Shown here: positions 1 to 64,000 of the stretch, piece after piece
Layout of the letters: each line of letters starts with the position of its first letter
How positions within the stretch are numbered: position 1 is the stretch's first letter
Sequence record: OP953026.1
Direction: 5' to 3' (one strand)
Length of the DNA stretch: 64,000 bases
Made by a program: the position numbers and the translations under genes
Notes under the pieces: generated by a model
What the model was told of the DNA's origin: nothing
The model's input: the letters and a program-made list of their open reading frames with translations, nothing else
The model's database searches: none

Positions 1-1
1 C

Positions 2-496
2 AGTGCTAATACCACCAGCGACCGCTTGGTTAATACCTAAGTCATTATCTGTAAATTTATAAGGCCAGTTAGCACCATTTAAATTAGATACGTGAACATT
101 ATAAAGTAACCTTTGCCATTCTGATGTGGCACCAGCCATTGTTAATAAACCAAATTTATAAATGTTCCCCATAAATCTAACTTCATAGTCACCATTACGG
201 AGTCCGGCATTATTAAGCCGTGATTTTTGTATTGATTTACGAGCTGGTTTCTTTGGTATGTAACAAGTAACATTTTTATTAGAGAACTTTAACCATGGTT
301 GTCCATCATTGATTACTGTTCCAAATGTCATATTAACTAATTTAGCTGCATCATCATAACCAAATAATTCTGAAGATGTTGTTTCACCATACAAACCTAA
401 TTCCCTTGTCCCAGCTATCAGTGTTTTAGGACCTGGATAAGGATCGGAATATATAGGCGTATTTGTTAGTCCAGAAGACAACAATAACTCAAACAT
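2..496 (-). CDS. Virion structural protein of a phiKZ paralog family (gp83-like), 3'-partial, runs off the window start
   Basis: Not in the ORF track; read by hand: GAGG RBS, ATG at 496, MFELLLSSGLTNTPIYSDPYPGPKTLIAGTRELGLYGE..., open to base 1. The GPKTLIAG...G(L/Y)(Y/F)GE motif is typical of phiKZ-like virion paralogs (recall). Confidence 0.7.
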   Translation of the reverse strand, partial: MFELLLSSGLTNTPIYSDPYPGPKTLIAGTRELGLYGETTSSELFGYDDAAKLVNMTFGTVINDGQPWLKFSNKNVTCYIPKKPARKSIQKSRLNNAGLRNGDYEVRFMGNIYKFGLLTMAGATSEWQRLLYNVHVSNLNGANWPYKFTDNDLGINQAVAGGIST

Positions 497-597
497 TTTG
501 TGTGCGCCTCTTTTATAATACGTAGTGCATAAGATTGAATTCTATACAACGCAGCCTTATCTTTATGATTATAAATTAATACTGGTAGAGATATAAA

Positions 598-1839
598 ATG
601 CTACATACGATAGAAATCTCTAATGAAGTGTTAGATGTGAATGTTAAGCGTGACTTAGGTCCATTGATCGAAGAACATCTAACCAAGATTCGTGATAAAT
701 TAGATAATCAACAGAGAATAGATATTAATGATTTTAGGTCACTGAGTGATGATGTTTCTAAGATCCTCAATATGAATATAGAGTTTACACACCTGGATGA
801 TCAGGGTATAATGGGTGGTGCATACACATCCTTTACAGTTGGACATACTGGTAGTAAATTTGACAATATTAATCGAGTTACTTTAGCAACTGAGCAAGGT
901 GTCAATACATTCATTAATATTGATTTAACAAATTTAAAAGTTACGGGTGAGGCTGTTTCAACTTTTAAATACAAGGTCGGTTTATCTATTGGTTTATTAT
1001 CGGCTATTAACCGTGTTAGTATAGCAGAAGCTACTGCCATTACATTACATGAAATTGGGCATTGTTGGGAAACACTGGCTACAATGGGTGACTACGTCTA
1101 TCTTAACTATGCACTTACTGAAGGTATACTTATCTTACAGGGTAGGAAAGCTAATAAGTATAAGATTCAATTATTGGATGAAACATGGTTAAAGAAAAAC
1201 GTTGATCCAGCCGATTATGAGAAGTTTGCTAATGATAGGACTGAAGGAAATATTCGTAAAGTCATTCTATCATCATTTAAGAAAGCGCAACGTCCGCATT
1301 TAACTGGTGATGTTCAATCACGTAAACGCGATGAACAATTAGCTGATTTATTCGCCACTCGATTAGGTTATGGAAGGCCACTGGCAACGGCATTAACTAA
1401 ATCAGGTCGGTATTATAATGACCGTGAATATAAATCTGTTTCTAGCCATATTACTGCTGAGGTATTCAAAGGTCTATTTATGATCATTGGTTTACCTGTT
1501 ACACTAGGTATCATTGCCGGTAATTTAAAAGTTGGATATGATCCAATTAGTTCACGTTATGACAAACAACGACAACGTTTAATGAAAATTAAACAAGATC
1601 TAGTAGCACAACTTAAATGGGTAAAGGACTCATCACTAAAACCAGGAATTGATGATGACATTAAAGTAATTGATTCATTGATAAATGATTTAGCTAATGA
1701 GTGGACCATTTTTGATAAAATTTTAGATTTCCTTAGTCCCCAGCGTCGTAAAGATAAACGGGCTACTGAATTAGAAGATACTTTAGAAAGTCTATTAAAT
1801 AATGACTTATTTGTAAGAGCCTACCGCTTAACTAAATAG
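598..1839 (+). CDS. Virion protein (gp84-like) with zinc-metallopeptidase motifs
   Basis: 413-aa ORF; HEIGH at 1048-1062 and downstream EQLADLFA (M48/zincin-like layout); hydrophobic segment near the C-terminus; position in the head module. Confidence 0.75.
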   Translation: MLHTIEISNEVLDVNVKRDLGPLIEEHLTKIRDKLDNQQRIDINDFRSLSDDVSKILNMNIEFTHLDDQGIMGGAYTSFTVGHTGSKFDNINRVTLATEQGVNTFINIDLTNLKVTGEAVSTFKYKVGLSIGLLSAINRVSIAEATAITLHEIGHCWETLATMGDYVYLNYALTEGILILQGRKANKYKIQLLDETWLKKNVDPADYEKFANDRTEGNIRKVILSSFKKAQRPHLTGDVQSRKRDEQLADLFATRLGYGRPLATALTKSGRYYNDREYKSVSSHITAEVFKGLFMIIGLPVTLGIIAGNLKVGYDPISSRYDKQRQRLMKIKQDLVAQLKWVKDSSLKPGIDDDIKVIDSLINDLANEWTIFDKILDFLSPQRRKDKRATELEDTLESLLNNDLFVRAYRLTK

Positions 1840-1850
1840 AGAGAAAAATC

Positions 1851-2300
1851 ATGCAACAATTAGGTTTTGAACTTTCCCGTATTCTAAAGCAACTGCCTAA
1901 CTTAGGTGGTTCTGATCGTAAAACCCGCGCAATGCTCCTAGCTAATGCGGTGGCATTACAGATTCCATTTGAGATTTTACTTGATTTCAATGAACAACAG
2001 GATAAAGCTGTTGCTAAATTTAAGAAAATCTTAAGTAAAGTTAATGAGAATATTGCAGTTGATACTAAACTAGCCGTAACATATTTTAACAATATTCTTC
2101 GCATTCGCCAAAGTCTTATCAACGGTATTACTGATCCATGTCTTGTCAAAGCTGTACTGACATCTGATACCGCTAATGATTATCTAACTGTCGATGATAT
2201 CAATATTGTCTCTGCCGTTGTTAATGGCCCAGATTATAACCGTATCCAAGCAGACATGGGTAATGCATTAAATCAATTAATCGGTAGTATTGATGAGTGA
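1851..2300 (+). CDS. Minor capsid/head protein (gp85-like)
   Basis: 149-aa ORF tightly coupled to neighbours; synteny with phiKZ. Confidence 0.65.
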   Translation: MQQLGFELSRILKQLPNLGGSDRKTRAMLLANAVALQIPFEILLDFNEQQDKAVAKFKKILSKVNENIAVDTKLAVTYFNNILRIRQSLINGITDPCLVKAVLTSDTANDYLTVDDINIVSAVVNGPDYNRIQADMGNALNQLIGSIDE

Positions 2301-3579
2301 GGTTAAACCCATGTCTCATGTTAAAGAAGTAGATGTCGAAGAGGAAAAACTTTTCTTTGATGAGAACCAACCAGAGATGGTTGAAGGCGAAGAAGAGACT
2401 GTTTCAAGTGCCTCGGCTCCTGAAATTTTAGCTAAGATGTGTGTAGCTGTCGAAGCGATTCATCAGCTATCTGATATTTATGCAATCACTAAACTTGAAG
2501 GCGTATCAAAACCAGATGTTGATGGTATTCGAGCATTAGTTAAGCGCATGAGCACTGAAGGGTTTGAAGCTCCTAAGAAAGCAGTAGCTTCACTTGAGCA
2601 ATATGCTTCTATGTTTACACCAACCCGTAGTACTCTTAATGTGACTATTTCTCAAGAGGCAGTGATGGCTACCATCATTAATACTCTTAAGACTTGGTTT
2701 GAGAAACTAATGGAACTATTTGCTAAGCTGATGCGTTGGATTAGTGATTTTAAGAAGCGTGATGTTGTTGTAGCAACTCGTTATGGAAAGATTGTCCGGG
2801 CAGTTGATCAAGCACGTACTCTCTTTCAAGAGTTACTAGTTAAAAATCGATTAGGTAATCGAAAGGATGCATTACTAGAAAAGTTTGATGCAATTGCACA
2901 ATCAATCATTGATGATCCTAAAATCCTAGCTAGTCGTGTATATGCTGCTGCATTTGGTAGTGTATACTACCAGAAAGAAATCATTAATATTAATAATGAA
3001 GCACGTACTGAACTAGGTACAATGGAAAAGCTAGTTGGCACTATCATTGAATATGTTAATTACAATGGTGATGATTATCGTGCACTTATGCCTATTGTCA
3101 ACATCCGTGAGATTGGTAAACTAGCTACCCGGTGCAATGAACTATCTACAGTATATCCTGATCGTTCAAGCATTCCAGATTTCCCCGATAAGAATTTCTG
3201 GAAAAACTCACATCTATTAAAAGATCGTTTTGTCGCACCACTTGATGATTTGTTAAAAGCATATCGCAATAGTAGTGATGCTTTACGTAAATTAAAGCAA
3301 CTATCACGTAACTATAGTCAAGAAACTATTGATGCTATTGGTGAGTCTGTTCAATTAATTAATACCTCCCTTGAAGGTATGCGTCGTATTACTGATACGA
3401 TGTTTGAATATTCTCAAGCACAATATCTAGCAGCTAGCTGCGTACTTAACTATTATGGTAAGTGTGCACAAGTAGTTAGTGAAGATTATAAGATCCATGG
3501 CTTCAATGATGCTATTCGCGAATGGCAGCGTCGATTTGATAAAGTCATTGATGACTTTAAACGTGGTTATGCAATGTAA
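2293..3579 (+). CDS. Internal head protein (gp86-like), prohead-protease substrate
   Basis: ATG at 2293 overlaps the upstream stop; acidic propeptide with AVE/STE/SLE/SQE motifs then an amphipathic helix (ISQEAVMATIINTLKTWFEKL), as in the gp92-97 paralogs. Confidence 0.75.
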   Translation: MSEVKPMSHVKEVDVEEEKLFFDENQPEMVEGEEETVSSASAPEILAKMCVAVEAIHQLSDIYAITKLEGVSKPDVDGIRALVKRMSTEGFEAPKKAVASLEQYASMFTPTRSTLNVTISQEAVMATIINTLKTWFEKLMELFAKLMRWISDFKKRDVVVATRYGKIVRAVDQARTLFQELLVKNRLGNRKDALLEKFDAIAQSIIDDPKILASRVYAAAFGSVYYQKEIININNEARTELGTMEKLVGTIIEYVNYNGDDYRALMPIVNIREIGKLATRCNELSTVYPDRSSIPDFPDKNFWKNSHLLKDRFVAPLDDLLKAYRNSSDALRKLKQLSRNYSQETIDAIGESVQLINTSLEGMRRITDTMFEYSQAQYLAASCVLNYYGKCAQVVSEDYKIHGFNDAIREWQRRFDKVIDDFKRGYAM

Positions 3580-3586
3580 AATACAA

Positions 3587-3617
3587 CATAATGCCCTCCC
3601 CTAGGGGAGGGCTTATG
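3587..3617. terminator. Bidirectional intrinsic terminator at a convergent junction
   Basis: CATAAT-GCCCTCCC-CTAG-GGGAGGGC-TTATG between two convergent stop codons. Confidence 0.85.
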
Positions 3618-3620
3618 ACC

Positions 3621-7592
<3,972 letters not shown>

Positions 7593-7628
7593 TTATAACT
7601 CTCTGCAAACCCATATAGGAAGAGAAAA

Positions 7629-8792
7629 ATGCCATTACCTGTAATCGCCGGAGCAGTAAGTTCTGCTCTGATGACTGTTGCTGCTGATCAAGGTGTACGT
7701 GGTCTAATGCAGACTGTCCTACAAGCCACTAAAAATGGTGTAGAGATTTCTTCTCTAACCGATCTAGCACGTCCAACTCGTGTTGAACCATTGGTCATCG
7801 TAGACCAAACCTTAGTTGATCAACCTTACATGAAAGACGTTATGAAATTTGTTTCATCGTCTTTTACTGGTTATTATCTACAAGCTGTTAATATGCTTCT
7901 AGGTGTGGATAAGATTGATACTTTAAAAGTATTCGATACTATTAATCCTAACCGTACAGGTGTAACTCGCACTAGTGTATTCTCTGCCGAAGAGTATTCT
8001 GATGGTCTTCCTTCATTAGAGTCTTTTGAGAAGCCTGTGCATTTACCAAATATCGTCGCTGAACACTCACATGAGCGTTGGGTAGCTTCAATGGAAGCGA
8101 ATGACGAAAGTACAAGTGCACAAAGTATTTCTAGTGGTGATACACAAAAGATTTATGAAGTTGAAAACCTTGCCGTTGGTAAGCTGGTTAACGTTGATGT
8201 TAAATCAGGAAAGCAGAAAGCTAAAATTCCTGTTATGATCCGTTTAATTCCAGCCGCTGTTAGTCCTCAGATTATTGCGCACATCTTTAGTGCTGGTGGA
8301 CGAGATACTTGGTTACATCGCCTATTTCTAGTAAAAACTGGTCAAATTAAATTCTGGCGTGACTTCGTTCTAGGTCAAGATATGATCGATGAACATTATC
8401 GCATTCTAATGAATGATAAATCAGGTGTTTATAAACAAATCACCGATCGTCGCCGTAACAACTGGAAACAATCAGTTCGCAGTGGTACGGTTTCATTAGC
8501 AGATGCATCAAATATCGCGATTGTATCAACTTCAACTCTTAAAGCTGCTTCTAATTCTCTTTATGGTCGTATTGATGATTTCGCCACTCGGCAAAAGATC
8601 TTTGACAATAGCTATCTAATGATGCTTGTTGTTATTGATGACCGTTATGAGCGAGTAACTATTTATCATCGTGGGGTTGATCTATCTACATCTCACCGAC
8701 TTGATGAAATTAAAATGGCTGAAAAGAATAAAGGTCCGGATATCACTGAGATCTTTAAAATGATGAATAAAACCATGTCTACCAATATTTAA
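7629..8792 (+). CDS. Inner-body/head protein (gp89-like)
   Basis: 387 aa; SLE and SME protease-type motifs; first gene of the head operon. Confidence 0.7.
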   Translation: MPLPVIAGAVSSALMTVAADQGVRGLMQTVLQATKNGVEISSLTDLARPTRVEPLVIVDQTLVDQPYMKDVMKFVSSSFTGYYLQAVNMLLGVDKIDTLKVFDTINPNRTGVTRTSVFSAEEYSDGLPSLESFEKPVHLPNIVAEHSHERWVASMEANDESTSAQSISSGDTQKIYEVENLAVGKLVNVDVKSGKQKAKIPVMIRLIPAAVSPQIIAHIFSAGGRDTWLHRLFLVKTGQIKFWRDFVLGQDMIDEHYRILMNDKSGVYKQITDRRRNNWKQSVRSGTVSLADASNIAIVSTSTLKAASNSLYGRIDDFATRQKIFDNSYLMMLVVIDDRYERVTIYHRGVDLSTSHRLDEIKMAEKNKGPDITEIFKMMNKTMSTNI

Positions 8793-8802
8793 GGACTGAG
8801 TG

Positions 8803-9732
8803 ATGAGAATTATTGATTATGTACGTGAACTCGCACCAGTTACTGAACGTCGTGAACTATTAAATCAAATCCGTTCATTACGTGAAGAATATGATGCAAC
8901 TCTCGCACCAATTATTGACGATGTAGGTGAAGTATTTGGTAATATGCAACTTAAATCAGATTTAGGTATGCGGTTATCTACTGAACTACGGCGAGCGATT
9001 AGTTTTAATACTGAACCGATTAAACTAGTACTGGATACTCTTTCAAATATTCGTGGTAGCTTTGATATGATCGAAAGCGAAATCCGGCGTTTATTTGCTA
9101 TTCAGTTTACTAACTCTAATCTAACCTTTGACCGTGCAAACATGTTACGTTTTGTTGATGGTCTTAGTTTCTATATTCGTTATGGCCGTAAACTACTACT
9201 AAATCTAATTGCACAAGAAGCAATGAAATTAGGTAAGGCTACAGAATTAAAATCATCTCGTGCTGAGAAAGAATGGCTATACACTAATATGGCGCAATTC
9301 ATTACTCTGTATCCAGCAATGAGTCTTAAGACTAATGAACTGAAACAACGCTTAAGTCGTGCATCTAGTGCTGAAGTCAATGAAGGTACTTATGATGTAG
9401 CTGTGAGTGCTCTCTCTATAGCTCAACGTGATCCACTTAACATGGATGGCTTCTCACCTCGTCAGAACCCGTTCGTGCTATTTGGCAAGTTCTTAGCTGA
9501 GTATCAGGTTGAACGTTTTAAAGAAGCTGAGCAAGAATTCCTTGCACTTCAACTACGTTTACAAGAAATGCGGGAAATGCAAAGTAATGGTAAAGTGGAT
9601 GCACGCCTACAGAAGCTTATTAAAGAGTATGAAATTCGTATCTCTGATTATAACTATCGCCTAGGTATGATCCAAGATCGCGCATCTGAGTTCTTTGCTA
9701 ACCATCGTGATCTACTATCTCTTGGTCACTAA
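8803..9732 (+). CDS. Inner-body/ejected head protein (gp90-like)
   Basis: About 310-aa helical protein; AAGGA RBS; GTG 8800 or ATG 8803 start; synteny. Confidence 0.7.
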   Translation: MRIIDYVRELAPVTERRELLNQIRSLREEYDATLAPIIDDVGEVFGNMQLKSDLGMRLSTELRRAISFNTEPIKLVLDTLSNIRGSFDMIESEIRRLFAIQFTNSNLTFDRANMLRFVDGLSFYIRYGRKLLLNLIAQEAMKLGKATELKSSRAEKEWLYTNMAQFITLYPAMSLKTNELKQRLSRASSAEVNEGTYDVAVSALSIAQRDPLNMDGFSPRQNPFVLFGKFLAEYQVERFKEAEQEFLALQLRLQEMREMQSNGKVDARLQKLIKEYEIRISDYNYRLGMIQDRASEFFANHRDLLSLGH

Positions 9733-9746
9733 TGGAGGGCATTGAT

Positions 9747-10277
9747 ATGCCAGCAACTAATGCTGTACGCCCATTTGGTCGTAATTACTCAGGTGGTCAA
9801 CAACAGGCCATTTCACGGTTCACTGCTCGTCCCGGTGATCCTCAAGTTGAAGAACTATATCTTATCTTTACCAACTTTCCTGCACAAACTGCATATTGGG
9901 AATTCCATAAGAAAGTTCTAGCTTGTGCTATTCGTCTTTTTAGCGGAAACTATAATTGGTTTATTCTACAGGACAATAATAGTAATATTGATAGTTATAA
10001 TTATCAATTCCTATTAGATACTGTTCGATACATTGCTACGGGTCATCGACGTATTTCAATTACCCAATGGCCAATGTTACTAGCTACTGAACCAGATGCT
10101 GGTGCACAACTCATTGAACCGCGCGCTGAAATTGCTACTCTCTTTAATGAGTTAAAATTAGATCTAGATACTGTTTCAATGATCCAGAATTGGGTTAAAC
10201 ACAAAAACGGTATGAATGATCTAATGTATACCCTACATCTACTATTTGGATCTGTAGAAGTAATAGATAAGGACTGA
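9747..10277 (+). CDS. Minor head protein (gp91-like)
   Basis: GGAGG RBS precedes ATG 9747 (ORF track starts at 9732). Confidence 0.65.
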   Translation: MPATNAVRPFGRNYSGGQQQAISRFTARPGDPQVEELYLIFTNFPAQTAYWEFHKKVLACAIRLFSGNYNWFILQDNNSNIDSYNYQFLLDTVRYIATGHRRISITQWPMLLATEPDAGAQLIEPRAEIATLFNELKLDLDTVSMIQNWVKHKNGMNDLMYTLHLLFGSVEVIDKD

Positions 10278-10286
10278 GGACTATCT

Positions 10287-11609
10287 ATGACTAATAATTC
10301 ACTTAGTCATTCGGTCTTACTTGAATCAATCGACGGGGACAGCCCCGTCGATATGATCGCTACATGCGATGGATATCTAAAAGAATTATTGCCATCAATT
10401 GAAGATATTCAAAGTAGATTAGAATGCACTGAAAAAGACATTTTAGTTAAAACCTATACCGATGGCTTATTTCAAAAATATGCAGATAACCAAGATGTTG
10501 TTAGTGAACACATTCTAAAAACTGAGAATGTGTCATTAGAAGACCTATCTAAGACAGCACGAAATACCTGGGATGAAATGAAAAAATCCCAAGCAAAGCA
10601 TCGAGATGAGTTAAAAGAGTATGCACGTGTTATTACACAAGGTAATCAACGTACTCTTGAACGAATAAACATGCTTTTAGAAAGAGCTGAAAATATTAAG
10701 CATGAGCCATTTAAGCAAGAATTAAAATTTAAAAATACTAAACGATTTAGTATTGATGGTAAATTCGAACCGACTACAGTTGATCCGATACTCATGCAAG
10801 TTAACAACTTGATAGCTTTCTATGATAAATCCCTACTCTTGTATATCCAATCTGTAGCGGATATCCTTAGGAAATTATCATTTGATGAAAAATGGACTGA
10901 TAGAGCTGCACAAGACTTTAGTAAGTTTAATGTTAAGAACTGGATGAAGGGTGCAGTACCTATTAAGAAAGATGATAGATTTAGAGTAAGTTCTACAGTT
11001 TATCGTAGTATGCCAGTTCAAGGTAATAAGACTTTATTTGGCGCAGGGCCAACTGAAACACAGACTGAAGAGATCAGGGATTGGGATTTTTTAGTAAATA
11101 CTGTCCGTGATTTTGCCTTTAAGTTTTATACTATTCCTACTATGAAGGATGCACCTGAAGGTAACAATACCTTTAAGGTTAATGATACGAGTTCAATTGG
11201 AAGACGGTTAGTATTATTAAGCGAAATGGCTAAACGTATAGATGCTAGAAAAGATTATGCAACTAAACTAGATTTTGAATTTGGTAGGTTAATGCAGTTA
11301 GCCGAGACTAATCGTCAACAAGCTGGTAGGATTCGGGCACAACAATCTAATATGCGAAATCGTCAAGCAAAAGTTCAAGATCCTGATGCACCTGATGGCA
11401 TCCCTGCTATCTCAAATATCATTAATTCAATTACATTAATGATCAATAATGTAAGTCGCGTTGTAACAGATTTTAGTAATGCTCTTGCTGGTTTAGTCAG
11501 AGTAATGGGTCGACTAGTATTCGTGACCGAGTTAGAATTAAAAGCTTACCAGCGTCCAATTCAAAGACCTACGCAAGAACAAGTAAATAATCCCTCCCAG
11601 GTAAGGTAA
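10287..11609 (+). CDS. Internal head protein, paralog family (gp92-like)
   Basis: 440 aa; VSLED processing-type motif followed by a helix. Confidence 0.7.
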   Translation: MTNNSLSHSVLLESIDGDSPVDMIATCDGYLKELLPSIEDIQSRLECTEKDILVKTYTDGLFQKYADNQDVVSEHILKTENVSLEDLSKTARNTWDEMKKSQAKHRDELKEYARVITQGNQRTLERINMLLERAENIKHEPFKQELKFKNTKRFSIDGKFEPTTVDPILMQVNNLIAFYDKSLLLYIQSVADILRKLSFDEKWTDRAAQDFSKFNVKNWMKGAVPIKKDDRFRVSSTVYRSMPVQGNKTLFGAGPTETQTEEIRDWDFLVNTVRDFAFKFYTIPTMKDAPEGNNTFKVNDTSSIGRRLVLLSEMAKRIDARKDYATKLDFEFGRLMQLAETNRQQAGRIRAQQSNMRNRQAKVQDPDAPDGIPAISNIINSITLMINNVSRVVTDFSNALAGLVRVMGRLVFVTELELKAYQRPIQRPTQEQVNNPSQVR

Positions 11610-11614
11610 TTAAC

Positions 11615-12922
11615 ATGTCTCTACTTAAAATGCTAGACAAACTATCACTTGAATCAATTGAAGATCAAGGCACTACGATTCATGGTGATGTTGAATTAGT
11701 CGTTGAAAATAAAACTTCTGCTGATGTATCATCCGTTTTAGCAGAAGTAGATCAGATTGAAAATAATCCCGTAGAAGAAGTTCTTGATGCAGATGATGCT
11801 ATTCAACCAACTGCATTAGATACTGAAGTAACTATTGTTCAAGCTGAAGATGAATTAGGGCTAATTGAAGATGCTAAAGAAGCACTTGAAAAGTTCCAAG
11901 GTCTTTTACTTCAAGCTGGTGAAGATGGTATCTCTCGTCAAGCAGCTGCCTTCATGCATGTTGGCATGGAATCAATCGATCGTATCCTAGGTATTGAAAA
12001 ATCTGGACTCACTGCCGCGCTTGAGAATTACGATGCTTCTCCACGCAGCGCTATTCAGAAAGCAGCAGTTATCTCTCTTGAGGATCTCAAAGAGAAACTA
12101 AAAGAAGCAGGTAAGAAAGCTTTAGAGATTATCAAGAAGATTGTTGCAATGATAAAGCAGAAGATTAAAGATTTTAATCCTAAGCTGATTGCACTCGATA
12201 TGCGTATTACTAAAACTATTGATGCTATTAAATCACTCAAAGCCGGTGATCTAAAGAAAGAAGAAATTAAGTTCACTCCTTCTGAGTATATGGTATCTAG
12301 TAGTGGCTTTATTGCAAATAATCCGAAGACTATTGCAGACTTCATGACTGTATTCTCAACTCAGTATGTATCTGCTCTTAGGAAATATGGCGAACTTGGA
12401 GTACGTTATCTCAAAGGTGACAAGTCTATTGATATTGATCAAGTCACCAGTGATTTACAAGCTAAGATGGCTGAAGATATTAATAAAGCCGTTGAGAAAG
12501 CTCCTGGTAATGTTAAGTTAGAAGTTACTTCTTCTAAGTCGGGTGTGAATAAGTGGGAAGTTGTTGAGGGTGATGGGGAAACGGATCTACATGAAGTTGA
12601 AGTTGATGTCCGTGCACCGAGTAAAATCTTAGCACATCTTAATATTCTTAAAGGTCTTGTTATTAAACTACAGGACTTTAATAAGATTGATTACAAGATT
12701 GCTGAGAATCTTGAAAAGGCCCTAGCTGATTGGAATCCTGACGAAGCAGGCATGTCAAAAGAAACAGCGCGTGATGCACTGAATATTGGTGGCATTGACA
12801 ATAGTGCACTAGTTAACTATATTGCTAAATGTATCGCTGCGCAATATACATTTATTGTTAAATATGAACTAGCTGCATATGGCAAAGAAACTTCTAAAGC
12901 ATCTGAGAATGATGAGAAGTAA
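11615..12922 (+). CDS. Inner-body protein (gp93-like, phiKZ internal-protein family)
   Basis: Acidic propeptide, conserved AG.DGIS.QAAAFMH block, ALENY and ISLED sites. Confidence 0.8.
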   Translation: MSLLKMLDKLSLESIEDQGTTIHGDVELVVENKTSADVSSVLAEVDQIENNPVEEVLDADDAIQPTALDTEVTIVQAEDELGLIEDAKEALEKFQGLLLQAGEDGISRQAAAFMHVGMESIDRILGIEKSGLTAALENYDASPRSAIQKAAVISLEDLKEKLKEAGKKALEIIKKIVAMIKQKIKDFNPKLIALDMRITKTIDAIKSLKAGDLKKEEIKFTPSEYMVSSSGFIANNPKTIADFMTVFSTQYVSALRKYGELGVRYLKGDKSIDIDQVTSDLQAKMAEDINKAVEKAPGNVKLEVTSSKSGVNKWEVVEGDGETDLHEVEVDVRAPSKILAHLNILKGLVIKLQDFNKIDYKIAENLEKALADWNPDEAGMSKETARDALNIGGIDNSALVNYIAKCIAAQYTFIVKYELAAYGKETSKASENDEK

Positions 12923-12926
12923 CAAA

Positions 12927-12959
12927 CATAATGAGGAACCCTTCGGGGTTCCTCTTATG
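12927..12959 (+). terminator. Intrinsic terminator, CATA/TTATG-flanked
   Basis: GAGGAACCC-TTCG-GGGTTCCTC-TTATG directly after the TAA at 12922. Confidence 0.85.
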
Positions 12960-12991
12960 CTATGTAATTAAGTATTCTTGAGGAATTGTAA

Positions 12992-14509
12992 ATGAACTTA
13001 AATAAGTTACTTGATAGTTTAGAAGGTTATGGTGTTGTCGAAGTAAAAGAAAAAGTCGCGAAAGCCAAACTAAAGCACGCTGCTACAGACGACAAGCAAA
13101 TATCTAAAGAACCAGAAGAAGCTGCCAAATTAATTGATGAATTACCAAATGATGTAAAAGCAACTAATAATGGGTTAGATGTTGAAGAAGCACATAAACC
13201 TAATATCCATTGGAAATCAGATCGTGGTTTAGTTACTGAAGTTGATTCATTTGGTAAAACATACGTCGCATCAGAAGAATATCCAGCATCACCCCATGAT
13301 ACCCGAGAAAGTCCTGATAATAGACCTACACCAGTGGATGGTAAAGATTTAGATAGTGATGATGATCATTTAAATATCTTTGCGTATGATGCACCTCCAT
13401 CTCAAAACATGACATATCAGCTAAATCAATTACTGCATGCGCGTACTAGTTTAGAATGTTTTATAGATTTATTAAATACCGCTGGTGATAGAGGTATTAC
13501 TAAACAATCAGCTGCTTTTATGCACGTTACATTAGAATCAATTGATAAGCTTATCGGCTTTGAAAAGATTAGTATTGAAGATTTTAATGCAACCCCTAGC
13601 AGCGCTATGCGTTTTGTAAATATTTCTCAAGAAGAAATAAAAGAACGTATTGAAAGTATAGGTAAAAAGATACTTGCTTTAATAGTCCATGTTATTGAAC
13701 AAGCTAAAGTAGCGGCACAGCGTGTACTAACTGGAATCAAATCAGTTGAAGATAAAACTGATGAGTTAATTGAAAAAGCGAAAAGTTTAATCAATAAGCC
13801 AACTGTATCAAATGAAAGGGTAACACCTGATTTTGATATGTCAATTAAAATTGACAATCCTAAAATGTTATTCATTGGTGATGAATTTGTTTTAGACGAT
13901 TTAACTAATGAAACAAAAGTTAGTCAATTTCTAGCTAAAGAATGGCCAAATATAGCTAGATCAAACATTGATAAAGTAGTTAAATTAATTAAAGACTACG
14001 ACTTAGAAGATAATGAACTAGATAAGTTTAAAGAGGCTTTTGAATTTATTGGTGAAGCTAATCAGTTAGATAAAGTAAAAGATACTTCTCTACCTGGTAA
14101 TAGTAAACTTATATTCCAGAAAGATAAATATGCTCCACGACTTGGTGAAGATAAACATGGTGATGGTCCAGATACAATCACGATCGAGCCAAGGCCGCCT
14201 GTTGAAGTGCGTAAAACATTAGAAGTTAATAAAGAAGCTATTCGTCGTTTAGGTGATCTATTTAAAGCTGAAAAAGATGTCCTTGAACAACTGAAGAAGG
14301 TTGCACAGGGCATTGAGGACATGGAGCTACGTAGGTCTAAAGCTATTTGGAAAGGTGCTCGTGATGATGCAAATGAGATTATATCTTTAGTTAATGGCTT
14401 TATTACCGATATGTCACCAGAATACGCAACACTAATTAGTTACCTATTACGTATTGCAAAGCAACGAAATGCTGTTTGTAATATGGAATTAGAAAGATAT
14501 GGCCAATAA
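12992..14509 (+). CDS. Inner-body paralog (gp94-like)
   Basis: 505 aa; AGDRGITKQSAAFMH block and ISQEE site shared with the gp93-like protein. Confidence 0.8.
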   Translation: MNLNKLLDSLEGYGVVEVKEKVAKAKLKHAATDDKQISKEPEEAAKLIDELPNDVKATNNGLDVEEAHKPNIHWKSDRGLVTEVDSFGKTYVASEEYPASPHDTRESPDNRPTPVDGKDLDSDDDHLNIFAYDAPPSQNMTYQLNQLLHARTSLECFIDLLNTAGDRGITKQSAAFMHVTLESIDKLIGFEKISIEDFNATPSSAMRFVNISQEEIKERIESIGKKILALIVHVIEQAKVAAQRVLTGIKSVEDKTDELIEKAKSLINKPTVSNERVTPDFDMSIKIDNPKMLFIGDEFVLDDLTNETKVSQFLAKEWPNIARSNIDKVVKLIKDYDLEDNELDKFKEAFEFIGEANQLDKVKDTSLPGNSKLIFQKDKYAPRLGEDKHGDGPDTITIEPRPPVEVRKTLEVNKEAIRRLGDLFKAEKDVLEQLKKVAQGIEDMELRRSKAIWKGARDDANEIISLVNGFITDMSPEYATLISYLLRIAKQRNAVCNMELERYGQ

Positions 14510-14596
14510 ATATATCTAAGTGTTCATTTTTATCTAAGTACCTAATTCTATGGTTTATTGTTAAACGCGCGCAAAGAAATTCCTTGAGGAAATAAC

Positions 14597-16240
14597 ATGA
14601 CATTTAAACTCAATGAGTATCTAGATAGTCTAGAAGACTATACTGAGGTACCTATTCCTGAAACAGCAGTTGATAAAGTAGCAGCCATGACTAGTGGCGA
14701 TTGTATTTCTGAAGACGCTGTACCTGAAAATACTATTCAAGATGTGACTGACAATAATGTTGGTGTAACACCAACTGCACCAGTGGATGCAGATACCACT
14801 ATTGTTAATACTCCTAATAATGGCGTTATTGTTGAGACTCCAGCTGCTACTCTAGTTGAACAACCAGCTGTACCAGTTACCGTAGTTGAAACAGATGTAG
14901 TAACAGAAGTACCCCCTATTCCTGAACAACCTAATATTGCTGTTGAAACAGTTATTCCAGCAGGTGCCGAAGGAGAGGAACCACAAGGTGGTGAAACAGT
15001 AACTCAGCAAATCGCTGATCAGGCTGCCAAAGATAGTTCTATTCCACTAGCGCATAATGGCGTGGTGCCACAGATCGCTGTTGCAGTGGATATGGATAAA
15101 CCTACTGATTTCATGGACATTGGTAATGCACAAGTAGTTACTACAGCAGTGCAAGATATTAATCAAGGTCTAAATACCGCATATGCCCTAGAGTCGATTA
15201 AAGCTCTTGTTCGACAAGCTGGTATTAATGGTATCAGTCAAAGTACAGCTGCATTTATTCATTCTGCACTCTTACCACATCGTCATGTACTTGGTGATAA
15301 TACTTTAACTAGCTCATTAGAAAACTATACGACTGGTGGTAAAAGTCATTTATATCCAGTTAAGATTTCAACTGAGGATATTAAAGAGTTAAGTCGTAAG
15401 GCGCTTGCTTATATCAAGAAAGCTATTGCTAAACTACGTGAAATTATTAGCCACGTATGGGATAGTCTTAAGAATAGTGTACCGCGTGTGAGTGTAAAAG
15501 TTGATGAACTCATTTTAGCTATCCAAAATGCTAAGTTTGAAAATATACCCAGTGAATTAACGGTTCCTGTTAAAAATGGTGGACCCGTATTTGCTAATGG
15601 TAAATTCATTCAGCCTTCAGCTAACGTTGGATATGGCCCTATCGTTAAATGGATGGCATCTGTATATGCAAAAGACTATGCTACCTACCTAACGAATATT
15701 GGTACTGTGCTTAAAGCTTGGGATCCAGAGCGTAATGATGCTAGTGAACTAGTTGAGAAGATGGACAAACTTCAAGATGGACCTCTCAAACACTACGCTA
15801 GTACATCTAACACTTTACCGGGTAATAAGCTTGTAACTACGACTGCTACTCAAGTATATCTAACGGATGATGAGACAGCCGCAGAACCTGGCACTGAAGT
15901 GACTTTAAAGAACTTTGATAAGAGTCAAGCTAAGAAAGAAGCGGTAGCTCTACGTAATCTGGTTGATGATGCAGCTGATGTTATCACTGGCGGTCGGAAT
16001 ATTGTTAAAGCCATTAAGCAACTTGAAGATGATGTTGATCAACTTTCACGGAAACTAGAGAGTGATAAAATCGACGATGTTTCTAAAGAACAGATCGAAG
16101 AAGTATCACGTAAGGTAGCATCTATTATTACAGATAGTGCACCTAAACATGACTCCATTATTCGTGAAGCAATGCGTTACGCAAATACTGCAACTGGACT
16201 TTATAATAGTGTAATTAACACTAAATTCCAAGCAGAATAA
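14597..16240 (+). CDS. Inner-body paralog (gp95-like)
   Basis: 547 aa; P/T/V/E-rich propeptide, AGINGISQSTAAFIH block, SLENY and ISTED sites. Confidence 0.8.
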   Translation: MTFKLNEYLDSLEDYTEVPIPETAVDKVAAMTSGDCISEDAVPENTIQDVTDNNVGVTPTAPVDADTTIVNTPNNGVIVETPAATLVEQPAVPVTVVETDVVTEVPPIPEQPNIAVETVIPAGAEGEEPQGGETVTQQIADQAAKDSSIPLAHNGVVPQIAVAVDMDKPTDFMDIGNAQVVTTAVQDINQGLNTAYALESIKALVRQAGINGISQSTAAFIHSALLPHRHVLGDNTLTSSLENYTTGGKSHLYPVKISTEDIKELSRKALAYIKKAIAKLREIISHVWDSLKNSVPRVSVKVDELILAIQNAKFENIPSELTVPVKNGGPVFANGKFIQPSANVGYGPIVKWMASVYAKDYATYLTNIGTVLKAWDPERNDASELVEKMDKLQDGPLKHYASTSNTLPGNKLVTTTATQVYLTDDETAAEPGTEVTLKNFDKSQAKKEAVALRNLVDDAADVITGGRNIVKAIKQLEDDVDQLSRKLESDKIDDVSKEQIEEVSRKVASIITDSAPKHDSIIREAMRYANTATGLYNSVINTKFQAE

Positions 16241-16253
16241 TGATAAGTGACGA

Positions 16254-16288
16254 CATATCGACGGGGCTCGGAAGAGTCCCGTCTTATG
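16254..16288 (+). terminator. Intrinsic terminator, CATA/TTATG-flanked
   Basis: GACGGGGCTC-GGAA-GAGTCCCGTC (one G-U pair) then TTATG. Confidence 0.8.
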
Positions 16289-16301
16289 TTAGGAGTTAGC
16301 A

Positions 16302-17417
16302 ATGGAATTAATTGATATTTATAAAGATACTCCAGATGAAATGATTATTGATCTTGATGAACCTAAAAGACTTGCAGATTTATTATCAGGCGATGAAGCG
16401 TTAGCTAGGCGAGTGATGGATCTATTAGGCGGTATGGAAGATTATAATCAGATCCAAGGGGTTATCAAAGAATTAGAGGATGTTGTATCTACTGAAGATA
16501 TTAGTGATACTATTAAACATGTTATTGATCGAGTTATAAAACTATTTGTTACCACTATTGAGAAACTGATGGATAGTGGAGTAGTGCTAGCAGCTACTGC
16601 TGAATATGTTGCAATTCGAGCAGAAAACTTACGAGTTAACAGTCGTGCTAGAACTCGTAAAAATAAGAATCCTACATTTCTAATTACAACTCGTATTCAG
16701 AACTTAAGTGTTAGATATAAACCTATTACCAATAGTGCTAATTTGTTATCTCACTTACGCGTATTGGAGACAGTAGTTGATGGGTATATCAATGGATTAG
16801 ACAATGTGATTCTAAGGCCAGCTAATATCATACCTTCGTATATGAATCCAAATGCTAGTCCAGATGCTTTAGCAGAACTACTATTAAATAGTGCCCCAAC
16901 TAAAATAACCACACCATCTGTTTATCGCGATCAAGGTAATCGATTTGTATCATTGCATTTGCTAGGTAATCATCAAATTGTAATTAACTATAATCCCGAT
17001 AAGAATGCAAGTGCTTATGATCAGTGTAGGGATATTTCTTCACGGTTAGTTCCATCTGAAGAAACCCCTAGACCACTACCAGTCGAAATAGAATTTGAAC
17101 ATTTCAACCATCAAGTTACTGAAAGTATTATTGATCGAGTTGTTAAGGTAGTTGATAAGATCAATCGTGCAAATGCTGCATCAATGCGTACTCGTCGAAA
17201 TGAACGGTTAAGGACTCTTAAAGGTGCATTAATCAGGTTTAGAGATGAACTAACACGTGCTCGTAATGAAGGGCGACCTGATAGAGAAATACAAGAACTT
17301 GTTTCATTGGTAGAAACATATGTTGATTGGTTGGCTATTCCTTATCACGACCTATTTAAATTAACATGTCGTAATTTGACTGCCATACTCAATGTATGCG
17401 ATGAAAATCTAAAGTAA
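16302..17417 (+). CDS. Internal head paralog (gp96-like)
   Basis: 371 aa; GMEDY and VSTED motifs followed by an amphipathic helix. Confidence 0.7.
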   Translation: MELIDIYKDTPDEMIIDLDEPKRLADLLSGDEALARRVMDLLGGMEDYNQIQGVIKELEDVVSTEDISDTIKHVIDRVIKLFVTTIEKLMDSGVVLAATAEYVAIRAENLRVNSRARTRKNKNPTFLITTRIQNLSVRYKPITNSANLLSHLRVLETVVDGYINGLDNVILRPANIIPSYMNPNASPDALAELLLNSAPTKITTPSVYRDQGNRFVSLHLLGNHQIVINYNPDKNASAYDQCRDISSRLVPSEETPRPLPVEIEFEHFNHQVTESIIDRVVKVVDKINRANAASMRTRRNERLRTLKGALIRFRDELTRARNEGRPDREIQELVSLVETYVDWLAIPYHDLFKLTCRNLTAILNVCDENLK

Positions 17418-17516
17418 GATTCCAGCGCAATATTTTGAATGTTAACGTTCGTCGCTTGGAGTTATGACTAAGACGAATAGCATAACTCATAAACTCTGTA
17501 CAGAAGGTATATTAAC

Positions 17517-19967
17517 ATGATGGTAAATATTCACAAATATGTAGCCAGCCTTGAGAACCAAGATGGTACGGCTGTGGAACAGGATGTATCCAAAGTCGAG
17601 ACATCTGTTAAAGATGATCATGAACTAGTTCAAGATTTAAAGAAAGATAATGATGCATCTGCAACTATTGAGAATGAAACTGTTAAAACAGATACTGATA
17701 TTATCTCTGCTGAAGAACATGAAGAAACAGCACATGCTGCTGATAAGTCAGCAGTAATTGTTGAAGAAGTTGTACCAGAAGAAACTGTTGTTGAGGAAAG
17801 TATTCCTGAACCGCTAGCTACCACTAGTGTCGAAGAAGGCGAAGAAGCAGTTAAAGTTGCTGAAGCTGAAATCGCTGAAGAAATCGGTACAATTTCTGAA
17901 GGCGGTAAAGAGGTTTTAGATTCAACCACTGAAATTATTGAAGCTGCACAAGATGCGGCTGATGATACTGAACTAGTACCTGTTGCAGAAGCACCTGGTG
18001 AAACAGCAGTGGAATTAACCCCCACTGAAGAAACCCCACTTGGTGACGAAACTCCACCGCCTGCACCACTATCTGAGGAACTTCCAGCTGGTGATGAACC
18101 TGTTTCATCAACCATGGATACACTACCAGATGAAGTGTTAGATGCTGGTGAAGTTGTAAGTGAAGCAGTCCCTGGTATTGATGACGATGTAACTCCTGAA
18201 GAAGCCGGTGCTGAGCAAACAACTGCTGATGAAAGTTCCAATGATGAACCTGAGACAGAGATCACTGAAACAGAAGAAGTCGAAATTACTGAACCAGCTG
18301 TAGCTGATGCTGAAACAGAAGTTGTTGAAACCGTAGAAGATACGCCGGATACAACTGATAGTGAAGTAGCTGAAGTAGTAGAGGCGGAATCTGAAAGTGT
18401 TCCTGCTGAAGCTGAACCAGATGAAATCGTAGCAGTTGATGAAGAAGTAGCTGTAACTGATCCAATTGTAGAAGAAGCTGCCGAAACAGCAGAAGTAGCT
18501 GAAGAAGGCTTAAGCGAATTGGAAGAAGTTCGGGATGAAGCTGAAGAAGAATTAACTAATGATGACAGTGATTCTACTGATGTATTAATCAATGAAGCTG
18601 AAACTGAAGAAACAGTTGCTGAAACCGAAACGGCATCTACTATTTCCGAACCAACAATTGAAGAAGGTGCTGTTGAAGACGACAGTGAAACAATTGTTGC
18701 AGAAACAGATGATGACGTTTCAGAAGATGACATCGAAGAAAAGTTAGCTGAAGGTGAAATTGACATCCCGGATGTTGACGTAGAAGTAACTGAAGATGAT
18801 GTTGAAGAAGCTGACGAGACTGCTGATGAGGCAGTTGAAGAAGCCGATAAGCTTGAAGATGACATTGAAGATGGTAAGAAAACCATTGGTCAATTACTTG
18901 AAGAGCAGGCATCAAATGAATCCATGCTTGAGATTCTACATTATGGCCTAGAACATAAGCAATATAGTCCTCAGTTCATCGTACATGCTAATAGCTGTTT
19001 AGAACGCCTGCATAACGCCTTTGATGTCTATTCACCTGGTGTTCCAGCAATGGAAGATTATGGTTATGGTAATCTAGAAGATTACTATAAGGCGATGGTT
19101 ACTTCGCTAGAATCATTTAATAGCACTATTGGTAAGTTTGTTCGAAATATTATCGACAACATTGCTGAAGGTGCAAATGCATCCATCCATGTTAAAGCTA
19201 ACCAAAAAGAACTAGCCGCAGCTAATACTAAAGCTGACCAACTTCTAGTTAAGCTTAAAGATACTGATAATTTTGAAAATAAAGAAATCAAAATTAATGG
19301 TATTCTAAAAGGTGATGATAATCTAGTACGCGGTGTTGCTGGAGAAGTTCGTCGTATTAGCGATATTATTAACAAATGCTTCAAAATCGATGGTGAATAC
19401 ATCGAACGTTTAGTTGGTCACCTATCAACTGCTATTGAAGCTGATAGTGAAGAAGCTATTGATAAGGCTCTAGAAGAAGCAACTAAATTAGAAGTACCTG
19501 TTAAGAAATATCCTGAGAGTTCATTTATCAGTGGAAAACTAGAAGGTAGTTTTACCTTCGAGAAGTCTGGCCGTGATGTAACTGGTCGCACTAGTAAAGA
19601 TATTGAACGATTAGCTGCTATTGCACTTCCAACTGGTGAATGGGGTGCTACCGGTACTGCTACTGCTAAAGTTAGCCGTAAGGACGTTACTGAACTAATG
19701 AAACTTTCTAAAGTTCTAATTGGTCTTGGTAATGCCTCTCTAAAAGTTAGCGGTAACCGCGGTGTACGTCGTCTTGACCAAGCTAACCGTGATATCTCTA
19801 AAGTGGCTAGCATGGATAGTAAAGCCGGTAAAAAGAAAGTCCGGCAACTAGCTAGTGCAGTATGGGAAGTTGTTGGCCAATCGGCTGAAAACCACACCGT
19901 TCTAGTTGATTACATTGTAGCTCTTACCAATGCAATTAACACTGCTGTGAATCGTGCCATTAAGTAA
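17517..19967 (+). CDS. Inner-body protein with a very long acidic propeptide (gp97-like)
   Basis: 816 aa; N-terminal half is E/D/A/T/V low complexity; SLE, AME and TSLES sites; C-terminal folded domain. Confidence 0.8.
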   Translation: MMVNIHKYVASLENQDGTAVEQDVSKVETSVKDDHELVQDLKKDNDASATIENETVKTDTDIISAEEHEETAHAADKSAVIVEEVVPEETVVEESIPEPLATTSVEEGEEAVKVAEAEIAEEIGTISEGGKEVLDSTTEIIEAAQDAADDTELVPVAEAPGETAVELTPTEETPLGDETPPPAPLSEELPAGDEPVSSTMDTLPDEVLDAGEVVSEAVPGIDDDVTPEEAGAEQTTADESSNDEPETEITETEEVEITEPAVADAETEVVETVEDTPDTTDSEVAEVVEAESESVPAEAEPDEIVAVDEEVAVTDPIVEEAAETAEVAEEGLSELEEVRDEAEEELTNDDSDSTDVLINEAETEETVAETETASTISEPTIEEGAVEDDSETIVAETDDDVSEDDIEEKLAEGEIDIPDVDVEVTEDDVEEADETADEAVEEADKLEDDIEDGKKTIGQLLEEQASNESMLEILHYGLEHKQYSPQFIVHANSCLERLHNAFDVYSPGVPAMEDYGYGNLEDYYKAMVTSLESFNSTIGKFVRNIIDNIAEGANASIHVKANQKELAAANTKADQLLVKLKDTDNFENKEIKINGILKGDDNLVRGVAGEVRRISDIINKCFKIDGEYIERLVGHLSTAIEADSEEAIDKALEEATKLEVPVKKYPESSFISGKLEGSFTFEKSGRDVTGRTSKDIERLAAIALPTGEWGATGTATAKVSRKDVTELMKLSKVLIGLGNASLKVSGNRGVRRLDQANRDISKVASMDSKAGKKKVRQLASAVWEVVGQSAENHTVLVDYIVALTNAINTAVNRAIK

Positions 19968-19971
19968 CAAA

Positions 19972-20004
19972 CATAACGGGGAGCCTTCATGGCTCCCTTT
20001 TATG
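19972..20004 (+). terminator. Intrinsic terminator, CATA/TATG-flanked
   Basis: GGGGAGCC-TTCAT-GGCTCCCT then TTTATG, just after the TAA at 19967. Confidence 0.8.
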
Positions 20005-20032
20005 CTGTTAGACCATGATCTTATGATCTTAA

Positions 20033-23088
<3,056 letters not shown>

Positions 23089-23092
23089 TACC

Positions 23093-25070
<1,978 letters not shown>

Positions 25071-25082
25071 TTTAGGTGTATT

Positions 25083-25505
25083 ATGGAACAACTATTTATA
25101 CGAGTTGATGTGAGGTGGTCACAACAATTCTTTTCTGAATTAAAACAATACTTTAATTATACCGCAAAAGATGAAGATGATCTTAACTACTTGATCATTC
25201 TTTATATTAAAGAACGACATAATTTCTTTTGGACATGTGTTCCAGATAGATACAATGATGTAATGTGTAGTTTCTATAAATCAATTTGTGGTTATCCAAT
25301 AAATCCTAATATCATTGCAAATAGATTTGATCAACTCTATCGTGAGATTATGAATAGCTTATTACAAATAAAAGGTATTATCAAAGATATAGTTGCTGTT
25401 AAAACAAAAGAAGGGGATATCGAGGGATTCATTATACATTCTGAATCACTACCTAGGTCCTATCCAAGACCTACTAATTGGAAAGGTGTATTTGAAAGAT
25501 CTTAA
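25083..25505 (+). CDS. Hypothetical protein (gp102-like)
   Basis: AGGTG RBS before ATG 25083 (ORF track starts at 25059). Confidence 0.6.
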   Translation: MEQLFIRVDVRWSQQFFSELKQYFNYTAKDEDDLNYLIILYIKERHNFFWTCVPDRYNDVMCSFYKSICGYPINPNIIANRFDQLYREIMNSLLQIKGIIKDIVAVKTKEGDIEGFIIHSESLPRSYPRPTNWKGVFERS

Positions 25506-25518
25506 ACAGTATATTACA
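25502..25518 (+). promoter_or_regulatory. phiKZ-type early (virion RNAP) promoter
   Basis: TTAAACAGTATATTACA containing the TATATTAC early consensus; an identical 17-mer occurs at 26690. Confidence 0.8.
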
Positions 25519-25544
25519 CATATGAACTAATGTGGAGTATATAC

Positions 25545-25670
25545 ATGGAAAACATCCCTTTAAATAAACCTAAACAACCGGTAGTACCTGAAACATGGAT
25601 AAAACTTCATCATGTGGTCGTGTTATTCATTCTCTCACTAATAGGAACTTTAATCTTCAATGGTATTTAG
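25545..25670 (+). CDS. Small membrane protein, 41 aa (not in ORF track)
   Basis: GGAG RBS; MENIPLNKPKQPVVPETWIKLHHVVVLFILSLIGTLIFNGI; single hydrophobic segment; first ORF after the early promoter. Confidence 0.6.
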   Translation: MENIPLNKPKQPVVPETWIKLHHVVVLFILSLIGTLIFNGI

Positions 25671-25678
25671 GAGGACAT

Positions 25679-26071
25679 ATGTCATTTATAATTGCTATAT
25701 GTCTAGCAGTAATGGTAATAGGTATTTTTACTATTGGATCTAAAGTTAGAGCTTTATGGTATCTTATAAATGGTAAAACTTTAAATGAGCATAAGAAATG
25801 GCGCGCAGACTTCAATGAAGTAATTCAATGGCTTCATGAAGGTGCTTTCTTTACTAAATCAGGTTTATTTAAAGATCAAGCTATCTCGATTAGATTGTGT
25901 GAGCTATCGCGCAGTAAGAAATTATTCCCAATGCTACGGCGTTCTAAGTTCGAAGTTATAACTGCTAAGGTATTTAGGGAAATAACTGGTGAGCCTTCAG
26001 AGTATAATTATTACTTGAAATTTAATAAGGCTTATATTGGCTTCTACAACGCTAATCCAGAAATCCAATAA
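25679..26071 (+). CDS. N-terminally anchored membrane protein
   Basis: GGAGG RBS before ATG 25679; MSFIIAICLAVMVIGIFTIG hydrophobic N-terminus. Confidence 0.65.
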   Translation: MSFIIAICLAVMVIGIFTIGSKVRALWYLINGKTLNEHKKWRADFNEVIQWLHEGAFFTKSGLFKDQAISIRLCELSRSKKLFPMLRRSKFEVITAKVFREITGEPSEYNYYLKFNKAYIGFYNANPEIQ

Positions 26072-26151
26072 GCCTGGAAATGCACCCAATCTAATGAGAA
26101 GGTCTATGTTTTGATCTTCTCATTAGTACTCTTGTAGAAGGAGCCATTATC

Positions 26152-26640
26152 ATGGCTGAATTTATTATAGGTAAAGATATATTCAATGTACCTGGTGATC
26201 TTTATCTAATCACTGTTAATGTTGTTGGCGTCATGGGCGCTGGTTTAGCCAAATCGTTTAAAGAAAAGTATCCTGAACTTTTTGAAAGATACAAACACGA
26301 TTGCAAAAAGAGAATTATTACTATTGGTAATCCGGTTATTTACAAAGCATCCGATGGTAAACGTTTCATGATGTTTCCTACTAAGGATAACTGGCGGAAC
26401 CCATCTCAAATTAGTTTCATTGAACGTGGTCTAGAGTGGATGATGGAGAACGTATCGGATTCTGCGGAAAATGAAGAAGACTGTATTCATCCAGATTGGA
26501 AAATTATCATACCACCTCTAGGGTGTGCTAATGGTGGATTAGATTTCTCTGATGTTAGAACTATCATTGAAGATTGGTCTAATCACATGCCTAACCAGAT
26601 TGTGGTTGTTTATCCACCGTGGATAGATTCATCGGTTTAA
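26152..26640 (+). CDS. DarG/TARG1-class macrodomain (ADP-ribosyl glycohydrolase)
   Basis: Motifs TVNVVGVMGAGLAKSFKEKYP, FPTKDNWRNPS, IERGL and IPPLGCANGGL match DarG-type macrodomains, including the catalytic Lys of FPTK. Confidence 0.85.
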   Translation: MAEFIIGKDIFNVPGDLYLITVNVVGVMGAGLAKSFKEKYPELFERYKHDCKKRIITIGNPVIYKASDGKRFMMFPTKDNWRNPSQISFIERGLEWMMENVSDSAENEEDCIHPDWKIIIPPLGCANGGLDFSDVRTIIEDWSNHMPNQIVVVYPPWIDSSV

Positions 26641-26645
26641 CATTG

Positions 26646-26671
26646 GCCTTCCCTCAGGGGAAGGCTTTATG
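26646..26671 (+). terminator. Intrinsic terminator
   Basis: GCCTTCCC-TCAG-GGGAAGGC-TTTATG. Confidence 0.8.
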
Positions 26672-26689
26672 TCGTATATTCAAACCATT

Positions 26690-26706
26690 TTAAACAGTAT
26701 ATTACA
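26690..26706 (+). promoter_or_regulatory. phiKZ-type early promoter
   Basis: TTAAACAGTATATTACA, identical to 25502-25518, just downstream of a terminator. Confidence 0.8.
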
Positions 26707-26763
26707 TTTGTGACAATACTGTAAACATTATCATACAACTTAATGTAAATAGGTGGAAATAAA

Positions 26764-27210
26764 ATGGCAAAGACTAAAAAGCAAAAAGTGCAAGAGGCGA
26801 TTACTCGTAAATTGATCAAGTTCTATAGTGATACATTTCCGGAGTTGATGAAAGCTATTGAAAACTGTGATAGCAGTGGCGAAGAGCATAACCTCCACAA
26901 TGTATTTGATAATTATAAGAAAACCATTAAAATGGCAGAAGAAGCCAAGGTTGACCTTAGTCTTTATGGAGTAAATTTAATTGACAAGGATACATACACG
27001 AGTCTTTTGTGGTTTATCGAAGGTTGCTATGTATGGGACATGATTAAAAAACTTAACAAAGCAAAATATGACAATGTTCCTGAACTGGCCAGAATCACAC
27101 AATGGGATGAACTGGATGACGCAAAGAAACTTCAATTCAATAAAAGTCGAGATTACATCATCAAACGACTGAAAGAAGTAACGACTTGTGAACATTTCAG
27201 AAACTATTAA
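26764..27210 (+). CDS. Early hypothetical protein
   Basis: 148 aa; AGGTGG RBS; first gene after an early promoter. Confidence 0.7.
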   Translation: MAKTKKQKVQEAITRKLIKFYSDTFPELMKAIENCDSSGEEHNLHNVFDNYKKTIKMAEEAKVDLSLYGVNLIDKDTYTSLLWFIEGCYVWDMIKKLNKAKYDNVPELARITQWDELDDAKKLQFNKSRDYIIKRLKEVTTCEHFRNY

Positions 27211-27244
27211 ATAGTTTTAATATTAGTAAATAGGAATATTTATT

Positions 27245-27583
27245 ATGAAATTCAATACGATTGCAAAAGGTGTATCTTTTCTTCTGGCCACTGCATCACT
27301 GGCTGGAACTGGGTATGTTATCTACAAGAAGGCTAAAGAGACTAAAGCCAACTTTGACAAACTCATGGGTTTCAGGGATCAGTTTAAAAGTATTTCAAAA
27401 GAGTATGGTGAATCAGATGAGTTCATGATGTTCGTCAATGCTGCAATGACTGAGACAATGGATAGTGCTGTTGCTGAGAGCAATATTGAAAAACATCGAC
27501 TGGATGTAATTCGTAATAAGCTGTCGATCATTTATGGCGATGACTATACGAATCAAGTATTCGATACAGTTCGTAAGATGTAA
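27245..27583 (+). CDS. N-anchored membrane protein
   Basis: 112 aa; hydrophobic residues 6-27 then a basic stop-transfer KKAK. Confidence 0.7.
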   Translation: MKFNTIAKGVSFLLATASLAGTGYVIYKKAKETKANFDKLMGFRDQFKSISKEYGESDEFMMFVNAAMTETMDSAVAESNIEKHRLDVIRNKLSIIYGDDYTNQVFDTVRKM

Positions 27584-27592
27584 AAATGGATA

Positions 27593-27609
27593 GGGCCTCA
27601 CTGAGGCCC
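27593..27609 (+). terminator. Probable terminator hairpin
   Basis: GGGCCTC-ACT-GAGGCCC; weak U tract. Confidence 0.5.
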
Positions 27610-27691
27610 CATTCAAATATAATTACGATAATAAAATTATATTTGAATGAGTTTGTTAAACCTTCAATTAATCGTAAAAAGGAAAATACAA

Positions 27692-27853
27692 ATGAATATT
27701 GATAAAGTTAAACTTCAAAAACTTATCGCGGATGTGCCCGAGGCACCTAAACATAAGAAGATTAAAAACGTCATCACCAAATATGCGGAGATAGCACTAG
27801 GAGTATATGTTGGTATTATAATAGCTAAACGTGTTCTAAATATCAAGTTTTAA
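27692..27853 (+). CDS. Small membrane protein, 53 aa
   Basis: AAGGA RBS before ATG 27692; C-terminal EIALGVYVGIIIAKR hydrophobic segment. Confidence 0.6.
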   Translation: MNIDKVKLQKLIADVPEAPKHKKIKNVITKYAEIALGVYVGIIIAKRVLNIKF

Positions 27854-27898
27854 TATAATCAAAATAAATCTACATTCATTAACTAATAGGATATTATC

Positions 27899-28216
27899 AT
27901 GCTTTCCATTATCGGTAATGTTGTAAAAACTGGTCTCATGCTGGCTGGTACCATCTATGTGTTCGAAGTCAGTGTGACTGTTTATAATGAGATTAAATTA
28001 GAAAAGAATATCCGTGAAAAAGTAAAGGACTATTCCGATTATATCAAATCTAATTCAGATAATACCACCGTGGAAGTAATGACGGACTTTATTGAAGTAG
28101 AGCTTATATACGTTATTAATGATGGATTGGATATGTTTAACACCATCAGTGATAAACATCGAATTAAATCAAAAATCCGTAACTGGATTAAGGATGCAAT
28201 TAACAATGAACTCTAA
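27899..28216 (+). CDS. N-anchored membrane protein
   Basis: 105 aa; hydrophobic N-terminus. Confidence 0.65.
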   Translation: MLSIIGNVVKTGLMLAGTIYVFEVSVTVYNEIKLEKNIREKVKDYSDYIKSNSDNTTVEVMTDFIEVELIYVINDGLDMFNTISDKHRIKSKIRNWIKDAINNEL

Positions 28217-28646
28217 GCTATCTCTTACATTAGGGATGGTAAGTGGAGCCGTACTCGGTAAGCTTGCTTGGGATTCTAGAGAAAAACTCTATGAATTCTA
28301 TTATGGACGAATTATTATCCATAAACTGAAAGCTTATCAAAAGACCATGGATGTCGATAAACTACCGTTCCATCCAGCAACAGCAATGGCCCATTATCTT
28401 AAGGCTAGCATTAATGCATCCAAGGAGACACTTGTGTCACTGGATCTTCTTGAGAGCATTAATGAAGTAGGGCTTAAATATATTGAATCAGTGCGATGCC
28501 GTTATGATACTGCATGGCAAATGAGTCTGCACAGGAGGCTTGTCAAACGGCAGAAAGAGATTGAAGAAGAGAATCGTCGTATCGAAGAAGAAGAACGACG
28601 TAATCGGAAACAACTTGATCTGTTCGATGATGTGTCAGATGTGTAA
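28206..28646 (+). CDS. N-anchored protein with a charged coiled-coil C-terminus
   Basis: AAGGA RBS before ATG 28206 (ORF track starts at 28119); LSLTLGMVSGAVLG; E/R-rich tail. Confidence 0.65.
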   Translation: MNSKLSLTLGMVSGAVLGKLAWDSREKLYEFYYGRIIIHKLKAYQKTMDVDKLPFHPATAMAHYLKASINASKETLVSLDLLESINEVGLKYIESVRCRYDTAWQMSLHRRLVKRQKEIEEENRRIEEEERRNRKQLDLFDDVSDV

Positions 28647-28654
28647 CTGATAAT

Positions 28655-28677
28655 GGGAGTCTTCGGACTCCCTTTTA
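28655..28677 (+). terminator. Intrinsic terminator
   Basis: GGGAGTC-TTCG-GACTCCC-TTTT. Confidence 0.85.
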
Positions 28678-28733
28678 TTTTCTACATCGTATTATTTTTT
28701 AATCACTTCAATAAACGTAAATAGGTATACAAA

Positions 28734-29090
28734 ATGAATATTGATAAAGTATCACTCTGTCTTGGTATTTTTGTTGGTTCAGTTACAATGTGTGCAGTTG
28801 GTAAAATCTATCATAAAACTGTTATTGATGTAAAAATCAATAAGTTGCGTAATGCTGCTTCAGTGTCTAATGAAATTCTTACAATGCTTTCTAAGCGTGC
28901 CTCTGTTATTCGCGCTGAGGTTATGCCAACCGCAGAAGACTTTATCGATTGTGAAGGTAAAGTACACAACAAACTCACTGAAGAGTTACAGGACATCGTC
29001 GCTGGTTTTAAAGTAGCGCCTGAACACGGGGCTAGTGTTAATACACGTATTAATGATTGGTTCCTACAAACGTTCCCAACTGTTTACTAA
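28734..29090 (+). CDS. N-anchored membrane protein
   Basis: 118 aa; VSLCLGIFVGSVTMCAVG hydrophobic segment. Confidence 0.7.
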   Translation: MNIDKVSLCLGIFVGSVTMCAVGKIYHKTVIDVKINKLRNAASVSNEILTMLSKRASVIRAEVMPTAEDFIDCEGKVHNKLTEELQDIVAGFKVAPEHGASVNTRINDWFLQTFPTVY

Positions 29091-29100
29091 TAGGTGATAT

Positions 29101-29523
29101 ATGTCAAAAGTAGTATTTCCTAATGGTCTACTAATAGCGCTCATGCAAAACTTCGATCACACTCTCGAATGTTTTGATCATGATGTTAGTGTTTTTAAAA
29201 AGGCACTCAGTGACCTAGATAATAAAATTAAAGGTGGTATTAAGTCACTTGATAATGATTACTCTAATGCTAAAATTGCATTAGAACGCATTCTTGAAGA
29301 ACTTTTTAAAAGAGGATTACATATCCCTGGGCCTTCTGGAAAAGCATTTGTCATTGAAAAAGTTCACATTGTAGATAGCACAGGTGTGGCTAAGGCATAC
29401 CGTGTCAGTTACAATGATGAAAAAGCTATGCCTGAATATGTATCAGCCGATAATGTATGGGGTGCACTAATTTCATATCAAAAACGTAGTCGTAGTGCAA
29501 ATCCATTCAAACCAACTGCGTGA
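29101..29523 (+). CDS. Hypothetical protein
   Basis: 140 aa; AGGTG RBS. Confidence 0.65.
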   Translation: MSKVVFPNGLLIALMQNFDHTLECFDHDVSVFKKALSDLDNKIKGGIKSLDNDYSNAKIALERILEELFKRGLHIPGPSGKAFVIEKVHIVDSTGVAKAYRVSYNDEKAMPEYVSADNVWGALISYQKRSRSANPFKPTA

Positions 29524-29594
29524 AAAGGATCTGATGGTTAAAGCCATAATCCATTATCGTATTACATAATACCTGCAAAAGAAGGAATAAGTCA

Positions 29595-29846
29595 ATGAGC
29601 GAATCTAAAGAAGTTATCAACATGGTGGAATGTTTTATCAGTGAATCTTACATGGAGCCAGGTGTTGACCACAATCGTCGGATTTTGATGCGTGAATACG
29701 GGATCAACCCTAACAGCGGTATACCACTTCGGGGGAACTGGGTTCTGCGTAACATGCTCACTGGGGAATTTATCGACAATGATAAATACCTCAACGATAT
29801 TGTTGAACGTAATTCCATCCAATTCGAACGCAATACCTTCGTCTAG
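29595..29846 (+). CDS. Small early protein, REYGINP family copy 1
   Basis: 83 aa; GAAGGA RBS; paralogous to 30840-31115. Confidence 0.7.
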   Translation: MSESKEVINMVECFISESYMEPGVDHNRRILMREYGINPNSGIPLRGNWVLRNMLTGEFIDNDKYLNDIVERNSIQFERNTFV

Positions 29847-29881
29847 CTATAATTAATCCAAATCTGAAAATAGGTCAAACC

Positions 29882-30265
29882 ATGAACGAACACATTCAAA
29901 AGAAAATCAACCAGGGTACTGGCAGACTGGCTATGTGCAACTTCGACAAAATGAACTATGTTCAGGGTCGTGAGTACTATGCCATCTCAGATAGTGGTTT
30001 ACTTGAACAAATCGTTGCTCTATGCGCAGTTCAGTGGCCTCAGGAAATGGCCAACTACCTGCATGATGAAAGCGCTCTGTTCTGGGCTCTTTTCGACCGT
30101 GGTATCGTAGCTGATGGTAAACCTCGCGCCGACCGTAAAGACTTCATCTACGAACGCCTTGGTTTCATCCACAAGAAGAAGTTCAAAAAATACGGCTTGT
30201 CTATTCTACAGCGTGCGCGCACCCGCTCGATGGCTAGTTTTGAGAAAGCTCAAGAGACTTGCTGA
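29882..30265 (+). CDS. Hypothetical protein
   Basis: 127 aa; basic C-terminus; codon choice like highly expressed genes. Confidence 0.7.
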   Translation: MNEHIQKKINQGTGRLAMCNFDKMNYVQGREYYAISDSGLLEQIVALCAVQWPQEMANYLHDESALFWALFDRGIVADGKPRADRKDFIYERLGFIHKKKFKKYGLSILQRARTRSMASFEKAQETC

Positions 30266-30300
30266 GCTATGCTGCAACACCAATACGAGGATCGTTAATT

Positions 30301-30798
30301 ATGAACCGCATGATTCCTGCAAATGAGCGTGACAGTGAACTCAGTCTCTATGGCTATTTGACCTCTGTTGTAACTGGTGGGGTTGCTTGGGATTATAACC
30401 CTATCGTTCTGCTGGAGAAGATGTGTAATCGTGATGATGAGGCCATCTGCATGGGTGAACCCAATTACGATCAATTACGTTTGATCGGTGCAAGGGGTAT
30501 GTTCGAACAGATCTCTGAAAACATCCTGTCTCGCAATGAACAAATCATGGATGGTGTTCGTGATTTCTTCAAAGATGGTCTCCAGTTGAAAACCAATGTA
30601 GATGACATGTTGGTGAGACTGAATTATCAAACTGTGCATAACGGGACTGATATGGATGAGGTGATCATGGTAAACTTGTTCAAAAAAATTGATGGTGATT
30701 ATGTGGTTGCTCATAAGTGCACATATGACCCTCAAGATTGGAAACATGCGTTATATTACTTCACCAATGCCTCCATGATCAGTCAAAAACAAAAATAA
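30301..30798 (+). CDS. Hypothetical protein
   Basis: GAGGA RBS before ATG 30301 (ORF track starts at 30259). Confidence 0.65.
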   Translation: MNRMIPANERDSELSLYGYLTSVVTGGVAWDYNPIVLLEKMCNRDDEAICMGEPNYDQLRLIGARGMFEQISENILSRNEQIMDGVRDFFKDGLQLKTNVDDMLVRLNYQTVHNGTDMDEVIMVNLFKKIDGDYVVAHKCTYDPQDWKHALYYFTNASMISQKQK

Positions 30799-30839
30799 AT
30801 ATCATGCATATCCCTTCAGGTAATTTTAGAGAGGTTATT

Positions 30840-31115
30840 ATGAGCAATAAAGATGTATCAATGATCCCAGTTTATGAAAATCACTTTGTCACTACTGGTG
30901 CTACTCCACGACATGAAGCAATTGTGGTATGTCGTGAATATGGTATTAATCCATTAGATGATGCACCATTTCGGGGTTCATGGGTGATGCGCTACCGAGA
31001 GACTGGCAAATTCATTGATTGTTCCAGGGATATTGATGATTTAGCTAAGAAATATAATCTGACCATTCATAAACCAACCATTGAATTATACACCAGCACG
31101 TATATTGGTCAATAG
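30840..31115 (+). CDS. Small early protein, REYGINP family copy 2
   Basis: GAGGT RBS before ATG 30840; shares REYGINP...RG.WV.R...TG.FID with 29595-29846. Confidence 0.7.
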   Translation: MSNKDVSMIPVYENHFVTTGATPRHEAIVVCREYGINPLDDAPFRGSWVMRYRETGKFIDCSRDIDDLAKKYNLTIHKPTIELYTSTYIGQ

Positions 31116-31120
31116 AAAAA

Positions 31121-31145
31121 AAACCACCCTATATAAGGGTGGTTT
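31121..31145 (+). terminator. Probable bidirectional terminator
   Basis: AAACCACCCT-ATATA-AGGGTGGTTT with an upstream A tract. Confidence 0.65.
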
Positions 31146-31161
31146 ATAAAAGAGGTGAAAT

Positions 31162-31425
31162 ATGCATAAACTTAATCCTGGTTGTTATCCATTAACTATA
31201 AATCCTAATGGTAAGTTTCTGAATAAAGACGATTTACGGAATCTTCCCAATGGGATTTATGTAACTTCTCCGTTACATGGTCCTAGGGTATATAGCCATG
31301 ATCGACGCGTTATGGTTGATGGTGATTATTGTTATCTAATCACTGCACCGAACATAAAATTCAAGGTAAGTGATTTCTTTAAATATAATGTAGTTTATTA
31401 TCCGAGCATTTACCTCAAGAGGTAA
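31162..31425 (+). CDS. Small protein, NLPxG-HGP family copy 1
   Basis: 87 aa; GAGGTG RBS; paralogous to 31781-32008. Confidence 0.7.
   Translation: MHKLNPGCYPLTINPNGKFLNKDDLRNLPNGIYVTSPLHGPRVYSHDRRVMVDGDYCYLITAPNIKFKVSDFFKYNVVYYPSIYLKR
31410..31425. promoter_or_regulatory. Palindrome over the RBS of the HTH gene (candidate operator)
   Basis: TTACCTC-AA-GAGGTAA, a perfect 7-bp dyad. Confidence 0.4.
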
Positions 31426-31432
31426 TAAATAA

Positions 31433-31717
31433 ATGGCAAACGAATGCACTCCCGGTGTCTGGGATACACTAGTTGACTCGACAAAAGAAACTGAAAACCT
31501 ACGTATCCGTTCCCAACTCATGCGGGCTCTCACCCGTACTATAAAGGGCTGGGATCTTCCGCAAAAAGACGCTGCTGCTCGCCTACATGTTACGCAACCG
31601 AGATTGAATGATCTTCTCAAAGGCAAGATTGACAAGTTCTCTCTGGACGCCCTGGTAAACCTACTGGACGCGGCTGATCTGACTCTTGAGATATCAGTGA
31701 TCCCACGTGCAGTATAA
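31433..31717 (+). CDS. XRE-family HTH protein (HigA-like antitoxin type)
   Basis: LPQKDAAARLHVTQPRLNDLLKGKIDKFSLDALVNLL is the bacterial XRE/HTH_37 signature; about 49% GC by hand count (140/285). Confidence 0.85.
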   Translation: MANECTPGVWDTLVDSTKETENLRIRSQLMRALTRTIKGWDLPQKDAAARLHVTQPRLNDLLKGKIDKFSLDALVNLLDAADLTLEISVIPRAV

Positions 31718-31780
31718 ACCATGGGGACGCAGCTTGATACGGCCACCGGGTGGTTTCATGACAGCAAGGAAATAAAGAAA

Positions 31781-32008
31781 ATGACAACTGATAAAAAGTT
31801 TAGTATTAAAGAACTCGGATGGGAAAAAGCCACTAATCTACCCGATGGTGAATACTACACTATTCCTAAACATGGACCACAAAACTGGCGGTATGATCGC
31901 AAGATTATCAAAACCAAGAACAGTGTAAAACTGGTAAATGAACCAGATTATAGCTGGTCAGCCCCATTCTTTTTCGAGGCAAATAACTTGTTAATCGAAG
32001 AACCATGA
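31781..32008 (+). CDS. Small protein, NLPxG-HGP family copy 2
   Basis: AAGGA RBS before ATG 31781 (ORF track starts at 31721). Confidence 0.7.
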   Translation: MTTDKKFSIKELGWEKATNLPDGEYYTIPKHGPQNWRYDRKIIKTKNSVKLVNEPDYSWSAPFFFEANNLLIEEP

Positions 32009-32166
32009 CTATGAAACGATCACCAGGTTATTTTAAAAGAGTAGTAAAAGAACTAACTGAGCGAGAGAACATTATACATCAGAAAGTTCTTAAATACATC
32101 AATGATAATCCGAATATTTCTTATAAAGAAGCACGTCAGATAGTAACTAAGGAGATTATAAAGTGA
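32005..32166 (+). CDS. Small basic protein, 53 aa (not in ORF track)
   Basis: ATGA overlap with the upstream stop; MTMKRSPGYFKRVVKELTERENIIHQKVLKYINDNPNISYKEARQIVTKEIIK; GTGA overlap with the next gene. Confidence 0.6.
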   Translation: MTMKRSPGYFKRVVKELTERENIIHQKVLKYINDNPNISYKEARQIVTKEIIK

Positions 32167-32375
32167 CTATTTCAATTCCTGCATCAGTTCGTGGTGAGTT
32201 TGGAATTTATTACAAAAATAATAAGAATCTTCGACTGGGTCAGGCATGGCATAATTACATGCGTCTTGAAAATATCCAAAATGAAATGGATAAAGAATGG
32301 GCTGATAAACTCTGGAATGCTTCTGATAAAGAAGCAGCTGATATGGTTGATGAAGCCACTAATTGGACTATGTAA
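32163..32375 (+). CDS. Small hypothetical protein
   Basis: 70 aa; AAGGAG RBS, GTG start. Confidence 0.65.
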   Translation: MTISIPASVRGEFGIYYKNNKNLRLGQAWHNYMRLENIQNEMDKEWADKLWNASDKEAADMVDEATNWTM

Positions 32376-32414
32376 CTAAACAATATTTACTATAGTAAAT
32401 AAGGAGAAATACAA

Positions 32415-32558
32415 ATGACTAATGAAGAAATTATCGTAGATGAAAGTAAATGGGCCGATGACAGCGAGATGGTTGGCTGTAAACCAGTTGATCTGTTTAT
32501 TGATTTTTACTGGGTAGAGCCCACTCATCATACTCAAGAAGGAAAAGAGGATAATTAA
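32415..32558 (+). CDS. Small acidic protein, 47 aa (not in ORF track)
   Basis: AAGGAG RBS; MTNEEIIVDESKWADDSEMVGCKPVDLFIDFYWVEPTHHTQEGKEDN. Confidence 0.6.
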   Translation: MTNEEIIVDESKWADDSEMVGCKPVDLFIDFYWVEPTHHTQEGKEDN

Positions 32559-32559
32559 C

Positions 32560-32835
32560 ATGGGTGAATATACACAGAATGGTATTCGTCATTTTCGTCC
32601 GGATGATACCGAAGATACCTTTTATATCTTGGGTGATTGTTATGTAGCCAATACTATCGCCGATATTATCGAGATGGCAACTAAGAAATGGGGTGATGGT
32701 ATTACTCTTGATATGATTAATATCAGTACTGAATATATTCATACAAGTTGTCTAGGGTATGATGAGTACGACCCCAGCGATTACAGTAATTATTTATGCA
32801 TCTCTCGTGTTAGGGAAACATCGCTGGTTAAATAA
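32560..32835 (+). CDS. Small hypothetical protein
   Basis: 91 aa; GAGGA RBS; acidic. Confidence 0.7.
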   Translation: MGEYTQNGIRHFRPDDTEDTFYILGDCYVANTIADIIEMATKKWGDGITLDMINISTEYIHTSCLGYDEYDPSDYSNYLCISRVRETSLVK

Positions 32836-32843
32836 ATTAACGA

Positions 32844-32870
32844 CATAAGCCCTCTCCTTCGGGAGAGGGC
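32844..32870 (+). terminator. Intrinsic terminator
   Basis: CATAA-GCCCTCTCC-TTCG-GGAGAGGGC. Confidence 0.8.
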
Positions 32871-32904
32871 ATTTATTCAGTTAAACTTTTAAGAATAAAA
32901 GAAT

Positions 32905-32936
32905 TAGCCCTACTGCTGTAACAGTAGGGCTATATG
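32905..32936 (+). terminator. Second hairpin followed by TATG
   Basis: TAGCCCTACTG-CTGTAA-CAGTAGGGCTA-TATG. Confidence 0.55.
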
Positions 32937-33001
32937 CCGTTGAGTAAAAAAATACTCAACATTTTCGCCCAAGTGGGCTTGGATTAACAAGAGGAACAAT
33001 C

Positions 33002-33307
33002 ATGTTAATTCCAGTTACCGCTAACAATGTTAGCCCTGACCTGCACAGAATGCAGGAAGTAGGTTTCTTTTTCAAGAGACCCGATGGATCAACCCATAGC
33101 ATGTCGGTTGCGAAAACGCAAGCCGATAATGTTATCCAATGTCGAGATCGTAGAGGTAACTTCATTGGTTATTGGGCTGGCCCTACAATAGGATACGTCA
33201 ACAACGCAGGTTTAGCCGTATCCATCAACCCCTTCGACAATTTCATAGTAACATACACTGACATGGATCAGAAGAAGTTCTATGTAACCGAAAGGAGAAG
33301 CCTATGA
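33002..33307 (+). CDS. Hypothetical protein, stand-alone unit
   Basis: 101 aa; GAGGA RBS; bracketed by hairpins. Confidence 0.7.
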   Translation: MLIPVTANNVSPDLHRMQEVGFFFKRPDGSTHSMSVAKTQADNVIQCRDRRGNFIGYWAGPTIGYVNNAGLAVSINPFDNFIVTYTDMDQKKFYVTERRSL

Positions 33308-33315
33308 TAAACAAC

Positions 33316-33335
33316 CCCTCTCCTAAAGGAGAGGG
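33316..33335 (+). terminator. Intrinsic terminator
   Basis: CCCTCTCC-TAAA-GGAGAGGG. Confidence 0.7.
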
Positions 33336-33339
33336 ACTT

Positions 33340-33915
33340 ATCTGAATTCTTTTTTTTGTTTAAGTGAGAGCCGCCCGCTAAAGCGGCTCCCAAGTGGAGT
33401 TAAGTCTCCCGCTAAAGAGAAACTCCAGAATACATGGGGTAGCGACTCCTCATGTAGATATCCTAATTAATCTCTTTAGCTAGTAATCAATACCAGTTAT
33501 CACTCGTTGATAATTGATTTGTTTATTAGCTAATTTGACTTAATCAGAATGATCAATACATATTGTTAATAATCTAGTATATTATTACCAGTATTACTCA
33601 ATGATACTGGTAATTAAATATTACTCATGAATATTACCTAATGTGGAACTGAGGAATCGGATCGCCCCGTAGGGGCTTTTATTTCATAATAAACTATACC
33701 GAAGGTATATCCTTATTCTAATAATAAATAATATTAGCATTATTCTAATAGCGTTAGCTAAAACATACTGTCTCCCTAAAAGGAGACACAGTATAGATTA
33801 TATTTTTTTAATTAAAAATAATAAGTCTAGAGATAGACTTTCTTTATGCCTTTAATACCTTCTAATTTGCTCTATAATCGATTTTATTCATTATTCACTA
33901 GCATATTAGCCATAC
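33340..33915. other. Non-coding multi-hairpin island (candidate origin or structured RNA)
   Basis: About ten inverted repeats with recurring CCGCTAAA, ACTC and GNA loops; no credible ORF; bounded by convergent terminators. Confidence 0.55.
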
Positions 33916-33917
33916 GA

Positions 33918-33940
33918 CATAAAAGCCCTCCTAAGAGGGC
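33918..33940 (-). terminator. Terminator of the leftward operon
   Basis: GCCCTC-CTAA-GAGGGC; reads ...GGGC-TTTTATG on the minus strand. Confidence 0.75.
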
Positions 33941-33949
33941 TAAAATGCT

Positions 33950-34186
33950 TTATTTTTCATTAGTTGGATATAGGAGTACAATAGACTCTGCGCATACTTT
34001 AATAACTTGGATATTTTCACTGTCATTATTTTTTGATTGTTTATTTTTAACGCAGTATTCAAATTGTTGGGATTTGAGTTTATATACGTTATTGTTCTCT
34101 TCTCCCAGTATTCCTCCAAATACCAATCCTAGGATAAATATTAATAAACCACCAATAAAGATAATATAAACATTACCATAGTACAT
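33950..34186 (-). CDS. Small membrane protein
   Basis: 78 aa; GGAG RBS; IIFIGGLLIFILGLVFGGIL transmembrane segment. Confidence 0.65.
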   Translation of the reverse strand: MYYGNVYIIFIGGLLIFILGLVFGGILGEENNNVYKLKSQQFEYCVKNKQSKNNDSENIQVIKVCAESIVLLYPTNEK

Positions 34187-34187
34187 A

Positions 34188-34556
34188 TTACATTAACTCC
34201 TTTACATCATCTGGAATAGATTCACACCGATCTAAATCCCAGTAGATGTGTGTATAGTGATCTTGGTTTACGATACTGATAAAATCCCCATTAGGATCGG
34301 GTAATGGTTTACGGATAATATCAACGTAAATAGTGTAATATAAATAAAGATCACTGATGAGTTCATCAATGTTTAAATTATTACCCTCTGCATATTTCCC
34401 ATATTTAAAATAATGGGCTTCTTCTGCTACAGCATAACGGATTTTATCGTAATTTTGTGATGCGGCATATACACGTGCAAATAGAGGGCGATTAAACTTT
34501 CTACATTCACTAATATTTTTTCTTAAAGTATTTACTAAATTATCAATTGCACTCAT
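34188..34556 (-). CDS. Hypothetical protein
   Basis: 122 aa; AGGT RBS. Confidence 0.65.
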   Translation of the reverse strand: MSAIDNLVNTLRKNISECRKFNRPLFARVYAASQNYDKIRYAVAEEAHYFKYGKYAEGNNLNIDELISDLYLYYTIYVDIIRKPLPDPNGDFISIVNQDHYTHIYWDLDRCESIPDDVKELM

Positions 34557-34581
34557 TTAGATTACCTATTAAAATTATAGT

Positions 34582-34607
34582 GCTCTCCCCGAAGGGAGAG
34601 CTTTATG
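34582..34607 (-). terminator. Terminator after the helicase gene
   Basis: Minus strand CATAAA-GCTCTCCC-TTCG-GGGAGAGC just after the helicase stop. Confidence 0.75.
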
Positions 34608-34610
34608 TTG

Positions 34611-36158
34611 TTAATATCCCCAGTCATCTCCACCAGTGGCTTGCATATTGCTAAGACTTGGTACAAAGTCCATGTAATTGTTTTCTTCTTTATCGATATC
34701 CCATCTAATACCACCAATACGGTCTGGATCAAACGGCATAACAAAATAGTGATGCTTACTATCACTTACAACGTTACGGTGTTTACCACGTTGTACGGTT
34801 AGATAATACTTACCACTTACTTTAACAATGTGGAAGAAGAATTCCAGATCAGGTTCTTGTCCAAGTCGGCGACAACCGTCATAGTAACCTTTGTTAGCAA
34901 CTTGTTTAACAAAGTCTTCTGGTGGGATATTATCCCTGATTAGTTCTAATGCCTGAGAACTTAACTGATGCGGACTAAAGAATGTGATACCACGTGGTGC
35001 AGTATAGTTACGCATTCGCCTAAATAGGAGACGAACGTCATCACCTGCTACACTGGTCACTAATCCAGTTTTAGGCAACATGTTTAGATAATCTACGCAG
35101 AGATATTGTAGTTCATAACCACGTGCTTGATATGTATCTAGGTAGTTAACTAAACCAGCAATCGTAAATTCAGTTGGGTCAAAACGATACATTACTGGTT
35201 CAAAACCATTTTCACGGAGACGAGCTGATACATATTCAGCTGCTTCAGCTTTACTAATAGAACTACGATCTACCTTGATACCTGTTTCATTTTCGTAAAT
35301 ATACTCATAAATGAAAATAAGGTTATCCGGAATCTCATTCTCAAGAGTAATAAACATTACTAATGGTTTCTTATTGATATCACGCATGTATGGTTTATTA
35401 AATAGACACACATGGCAAAATAGACTCATAGAAACGCCAGATTTATATTGATGTTGTAGGCCACCACCGATAATAAATTCACCACGTTTTAATGCACCCA
35501 GATCACCAAGCATCCTGTTAAAACCTTTCCATCCAGTACGGAAAGCACCATTTGGGGAAAGAATAGTTTTAGCTTCCTCAAAGAAGCCTTCAATAGAATC
35601 TAAATTACCAAAATCAAGTGCACCCATTTCAGCTGGGTGTTTCTCTTCAGCACGCGCGCGAATATATGGGTCAGCTCTGGTTGCCATTTCATTAATGATT
35701 GCCGGAATATCAGCAGAGCCTCTATTGAAAAGAATTTTTGATGAACATTCTTTTACAATAGCTTTTACCTTCTCATCAGCTAAGTAGCTATTTAGATCAC
35801 GACGATATGAAGTTACACGCATGGCTAATGCCATGCCATTTGGAAATTCTTCTTCTACTGCATTTTTAACAGCATCGTATAGATAACTTTCTTCACGACA
35901 ACATACTTGTAGTGATTGTAATACCTGTTGGGTAGCTGGGAAATATGCTTTCTGTTTCTTATTTAGATCCACTAGTAGATTACGAAGATCTAAAAATGTT
36001 TGTCGACCATGATCTACATCTAATGTACCACCCTTATCATTTAGAGTATCAAGAATCTCAGTAACCAATTCATTGGATGGTTCCACTGGAGAATCTTCTC
36101 GATTTTCTAAACATAATAGAGTGATACATGAAACGAGTAATTGTTTTGGACTTGACAT
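34611..36158 (-). CDS. dnaB: DnaB-like replicative helicase (gp118-like)
   Basis: 515 aa; RTGWKGFNRMLGDLGALKRGEF, variant Walker A GLQHQYKS, Walker B LCVDYLNML, HQLS motif, QRGKHR. Confidence 0.85.
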   Translation of the reverse strand: MSSPKQLLVSCITLLCLENREDSPVEPSNELVTEILDTLNDKGGTLDVDHGRQTFLDLRNLLVDLNKKQKAYFPATQQVLQSLQVCCREESYLYDAVKNAVEEEFPNGMALAMRVTSYRRDLNSYLADEKVKAIVKECSSKILFNRGSADIPAIINEMATRADPYIRARAEEKHPAEMGALDFGNLDSIEGFFEEAKTILSPNGAFRTGWKGFNRMLGDLGALKRGEFIIGGGLQHQYKSGVSMSLFCHVCLFNKPYMRDINKKPLVMFITLENEIPDNLIFIYEYIYENETGIKVDRSSISKAEAAEYVSARLRENGFEPVMYRFDPTEFTIAGLVNYLDTYQARGYELQYLCVDYLNMLPKTGLVTSVAGDDVRLLFRRMRNYTAPRGITFFSPHQLSSQALELIRDNIPPEDFVKQVANKGYYDGCRRLGQEPDLEFFFHIVKVSGKYYLTVQRGKHRNVVSDSKHHYFVMPFDPDRIGGIRWDIDKEENNYMDFVPSLSNMQATGGDDWGY

Positions 36159-36247
36159 TTTTATAGATTTCCAATTGTGAAATTAAGAGATGTACAGTGT
36201 ATCATTTAGATAGCTAGTAATTTTAGTGAATGTATTTGCTATATTGC

Positions 36248-36251
36248 TATG
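36248..36251 (+). promoter_or_regulatory. Late promoter core TATG (p119L-like)
   Basis: TATG 47 nt upstream of the gp119-like ATG; the phiKZ late consensus is TATG overlapping the start site; the downstream sequence matches my recollection of p119L. Confidence 0.6.
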
Positions 36252-36297
36252 TAGACAGTTCCCAAAAGCCTAAAGTTACAATATAGGTACTTTCACA

Positions 36298-36831
36298 ATG
36301 ACCCAAGTTCTGGTTATGCCAAAAGCTGTTTTTGAATCATATAAAACAGCAGGTGTACAATTTAACAAATTGTTAGACACCAACTATATAGTTTCCGAAA
36401 CCTCCGTAAATGATCTTGCGGAGATACATCAGGCTTTAACTGCTTTCCCCTTTCTATTACCAGAAAAACTAGATATTAAGTTAGCAGTAAGCCCGATAAT
36501 CAAAGTTGCTGAGTTAGGTGAAATAGACGGTCCTGAACAATTTAAGATGAAGGATTTACACAATCGTTTAGAGAGCCGTCTAGCGACTAATGAACTTAGG
36601 GATGCAGGTAACCGTAATTTAGTGTACGATTATTACCTATATCCTGTAGATGAGAATCTGTGGGTTGCGGTGCAGCAGAGTGCGCACATTGCAAGTAGCG
36701 ATCCTAGACGTGTCTCAATTCAACTTAACCATACTTTCTTTGATAGTATGATAAATGAAATGTTGAACACCCGCCCACGTGAATCCGTGGCGTCAACACA
36801 AATTTTTACCTATTATTTGGAGAGCTGCTAG
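36298..36831 (+). CDS. Minor capsid/head protein (gp119-like)
   Basis: 177 aa immediately upstream of the major capsid gene. Confidence 0.7.
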   Translation: MTQVLVMPKAVFESYKTAGVQFNKLLDTNYIVSETSVNDLAEIHQALTAFPFLLPEKLDIKLAVSPIIKVAELGEIDGPEQFKMKDLHNRLESRLATNELRDAGNRNLVYDYYLYPVDENLWVAVQQSAHIASSDPRRVSIQLNHTFFDSMINEMLNTRPRESVASTQIFTYYLESC

Positions 36832-36903
36832 GTTGATTCCGGAAAAGATGCTTAGTAGACCCAAATTTTTAAACCAAAAACTCATCCTACGTAGGAATAA
36901 AAA

Positions 36904-39147
36904 ATGAGCGTACATGCCCTAAGAGAACTGTTTAAACACAAAGGCGAAAAGAATTACGAAGTCTTCTCAATGGAAGATTTCATTGGCCGCCTAGAAAGTG
37001 AAATTGGTCTAAATGACAGCGTTGTTAGTCAAGGTCGTTCCCTTATTAGCAGCATTTCACATGAAAACTTCGGTACCGTGCAAGCTACCGACATTCAAGA
37101 TGCCGCTGCAATTTATAACAAAATGCAAATGCTCGTTAACGACTATGGTTTCGAACGAGTAAGTTCCAGTGATCCTCAAGTACGTGCTCGTGAAGAACGT
37201 GTCCGTGAGAACCAAATCACTGCTGCTACCATGGCTGCTATCGCCTGTGCTGATGAAACTAAATATATCCGTGCACTACGTGGTATTACCAAAGCTAAAG
37301 CTTCTAATGAAGATCATGTTAAGGTTGTACAGCATCAGTTCAATGGCCCTGCTGGTGGCATTCAAGTATTCGAAAATGGTGTTGGCCTAGAGAACTATAA
37401 CGAGAAGTCACAGCGTGATTTCCGTGTTGTAACTATTGGTTATAACCTAGCTGCTAGCCGTCAGGATGAATTCGCTGAGCGTATCTATCCGACCACCGTT
37501 ATCAACCCGATTGAAGGTGGTGTTGTTCAGGTTCTTCCTTACATCGCTGTAATGAAAGACGTTTACCACGAAGTATCCGGCGTTAAGATGGATAACGAAG
37601 AAGTGAACATGGTAGAAGCCTATCGTGATCCTTCCATCCTCGACGACGAAAGCATTGCACTAATTCCTGCCCTAGATCCGGCTGGTTCCAATGCTGACTT
37701 CTTCGTAGACCCGGCTCTTGTTCCTCCGTACACCATCAAGAACGAGCAGAACCTAACTATCACTACTGCTCCGCTAAAAGCGAACGTACGTCTTGATCTA
37801 ATGGGTAACTCCAATGCTAACCTACTCATTCAGCGTGGCATGCTTGAAGTTTCTGACACCATTGATCCGGCTGGTCGTCTAAAGAACCTATTCGTTCTAC
37901 TCGGCGGTAAAGTTGTTAAGTTCAAGGTTGACCGTCTACCTCGCGCTGTGTTCCAGCCCGATCTAGTTGGTGATACCCGGAACGCAGTTATCCGTTTCGA
38001 TAGCGATGACCTTGTTGTTAGTGGCGATACCACTTTCATCGACGGTTCAGCTGATGGCGTTATTAACGACCTTAAGACTGCTAAACTAAGCCTACGTCTA
38101 AGCGTTGGTTTTGGTGGTACTATCAGCCTATCCAAAGGCGATTCTAAGTTTGGTGCTACCGACACTTACGTCGATAAAGTTCTAAACGAAGATGGCCAGG
38201 TAATGGATAATGCTGACCCGGCTGTTAAAGCTATTCTAGATCAGCTAACTGACCTAGCTGTTATCGGTTTCGAACTAGATACTCGCTTCACCAACACTAA
38301 CCGTCGTCAGCGTGGTCACCTACTACAGACCCGTGCACTACAGTTCCGTCATCCGATCCCGATGCACGCTCCTGTAACTCTACCGATGGACACCATGACC
38401 GATGAAGGTCCGGGTGAGGTTGTTAAAGCTCTAACTGTTAACACCAACATCCGTAACAGCAACAACGCTGTTAAGCGCATGCTTAACTACCTTGCTCAAC
38501 TACGTGAAGTTGTACACAATGGTTACAACCGTCCGAAGTTTGGTATCATCGAAGGTGCACTATCCGCTGTAATGCGTCCGACCTATCGTTACAAAGAACT
38601 AGATCTTGAGAAAGTCATCGACACCATCAAGTCTAAAGATCGTTGGGACGACGTTTGCGCTGCGATCCTAAACTGTGTTAAAGCTGAGCTATTCCCGGCT
38701 CACCGTGATTCCAACATTGAAGCTGCCTTCCGTGTTATCTCCGGTAACCAGGATGAAACTCCGATGTATCTCTTCTGCTCCGACAAAGAGATTGCTAACT
38801 ATCTAATGACTAAAGGTGACGACCGTACTCTAGGTGCTTATCTCAAGTACGATATCGTTTCCACCAACAACCAGCTATTTGATGGTAAGCTAGTTGTAAT
38901 TCCGACCCGCGCAGTACAACAAGAAAACGACATCCTCTCCTGGGGCCAGTTCTTCTACGTATCTACTGTTATCGCTGACCTACCGATCACTCGTGGTGGT
39001 CACCAGGTTACTCGCGAAATCGCGGCCATTCCGTTCAACCTACACGTCAACAACATTCCGTTCGCGCTAGAGTTCAAGATCACTGGCTTCCAGAAAGTCA
39101 TGGGCGAAACTCAGTTCAACGGTAAGCTTGCTGATCTTAAGCCGTGA
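36904..39147 (+). CDS. Major capsid protein (gp120)
   Basis: 747 aa; strongly biased codon use; GLE|NY maturation-type site; length and N-terminus match phiKZ gp120 as recalled. Confidence 0.92.
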   Translation: MSVHALRELFKHKGEKNYEVFSMEDFIGRLESEIGLNDSVVSQGRSLISSISHENFGTVQATDIQDAAAIYNKMQMLVNDYGFERVSSSDPQVRAREERVRENQITAATMAAIACADETKYIRALRGITKAKASNEDHVKVVQHQFNGPAGGIQVFENGVGLENYNEKSQRDFRVVTIGYNLAASRQDEFAERIYPTTVINPIEGGVVQVLPYIAVMKDVYHEVSGVKMDNEEVNMVEAYRDPSILDDESIALIPALDPAGSNADFFVDPALVPPYTIKNEQNLTITTAPLKANVRLDLMGNSNANLLIQRGMLEVSDTIDPAGRLKNLFVLLGGKVVKFKVDRLPRAVFQPDLVGDTRNAVIRFDSDDLVVSGDTTFIDGSADGVINDLKTAKLSLRLSVGFGGTISLSKGDSKFGATDTYVDKVLNEDGQVMDNADPAVKAILDQLTDLAVIGFELDTRFTNTNRRQRGHLLQTRALQFRHPIPMHAPVTLPMDTMTDEGPGEVVKALTVNTNIRNSNNAVKRMLNYLAQLREVVHNGYNRPKFGIIEGALSAVMRPTYRYKELDLEKVIDTIKSKDRWDDVCAAILNCVKAELFPAHRDSNIEAAFRVISGNQDETPMYLFCSDKEIANYLMTKGDDRTLGAYLKYDIVSTNNQLFDGKLVVIPTRAVQQENDILSWGQFFYVSTVIADLPITRGGHQVTREIAAIPFNLHVNNIPFALEFKITGFQKVMGETQFNGKLADLKP

Positions 39148-39228
39148 GCTGGAAAGGGTTACCGTTATCTAGAAAATGGGACTATCCGTTATTTGGAAGA
39201 CGGTAATGCCCGGAAGTTAGAAGAGTAA
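39148..39228 (+). other. In-frame 26-codon extension after the capsid TGA (candidate readthrough peptide)
   Basis: AGKGYRYLENGTIRYLEDGNARKLEE-TAA; no in-frame start codon; the terminator follows this TAA. Confidence 0.6.
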
Positions 39229-39232
39229 CAGA

Positions 39233-39263
39233 CATAGGCCCTCCCTTCGGGGAGGGCTTTATG
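39233..39263 (+). terminator. Intrinsic terminator of the capsid operon
   Basis: CATAG-GCCCTCCC-TTCG-GGGAGGGC-TTTATG. Confidence 0.88.
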
Positions 39264-39280
39264 TTGTATTACATTAAAAA

Positions 39281-39300
39281 AAGTTTAAGATCTATATTAC
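39281..39300 (+). promoter_or_regulatory. phiKZ-type early promoter
   Basis: AAGTTTAAGATCTATATTAC with TATATTAC at 39293-39300, upstream of the operon containing the nvRNAP subunit. Confidence 0.75.
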
Positions 39301-39343
39301 AGTAATGATCATGATCTTCTAATTTAAAAATAGGTTAATTCAA

Positions 39344-39796
39344 ATGAACGTTCAATTATTTCCAGAAGTCATCGAAAGATGGCAAGATGCCCTAAGGGTA
39401 TCTCTTATAGAAAAAAATACCATGGTAGATAATAAGATGTCTACCGTAGATGATGATAAATACATTAATACTTTCTTTGAAGAATTCCATCCTGTTCAGG
39501 ATGCCTTTATGCCCAAAGGGCTAGAGGACTTTATTACTGATTATGCCAAGAAAAACATTGAGGAGATCCTTCAAGAAAAACAGTTTAAGCGGGCCACCGA
39601 AAAGTTATATTGTTCGAGTGACCCGCATAAATGGCAGAAATCAAGTAATAAGGAAAAGAGTGAATCCTTTAAGGGAAGGTCCGTACATCAAACTAAAAAG
39701 AGGCTCCCCAACATTGTAGATTTGGAGGCCGTTGTGATTAAGGTAGATTTCAATGGTAACACTAAAAATTGCGGGGCTTACTCAAGTATCAGTTAA
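39344..39796 (+). CDS. Hypothetical protein (gp121-like)
   Basis: 150 aa; AATAGG leader; first gene after the early promoter. Confidence 0.6.
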   Translation: MNVQLFPEVIERWQDALRVSLIEKNTMVDNKMSTVDDDKYINTFFEEFHPVQDAFMPKGLEDFITDYAKKNIEEILQEKQFKRATEKLYCSSDPHKWQKSSNKEKSESFKGRSVHQTKKRLPNIVDLEAVVIKVDFNGNTKNCGAYSSIS

Positions 39797-40835
39797 GCCT
39801 ACTATCGATCACCCGTATGATAAGAAATCGGGAACTGCATACACTAAGGGTGATCCATACGCTAATTGGAATCTCCCTGTCTCACGTTTTGTTGAGTATC
39901 GGAATGAATCATTTCATCGTATTACTGTAGTCGATTCATCTGGTCACGCTATCAATATTGGGACATCCCGTAAGTATGTAATGTCTAATAGACTAGTAGT
40001 TAAGGTCATTTACCGATGGAGTGGTGATGATAGTTTTAACTATGAAGTTATGGCTAAATCTATTCCAGGTTTTACACCTGAGGAAATGTTAGAATATATT
40101 CAGTCATTTAGTCGACAGACATTCGATCAGTTTAATAACCAGCTATCTGAGATTACTATTTGGTATTCAATTGACTTATCAAAACTAGTAGATCAGTATC
40201 ATGGTGGTTGGATTCAGAGTTTAGGTATCCAAGTATTTAAAACTGAGTATAGTCAGTATTTTGAATTTTATCCAAATAGAAATATTAGTCCTCCTGGTTA
40301 CAGCGGACTTAGTCCAGAAGAAGAAGCACTTTCTAATCAAGTATGGAATGAAACATATTCTTTAACGTATAATACTGACATCAATAAACCAGATAAATTG
40401 TTTTATGTAATGGCTGGCAGAATTATGGCCATTGAGTCAATCTACAATCCATCATTAGATCCTGGTCTTATTGTTAATATCCGTGGTAAGCATGGATGTA
40501 TTAGTCATAATGGCGAAAAGAGATATGTAATACCTCCTGAACAGTTCCATGAAAATGGTTTCTTTAGAACACATGAAGAAGCTGCTGCAATGGTTGGAAT
40601 TAAAGATAAGAAAGTTATTGAACGTCTTAAGACTGCACTCTTAACAGCAGCTGATATTAAGGAAAGGGAAGCCCAGGAAAAAGCAGCTGGTACGTTTGAT
40701 AAAGAATTCAAACCAAAAGATGTTGTATTGATTCATGGTCTAAAATGGGGTGATCTAAACTCCATTGCCTCTGATCTAGTATCATCCATTAAAATTGTAG
40801 GTTCACTGATGGATTTAATTTTGCCAAAAGTTTAG
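39753..40835 (+). CDS. Conserved hypothetical protein (gp122-like)
   Basis: 360 aa; overlaps the upstream ORF by 44 nt. Confidence 0.7.
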   Translation: MVTLKIAGLTQVSVKPTIDHPYDKKSGTAYTKGDPYANWNLPVSRFVEYRNESFHRITVVDSSGHAINIGTSRKYVMSNRLVVKVIYRWSGDDSFNYEVMAKSIPGFTPEEMLEYIQSFSRQTFDQFNNQLSEITIWYSIDLSKLVDQYHGGWIQSLGIQVFKTEYSQYFEFYPNRNISPPGYSGLSPEEEALSNQVWNETYSLTYNTDINKPDKLFYVMAGRIMAIESIYNPSLDPGLIVNIRGKHGCISHNGEKRYVIPPEQFHENGFFRTHEEAAAMVGIKDKKVIERLKTALLTAADIKEREAQEKAAGTFDKEFKPKDVVLIHGLKWGDLNSIASDLVSSIKIVGSLMDLILPKV

Positions 40836-40844
40836 GAGTTTATA

Positions 40845-42476
40845 ATGCCGGATCCATTTCTAATTGAAAAGATTCGTGAAAATACGCCTTGCATGAATCC
40901 AACACTAGCAAATGGTATCACAGTCGAACACACCATGACTCGTGATCCAAATACTGGTGTTAATATGACCAGGCGTTATATTGATTCTTTATTTGATATC
41001 AGTTCAGTTCTATTTCCCGATGGCTTCAAATATGAAGGCAATCGTGCATGTACACCGCTTAAGCATTTTGAAGAGATTACTCGGGAATATAATGCTAAGC
41101 GTATTGCCAATATTGCTCCAACTGACATGTACATGATTGACCTAATGTTTAGTTATAAAGGGGAAATGCTTTATCCTCGTCCAATGTTGTTACCAGCTTT
41201 TAAGAGAGGCAATATGGTAACTATCAATGGTGCGAAATATATCGGTTCACCAGTATTAACTGATGTTGGGTTCTCTGTACTTAATGATAGCATCTTCATC
41301 CCGTTTCGTCGTACTAAGCTAACCTTTAAACAAACTGACCACCATTACATGTGCAATGGTCAGCGTAAAATCATGTATGTGATCTGGTCACAGATTCACA
41401 ATGAAATGGCTAAGCGTACTAAACGAGATCTGGATAATCGACCACATATTGAGTCATGTTTAGCTCATTATTTCTTCTGTCAGTTTGGAGTAACTCAAAC
41501 TTTCAAACAATGGGCTAATGTAGATGTTAAGTGTGGACTGCTGTCTGATTTTCCTGAAGAAGAATATCCACGTGAAAAGTGGAATATTTATTCCAGTGCA
41601 ACATTAAAAGGCAAACATCCCACCGGTGAAATGGTTCTTGTTATACCTCGTCATCAAGAATCTATTTTTGCCACACGACTTATCGCTGGTTTCTGGTATG
41701 TGGTCGATGCATTTCCAATGCGGTTTACTCGACCTGAATATGTAGATAGTACCAACTTATGGCGTGTTATCCTAGGTCACATGGTGTTTGGTGATTTTGA
41801 GCACCAAGGTAAAGTAGAGGAAAACATTGATTCACACCTACACAGTTTCTGTAATTCACTAGACGAAATGACTATTGAAGAACTTAAAACAGTTGGTGTC
41901 AATGTAAGTACTATTTGGGAACTTCTTTACGAGATCATGACTAGTTTGGCTCATCATCTTTATGCTACCGATATTGATGAAACTAGTATGTATGGTAAAA
42001 GGTTAACAGTACTACATTACCTGATGTCAGAGTTTAACTATGCTGTAAGTATGTTTGGCTATATGTTCCAGTCTAGGCGTGATCGTGAATGGACTGTGCA
42101 AGAGCTAAATGAAGGTTTAAAACGTTCCTTTAAACTACAGACAGCTATTAAACGATTAACAGTGGATCATGGTGAACTCGATACAATGAGTAATCCAAAC
42201 TCCAGTATGTTGATTAAAGGGACATCTATCCTAGTTACACAGGATCGCGCTAAAACAGCTAAGGCTCATAATAAGTCTCTAATCAATGACTCATCTAGGA
42301 TTATTCACGCATCTATTGCTGAGGTAGGTCAATATAAAAACCAACCTAAGAACAACCCGGATGGTCGAGGTAGGCTTAATATGTATACCAAAGTGGGTCC
42401 AACTGGACTAGTTGAACGTCGTGAAGAAGTGCGTGAAATAATTGACAACGCTCAATTAATGTTCCGTGCAAAATAA
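40845..42476 (+). CDS. Non-virion RNA polymerase beta subunit, N-terminal part (gp123)
   Basis: 543 aa; RGNMVTINGAKYIGSPV resembles the RpoB G.FIING motif; length and sequence match phiKZ gp123 as recalled. Confidence 0.88.
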   Translation: MPDPFLIEKIRENTPCMNPTLANGITVEHTMTRDPNTGVNMTRRYIDSLFDISSVLFPDGFKYEGNRACTPLKHFEEITREYNAKRIANIAPTDMYMIDLMFSYKGEMLYPRPMLLPAFKRGNMVTINGAKYIGSPVLTDVGFSVLNDSIFIPFRRTKLTFKQTDHHYMCNGQRKIMYVIWSQIHNEMAKRTKRDLDNRPHIESCLAHYFFCQFGVTQTFKQWANVDVKCGLLSDFPEEEYPREKWNIYSSATLKGKHPTGEMVLVIPRHQESIFATRLIAGFWYVVDAFPMRFTRPEYVDSTNLWRVILGHMVFGDFEHQGKVEENIDSHLHSFCNSLDEMTIEELKTVGVNVSTIWELLYEIMTSLAHHLYATDIDETSMYGKRLTVLHYLMSEFNYAVSMFGYMFQSRRDREWTVQELNEGLKRSFKLQTAIKRLTVDHGELDTMSNPNSSMLIKGTSILVTQDRAKTAKAHNKSLINDSSRIIHASIAEVGQYKNQPKNNPDGRGRLNMYTKVGPTGLVERREEVREIIDNAQLMFRAK

Positions 42477-42511
42477 ATTAAATCTTTAACTACTTAATAG
42501 GTATTATTCAC

Positions 42512-44677
42512 ATGAACTATGCACAGTACAATCTACCTGTCGATTTTGAGAGTGTAGATACCAGTACTTTCGATCCTAACCTACCTAATGGGAATTATCT
42601 GTTTAGCCTACCGCTACAGTTATCACCACATCAACAACATCCTCAACTACAACCATATTTCAATGGTGTAATTGGGCTGTTCCGGCTGAATGCTCAAAAT
42701 GCTGCTACTACCACCCAGCTTCATGCATTTGCGTATAATCTGCTATCTAGTAATGGTTTTCAGAATAACTATTATCAGCAGTGGGCTCAGAAAGTTATTG
42801 ACTTTCTAGAGTTTCTATTTATTCATCGTCAAATGGTGAATAACCCACAGCAGGCAATGCAGCAAGCTGCATCTCTAGTATGGTCTGGTTTTGTTGGTAA
42901 ATGTGCTCAAACTTTCCCGCAGCTACAAAGTCTAGTTCAACATCTAATGCCGAATATCCAACAGGCACTTGGTGTAATCGGGCAGATTGAATCAGATATC
43001 CAAAAGATGCGTATGGGTGGTAACACCATGATGCAGGGTGGATATCAACAACCTGGTGTACAGCCTGGAAGTTTCCCTGGGATGGGTGCAGCAATGGGTC
43101 GTCCTGGCATGAGTTCACAACTACCTCCAATTAACGCAGGTATCCAACAGACCTATGGTCAACCGGCTACCATGGCTAATCCGCAGCTGAACATTCCAGG
43201 GGCATATACACCAACAACTAATCATGACACTGGTCCATCAATTGCAAATGCTGCATATGACGTACCTGGTTCTTCTCCTTTCCTGGAAAACAAACCAGTC
43301 ATGCAACCTAAAGACTCTTGGGGTGCCACTGTTGAAGTATCTCCAAATAGTAGTTATGATACAATCCCTGGTGGAGGTGATGTAATGATTCTACCTGAAC
43401 TACAACAAAATGCAAATACTGTAACTAATGATAATACGGATCTACCCATCCCTCAAGATGTGAAAGAACTCGTATTCGATCCGAACTATTATGTACCCAA
43501 TGGATTTGTAATTAATAAAGATCGTCCGATGGATGTTATCTATAATCCAGGTGGCATTGAAATCCGACCTGCTCATCTAGTTGCAGATAAACCTGATTGG
43601 GTACGTACTGCTAGTTCAGCTAATCCATACAGCATCCTAATGGATCCGGCAGTATATTGTCGCTTCCTTGCTAAATGGCCTGATAACACTGTACATGAAG
43701 TATATCGTAAGTGGGAGAATCACATGGAAATGGATTATCTAAAGCATGAGCTTCAAGATGATCTCCGTCGTCAAGCACATCGTGGTGGTGGTGCGCGTAC
43801 TGCAACCAGTTATAAGCTATCTACCATTATGGGTGATGCCAAACCGGTTAAAGAAGTAGCCGAAGAGTTTTCACCAAATGATGCTGGGTTAACTGATAAT
43901 CGTGAACATGATCCAGTTATCCTAGAAGGTTATATTGCTTGTGCAAATAATCTTGAAGCAGAAGCTGGTGCACTCAATGCAGTTCGTGAAGCACTTGAGC
44001 TAAGCGAAGATGATGTAGTTCCAGCACATGAGTATCGCGCAGCATCATCCCATCCATTTGATGCTTCAACTGAAGTCATGTATGAGATCGAGGATATTCG
44101 AAAAGAACCCGATCCGCATCTAATTGCAAAGCGCCTTAAGCAACTAATGCTAGATGGTAAGCTGGCTCAACGCTACTATCGGTTCCTAGTTGAAAGGCTC
44201 ACCAGTGCAGTTAATGAGTTCCTGGCTGATTCAATGAGTCAGAAGGTAACCATTGATGACTTCTGTGAAGATATCGGTGACCTTATCGCATATCTGATCG
44301 GTAAGAAGGGTAAGTCAGTAGCTGATAAATTTACCGCTAGTATTCCGTTTATTGTTGGACGGAGTATGTGTGTTAATATTGATCCAGAAGAAGGTAATTC
44401 TATTCTAGATCTATCAGTGCGTTTCCAAACTGGCTGGCGCCTTGAGGAACTATCCTGCCTAAATATTTATACCGAGAAAGCAGTGCTTATCAGTAAACTT
44501 ACTGAACCTAAGATTACTCAAGTAATCATGGGAATGGCAAAGCGTCTAAATAGCTCTAAAGATTCAGATGATGCACGTACCCACAAAATGTACATTATCA
44601 CTGCTGATGGATCTTATCTACAAGTTATTCGTGGCGCTCTTGTTGATAATGCTGTTCTACTTAAGCTTATCAAATAA
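42512..44677 (+). CDS. Conserved hypothetical protein with a Q/G/P/M-rich low-complexity region (gp124-like)
   Basis: 721 aa; Q-rich N-terminal third. Confidence 0.75.
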   Translation: MNYAQYNLPVDFESVDTSTFDPNLPNGNYLFSLPLQLSPHQQHPQLQPYFNGVIGLFRLNAQNAATTTQLHAFAYNLLSSNGFQNNYYQQWAQKVIDFLEFLFIHRQMVNNPQQAMQQAASLVWSGFVGKCAQTFPQLQSLVQHLMPNIQQALGVIGQIESDIQKMRMGGNTMMQGGYQQPGVQPGSFPGMGAAMGRPGMSSQLPPINAGIQQTYGQPATMANPQLNIPGAYTPTTNHDTGPSIANAAYDVPGSSPFLENKPVMQPKDSWGATVEVSPNSSYDTIPGGGDVMILPELQQNANTVTNDNTDLPIPQDVKELVFDPNYYVPNGFVINKDRPMDVIYNPGGIEIRPAHLVADKPDWVRTASSANPYSILMDPAVYCRFLAKWPDNTVHEVYRKWENHMEMDYLKHELQDDLRRQAHRGGGARTATSYKLSTIMGDAKPVKEVAEEFSPNDAGLTDNREHDPVILEGYIACANNLEAEAGALNAVREALELSEDDVVPAHEYRAASSHPFDASTEVMYEIEDIRKEPDPHLIAKRLKQLMLDGKLAQRYYRFLVERLTSAVNEFLADSMSQKVTIDDFCEDIGDLIAYLIGKKGKSVADKFTASIPFIVGRSMCVNIDPEEGNSILDLSVRFQTGWRLEELSCLNIYTEKAVLISKLTEPKITQVIMGMAKRLNSSKDSDDARTHKMYIITADGSYLQVIRGALVDNAVLLKLIK

Positions 44678-44683
44678 GCATGA

Positions 44684-44712
44684 AAGCCCCTCTTCGGAGG
44701 GGCTTATTTATG
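44684..44712 (+). terminator. Intrinsic terminator
   Basis: AAGCCCCTC-TTCG-GAGGGGCTT-ATTTATG. Confidence 0.8.
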
Positions 44713-44757
44713 AGTAATGTATAGTTTAATCAAATATTGTAAAAAAGGAGTAATACA

Positions 44758-45390
44758 ATGCTAGCTAAAATGAATAAATTCTTTAAAGAATTACTAAACA
44801 AAAATACGGTGAATATGGCAGGACTATTCGATGATGTGGTATTGATGAATAGTTATAGTAACTATAAACCAGATTTTAATGACACTGTAGAAGTAAATAC
44901 AAAATGTGATCTACCGGCAAATGGTAAAGTTCTAGTTCTATATGTCGTTCAAGATACAATGGATATGTATATTTGGGATGGCCAACAATATCTTTCTTAT
45001 AATCCATATTCCACTGAGCAATTAGCACCAATGATTGATGACCCATCAGCATTTATTCCATCAACCAAAGCTAATACTTCTCTAAAAGTAACTTATGGTA
45101 TCTGGGCGCTTAAGAAAGATCTAGAAACTATCCAGAAGTATTCAATTGGAATGCACACTCTTCTTGATAAACATTCACTAGCACGAGTTAATGATAAGAA
45201 TCCTATTAATAAGGTATTCTTCGAAACATGTCATAAAGCCCTATATACTGCACTTCGTGAATCATACAAAAACAATATGGTTAAACCACAAATCGCAGAT
45301 GCAGTTACCAAGGAAGGATGTTGGTTTGGGCGAGATCATCGATCTAATAAACTGTCATTTAAATGCGGTGAATTTAAGGTTGAATGGTAA
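44758..45390 (+). CDS. Hypothetical protein (gp125-like)
   Basis: 210 aa; AAGGAG RBS. Confidence 0.7.
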   Translation: MLAKMNKFFKELLNKNTVNMAGLFDDVVLMNSYSNYKPDFNDTVEVNTKCDLPANGKVLVLYVVQDTMDMYIWDGQQYLSYNPYSTEQLAPMIDDPSAFIPSTKANTSLKVTYGIWALKKDLETIQKYSIGMHTLLDKHSLARVNDKNPINKVFFETCHKALYTALRESYKNNMVKPQIADAVTKEGCWFGRDHRSNKLSFKCGEFKVEW

Positions 45391-45404
45391 TAATTAAGTA
45401 ATGG

Positions 45405-45437
45405 CATAAACCCCTCTCCGCATGGAGAGGGGCTATG
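45405..45437. terminator. Bidirectional terminator at a convergent junction
   Basis: CATAAA-CCCCTCTCC-GCAT-GGAGAGGGG-CTATG. Confidence 0.8.
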
Positions 45438-45455
45438 TCTTTATTTTTTTTTTAT

Positions 45456-45899
45456 TTAACTACTTTCAAATTCAAGAGTTACTGGTATTGTTGGTATCCA
45501 CGACAAGTTATTAAAGTATGGATGTATCGTAACCGTATTCCCAGTAATAGGTTGCGGTTGTATCTCATCTATAATAAATGGAATACCGTAAACATCTCTT
45601 AATTTTTCAGCTACTTCTAAATTATCAGTATAGTCAGTTGGTTTACCCGGTACCTTTATGCCAAGACAGTACTCTGGTAAAGAGCGTCTATTAAAGTAAA
45701 TAACTGCCTCACCTTTAAAATAAAGTGAACTGGTCTTCGCTCTCATTGTTGTTTTGGCATTTGTACCAGTTGCTAAGAATGTATCGGTTCCTATGAATTC
45801 AACATCATCAACAGTTAAATCCCTAGGCCTACCATTATTATCTTTAGGTTTATTAGCCACATTCCAAGCAGCTACCAATTCAGCTCTTGTATCAGCCAT
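45456..45899 (-). CDS. Virion structural protein (gp126-like)
   Basis: 147 aa; GAGGTG RBS; Y.G...(I/V).F.R motif shared with the next gene. Confidence 0.65.
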   Translation of the reverse strand: MADTRAELVAAWNVANKPKDNNGRPRDLTVDDVEFIGTDTFLATGTNAKTTMRAKTSSLYFKGEAVIYFNRRSLPEYCLGIKVPGKPTDYTDNLEVAEKLRDVYGIPFIIDEIQPQPITGNTVTIHPYFNNLSWIPTIPVTLEFESS

Positions 45900-45907
45900 T
45901 ACACACC

Positions 45908-46783
<876 letters not shown>

Positions 46784-46790
46784 TCGCTCC

Positions 46791-48971
<2,181 letters not shown>

Positions 48972-48991
48972 TTACTCACTTTAAAATTTAG

Positions 48992-51685
<2,694 letters not shown>

Positions 51686-51696
51686 TTTCTAAACAA

Positions 51697-51728
51697 CATA
51701 ATGCCCTCCCGTAATGGGAGGGCTTATG
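51697..51728. terminator. Bidirectional terminator at a convergent junction
   Basis: CATAAT-GCCCTCCC-GTAAT-GGGAGGGC-TTATG. Confidence 0.85.
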
Positions 51729-51731
51729 ACG

Positions 51732-53015
<1,284 letters not shown>

Positions 53016-53112
53016 CTATTAGTCTCCATGGAATGATTGGACAATCCTATGTGAATTTCACATCATTACGCTAACAAATTGCGCAATAGCGTTTTATTAA
53101 AGGAGGGCAACC

Positions 53113-55428
53113 ATGGCCCACGGTGAAACTGGGTTATATCCATTCGACCCCAATGGAACAAATCCCCAGAACTTTATTAAAGGTGAGCGCCAAACTCTCC
53201 AGGTACCAGATGGTGATGATTATTATTTCATTATACCATTTGCTGCACCTTTCTTTGTAGATTCATTACGACTATTTAACCCACTGACCAATCAGACTTA
53301 TGTAGAAGGTGTTGATTACCTTATTGGGCATTGGTTTATTGAAGCTATGGAATCGATAGGTAGACCTATCGCTGGATCTATACGTATCATGAAGCGTTCG
53401 ATAAACGCTATGATTGGTATGGATTATCGTACAATAGGTGGGCAATGGGGATTTAGTAATCAACAGATCCTGGCTGAGCTTGCACGCAAACAGTATAACC
53501 CCTTGATTCGGTCATGGGGTGCAATTGGTCCATTACCTGCTTCTTTCCCACCTTTAGAACACAATCAACCTATTGATTCATTAGTAGGTAGTAAAGAGAT
53601 TCTTGAAGGTATCGAAGGTATTATAGAAGCTATCCGTGCTGCGGCTGCCGGTACAACTGACCAACATATTCGTGATTATAACAACCCACACAGGGTAACT
53701 AAAGCACAAGTTGGCTTAGCACTAGTTCCAAACTATGCGATGGCAACTGATCAACAGCATTTAGATGCTAATCGTAATGATCTATTTACGAACCCACGTG
53801 GTACATTAGCATTAGTTAATAAGTTTGCCGTAAATCCGCTTAATGCTCACATAGCGGCTAGGGGTAACGTACACGATCTAACAGCTGCTGATATTAATTT
53901 AGGTAATGTTCCTAACTATCCAGCTGCAACACCAACCACTGCGGTAGATGTAACTAATGATTCGGTATTATTAACACCTTATACTGCATCTATTCTCTAT
54001 AGTCGGATTGGCGATGCTTCTAGAATTAATGAGCTAGAAGAGAAACTTAATCAACATATTAGTAATGAAAATAACCCACACGTTGTAACTGCCGACCAGG
54101 TTAATGCATATACTAAAACACAAGTTGATCAACTACTGGCAGGACTAGGTGGTGGCGATGCTTCTACCTTTGGTGGATTAACACCTGAGCAATGGAAAGA
54201 TGAATTCCCATCATTCGGTGATATTGAAAGGATGGCAGCCGGCTATAACGCTAACTGGGATGATGCACAATTAAAGATAGATACATTGCCAGTTATTGTA
54301 GATGATACCAGTGAATATGACCGAATGGAATTAATTCAAGGTGTCATGGCAGGTTTCCATGCTTATGCTGGATTTAATAGTTGGTGGGATTGTACAATTG
54401 TCAGAGATGACCATATAGTTCATCCTAAATCGCCAGCTAACCCTTATGTAGTTATGCCAGAGCGCTTAGGCTATGCTCAGGAATCTTGGGTATCTCACCG
54501 ATATGGTCAGTATTGGGTAGAAAATGGTGTAGCCAAGTCAGCATGTATCGATGAAACTAAAGTCGATGAGATGATACCAATTCCAGTAGAATGGACTGCA
54601 CCTATAGATGGGAATATCCCTTCAAGTATCTGGGCAAATAAAACATCTCTGTATATGTTAACAGGTAAGTTTATCTTTAGTTCAACAGGTGAATCAGCTA
54701 TCTTTGAGCACCAAGATCTTTATCGCTGTGTTAAAGGTGGTACATCTGAACTATTAGTACCTGCTGCTAATAAACCATGGGCTTTATTTACCAATACTGA
54801 AGATACCTATCCTGGTGAAATGACAGTTGTTGTAAACATAGGTCCAGCTAGCAGTGCTGACTATGTATATACAGCTTATGGTATCCCAAGCTTCGTTAGT
54901 GCTTTTAATGATTTTGTTAACAACACAATTAAACCATTGAATCATGTTATTGATTCAATGTCAATTGGTTGCACCCACATCATCATACATTCAATAGACC
55001 CATTAGTTGCCTCTGAAGATTACACATCTGAATCTAGTAAAGTACATGTCATGGAAATCATCCGCAATGGTAATGATACATCCTTTACGGTTATCTCGCC
55101 ATTATGGTTCGATGGACGTGGTAACGATGTAACTGCTAATGTATATAGTAACCCAATTGGTGGTGTATCAGGATTATATACACATTACACTGTGATGTAT
55201 GGTGATGGCCAAATCGCTTTCTTCGGAAATAACGATAATGGACAATGTGACGTGGATGATCATGCTGGACCGTATATTCAATTGGCAGCAGGGCATAATT
55301 TCACTGTGACAGTAAATACTTTGAATCAAGTCATGTTTTGGGGAGATTCACCTGATAACTCCTTATTATGGAATGGCAGGGGTACACGTGTGAAACATAT
55401 TGAACCAACTCCACCCACTGGTCCATAA
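53113..55428 (+). CDS. Tail fibre/baseplate receptor-binding protein (gp131-like)
   Basis: 771 aa; H...NPH.VT..QV.L..V.N phage-tail repeats; C-terminal beta-propeller/RCC1-like blades (GNNDNGQC, QLAAGHNFT). Confidence 0.8.
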   Translation: MAHGETGLYPFDPNGTNPQNFIKGERQTLQVPDGDDYYFIIPFAAPFFVDSLRLFNPLTNQTYVEGVDYLIGHWFIEAMESIGRPIAGSIRIMKRSINAMIGMDYRTIGGQWGFSNQQILAELARKQYNPLIRSWGAIGPLPASFPPLEHNQPIDSLVGSKEILEGIEGIIEAIRAAAAGTTDQHIRDYNNPHRVTKAQVGLALVPNYAMATDQQHLDANRNDLFTNPRGTLALVNKFAVNPLNAHIAARGNVHDLTAADINLGNVPNYPAATPTTAVDVTNDSVLLTPYTASILYSRIGDASRINELEEKLNQHISNENNPHVVTADQVNAYTKTQVDQLLAGLGGGDASTFGGLTPEQWKDEFPSFGDIERMAAGYNANWDDAQLKIDTLPVIVDDTSEYDRMELIQGVMAGFHAYAGFNSWWDCTIVRDDHIVHPKSPANPYVVMPERLGYAQESWVSHRYGQYWVENGVAKSACIDETKVDEMIPIPVEWTAPIDGNIPSSIWANKTSLYMLTGKFIFSSTGESAIFEHQDLYRCVKGGTSELLVPAANKPWALFTNTEDTYPGEMTVVVNIGPASSADYVYTAYGIPSFVSAFNDFVNNTIKPLNHVIDSMSIGCTHIIIHSIDPLVASEDYTSESSKVHVMEIIRNGNDTSFTVISPLWFDGRGNDVTANVYSNPIGGVSGLYTHYTVMYGDGQIAFFGNNDNGQCDVDDHAGPYIQLAAGHNFTVTVNTLNQVMFWGDSPDNSLLWNGRGTRVKHIEPTPPTGP

Positions 55429-55440
55429 GAGGATTTAAAA

Positions 55441-55773
55441 ATGGCAGAAGTTACACGTCAAGAGATGGATGCTCAAATAAATGCTTCTATTAGTAATCAA
55501 GGCTTATTTACTAAGGCGGTCCTTAATAAATTCATAGCCGTTATCAATAGGATCAATGGGCATATTGCAGCTAGAGGTAACCCGCATAATCTGCAACCAT
55601 CTGATATTGGTCTTGGTAATGTGGCTAACTATCGTCCAGCTACTAAGAAGCGTGCACAAGAAGGTTTCAATAACACTACGTACATGACTCCTAAACGGAC
55701 AGATGATTATAATCGAGTGCACATATACGGTCCACTTGCGAAATTATTTAATGACGCAGCAGACCGTCTATAA
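55441..55773 (+). CDS. Short tail-repeat protein (gp132-like)
   Basis: 110 aa; one HIAARGNPHNLQPSDIGLGNVAN repeat. Confidence 0.75.
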   Translation: MAEVTRQEMDAQINASISNQGLFTKAVLNKFIAVINRINGHIAARGNPHNLQPSDIGLGNVANYRPATKKRAQEGFNNTTYMTPKRTDDYNRVHIYGPLAKLFNDAADRL

Positions 55774-55786
55774 ACATCTGACCCGG

Positions 55787-55821
55787 CATAAGAGACACAG
55801 CTTTTGGCTGTGTCTCTTTTT
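55787..55821 (+). terminator. Intrinsic terminator
   Basis: CATA-AGAGACACAGC-TTTTG-GCTGTGTCTCT-TTTT. Confidence 0.85.
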
Positions 55822-55847
55822 GCTGTTTCAGTTAAAAGGTATTTCTT

Positions 55848-57236
55848 ATGTATAATCCTATTTTACAATTACCATTTGATCCATTAGGTACAAATCCAGA
55901 TTGTTTCATTGGTAGTGAACCACATACTCTAGTTCAGTATCAAGGGTTCGACTATAGAATCATCAAATTATATCATGGTGGATTCTATACAAAAGGGTTA
56001 GAAGTTTATGATGGTAAATATAATCGTTTAGTTAAAGATATCGATTACATTGTTACTTATTATCATAAAGATGCTAGTGCATATGTTGGTCAAGAAATAT
56101 GCTCAGCAATTGTTTTCTTAAAAACACCTAGTACACCAATAGTGTATACTTCAGCTCACATGGTTGGTGGTGACCTAGCTTTTAGTTTCACAGTTATTGA
56201 TGATTATATTAACTGGTGGAAAACAAATGGTAAACCAAAGCCAAAAGACCTTGACTACACTGGTAATGAACCATACTGGAAAGATGGTGAGTTAGTTGGT
56301 GAACGATGGCATCTTGATACATATCAGCCTTACAATAATGAGATGGAGTGGATAACACAAGCACTCATGGCTGGCGATACAAATGGTGAAGATGAATATC
56401 GTAGTAAAGTTAAAGAGATCTATGATGAATTCTTAAAGAAATTTAATGATAGGCTAGAAAAACATATTCAAGATAAAGCCAATCCGCACAAGATCACTCC
56501 AACTAATGTAGAACTAGGTTTAGTTAATAACTTCCCATTGGCTACTCCAGCCATTGCTCAGCTAGGTCAATCTAATGCGCATTATCTGACACCACAATTA
56601 GCATATGGTGTATTAGATGAAATAGCTATAAAACCACTCAATGCTCACATAGCTCGTCGAGATAATCCACATAAAGTCAAAAATACACATGTACAGTCAT
56701 ATTTGAAAAGTGATTTCGATACACGGGTCACTGGTAAGTATTTAAAGACTGATACGGTGGCTAATACCAATATGGTTTATTATAAACCTAAAGGGCAACC
56801 TACTGCTACTTTAATGGGTTATAGCGATCTTATTTGGTGGATGCGCAAGAACTTTGATACCGATGTGAACTTTACAGCTGGTGATGGCCAGAGTAATGTC
56901 ATCAATATAAATCGGATTGGTTCTGGTACAATGGGGCAATGGAAAGCACCGCTCCGTGGGAATGGTATATTTACACATTTTGATCAATTAGCCACAGAGT
57001 ATTCATTTCCGGTTAAGTTAAAGTTTTATGCACTAGGATTACAACCATCCGTGCAGGCAGCATTAGATTTCTGTAGAACTAACTTTACTAATCTAGATAC
57101 ATGGCCTATTGGATCTACTGTATTCTTTACTATTAAAGAACAGAAAATCCAGGCAGCTGGTAACGGATTGATTTTCGTTGATTATACTCCTAACTACGTG
57201 TGTTTCCGTTCACAAGGTGGCTGGGTAATTCCATAA
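55848..57236 (+). CDS. Tail fibre paralog (gp133-like)
   Basis: 462 aa; LPFDPLG N-domain plus two NPH repeats. Confidence 0.8.
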   Translation: MYNPILQLPFDPLGTNPDCFIGSEPHTLVQYQGFDYRIIKLYHGGFYTKGLEVYDGKYNRLVKDIDYIVTYYHKDASAYVGQEICSAIVFLKTPSTPIVYTSAHMVGGDLAFSFTVIDDYINWWKTNGKPKPKDLDYTGNEPYWKDGELVGERWHLDTYQPYNNEMEWITQALMAGDTNGEDEYRSKVKEIYDEFLKKFNDRLEKHIQDKANPHKITPTNVELGLVNNFPLATPAIAQLGQSNAHYLTPQLAYGVLDEIAIKPLNAHIARRDNPHKVKNTHVQSYLKSDFDTRVTGKYLKTDTVANTNMVYYKPKGQPTATLMGYSDLIWWMRKNFDTDVNFTAGDGQSNVININRIGSGTMGQWKAPLRGNGIFTHFDQLATEYSFPVKLKFYALGLQPSVQAALDFCRTNFTNLDTWPIGSTVFFTIKEQKIQAAGNGLIFVDYTPNYVCFRSQGGWVIP

Positions 57237-57247
57237 GGATAGTTTAG

Positions 57248-58621
57248 ATGAATCCATTACTTTTACCTCTTCCATTTGATGAAACTGGAGAGAGTTATAG
57301 TAACCGAACAAAGGGTGAATACCATTCACTAGCAAAACAGAAAGGATTCCCCTATCGCATCATCGTGATGGATAAGGGTTACTTTTATACTAAAGGAATG
57401 GTTATCAGAGATGGTAGGCAAAATGAGTTAAATCCAGAGATGGATTATCAGTGCACTGGTATTAATCCGGAGGTAATCGAGAAGACTGGACTTGAAGCTT
57501 GTTCAGTAATTGTCATTACAAAACAAGATGTCCACGAGGATATTTACATTGATGCTCAGATGTGCGGTGGTATATACTGTAACCTTGCGCCTTCCATTTC
57601 TGAACATGCTAATGCTCTTTTAAATAATACCCGTAAACCACATTGGTCTAATATCTTAGATATTCCTGACCAATTCAAACCTAATGGACATATGCATGCC
57701 TATTGGGAACTTTATGGTTTTACACCTAGAGTTGTTAAGTTAAAAGAAATAACTGACTTATTAAAGAAAAGCTCATCTGACTCATATGGCTCCATTTTAG
57801 ATGAGTTTAAATATCAATTAAGTCTAATAGAAGCTGATCTGAATACAATTGAAGCACGGCTTACTACACACATCAATGATACCACCACCAACCCACACCA
57901 AACACGTAAAGGGCAGGTGGCATTAGGTAATGTTTATAACGCTGGTATTGCAACTGAAACACAAGCCAAACAACCAAATGGCGCTATCATGAATGTCTAT
58001 GCTACGCCATGGTCAATGAAGTTATCTGTTGATACCAATTATACAGTACAGTATTTAGCCCACGTTAACGATATTACCACTAACCCACACAGGGTAACAG
58101 CTGAACAACTAAATACATATACTGTTACCCAAGCTAATATTTTACTAAATCAAAAATTAGATAAAGGTAAAACAGCTAATACATCTAAACTATTATTTGG
58201 TCAAGATGTTTATAGCATGGGTGAAACGGTACGTGCTAAAATGCCTTTAAGTGTATTGACGACTGGTCGGCTAGCACCTGGCCGGATCGGTAACTCAGCG
58301 ACTTGGCCAGGTCGTGATTGGACATTAATGCCTAATGGCCAATGGACACACTTTGGATTTATATTCAATCGCTTCCAGAAAACAGGGACGATGGTTCACT
58401 GGAACAATACTAACTTCAAGTCTATCCAAGAAGCAATTGCTTTCCATAACACATACTTCTCAGATCCTGACCAATGGTGGCCTGGTTCACTAGCTATCTG
58501 CCATTACGAGCAAGAGTTCGTTATTGGGCATGGTAATGGTACAACAGCTACTTCCTATAGGAATACTTTATTCTTACGTAAAGTGGGATCAACGTGGACC
58601 AATATAGGGGAACCGGCATAA
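57248..58621 (+). CDS. Tail fibre paralog (gp134-like)
   Basis: 457 aa; LPFDETG N-domain plus two NPH repeats. Confidence 0.8.
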   Translation: MNPLLLPLPFDETGESYSNRTKGEYHSLAKQKGFPYRIIVMDKGYFYTKGMVIRDGRQNELNPEMDYQCTGINPEVIEKTGLEACSVIVITKQDVHEDIYIDAQMCGGIYCNLAPSISEHANALLNNTRKPHWSNILDIPDQFKPNGHMHAYWELYGFTPRVVKLKEITDLLKKSSSDSYGSILDEFKYQLSLIEADLNTIEARLTTHINDTTTNPHQTRKGQVALGNVYNAGIATETQAKQPNGAIMNVYATPWSMKLSVDTNYTVQYLAHVNDITTNPHRVTAEQLNTYTVTQANILLNQKLDKGKTANTSKLLFGQDVYSMGETVRAKMPLSVLTTGRLAPGRIGNSATWPGRDWTLMPNGQWTHFGFIFNRFQKTGTMVHWNNTNFKSIQEAIAFHNTYFSDPDQWWPGSLAICHYEQEFVIGHGNGTTATSYRNTLFLRKVGSTWTNIGEPA

Positions 58622-60012
58622 TGATTACTTTTTTACCATTAGATCTAAAAGCTAAATTGGCTTCTAATTACATTGTAGATGAGGAACACACACTCATTCA
58701 AGTTGCTAATAAAACACACCGTGTACTGATGTGTACACATGGTGGTTTCTATACAAAGGACTTTAATCTACGTGATAAGAAGACTGGTTTATCTTTAAAC
58801 AAAGATCAATATAAAACAACCTACCTTTATTCACAGTTATCTGAAATGACTGGTTTAGAAGTAATGGGTATTGTTGTAGTAACTGATCCTAAAGTTAGTC
58901 CTAATGTCCAAGTTACATATAGAGCAGTTGGTGGTTTCTTTAGTATTTCAGCATTAGAACTTAAAGCTGTTTTTGATAAACTTGAATTAGATGAATTAAG
59001 TTTCACCTGGGATGATATTATTGGTAAACCCGATGCATATCCACCTGCACCTCATGGCCATGAATATTGGCAGATTTATGGCACAGATACAATGGTAACC
59101 GAATTAAACCGAATAGCACATGCTTATCGGGTCGGTAGAAGTGCTATGGATAATGCTGCTGATGATTATTATAAAGTTTATCTTGCTGATGCAAAAACTG
59201 CTGTAGATGATTATAGAGATCGGGTTACAGCACACTTAACTGATTATAATAATCCACATGCCGATGATCGGTTCAAGTTAATTCCACCGCTTGATAAGAT
59301 ATCTAACTGGGGTTTTGCTACTGAAGCTGAGTCAGTTAATAGAAATATAAATAATAAATACATGCCAATTGGTGGTATTTATCGTATTCTTAATATTGAT
59401 ACATTGGCTAAACTTGCATCACATATTAAAAACTTTAATAACCCACATGTTGTCACAGCTGACCAAGTTGGATCATATACCAAACCAGTAATGGATTCTA
59501 AAATATCTCCATTGTTAGGTATCAATGAACAAGCAGCTAATGCAACTACTATTGGTGCTACTACCAATAGTCAGGGTTATCCAGTTGCTGGAACAGGTAA
59601 GGTATATCAGAATTTCTGGAATGATGTTCGAAAAGATATTCCAGCTGAAGAGGTAACTAGCGGTGTATTTAAATGGGGTGCATTAGGTAAAGGTAATGCA
59701 TCAATATTAAATGATCCTGAAAGATATTATCTCGCAAGCGATGGTACTTGGCAAGACTGGGTTGAAGCTTTTAAAGAGTGGAACAAAGATAAGATTAAAG
59801 CTATTACCTTAGGCCAGGTAAATAGTGAAGCAGAAGCATTAAACACGTTAAATACGATGTTTACCGATAATACCAAATATCCTGAAGGCACTTACGCTGT
59901 TGTAGGTGTTAGAACCAATACCCCCTTTGAAGCCTATTATTACCAGCAATATGTAGCAATTAGAAATAATGGTACATGGCGTTGGATGATTCGAGCTGGA
60001 GCACTTGTATAA
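58621..60012 (+). CDS. Tail fibre paralog (gp135-like)
   Basis: ATG 58621 via TAATG overlap; same architecture as the two previous genes. Confidence 0.8.
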   Translation: MITFLPLDLKAKLASNYIVDEEHTLIQVANKTHRVLMCTHGGFYTKDFNLRDKKTGLSLNKDQYKTTYLYSQLSEMTGLEVMGIVVVTDPKVSPNVQVTYRAVGGFFSISALELKAVFDKLELDELSFTWDDIIGKPDAYPPAPHGHEYWQIYGTDTMVTELNRIAHAYRVGRSAMDNAADDYYKVYLADAKTAVDDYRDRVTAHLTDYNNPHADDRFKLIPPLDKISNWGFATEAESVNRNINNKYMPIGGIYRILNIDTLAKLASHIKNFNNPHVVTADQVGSYTKPVMDSKISPLLGINEQAANATTIGATTNSQGYPVAGTGKVYQNFWNDVRKDIPAEEVTSGVFKWGALGKGNASILNDPERYYLASDGTWQDWVEAFKEWNKDKIKAITLGQVNSEAEALNTLNTMFTDNTKYPEGTYAVVGVRTNTPFEAYYYQQYVAIRNNGTWRWMIRAGALV

Positions 60013-60614
60013 TGAACAATCCGTTATCACTCCAAGAACTATCTTTAGCTACTGCACCTACTGAAGATAAAGTAAAAGTACTATTAATGTTTAACCGTAC
60101 ATCTGAGGTATTCCTACAAAGCGTGGGTTATCTACCTTTAGATGCATTTGATGCTAAGTCACGTGAGCACACTATTTTTGTTGAAGCAGAAATGGGTACT
60201 TATGATGTGGTCGTAAGTAATACACCTGGTAAACAACCTACACTTTCTGATTGGAAGATTGTTCCTAAAGAAGAAGCACCACAAGTGATTACTGAAGATC
60301 ACTTAAATAGTAAAGTAGCTTACAAAATTACTGAACGCTATCCAGTGACTGAGCAAATCAATATCCTTGCACGTGCAATTAAAAAGCTAGCTGAAAAATA
60401 TGGTCAAGAGTTAGATGAACTAGAAGAAATGCTTGATTATATTGATCTTGTTAAACGAACTAATCGTGCGCATAAGGAGGCCCTAATTGAGAGCCCAGAC
60501 GTTATCTATAAATCCAGGGAAGATCTCGACGCTGAGAAAGCACATCGATATGCAGGTGGCCTGCATGAGCTTATCGGCCCACGAAAGATCGACCAAGGAC
60601 GTGTTTTCAGCTGA
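60012..60614 (+). CDS. Hypothetical protein, possible tail-fibre assembly factor (gp136-like)
   Basis: TAATG-coupled to the last fibre gene. Confidence 0.6.
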   Translation: MNNPLSLQELSLATAPTEDKVKVLLMFNRTSEVFLQSVGYLPLDAFDAKSREHTIFVEAEMGTYDVVVSNTPGKQPTLSDWKIVPKEEAPQVITEDHLNSKVAYKITERYPVTEQINILARAIKKLAEKYGQELDELEEMLDYIDLVKRTNRAHKEALIESPDVIYKSREDLDAEKAHRYAGGLHELIGPRKIDQGRVFS

Positions 60615-61047
60615 ATTTGCAGCTGACCTTGTATCTTATCTGGATACACTGGAAGATTCCTGGTGGTTTAATCGGAAAAAAATTAATAGTATCCCAACCA
60701 AAGGTATCACTGAATGTGATTATTGGTTTTTAGGTCATAACCAAATGCCAGTAGAATTACGGGAATTACTATTTCATATTGCACCTAAGGTAGAAGGTGC
60801 TTGGTTAGGCGAAGTACTAATCAATCGATATGAAATTGGTACAGGTATGCCTGAGCACATCGACCAAGCTGTTTATCGTTACAACATGGTTATTGCATTA
60901 AATGACAATGGCGATGGTATAACGATCAATGGTGAGTTTTATCAGGATGTACCAGGTAGGGCTACTATTTTTCCAATCCGTTCAGAGCCACATGAGGTCC
61001 CTCCAGTTAAAAATAAAAGATACGTCCTTATATATCTCTACGAGTAG
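60565..61047 (+). CDS. 2OG-Fe(II) dioxygenase-like protein
   Basis: INRYEIGTGMPEHID (HxD), PHEV (distal His) and KRY (2OG-binding Arg); start at 60565 chosen for its AGGTGG RBS. Confidence 0.7.
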   Translation: MSLSAHERSTKDVFSAEFAADLVSYLDTLEDSWWFNRKKINSIPTKGITECDYWFLGHNQMPVELRELLFHIAPKVEGAWLGEVLINRYEIGTGMPEHIDQAVYRYNMVIALNDNGDGITINGEFYQDVPGRATIFPIRSEPHEVPPVKNKRYVLIYLYE

Positions 61048-61055
61048 GGTACAAC

Positions 61056-61544
61056 ATGGCAATTAAACTTAAGACTCTATCTAAGACAGAACTAAAAACA
61101 TTAACAAAGCTTAAAGGTGAAGTTTCATTTAGAGACTCATATGGCCACCGTATGCGAGTTGGCACTAATGGCCTTAAAGCATGTAGTGTTTATAATACTT
61201 CAAAATGGTTTAATTGGACTGCTAAACAGCGTAAAGAAATTAAACCAATTTTAGGCGAAGAACTATTTAACAAAGCATTACAAGTATGGTTTTTAGATTT
61301 CCCCAAAATAGATGGATTTCTAGATGAGATGAATTATTGGGTAGATAAACCCGAGTCCGGTACTATTCTTGCTTGGAATATTGGACCTGATGCTAAGTTC
61401 ATTTTAGATGGCGAAGAACTATTAATTGGAAAAGGTGAAGGATTAGTATTTCATCTATCCCAATTACATGAAGTAAAACGTTCCCATAATGGACAATCAT
61501 GGATCTGTGTAATGGTACGTGGTGCTCCTGAAAAATTTGCTTAA
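61056..61544 (+). CDS. Degenerate double-stranded beta-helix/2OG oxygenase-like protein
   Basis: LHEV aligned to PHEV of the upstream gene; the HxD position reads DEM/NYW (His lost). Confidence 0.45.
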   Translation: MAIKLKTLSKTELKTLTKLKGEVSFRDSYGHRMRVGTNGLKACSVYNTSKWFNWTAKQRKEIKPILGEELFNKALQVWFLDFPKIDGFLDEMNYWVDKPESGTILAWNIGPDAKFILDGEELLIGKGEGLVFHLSQLHEVKRSHNGQSWICVMVRGAPEKFA

Positions 61545-61547
61545 CAG

Positions 61548-61573
61548 CATAAATCCCCTCCACATGGAGGGGA
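61548..61573 (+). terminator. Probable terminator
   Basis: CATAAA-TCCCCTCC-ACAT-GGAGGGGA. Confidence 0.7.
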
Positions 61574-61609
61574 ACTCTTACAAATTTACTCAATAGTACA
61601 GTGTACTAA

Positions 61610-62536
<927 letters not shown>

Positions 62537-62538
62537 AT

Positions 62539-63102
62539 ATGCTTAAGCTTCCAGCGAGTGATGAGCCATTTCGGGTACTAGCATTAGACCCTGGTTCACA
62601 AAACCTCGGCATAGCTATTCTGGAAGATAAGTTGGATGGAAGTAATAAGGTGGTACGTAATGCATTTACTTGCCACCTTAAAGATACAAATCCGGCATAT
62701 GCTGCCATTTCCGAGGTTCATGGTAGTAGATTCACTAGAATGCAGCAAATGAGTGATGTGGTACTAAATATACTGCATACAGAAAAGCCACATGCAGTGA
62801 TTGTAGAATCTAACTATCTTGGTAAGTTTGCCCAAAGCTTCGCTGTACTTGTAGAATGTGTAACCTATGTACATAGAGCATTATACGAGTATGATAGATT
62901 TATACCTTTATACATGATTGATCCGACCACAGTTAAGATCAATGCTGGTATGAAAAAAGTAAAGGGTACTACTAAAGACGATGTTAAAGAAGCAATGCGC
63001 TCTCGTACTGATATCACATGGAACATCGACATAGATAGTCTAGATGATCACTCTATGGATGCTTGTGCGATAGCTTACTACTACCTTACTAGGATTGTTT
63101 AA
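62539..63102 (+). CDS. ruvC: RuvC-like Holliday junction resolvase
   Basis: VLALDPGSQNLGIAIL, VIVES, PTTVK and DHSMDACAIA give the RuvC D-E-D-D catalytic set. Confidence 0.85.
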   Translation: MLKLPASDEPFRVLALDPGSQNLGIAILEDKLDGSNKVVRNAFTCHLKDTNPAYAAISEVHGSRFTRMQQMSDVVLNILHTEKPHAVIVESNYLGKFAQSFAVLVECVTYVHRALYEYDRFIPLYMIDPTTVKINAGMKKVKGTTKDDVKEAMRSRTDITWNIDIDSLDDHSMDACAIAYYYLTRIV

Positions 63103-63117
63103 CAATTCGAGGCAACA

Positions 63118-63624
63118 ATGTTCCTATTAGCAGGTATACGAAAAATAATTGGTAGTGTGCCATTGCATATATGGTTACTATTAGTTATTCTGATAGGTGC
63201 CTTAATTGGTATCATATATTACAAAAATAGTTATGAGACGGAACTTGTTCGCTCTACAGATTTAATTGGAAAAATTAAATCTTATGAAGCGGCAGAAAAG
63301 GTTAGGATTGAATCAGACCGTATCTCCGATAAAATTCAAGCTGAACTAATTACTAAAAAGAAAGAGATACAAAAAGAGCAGGCGCAATCACGCACTGAGG
63401 TGATTGATGAGTACATTAGTTTATCAGGTCGTGGATATACTCCCCCTGTATGGCCTGAGGTTAAAGCTAAAACAACTAATGGGGAAAGTACCACTACTGA
63501 GATTAAACATGAAACTGACACAAAAAAAGATAGCATTAATAAGTCTATTAATGTTATTGCTAAACGGATGTACGAGCACTACTGTGCCGCCTCCCGTGAA
63601 AATACCAGTTGCAATCCCAAGTAG
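63118..63624 (+). CDS. Inner-membrane spanin (Rz-like)
   Basis: N-terminal transmembrane helix then a coiled-coil periplasmic region; overlaps a lipoprotein gene. Confidence 0.7.
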   Translation: MFLLAGIRKIIGSVPLHIWLLLVILIGALIGIIYYKNSYETELVRSTDLIGKIKSYEAAEKVRIESDRISDKIQAELITKKKEIQKEQAQSRTEVIDEYISLSGRGYTPPVWPEVKAKTTNGESTTTEIKHETDTKKDSINKSINVIAKRMYEHYCAASRENTSCNPK

Positions 63625-63871
63625 TTTGCTTCTCCCTTGTGATGTAGAAGCCCCACCTACAGCTAATGAGATCATCAATGCATTAGATAGATATAAAGCT
63701 GTTGGGGTTACTGATGAGAATGAAGCACGTTTCTTACTTATGACCGAACATTGGCTTTTACAAACTGATGCACTTGGACTATGTAATATCCAAGTAGACA
63801 AATTGCGTGAATGGAACGAACGTCAACGTAATTTGGAGAATAGTCATGACCCTAGAGGACGTTCTGATTGA
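63509..63871 (+). CDS. Outer-membrane lipoprotein spanin (Rz1-like)
   Basis: MKLTQKKIALISLLMLLLNG|C lipobox, then Pro-rich PPPVKIP...LLLPCD; overlaps the i-spanin in a different frame. Confidence 0.75.
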   Translation: MKLTQKKIALISLLMLLLNGCTSTTVPPPVKIPVAIPSSLLLPCDVEAPPTANEIINALDRYKAVGVTDENEARFLLMTEHWLLQTDALGLCNIQVDKLREWNERQRNLENSHDPRGRSD

Positions 63872-64000
63872 GATCGATGGTAATCCTTTATCTTCTTCTA
63901 AAGACTATGGAAAGAAGATACGTACCTATTTAAATAGTGTATTGGAAAAGGAACAACGTATAAATCTAAGTATAACTGGTGAAGAAGTACTTAGTCGAAT
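63846..64000 (+). CDS. Hypothetical protein (gp143-like), 3'-partial
   Basis: GGAG RBS; MTLEDVLIEIDGNPLSSSKDYGKKIRTYLNS... open to the window end. Confidence 0.6.
   Translation, partial: MTLEDVLIEIDGNPLSSSKDYGKKIRTYLNSVLEKEQRINLSITGEEVLSR

Follow-up and report, generated by a model that had tools for sequence, protein, structure and literature searches.

A stand-alone DarG-like macrodomain gene in phiKZ-type jumbo phage DNA: gp104, the published AdfM, and its proposed transcription unit

The DNA analyzed, a stretch of 64,000 nucleotides from sequence record OP953026.1 (hereafter, the window), is phiKZ-type jumbo phage DNA. PA7, pPA-N1803-4At.2 and phiKZ are among the 47 genomes of phiKZ-type Pseudomonas aeruginosa jumbo phages which its interval 24000-29000 matches at 99.8-100% identity. 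The gene of interest is an intact ORF on the plus strand, which runs from an ATG start to a stop codon, contains neither internal stops nor frame problems, and features the sequence AAGGAG 8 nt 5' of the ATG. All the residues encoded are identical to those of phiKZ NP_803670.1 (162/162, 100%), the protein called PHIKZ104, "macro domain-containing protein", in the phiKZ RefSeq record, and the position of the gene is syntenic in phages 201phi2-1 and PS119XW. The gene product is phiKZ gp104, known from the literature under the name AdfM (anti-DarT factor macro). The gene and the elements surrounding it are listed in Table 1.

Table 1. Features of the gp104 region (window coordinates)
Feature	Position	Strand	Description
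phiKZ-type intrinsic terminator	25048..25071	+	end of the gp101 (virion protein) unit; upstream boundary; fold -19 kcal/mol, z -4.25
Early-promoter-like 17-mer TTAAACAGTATATTACA	25502..25518	+	between gp102 and gp102.1
gp102.1	25545..25670	+	41 aa; first gene of the putative early unit; phiKZ annotation; without Pfam or PADLOC match
gp103	25679..26071	+	130 aa, putative protein; second gene of the putative early unit; phiKZ annotation; without family match
Perfect 14-bp hairpin	26091..26126	+	gp103-gp104 spacer; candidate site of the gp104 late-rise element
gp104 / AdfM	26152..26640	+	162 aa; stand-alone macrodomain assigned to the DarG class; DNA ADP-ribosyl glycohydrolase
phiKZ-type terminator	26645..26676	+	directly 3' of gp104; 9-bp GC-rich stem, then TTTATGTCGT; motif match 26647-26670
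17-mer TTAAACAGTATATTACA, second exact copy	26690..26706	+	between the gp104 terminator and gp105; probable promoter region of the gp105-gp116 early unit

The gp104 translation includes the stretches MMFPTKDNWRNPSQIS and IIPPLGCANGGL, and the motifs FPTKDNWRNPS and IPPLGCANGGL. The FPTK..WR..S and IPPLG..NGGL motifs, cited in a preliminary description of this DNA as part of a full DarG-type set, are therefore present. The Pfam Macro profile (PF01661) matches gp104 with 30.1 bits (gathering cut-off 22 bits), residues 21-138 corresponding to profile positions 3-117 of 118. Matches to the DarG profiles have E values of 4.4e-39 (PADLOC DarG) and 4.9e-40 (NCBIfam antitoxin_DarG, NF048014), and extend over positions 8-145 of 329 and 7-148 of 338 only. 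A phmmer search of PDB sequences with gp104 gave 5m3i (E 9e-25), 5m31/5m3e (E 3e-19) and 7omu (E 9e-18), the three significant matches being the DarG macrodomains of M. tuberculosis and T. aquaticus and a Thermosipho DarTG fusion. The Asn of the N-terminal strand (N23) and the Lys of the FPTK motif (K78) of gp104 align with their DarG counterparts in these matches, and correspond to N22 and K80 of the T. aquaticus protein according to PMC13309987.

Conservation was monitored in an alignment of 42 short homologues showing 33-69% identity. Residues N23, G29, G31, A33, Y47, C51, T77, K78, S85, P121, G124, G128, L130 and V135 are invariant, and so are the glycine-rich loops (42/42 homologues). The AlphaFold2 model of gp104 obtained from the same alignment has a pLDDT of 94.9 and a pTM of 0.90. 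When the model was compared to the PDB with Foldseek, ranks 1-4 were all occupied by DarG macrodomains (E 6e-16 to 7e-14, 29-34% identity), with TM values of 0.77-0.80 on the query length, and of 0.85 on the target length for three DarG macrodomain chains. TARG1 is the second-best class (E ~1e-8), followed by Poa1p and viral macrodomains. By profile matches and predicted fold, gp104 is a DarG-class (DarG/TARG1) macrodomain, and independent sequence and fold confirmation is thus added here to the enzyme class of AdfM.

The DarG2 macrodomains of known structure (5M3I, 5M31/5M3E, 7OMU) and gp104 have a common fold and active site (31-34% identity, TM ~0.80-0.85), and catalyze the same reaction according to PMC13309987. 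Unlike DarG2 antitoxins, gp104 is a phage-encoded protein and undergoes import into a phage nucleus. Human TARG1 (C6orf130; 4J5Q/4J5S) and gp104 belong to the same subclass of macrodomains with a catalytic lysine; yet TARG1 is only 21% identical to gp104, is eukaryotic, and has wider known substrates.

The absence of a C-terminal DarG extension, noted in the preliminary description, was borne out. The C-terminal DarT-binding domain is missing in the 162-aa gp104, as matches to the DarG profiles end at positions 145/329 (PADLOC) and 148/338 (NCBIfam). Since only the N-terminal half of these profiles is matched, and the NF048014 score (137.8 bits) is under the equivalog cut-off of 250 bits, gp104 is, as judged from profile coverage, not a full-length DarG antitoxin. 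The same description had reported no DarT-like toxin nearby, and none was detected in the ten flanking proteins (gp100 to gp107.1), which have neither PADLOC nor significant Pfam matches, or in the other window ORFs of 140-310 aa, 16 in number. The protein encoded immediately downstream, gp105, matches neither DarG nor any other PADLOC profile, and members of RNA ligase or 2'-phosphotransferase families were not found among the neighbours of gp104. In DarTG2 operons DarT adjoins the antitoxin, whereas no DarT is adjacent to gp104 in the ORFs scanned.

Two other sets of genes in the window may be mentioned. The interval 27245-29090 encodes a run of small early proteins (gp106, gp106.1, gp107, gp107.1, gp108) without Pfam or PADLOC matches. 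A hydrophobic segment resembling a membrane helix lies close to the N-terminal end of gp106, gp107 and gp108, and close to the C-terminal end of gp106.1, and the five proteins may form a paralogous family. An ORF of 186 aa with a TTG start (60487-61047, plus strand), overlapping the end of the preceding ORF, gave a weak match (E 1.2e-4) to the PADLOC '2OG' (2-oxoglutarate oxygenase-like) profile.

Terminators were searched for with the published phiKZ motif (PMC10914365), which has 8 matches in the window versus 0.01 expected. The match located at the end of gp104 corresponds to a stable RNA fold (-17.9 kcal/mol, z -3.85), and an equivalent terminator is found 3' of the gp104 homologues in 201phi2-1 and PS119XW. 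Additional matches reside at 3588-3616 and 51698-51727 (both strands), 32845-32868 (minus strand) and 39239-39262 (plus strand). The two sites matched on both strands are probably bidirectional terminators, being palindromic enough to be recognized in either direction and located between convergent genes.

The 17-mer is found in two exact copies in the window, both intergenic. In phiKZ numbering the first of them lies at 106,867-106,883. A related motif is located in 201phi2-1, 3' of the terminator following the gp104 homologue (at ~3040-3060 of the compared locus). Each copy coincides with a large step-up of RNA at 2 min after infection, and both are therefore probably early promoters, used by the virion RNA polymerase, a role suggested by the repetition of the sequence and by the RNA steps. 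The 8-mer TATATTAC, considered here as the consensus core of phiKZ early promoters, is by itself not enriched in the window (7 matches versus 6.6 expected). A scan for sigma-70 promoters of the interval 23000-30000 gave no signal, with 36 sites versus 31.6 expected. Transcription of phiKZ is independent of the host polymerase.

The spacer between gp103 and gp104 (26072-26151; 107,437-107,516 in phiKZ) can fold into a structured RNA (-26 kcal/mol, z -3.98), and none of 200 shuffled sequences folded as well. A hairpin is found at the same place in PS119XW (~2440-2480 of the compared locus) and 201phi2-1 (~2460-2490); its 5' arm is similar and partly conserved in PS119XW, and similar also in 201phi2-1. 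The hairpin was rejected as an internal terminator, because gp103 and gp104 RNAs are equal early. The loop of the hairpin contains the tetranucleotide TATG, which agrees with the late motif published for phiKZ, T(-3)ATG(+1), and would leave a leader of 44 nt. This candidate late promoter of gp104 was also discarded, as neither 201phi2-1 nor PS119XW has TATG at this position.

[quoted passage not shown] 3b, replicate 1), those at later times from the source data of PMC12571901 (Fig. 3b, control replicate 1), in which the file columns read 5-30 min and those times appear in the figure as 10-35 min after infection. Values for the genes of the region are reported in Table 2, where the times of the second data set are those of the figure.

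Table 2. RNA levels of gp104 and of its neighbours at different times (min) after infection
Transcript	Data	2	10	15	20	25	35
gp102	PMC10914614	2.8	2.8				
gp102.1	PMC10914614	159	498				
gp103	PMC10914614	211	665				
gp104	PMC10914614	258	572				
gp105	PMC10914614	1332	4421				
gp103	PMC12571901, control		1546	2171	2562	2288	1485
gp104	PMC12571901, control		1020	2022	5313	6413	11396
gp104	PMC12571901, second control replicate		1370	1751	5669	7406	6753
gp105	PMC12571901, control		2242	1479	552	346	271
gp104	PMC12571901, chmA knock-down		1039	1177	785	615	572

In the early data set gp102 RNA is at background, varying from 1.2 to 2.8 throughout. At 2 min after infection the RNA level rises about 100-fold precisely where the first 17-mer is located, and about 5-fold further at the second, past the gp104 terminator, the level of gp105, an abundant early transcript according to PMC10914614, being about five times that of gp104. 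From the RNA steps found at both copies of the 17-mer we infer that gp102.1, gp103 and gp104 form a short early unit in which gp104 comes last, and which is distinct from the stronger early unit comprising gp105-gp116. The short unit would lie between two phiKZ-type terminators, and its early promoter would drive gp104 as early as about 2 min into the infection.

A different type of signal was observed in the same early data (PMC10914614) for gp119 and gp120 (36298-39147), late structural genes the latter of which encodes the major head protein. Their RNAs are flat from 2 min onwards: gp120 values in the 0-10 min table are about 383, 266, 276, 275 and 283, whereas true early genes climb. As the signal is flat and already there at 2 min, it looks like RNA brought in with virions or lysate rather than new transcription.

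At later times the transcripts of the region diverge. From 10 to 35 min gp104 alone increases, 5- to 11-fold in the two control replicates, while its neighbours are flat or fall, and the late rise is lost upon knock-down of chimallin (PMC12571901 data). The accumulation of gp104 RNA is biphasic, an early start being followed by a late rise which is specific to gp104 and dependent on the phage nucleus. Because gp104 RNA rises late and gp103 RNA does not, the 80-nt spacer separating the two genes probably holds either a second promoter or an element selectively stabilizing the RNA. A second, gp104-specific and nucleus-dependent input would thus boost the gene later in infection. The preliminary description had placed gp104 in an early operon. 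This part stands, since gp104 RNA is found from 2 min along with those of gp102.1 and gp103, but is incomplete, as the subsequent 5- to 11-fold rise of gp104 was not accounted for. In PMC13309987 AdfM is called "late", on the basis of Ceyssens 2014. The protein described there is identical to the one of the window, and its gene has the same position in a phiKZ-type genome, yet the RNA tables show both an early phase and a late rise. The biphasic pattern reconciles the two labels, and is a new nuance on AdfM. The gp104 protein itself was found by mass spectrometry in low-molecular-weight gradient fractions from cells pooled at 10, 20 and 30 min.

Function has been assigned to phiKZ gp104 by Morgan et al. 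(Cell Rep 2026; PMC13309987), who named the protein AdfM, anti-DarT factor macro. [quoted passage not shown] The homologues encoded by phiKZ, PhiPA3 and Erwinia phage Asesino localize to the phage nucleus. Phages devoid of AdfM plate normally on hosts lacking DarT homologues, but are restricted by DarTG2 systems: under restriction their DNA carries more ADP-ribose, about 4-fold less DNA is replicated, and capsids are unfilled or empty. The sensitivity of the phage is reported to be set by the nuclear concentrations of DarT2 and AdfM (PMC13309987). Import of gp104 into the nucleus is mediated by PicA (PMC11087766, PMC13309987), and the surface region of gp104 recognized for PicA import had been described earlier (PMC11087766). 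In a screen with antisense oligomers, the knock-down of ΦKZ104 reduced the accumulation of ChmA, without a plaque phenotype (PMC12571901).

These data outline a mechanism in which host DarT2 adds ADP-ribose to thymidines in single-stranded phage DNA, and AdfM, made in the cytoplasm and then taken up by the phage nucleus via PicA, hydrolyzes the marks, presumably in the nucleus, through the active site formed by the conserved N23 and K78. Upon removal of the marks DNA replication, and above all genome packaging, can go ahead. This account of the gene has a probability of about 0.95. The domain class and the residues come from the present analysis, the mechanism from the literature. The preliminary description had proposed that an orphan DarG-type hydrolase erases DarT2-dependent ADP-ribose from phage DNA, and its inference was correct. 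Because the protein of the window is the published AdfM itself, the finding was already known: function had been demonstrated in 2026 for the identical protein (PMC13309987), and is not novel. The same paper contains the experiments suggested as checks, namely rescue from DarT2 toxicity, which is full, in vitro removal of ADP-ribose from DNA and localization to the nucleus, both positive, and the challenge of a knockout phage with DarTG2 hosts, on which it is restricted.

The existence in other phages of orphan enzymes resembling antitoxins, also anticipated, is documented by AdfN, an orphan DarG1-like NADAR protein of T4-like phages (PMC11825919). AdfN and AdfM share the same strategy, the antitoxin half alone erasing ADP-ribose from phage DNA. 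They differ in the fold, NADAR in AdfN and macro in AdfM, and in the mark removed, which is the guanine ADP-ribose deposited by DarT1 in the case of AdfN, the thymine ADP-ribose deposited by DarT2 in the case of AdfM.

Homologues of gp104 were detected by tblastn (E<=1e-5) in 276 phage records. Many reside in chimalliviruses infecting Pseudomonas, Erwinia, Salmonella, Serratia and Klebsiella. Homologues were found also in phages which do not form a nucleus, such as phiEco32-type podophages, Thermus phage phiMa, T4-like phages of Proteus, Morganella and Providencia, and Vibrio, Streptomyces and Rhodococcus phages. The phiEco32-type proteins are about 41% identical to gp104, and closer to it than many chimallivirus homologues. 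The N-terminal half only of the PADLOC DarG profile is matched (E 3.5e-45) by phiEco32 gp37 (146 aa; 2974-3414 of the compared locus). The gp37 gene is located directly upstream of the gene for a phage ECF sigma factor. In Streptomyces phages Quantum, Frankenweenie and Kela, sequences homologous to gp104 (29-30% identity) lie within genes annotated as 'ADP-ribosyltransferase', a label denoting either a mis-annotated macrodomain or a transferase-hydrolase fusion. In the accessible part of PMC13309987 the survey of AdfM homologues is described for chimalliviruses only, and the occurrence of close DarG-like orphan macrodomains in phages without a nucleus is an addition of this analysis.

AdfM might play an additional role as a broader hydrolase, acting also on ADP-ribose attached to RNA or proteins, or on O-acetyl-ADP-ribose, and thereby countering further NAD-dependent defences. 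TARG1, which acts on several substrates, is the second-best fold class of the gp104 model (E ~1e-8); the gp104 transcript is found from 2 min, before the nucleus is formed; and homologues reside in many unrelated phages. A further hint is the mild phenotype, reduced ChmA accumulation, caused by the knock-down of the gene in a host without DarTG2 (PMC12571901). We regard such a role as unlikely, however, since the deletion phage plates normally on hosts without DarT homologues (PMC13309987), the nearest matches by sequence and fold are DarG proteins, not TARG1 or MacroD, and further substrates of AdfM are unreported in the literature.

Much less plausible is a function of gp104 in RNA repair or NAD metabolism, as an ADP-ribose-1''-phosphate phosphatase (Appr-1-p processing enzyme). 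PHROG 335 carries the label 'phosphatase', and homologues are named Appr-1-p processing enzyme or phosphatase in several GenBank records. Yet Poa1p ranks 12 or lower in the Foldseek comparison (E ~6e-8, 14% identity, versus 6e-16 and 34% for DarG), the NCBIfam model of ADP-ribose-binding proteins matches gp104 at E 0.05 only, the lysine typically used for catalysis by DarG and TARG1 is conserved in 42/42 homologues, no RNA ligase or 2'-phosphotransferase family is represented among the neighbours, and de-ADP-ribosylation of DNA has been demonstrated (PMC13309987). The PHROG label was accordingly rejected as the primary function of gp104, DarG being closer by both sequence and fold. A non-catalytic reader domain binding ADP-ribose, with which the macro fold alone would be compatible, can be dismissed, as the catalytic N and K residues are invariant in 42/42 homologues, and the enzymatic removal of ADP-ribose, impaired in the N23 mutant, refutes it (PMC13309987).

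The anti-DarT2 hydrolase AdfM has a bearing on how phages with a nucleus cope with host defences. The preliminary description had deemed the protein notable for a nucleus-forming phage; AdfM enters the nucleus and the deletion phage is sensitive to DarTG2 (PMC13309987). The shielding offered by the phage nucleus is leaky, and phages which form one still depend on a dedicated enzyme clearing ADP-ribose from their DNA, a point already made and tested for AdfM itself in the same paper. The reconciliation of the early and late labels bears on when the phage genome is exposed to DarT2. AdfM may be deployed in two waves. The early one, a product of the virion RNA polymerase preceding the nucleus, may shield the genome as it enters the cell, or may have other ADP-ribosylated targets; the later one, due to the gp104-specific input, may protect replication and packaging. 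DarG-like orphan macrodomains in phages without a nucleus may represent a means of countering DarT2 which is general, and not confined to phages that form a nucleus. Taken together, deployment of AdfM in two waves and the use of orphan macrodomains as a general anti-DarT2 device in phages without a nucleus are put forward as a tentative reading, somewhat short of an even chance.

Follow-up and report, generated by a model that had tools for sequence, protein, structure and literature searches.

A hairpin-rich non-coding island beside the helicase operon of a phiKZ-type phage is probably a cluster of transcription signals

The DNA considered here, called the window below, is the whole stretch of 64,000 nucleotides analysed from sequence record OP953026.1. 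Its segment 33200-34050 is 100% identical to the Pseudomonas phages PA02, PA7 and KEN49. The same segment is 98% identical to phiKZ (NC_004629, 114564-115414) in unchanged orientation, and positions convert as window = phiKZ - 81364. Judged by these identities the window comes from a PA7/PA02-like Pseudomonas jumbo phage of phiKZ type and not from phiKZ itself. PA7 was the sole phage returned when IMG/VR was searched, both with the helicase and with the pattern of the conserved block described below. The gap of interest has a plus-strand ORF on its left (33002-33307) and the minus-strand genes PHIKZ117.3, PHIKZ117.4 and a DnaB-like helicase on its right. PHIKZ117.3 is the last gene of the helicase operon, and the gene for an HTH protein (gp114) lies in the neighbouring operon. 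No ORF of at least 20 aa exists on either strand in 33484-33845. An earlier reading made from the sequence alone had called this the longest non-coding gap and its flanks convergent. The window and the phiKZ annotation bear out both points: the gap is the longest in the 64 kb, and by RefSeq annotation it is also the longest in all of phiKZ, at 685 nt with a runner-up of 578 nt.

Every hairpin listed by the sequence-only reading is present, in place or a few bases off. Two of them share the loop CCGCTAAA (33368-89 and 33395-427). The others verified include a 10-bp complementarity (33411-20/33471-80), an 11-bp stem (33584-614), hairpins at 33765-94 and 33823-40, and the small hairpins GCCCC-GTA-GGGGC (33664-76) and TATACC-GAA-GGTATA (33695-709). 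We counted perfect, non-overlapping hairpins with a stem of at least 6 and a loop of 3-9. The island (33308-33949, 642 nt) has 12, which is the maximum among 634 same-size windows of the 64 kb (mean 2.26 +/- 1.72). Dinucleotide shuffles (n=300) give 1.96 +/- 1.27 and never more than 6. The homologous window is also the densest in the complete phiKZ genome, with 10 hairpins against a mean of 2.17 (sd 1.51). Terminator-like sites number 12 in 32500-34700 where 1.2 are expected, and both occurrences of the exact 9-mer CCGCTAAAG in the 64 kb fall inside the island. The hairpin-rich island is a real and extreme feature. Searched against Rfam at permissive thresholds it gave sub-threshold noise only, with a best score of 24 bits where gathering thresholds are 43-70, and ARAGORN found no tRNA or tmRNA in it. 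The features discussed below are collected in Table 1.

Table 1. Coordinates of the features in and around the island, in window positions
Feature	Position	Strand	Basis
Hairpin CCCTCTCC-TAAA-GGAGAGGG, after the plus-strand ORF 33002-33307	33313..33358	.	T run on + strand, GTTGTTTAT on - strand
198-nt ncRNA, orthologue of phiKZ 5'UTR_p40 (TU089: 114922 to 114725, -)	33362..33559	-	Published sequence and coordinates
Two 3' stem-loops with the motif CUUUAGCGGG in both: H1 33365-33392, H2 33395-33427	33365..33427	-	H1 at the mapped 3' end T053
Long imperfect 5' stem-loop (RNA nt 6-103), with TTATCA-CTCGT-TGATAA and the TAGCTA palindromes	33457..33554	-	Fold
Middle promoter P060 core: TACT box 33579-33576, 16 nt, start G33559	33560..33583	-	Putzeys Table S3, Wicke 2021
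11-bp inverted repeat, 9-nt loop 33595-33603	33584..33614	.	Pairing and genome comparison
Predicted middle promoter: A/T-rich stretch, TACT 33622-33625, 17 nt, G33643	33615..33643	+	Weight matrix; invariant box
Predicted ~42-nt RNA, end at GCCCC-GTA-GGGGC (33664-33676) and TTTTATTT	33643..33685	+	Terminator search, lineage comparison
Conserved block: T run, AATAAAC, hairpin TATACC-GAA-GGTATA (33695-33709), TCCTTATTC	33672..33728	+	Cross-genus conservation
Hairpin with tail GUUUUAG	33794-33765	-	U-rich tail
Hairpin with tail AUUAUUUUU	33840-33823	-	U-rich tail
Intrinsic terminator of PHIKZ117.3	33924..33941	-	Terminator search

By its sequence the left third of the island is the orthologue of an already published phiKZ ncRNA candidate, 5'UTR_p40. 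Gerovac et al. 2021 (PMC8545117) discovered this RNA by Grad-seq at about 180 nt, and their Northern blot confirms the ~180-nt RNA plus a form of ~880 nt. The short RNA accumulates in phiKZ as a free species of ~180 nt. Putzeys et al. 2024 (PMC10914365) place its start in phiKZ at 114922 (-), at the middle promoter P060, a site originally mapped by Wicke et al. 2021. The 3' end in the Putzeys data, T053, is at 114725 (-). The resulting unit, TU089, is 197 nt long and gene-free, and TU088 is the read-through unit of 715 nt (PMC10914365). Their Table S7 prints the RNA sequence under the name 5'UTR_gp40. A 2026 review mentions the existence of non-coding RNAs in phiKZ and goes no further.

The published 197-nt sequence maps to 33559-33362 on the minus strand of the window. 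The Northern probe JVO-18831 is plus-strand text at about 33493-33521, where 28 of its 29 bases match the window, and therefore the ncRNA is on the minus strand. Identity to phiKZ is 99.1% over 211 nt by blastn. Given this 99% identity, the 198-nt RNA, whose production is shown in phiKZ, is presumably made by the present phage too. The ncRNA is found at 97-100% identity across 47 Phikzvirus records, with one copy each, and no homologue was found beyond Phikzvirus. It takes in five of the items in the sequence-only reading: both hairpins with the repeated loop, TACATG...CATGTA, the competing 10-bp pairing and TTATCA...TGATAA. The TAGCTA palindromes fall within it as well. A U tract is absent from its 3' end; downstream of H1 comes ACUUAAAC, which is not the signature of an intrinsic terminator. 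The end may arise by termination or by processing. The published sedimentation of the phiKZ RNA with RNA polymerase and 30S fractions, together with the twin identical loops, points to a protein-binding RNA.

Hairpins in this part of the island could be DNA structures or RNA structures, and the tolerance of G-U pairs had been proposed as the mark of RNA. Natural variants give the RNA answer, since G.U is tolerated on the minus strand only. The 198-nt minus-strand RNA folds at -68.5 kcal/mol (z = -6.7). H1 and H2 reach -19.3 and -13.0 kcal/mol as minus-strand RNA versus -13.8 and -11.5 on the plus strand. Only in the minus-strand RNA can two U.G pairs form in the 8-nt loop common to both and reduce it to a UAGC tetraloop. 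Sixteen Phikzvirus genomes, which carry 6 haplotypes, were compared. The minus-strand architecture is unchanged in all six (-65.1 to -68.5 kcal/mol), whereas folding on the plus strand weakens to as little as -53.9 kcal/mol. The commonest variant, G to A at 33529, turns C-G into U.G in the RNA but makes an A.C mismatch on the opposite strand. The variant at 33421 replaces a U-A pair by a G-C pair that uses a former bulge base. Because the variants keep the minus-strand fold and weaken the plus-strand fold, the left third acts as RNA and not as DNA hairpins. Natural variation shows that the ncRNA fold is selected as minus-strand RNA, and this evidence is new to the published locus.

A switch is another matter. 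The competing 10-bp helix is present and does not vary. Adopting it costs 5.7 kcal/mol relative to the best fold, its ensemble probability is about 2e-4, and H1, the terminal hairpin, stays intact when it forms, so a switch is unsupported. The sequence-only reading had offered a switch-like ncRNA. The ncRNA half of that idea stands for the left third, in the form of the published 5'UTR_p40, and the switch half lacks support.

It is worth considering what the read-through RNA would run into. RefSeq annotates two minus-strand ORFs of phiKZ downstream of the ncRNA, p40 (31 aa) and p39 (69 aa). Most other submitters annotate an overlapping plus-strand ORF of 101 aa instead. Codon-position counts do not discriminate between the plus-strand ORF and p39, as the third positions of both frames coincide, and stop-codon and synonymous counts were used in their place. 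The plus-strand ORF is open in 16 of 16 genomes, and of its codon variants 9 are synonymous and 10 non-synonymous. Two premature stops of independent origin interrupt p39 in 5 of the 16. From these counts we infer that the plus-strand ORF is the real gene, and that p39, the supposed downstream gene of the ncRNA, is probably not a gene. If the plus-strand ORF is the gene, the read-through RNA would be antisense to it and "5'UTR" would be a misnomer. The stops in p39 likewise argue that the short RNA is a free-standing ncRNA with a leaky 3' end rather than a leader. On the right side of the gap PHIKZ117.3 is open in every genome possessing it. The plus-strand ORF 33846-34169, which is antisense to PHIKZ117.3 and called by some pipelines, is broken in 6 of 16 genomes, phiKZ included.

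A 20-nt inverted repeat (33575-33594/33604-33623) has the 11-bp hairpin upstream of P060 at its core. This repeat carries two mirror-image promoter boxes; the left arm leads into P060 and the right arm into a promoter-like box on the plus strand. The loop between the arms is the exact reverse complement in 12 of 16 related genomes. A second loop inversion is found in a homologous hairpin of Pawinskivirus. By these comparisons the hairpin loops of these phages invert repeatedly.

Published phiKZ middle promoters have an A-rich stretch and TACT 16-18 nt ahead of a purine start. Both P060 and the plus-strand candidate have all of these. Scored with a weight matrix based on 8 published middle promoters, P060 not among them, the candidate comes 17th of 560,586 phiKZ positions (score 13.1, where the 99.99th percentile is 9.0), though the matrix is crude and scores the real P060 poorly because one base of spacing differs. 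The TTACT box of the candidate is invariant across three lineages. Neither dRNA-seq nor ONT-cappable-seq gave a plus-strand start in phiKZ 114922-115943, and according to the authors the long-read method misses RNAs below about 80 nt. The sequence-only reading had seen early-promoter-like repeats in the ATATTAC motifs, but the TACT box of a middle promoter fits them better. The early-promoter pattern of an A-rich stretch followed by T(T)gAGATcTATATTACtAannTG does not occur here; the ATATTAC core is found alone, 2-3 times, and the GAGATCT-like upstream part is absent. Early promoters of phiKZ are linear A/T-rich sequence plus TATATTAC motifs, not hairpins.

The conserved block, 33672-33728, is 89.5% identical to Pawinskivirus. 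In the same comparison DNA identity is 65.6% for the helicase gene and 75.9% for the capsid gene, and the helicase proteins agree at 63% of positions. It is the best-conserved segment in 12 kb against Pawinskivirus (PS119XW, PA1C and others). The similarity reaches leftward to the terminator and the invariant TTACT box. The stem of the terminator differs between lineages yet stays paired, with G-C changed to C-G and C-G changed to U.G, and the U.G pairs are possible only on the plus strand. The closing pair of the ATACC-GAA-GGTAT hairpin changes on both sides, from U-A in Phikzvirus to A-U in Pawinskivirus. A third, more distant copy is found on a 1.2-kb metagenome contig (82.5% over 62 nt against the phiKZ block, about 70% over 200 nt against Pawinskivirus). 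In that contig the genes on either side diverge, and the copy precedes a virion-protein ORF like a leader with an early terminator. The 194-aa ORF behind this copy was considered as a relative of phiKZ gp119, which had to be given up; its match is to part of a virion protein from Noxifer, where the leader is missing.

A covariance model finds one copy of the block per genome. It finds none in the helicase loci of Psa21 and Viktualia and nothing credible in cellular genomes. Pattern hits in the genome collection (8, about the chance number) were all rejected, and the best of them by covariance model, at 25 bits, sits in a coding ORF. An outer helix of the consensus fold, GAGGA/UCCUU, was dropped, as it shows no covariation and is broken in two lineages. 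The predicted promoter-terminator unit with the ATACC-GAA-GGTAT hairpin is, on these comparisons, the sole part of the island conserved in another genus, and it is unreported. Its conservation suggests strong selection across genera. Since the conservation is strongest just past the T run, the block may act in read-through RNA or in duplex DNA. On a milder reading than the origin discussed below, the block would found a new small-RNA or leader family of the Chimalliviridae.

One can imagine a scenario where the block is a duplex-DNA operator: a DNA-binding protein of the phage would sit on the 13-15-bp palindrome ATACC-GAA-GGTAT and the TCCTTATTC repeats and so control either the divergent promoters or the convergent operons. 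The symmetry of the palindrome survives the two-sided change (T..A in Phikzvirus, A..T in Pawinskivirus), but this change fits an RNA hairpin equally well. A TCCTTATTC-like repeat occurs twice in each of the three lineages, and conservation peaks downstream of the terminator T run, beyond the predicted short RNA. The HTH protein gene in the neighbouring operon would supply a candidate, but no binding protein is known. Two points speak against the operator: the U.G pairs of the adjacent terminator stem are valid only in plus-strand RNA, and the block of the metagenome relative sits upstream of a gene in leader-like fashion. We consider an operator unlikely.

Much of the remaining structure has the look of transcription termination. 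A GC-rich hairpin with a U run is found at 33664-33685 (+), 33941-33924 (-), 33788-33769 (-) and 33338-33313 (-). The hairpin behind the plus-strand ORF has a T run on the plus strand and GTTGTTTAT on the minus strand, and so looks like a two-way terminator. Its terminator family also occurs at phiKZ 126773-126825. This look-alike terminator at 126.8 kb accounts for the 'second place' that many phiKZ records give, which is not a second copy of the island. On the right, hairpins 33794-33765 and 33840-33823 flank an A/T palindrome (33801-33820). They may serve the helicase operon as back-up terminators. As for the PHIKZ117.3 terminator, the farthest-reaching ONT read-through stops at phiKZ 115327 (Putzeys 2024, PMC10914365). 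The right third is present only in Phikzvirus.

Could the island outside the ncRNA then be a functionless pile of terminators in a decaying spacer between convergent operons? Most hairpins do have U-rich tails on one or both strands. The right border is unstable, an indel hot spot where PHIKZ117.3 is missing from SL2, OMKO1, T2P and ANB1. In the phiKZ transposon tables, which cover genes only, the genes flanking the island tolerate insertions, and Psa21 does without the island. But decay does not explain a 57-nt block that is conserved far better than the neighbouring essential genes and recurs in another gene context in the metagenome relative. Nor does it explain an invariant TTACT box. We find this scenario improbable.

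The sequence-only reading had proposed an origin or priming site, and GC skew, repeats and synteny fail to support it. The version considered is an origin of the T4 oriF/oriG type, where a middle-promoter transcript stays hybridised in downstream A/T-rich DNA and primes the leading strand. It has its attractions. A middle promoter precedes DNA of 25-31% GC, the operon of a DnaB-like helicase is adjacent, and the gap is phiKZ's longest and has its highest hairpin density. The recurrent loop inversion shows activity of the inverted repeat at the DNA level while replication goes on, and no origin was found described for these phages in the literature consulted. However, the cumulative GC skew of phiKZ, proposed as a check, shows no inflection at the island. 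It climbs steadily over 0-265 kb, from a low point at 1 kb to a peak at 265 kb. The 115-kb region shows no more than a small dip that matches the 2.6-kb minus-strand operon, and the skew follows gene direction. An iteron array of at least 3 sites is absent. The 11-mer TTATTCTAATA occurs twice (33713 and 33740), which is chance frequency, and there is no direct-repeat family. The low GC of 33400-33999 (25-31% against ~37% overall) is shared by many phage intergenic regions. Synteny is no kinder: the same junction is 54 bp in Psa21 with the island absent, Viktualia differs, with no convergent junction and no island at its helicase locus, and Pawinskivirus keeps about 120 nt of the island, where the promoter and ncRNA part are not conserved. 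The accumulation of the phiKZ RNA as a free species of ~180 nt also counts against the idea. An origin of this type is very unlikely. The boldest form of the claim would make the island the long-sought point where the phiKZ-type nucleus-forming phages begin replication. Transcripts from the divergent promoter pair around the palindrome would open the A/T-rich DNA and act as primers beside the DnaB helicase gene, and the 57-nt block would be recognised by the initiation machinery. We would give that very little credence.

A packaging or genome-anchoring signal was the other proposal. The island would then be a pac site, or would serve the PhuZ spindle or the phage nucleus as a kind of centromere. 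Only the unusual density of structure and the non-coding nature of the island recommend it. In phiKZ about 100 kb separate the island from the terminase gene. The starting point varies widely among the GenBank records of these phages, as it would with permuted genomes. A repeat array is absent here too, and conservation beyond the genus is confined to ~120 nt. This explanation is extremely improbable.

We argue that the island is probably not one element but a compact cluster of non-coding transcription signals between convergent gene blocks. The non-virion RNA polymerase would fire leftward from P060 (G33559), as shown in phiKZ. Its transcript would be a highly structured 198-nt RNA that stops past two GC-rich stem-loops sharing CUUUAGCGGG. 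A fraction of this transcription would continue for ~0.7-0.9 kb and give an RNA presumably antisense to the plus-strand ORF. The 11-bp hairpin would centre an inverted repeat through which the promoter gains a mirror-image duplicate. From this duplicate, on the right, a plus-strand RNA of ~42 nt is predicted to start and to be halted by the GCCCC-GTA-GGGGC terminator. The remaining hairpins on the right may be the terminator of PHIKZ117.3 and its back-ups, shielding the RNA genes from transcription of the helicase operon.

Among nucleus-forming jumbo phages phiKZ serves as the model, and it is a candidate for therapy, but its ncRNAs are barely studied. The additions made here to the published locus are the strand evidence, the antisense reading, a second and unreported unit and the recurrent loop flipping. 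They leave the picture of phage biology unchanged. The analysis does remove an origin call that was tempting yet unsupported.

Several known systems invite comparison. The T4 origins oriF and oriG consist of a middle promoter and a downstream unwinding element, and are primed through an R-loop. The island is like them in having a middle-class promoter beside A/T-rich DNA in a replication-gene neighbourhood. It is unlike them in that a skew change is absent and the transcript accumulates as a free structured RNA. In the N4 virion-RNAP hairpin promoters and the G4/ssi primase sites the signals are small stable hairpins with 3-nt loops, and the island has small stable hairpins with 3-nt loops too. 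The sequence-only reading had drawn both analogies. Unlike in the N4 and G4 systems, one of the two C-GNA-G hairpins here is a hairpin with a T run and the other a conserved hairpin without promoter context. The simpler reading is an intrinsic terminator and a conserved small hairpin. Plastid DNA and bacterial quasi-palindromes are familiar settings for flip-flop inversions of hairpin loops at short inverted repeats. As in those cases, the loop here is exactly reverse-complemented while its arms stay perfect, and the change recurs independently, but this loop lies between two divergent phage promoters, one of them predicted.

The closest comparison for the predicted plus-strand unit is with the short 5'UTR RNAs that arise by premature termination in Pseudomonas phages, 17 of which are known in phiKZ (Putzeys 2024, PMC10914365). 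These have a promoter followed by a hairpin terminator within 40-200 nt and work in two modes, short RNA or read-through. The predicted unit shares this layout, as does its metagenome homologue in front of a structural gene. Unlike those RNAs, it has no plus-strand gene after it in this phage or in Pawinskivirus. At ~42 nt its RNA, so far unreported, would be too short for that study to detect. The left third matches its phiKZ counterpart 5'UTR_p40/TU089 (PMC8545117, PMC10914365) in locus, strand, P060, T053 hairpins and length (197-198 nt). The only difference near the promoter is the loop of the hairpin upstream of P060 (-36 to -44), which is flipped relative to phiKZ.

The hairpin at 33584-33614 is an 11-bp inverted repeat that lies between the middle promoter P060 (minus strand) and a predicted plus-strand promoter (TACT at 33622-33625). 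Its 9-nt loop (33595-33603) reads TACTCAATG in the window. The same nine positions are the exact reverse complement, CATTGAGTA, in 12 of the 16 Phikzvirus genomes, and this majority includes phiKZ. There are SNPs at 33573 and 33615, which are only 12-22 nt from the loop, and all four combinations of these SNPs with loop orientation are present among the 16 genomes. From this we infer either repeated flipping of the loop or recombination within about 20 nt. One further site is changed in phage vB_PA32_GUMS, where TAATT at 33809-33813 becomes AATTA within a T7/A5 palindrome. The change may be a further micro-inversion, or it may come from paired slips of one base in both homopolymers.

Another loop flip is found in Pawinskivirus, a different genus, when L003:3521-3548 (PS119XW) is compared with L022:21-48 (PA1C). 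The PS119XW hairpin is TAGCCCTCCTG-GTTGCA-CAGGAGGGCTA, and the loop of the same hairpin is TGCAAC in PA1C, phiLBG22 and BRkr. Window 32906-32933 is the homologue of this hairpin, and its stem is preserved relative to Pawinskivirus by a two-sided change, C-G to A-T. A late-promoter-like CTATATG comes after the hairpin.

The second-densest hairpin region among 642-nt windows of the whole phiKZ genome (113801-114442, about window 32437-33078, with 8 hairpins) directly adjoins the non-coding island on its left, and therefore the structured zone extends beyond the island.

Annotations conflict on this left side, where the minus-strand genes p39 and p40 of the phiKZ RefSeq record compete with an overlapping plus-strand ORF of 101 aa (PHROG 25431). 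The ORF is open in 16/16 genomes, and premature stops interrupt p39 in 5 of 16 relatives. On the right side, PHIKZ117.3 is lacking in SL2, OMKO1, T2P and ANB1. The plus-strand ORF that some pipelines call in its place (33846-34169) is broken in 6/16 genomes, phiKZ among them.

Gene calls flanking the island
Feature	Window coordinates	Strand	Remark
p39/p40 (PHIKZ117.1 and PHIKZ117.2)	32956-33307 (zone of conflicting calls)	-	phiKZ RefSeq call
PHIKZ117.3	33950-34186	-	78 aa

The terminator 3' of the 101-aa ORF (33312-33360) has 80% identity over 54 nt to a terminator at phiKZ 126773-126825, where gp125 and gp126 likewise converge. This resemblance explains the "second place" match in many phiKZ records.

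Immediately past the PHIKZ117.3 terminator, the minus strand carries TCGTATG (33906-33916). Two published late promoters, P045 and P047, end in this motif, but here no start site has been reported. The predicted plus-strand promoter box shows one change only, at 33620 in phage ANB1, from ATTACT to TTTACT. Pawinskivirus and the published phiKZ promoter P023 also have TTTACT.
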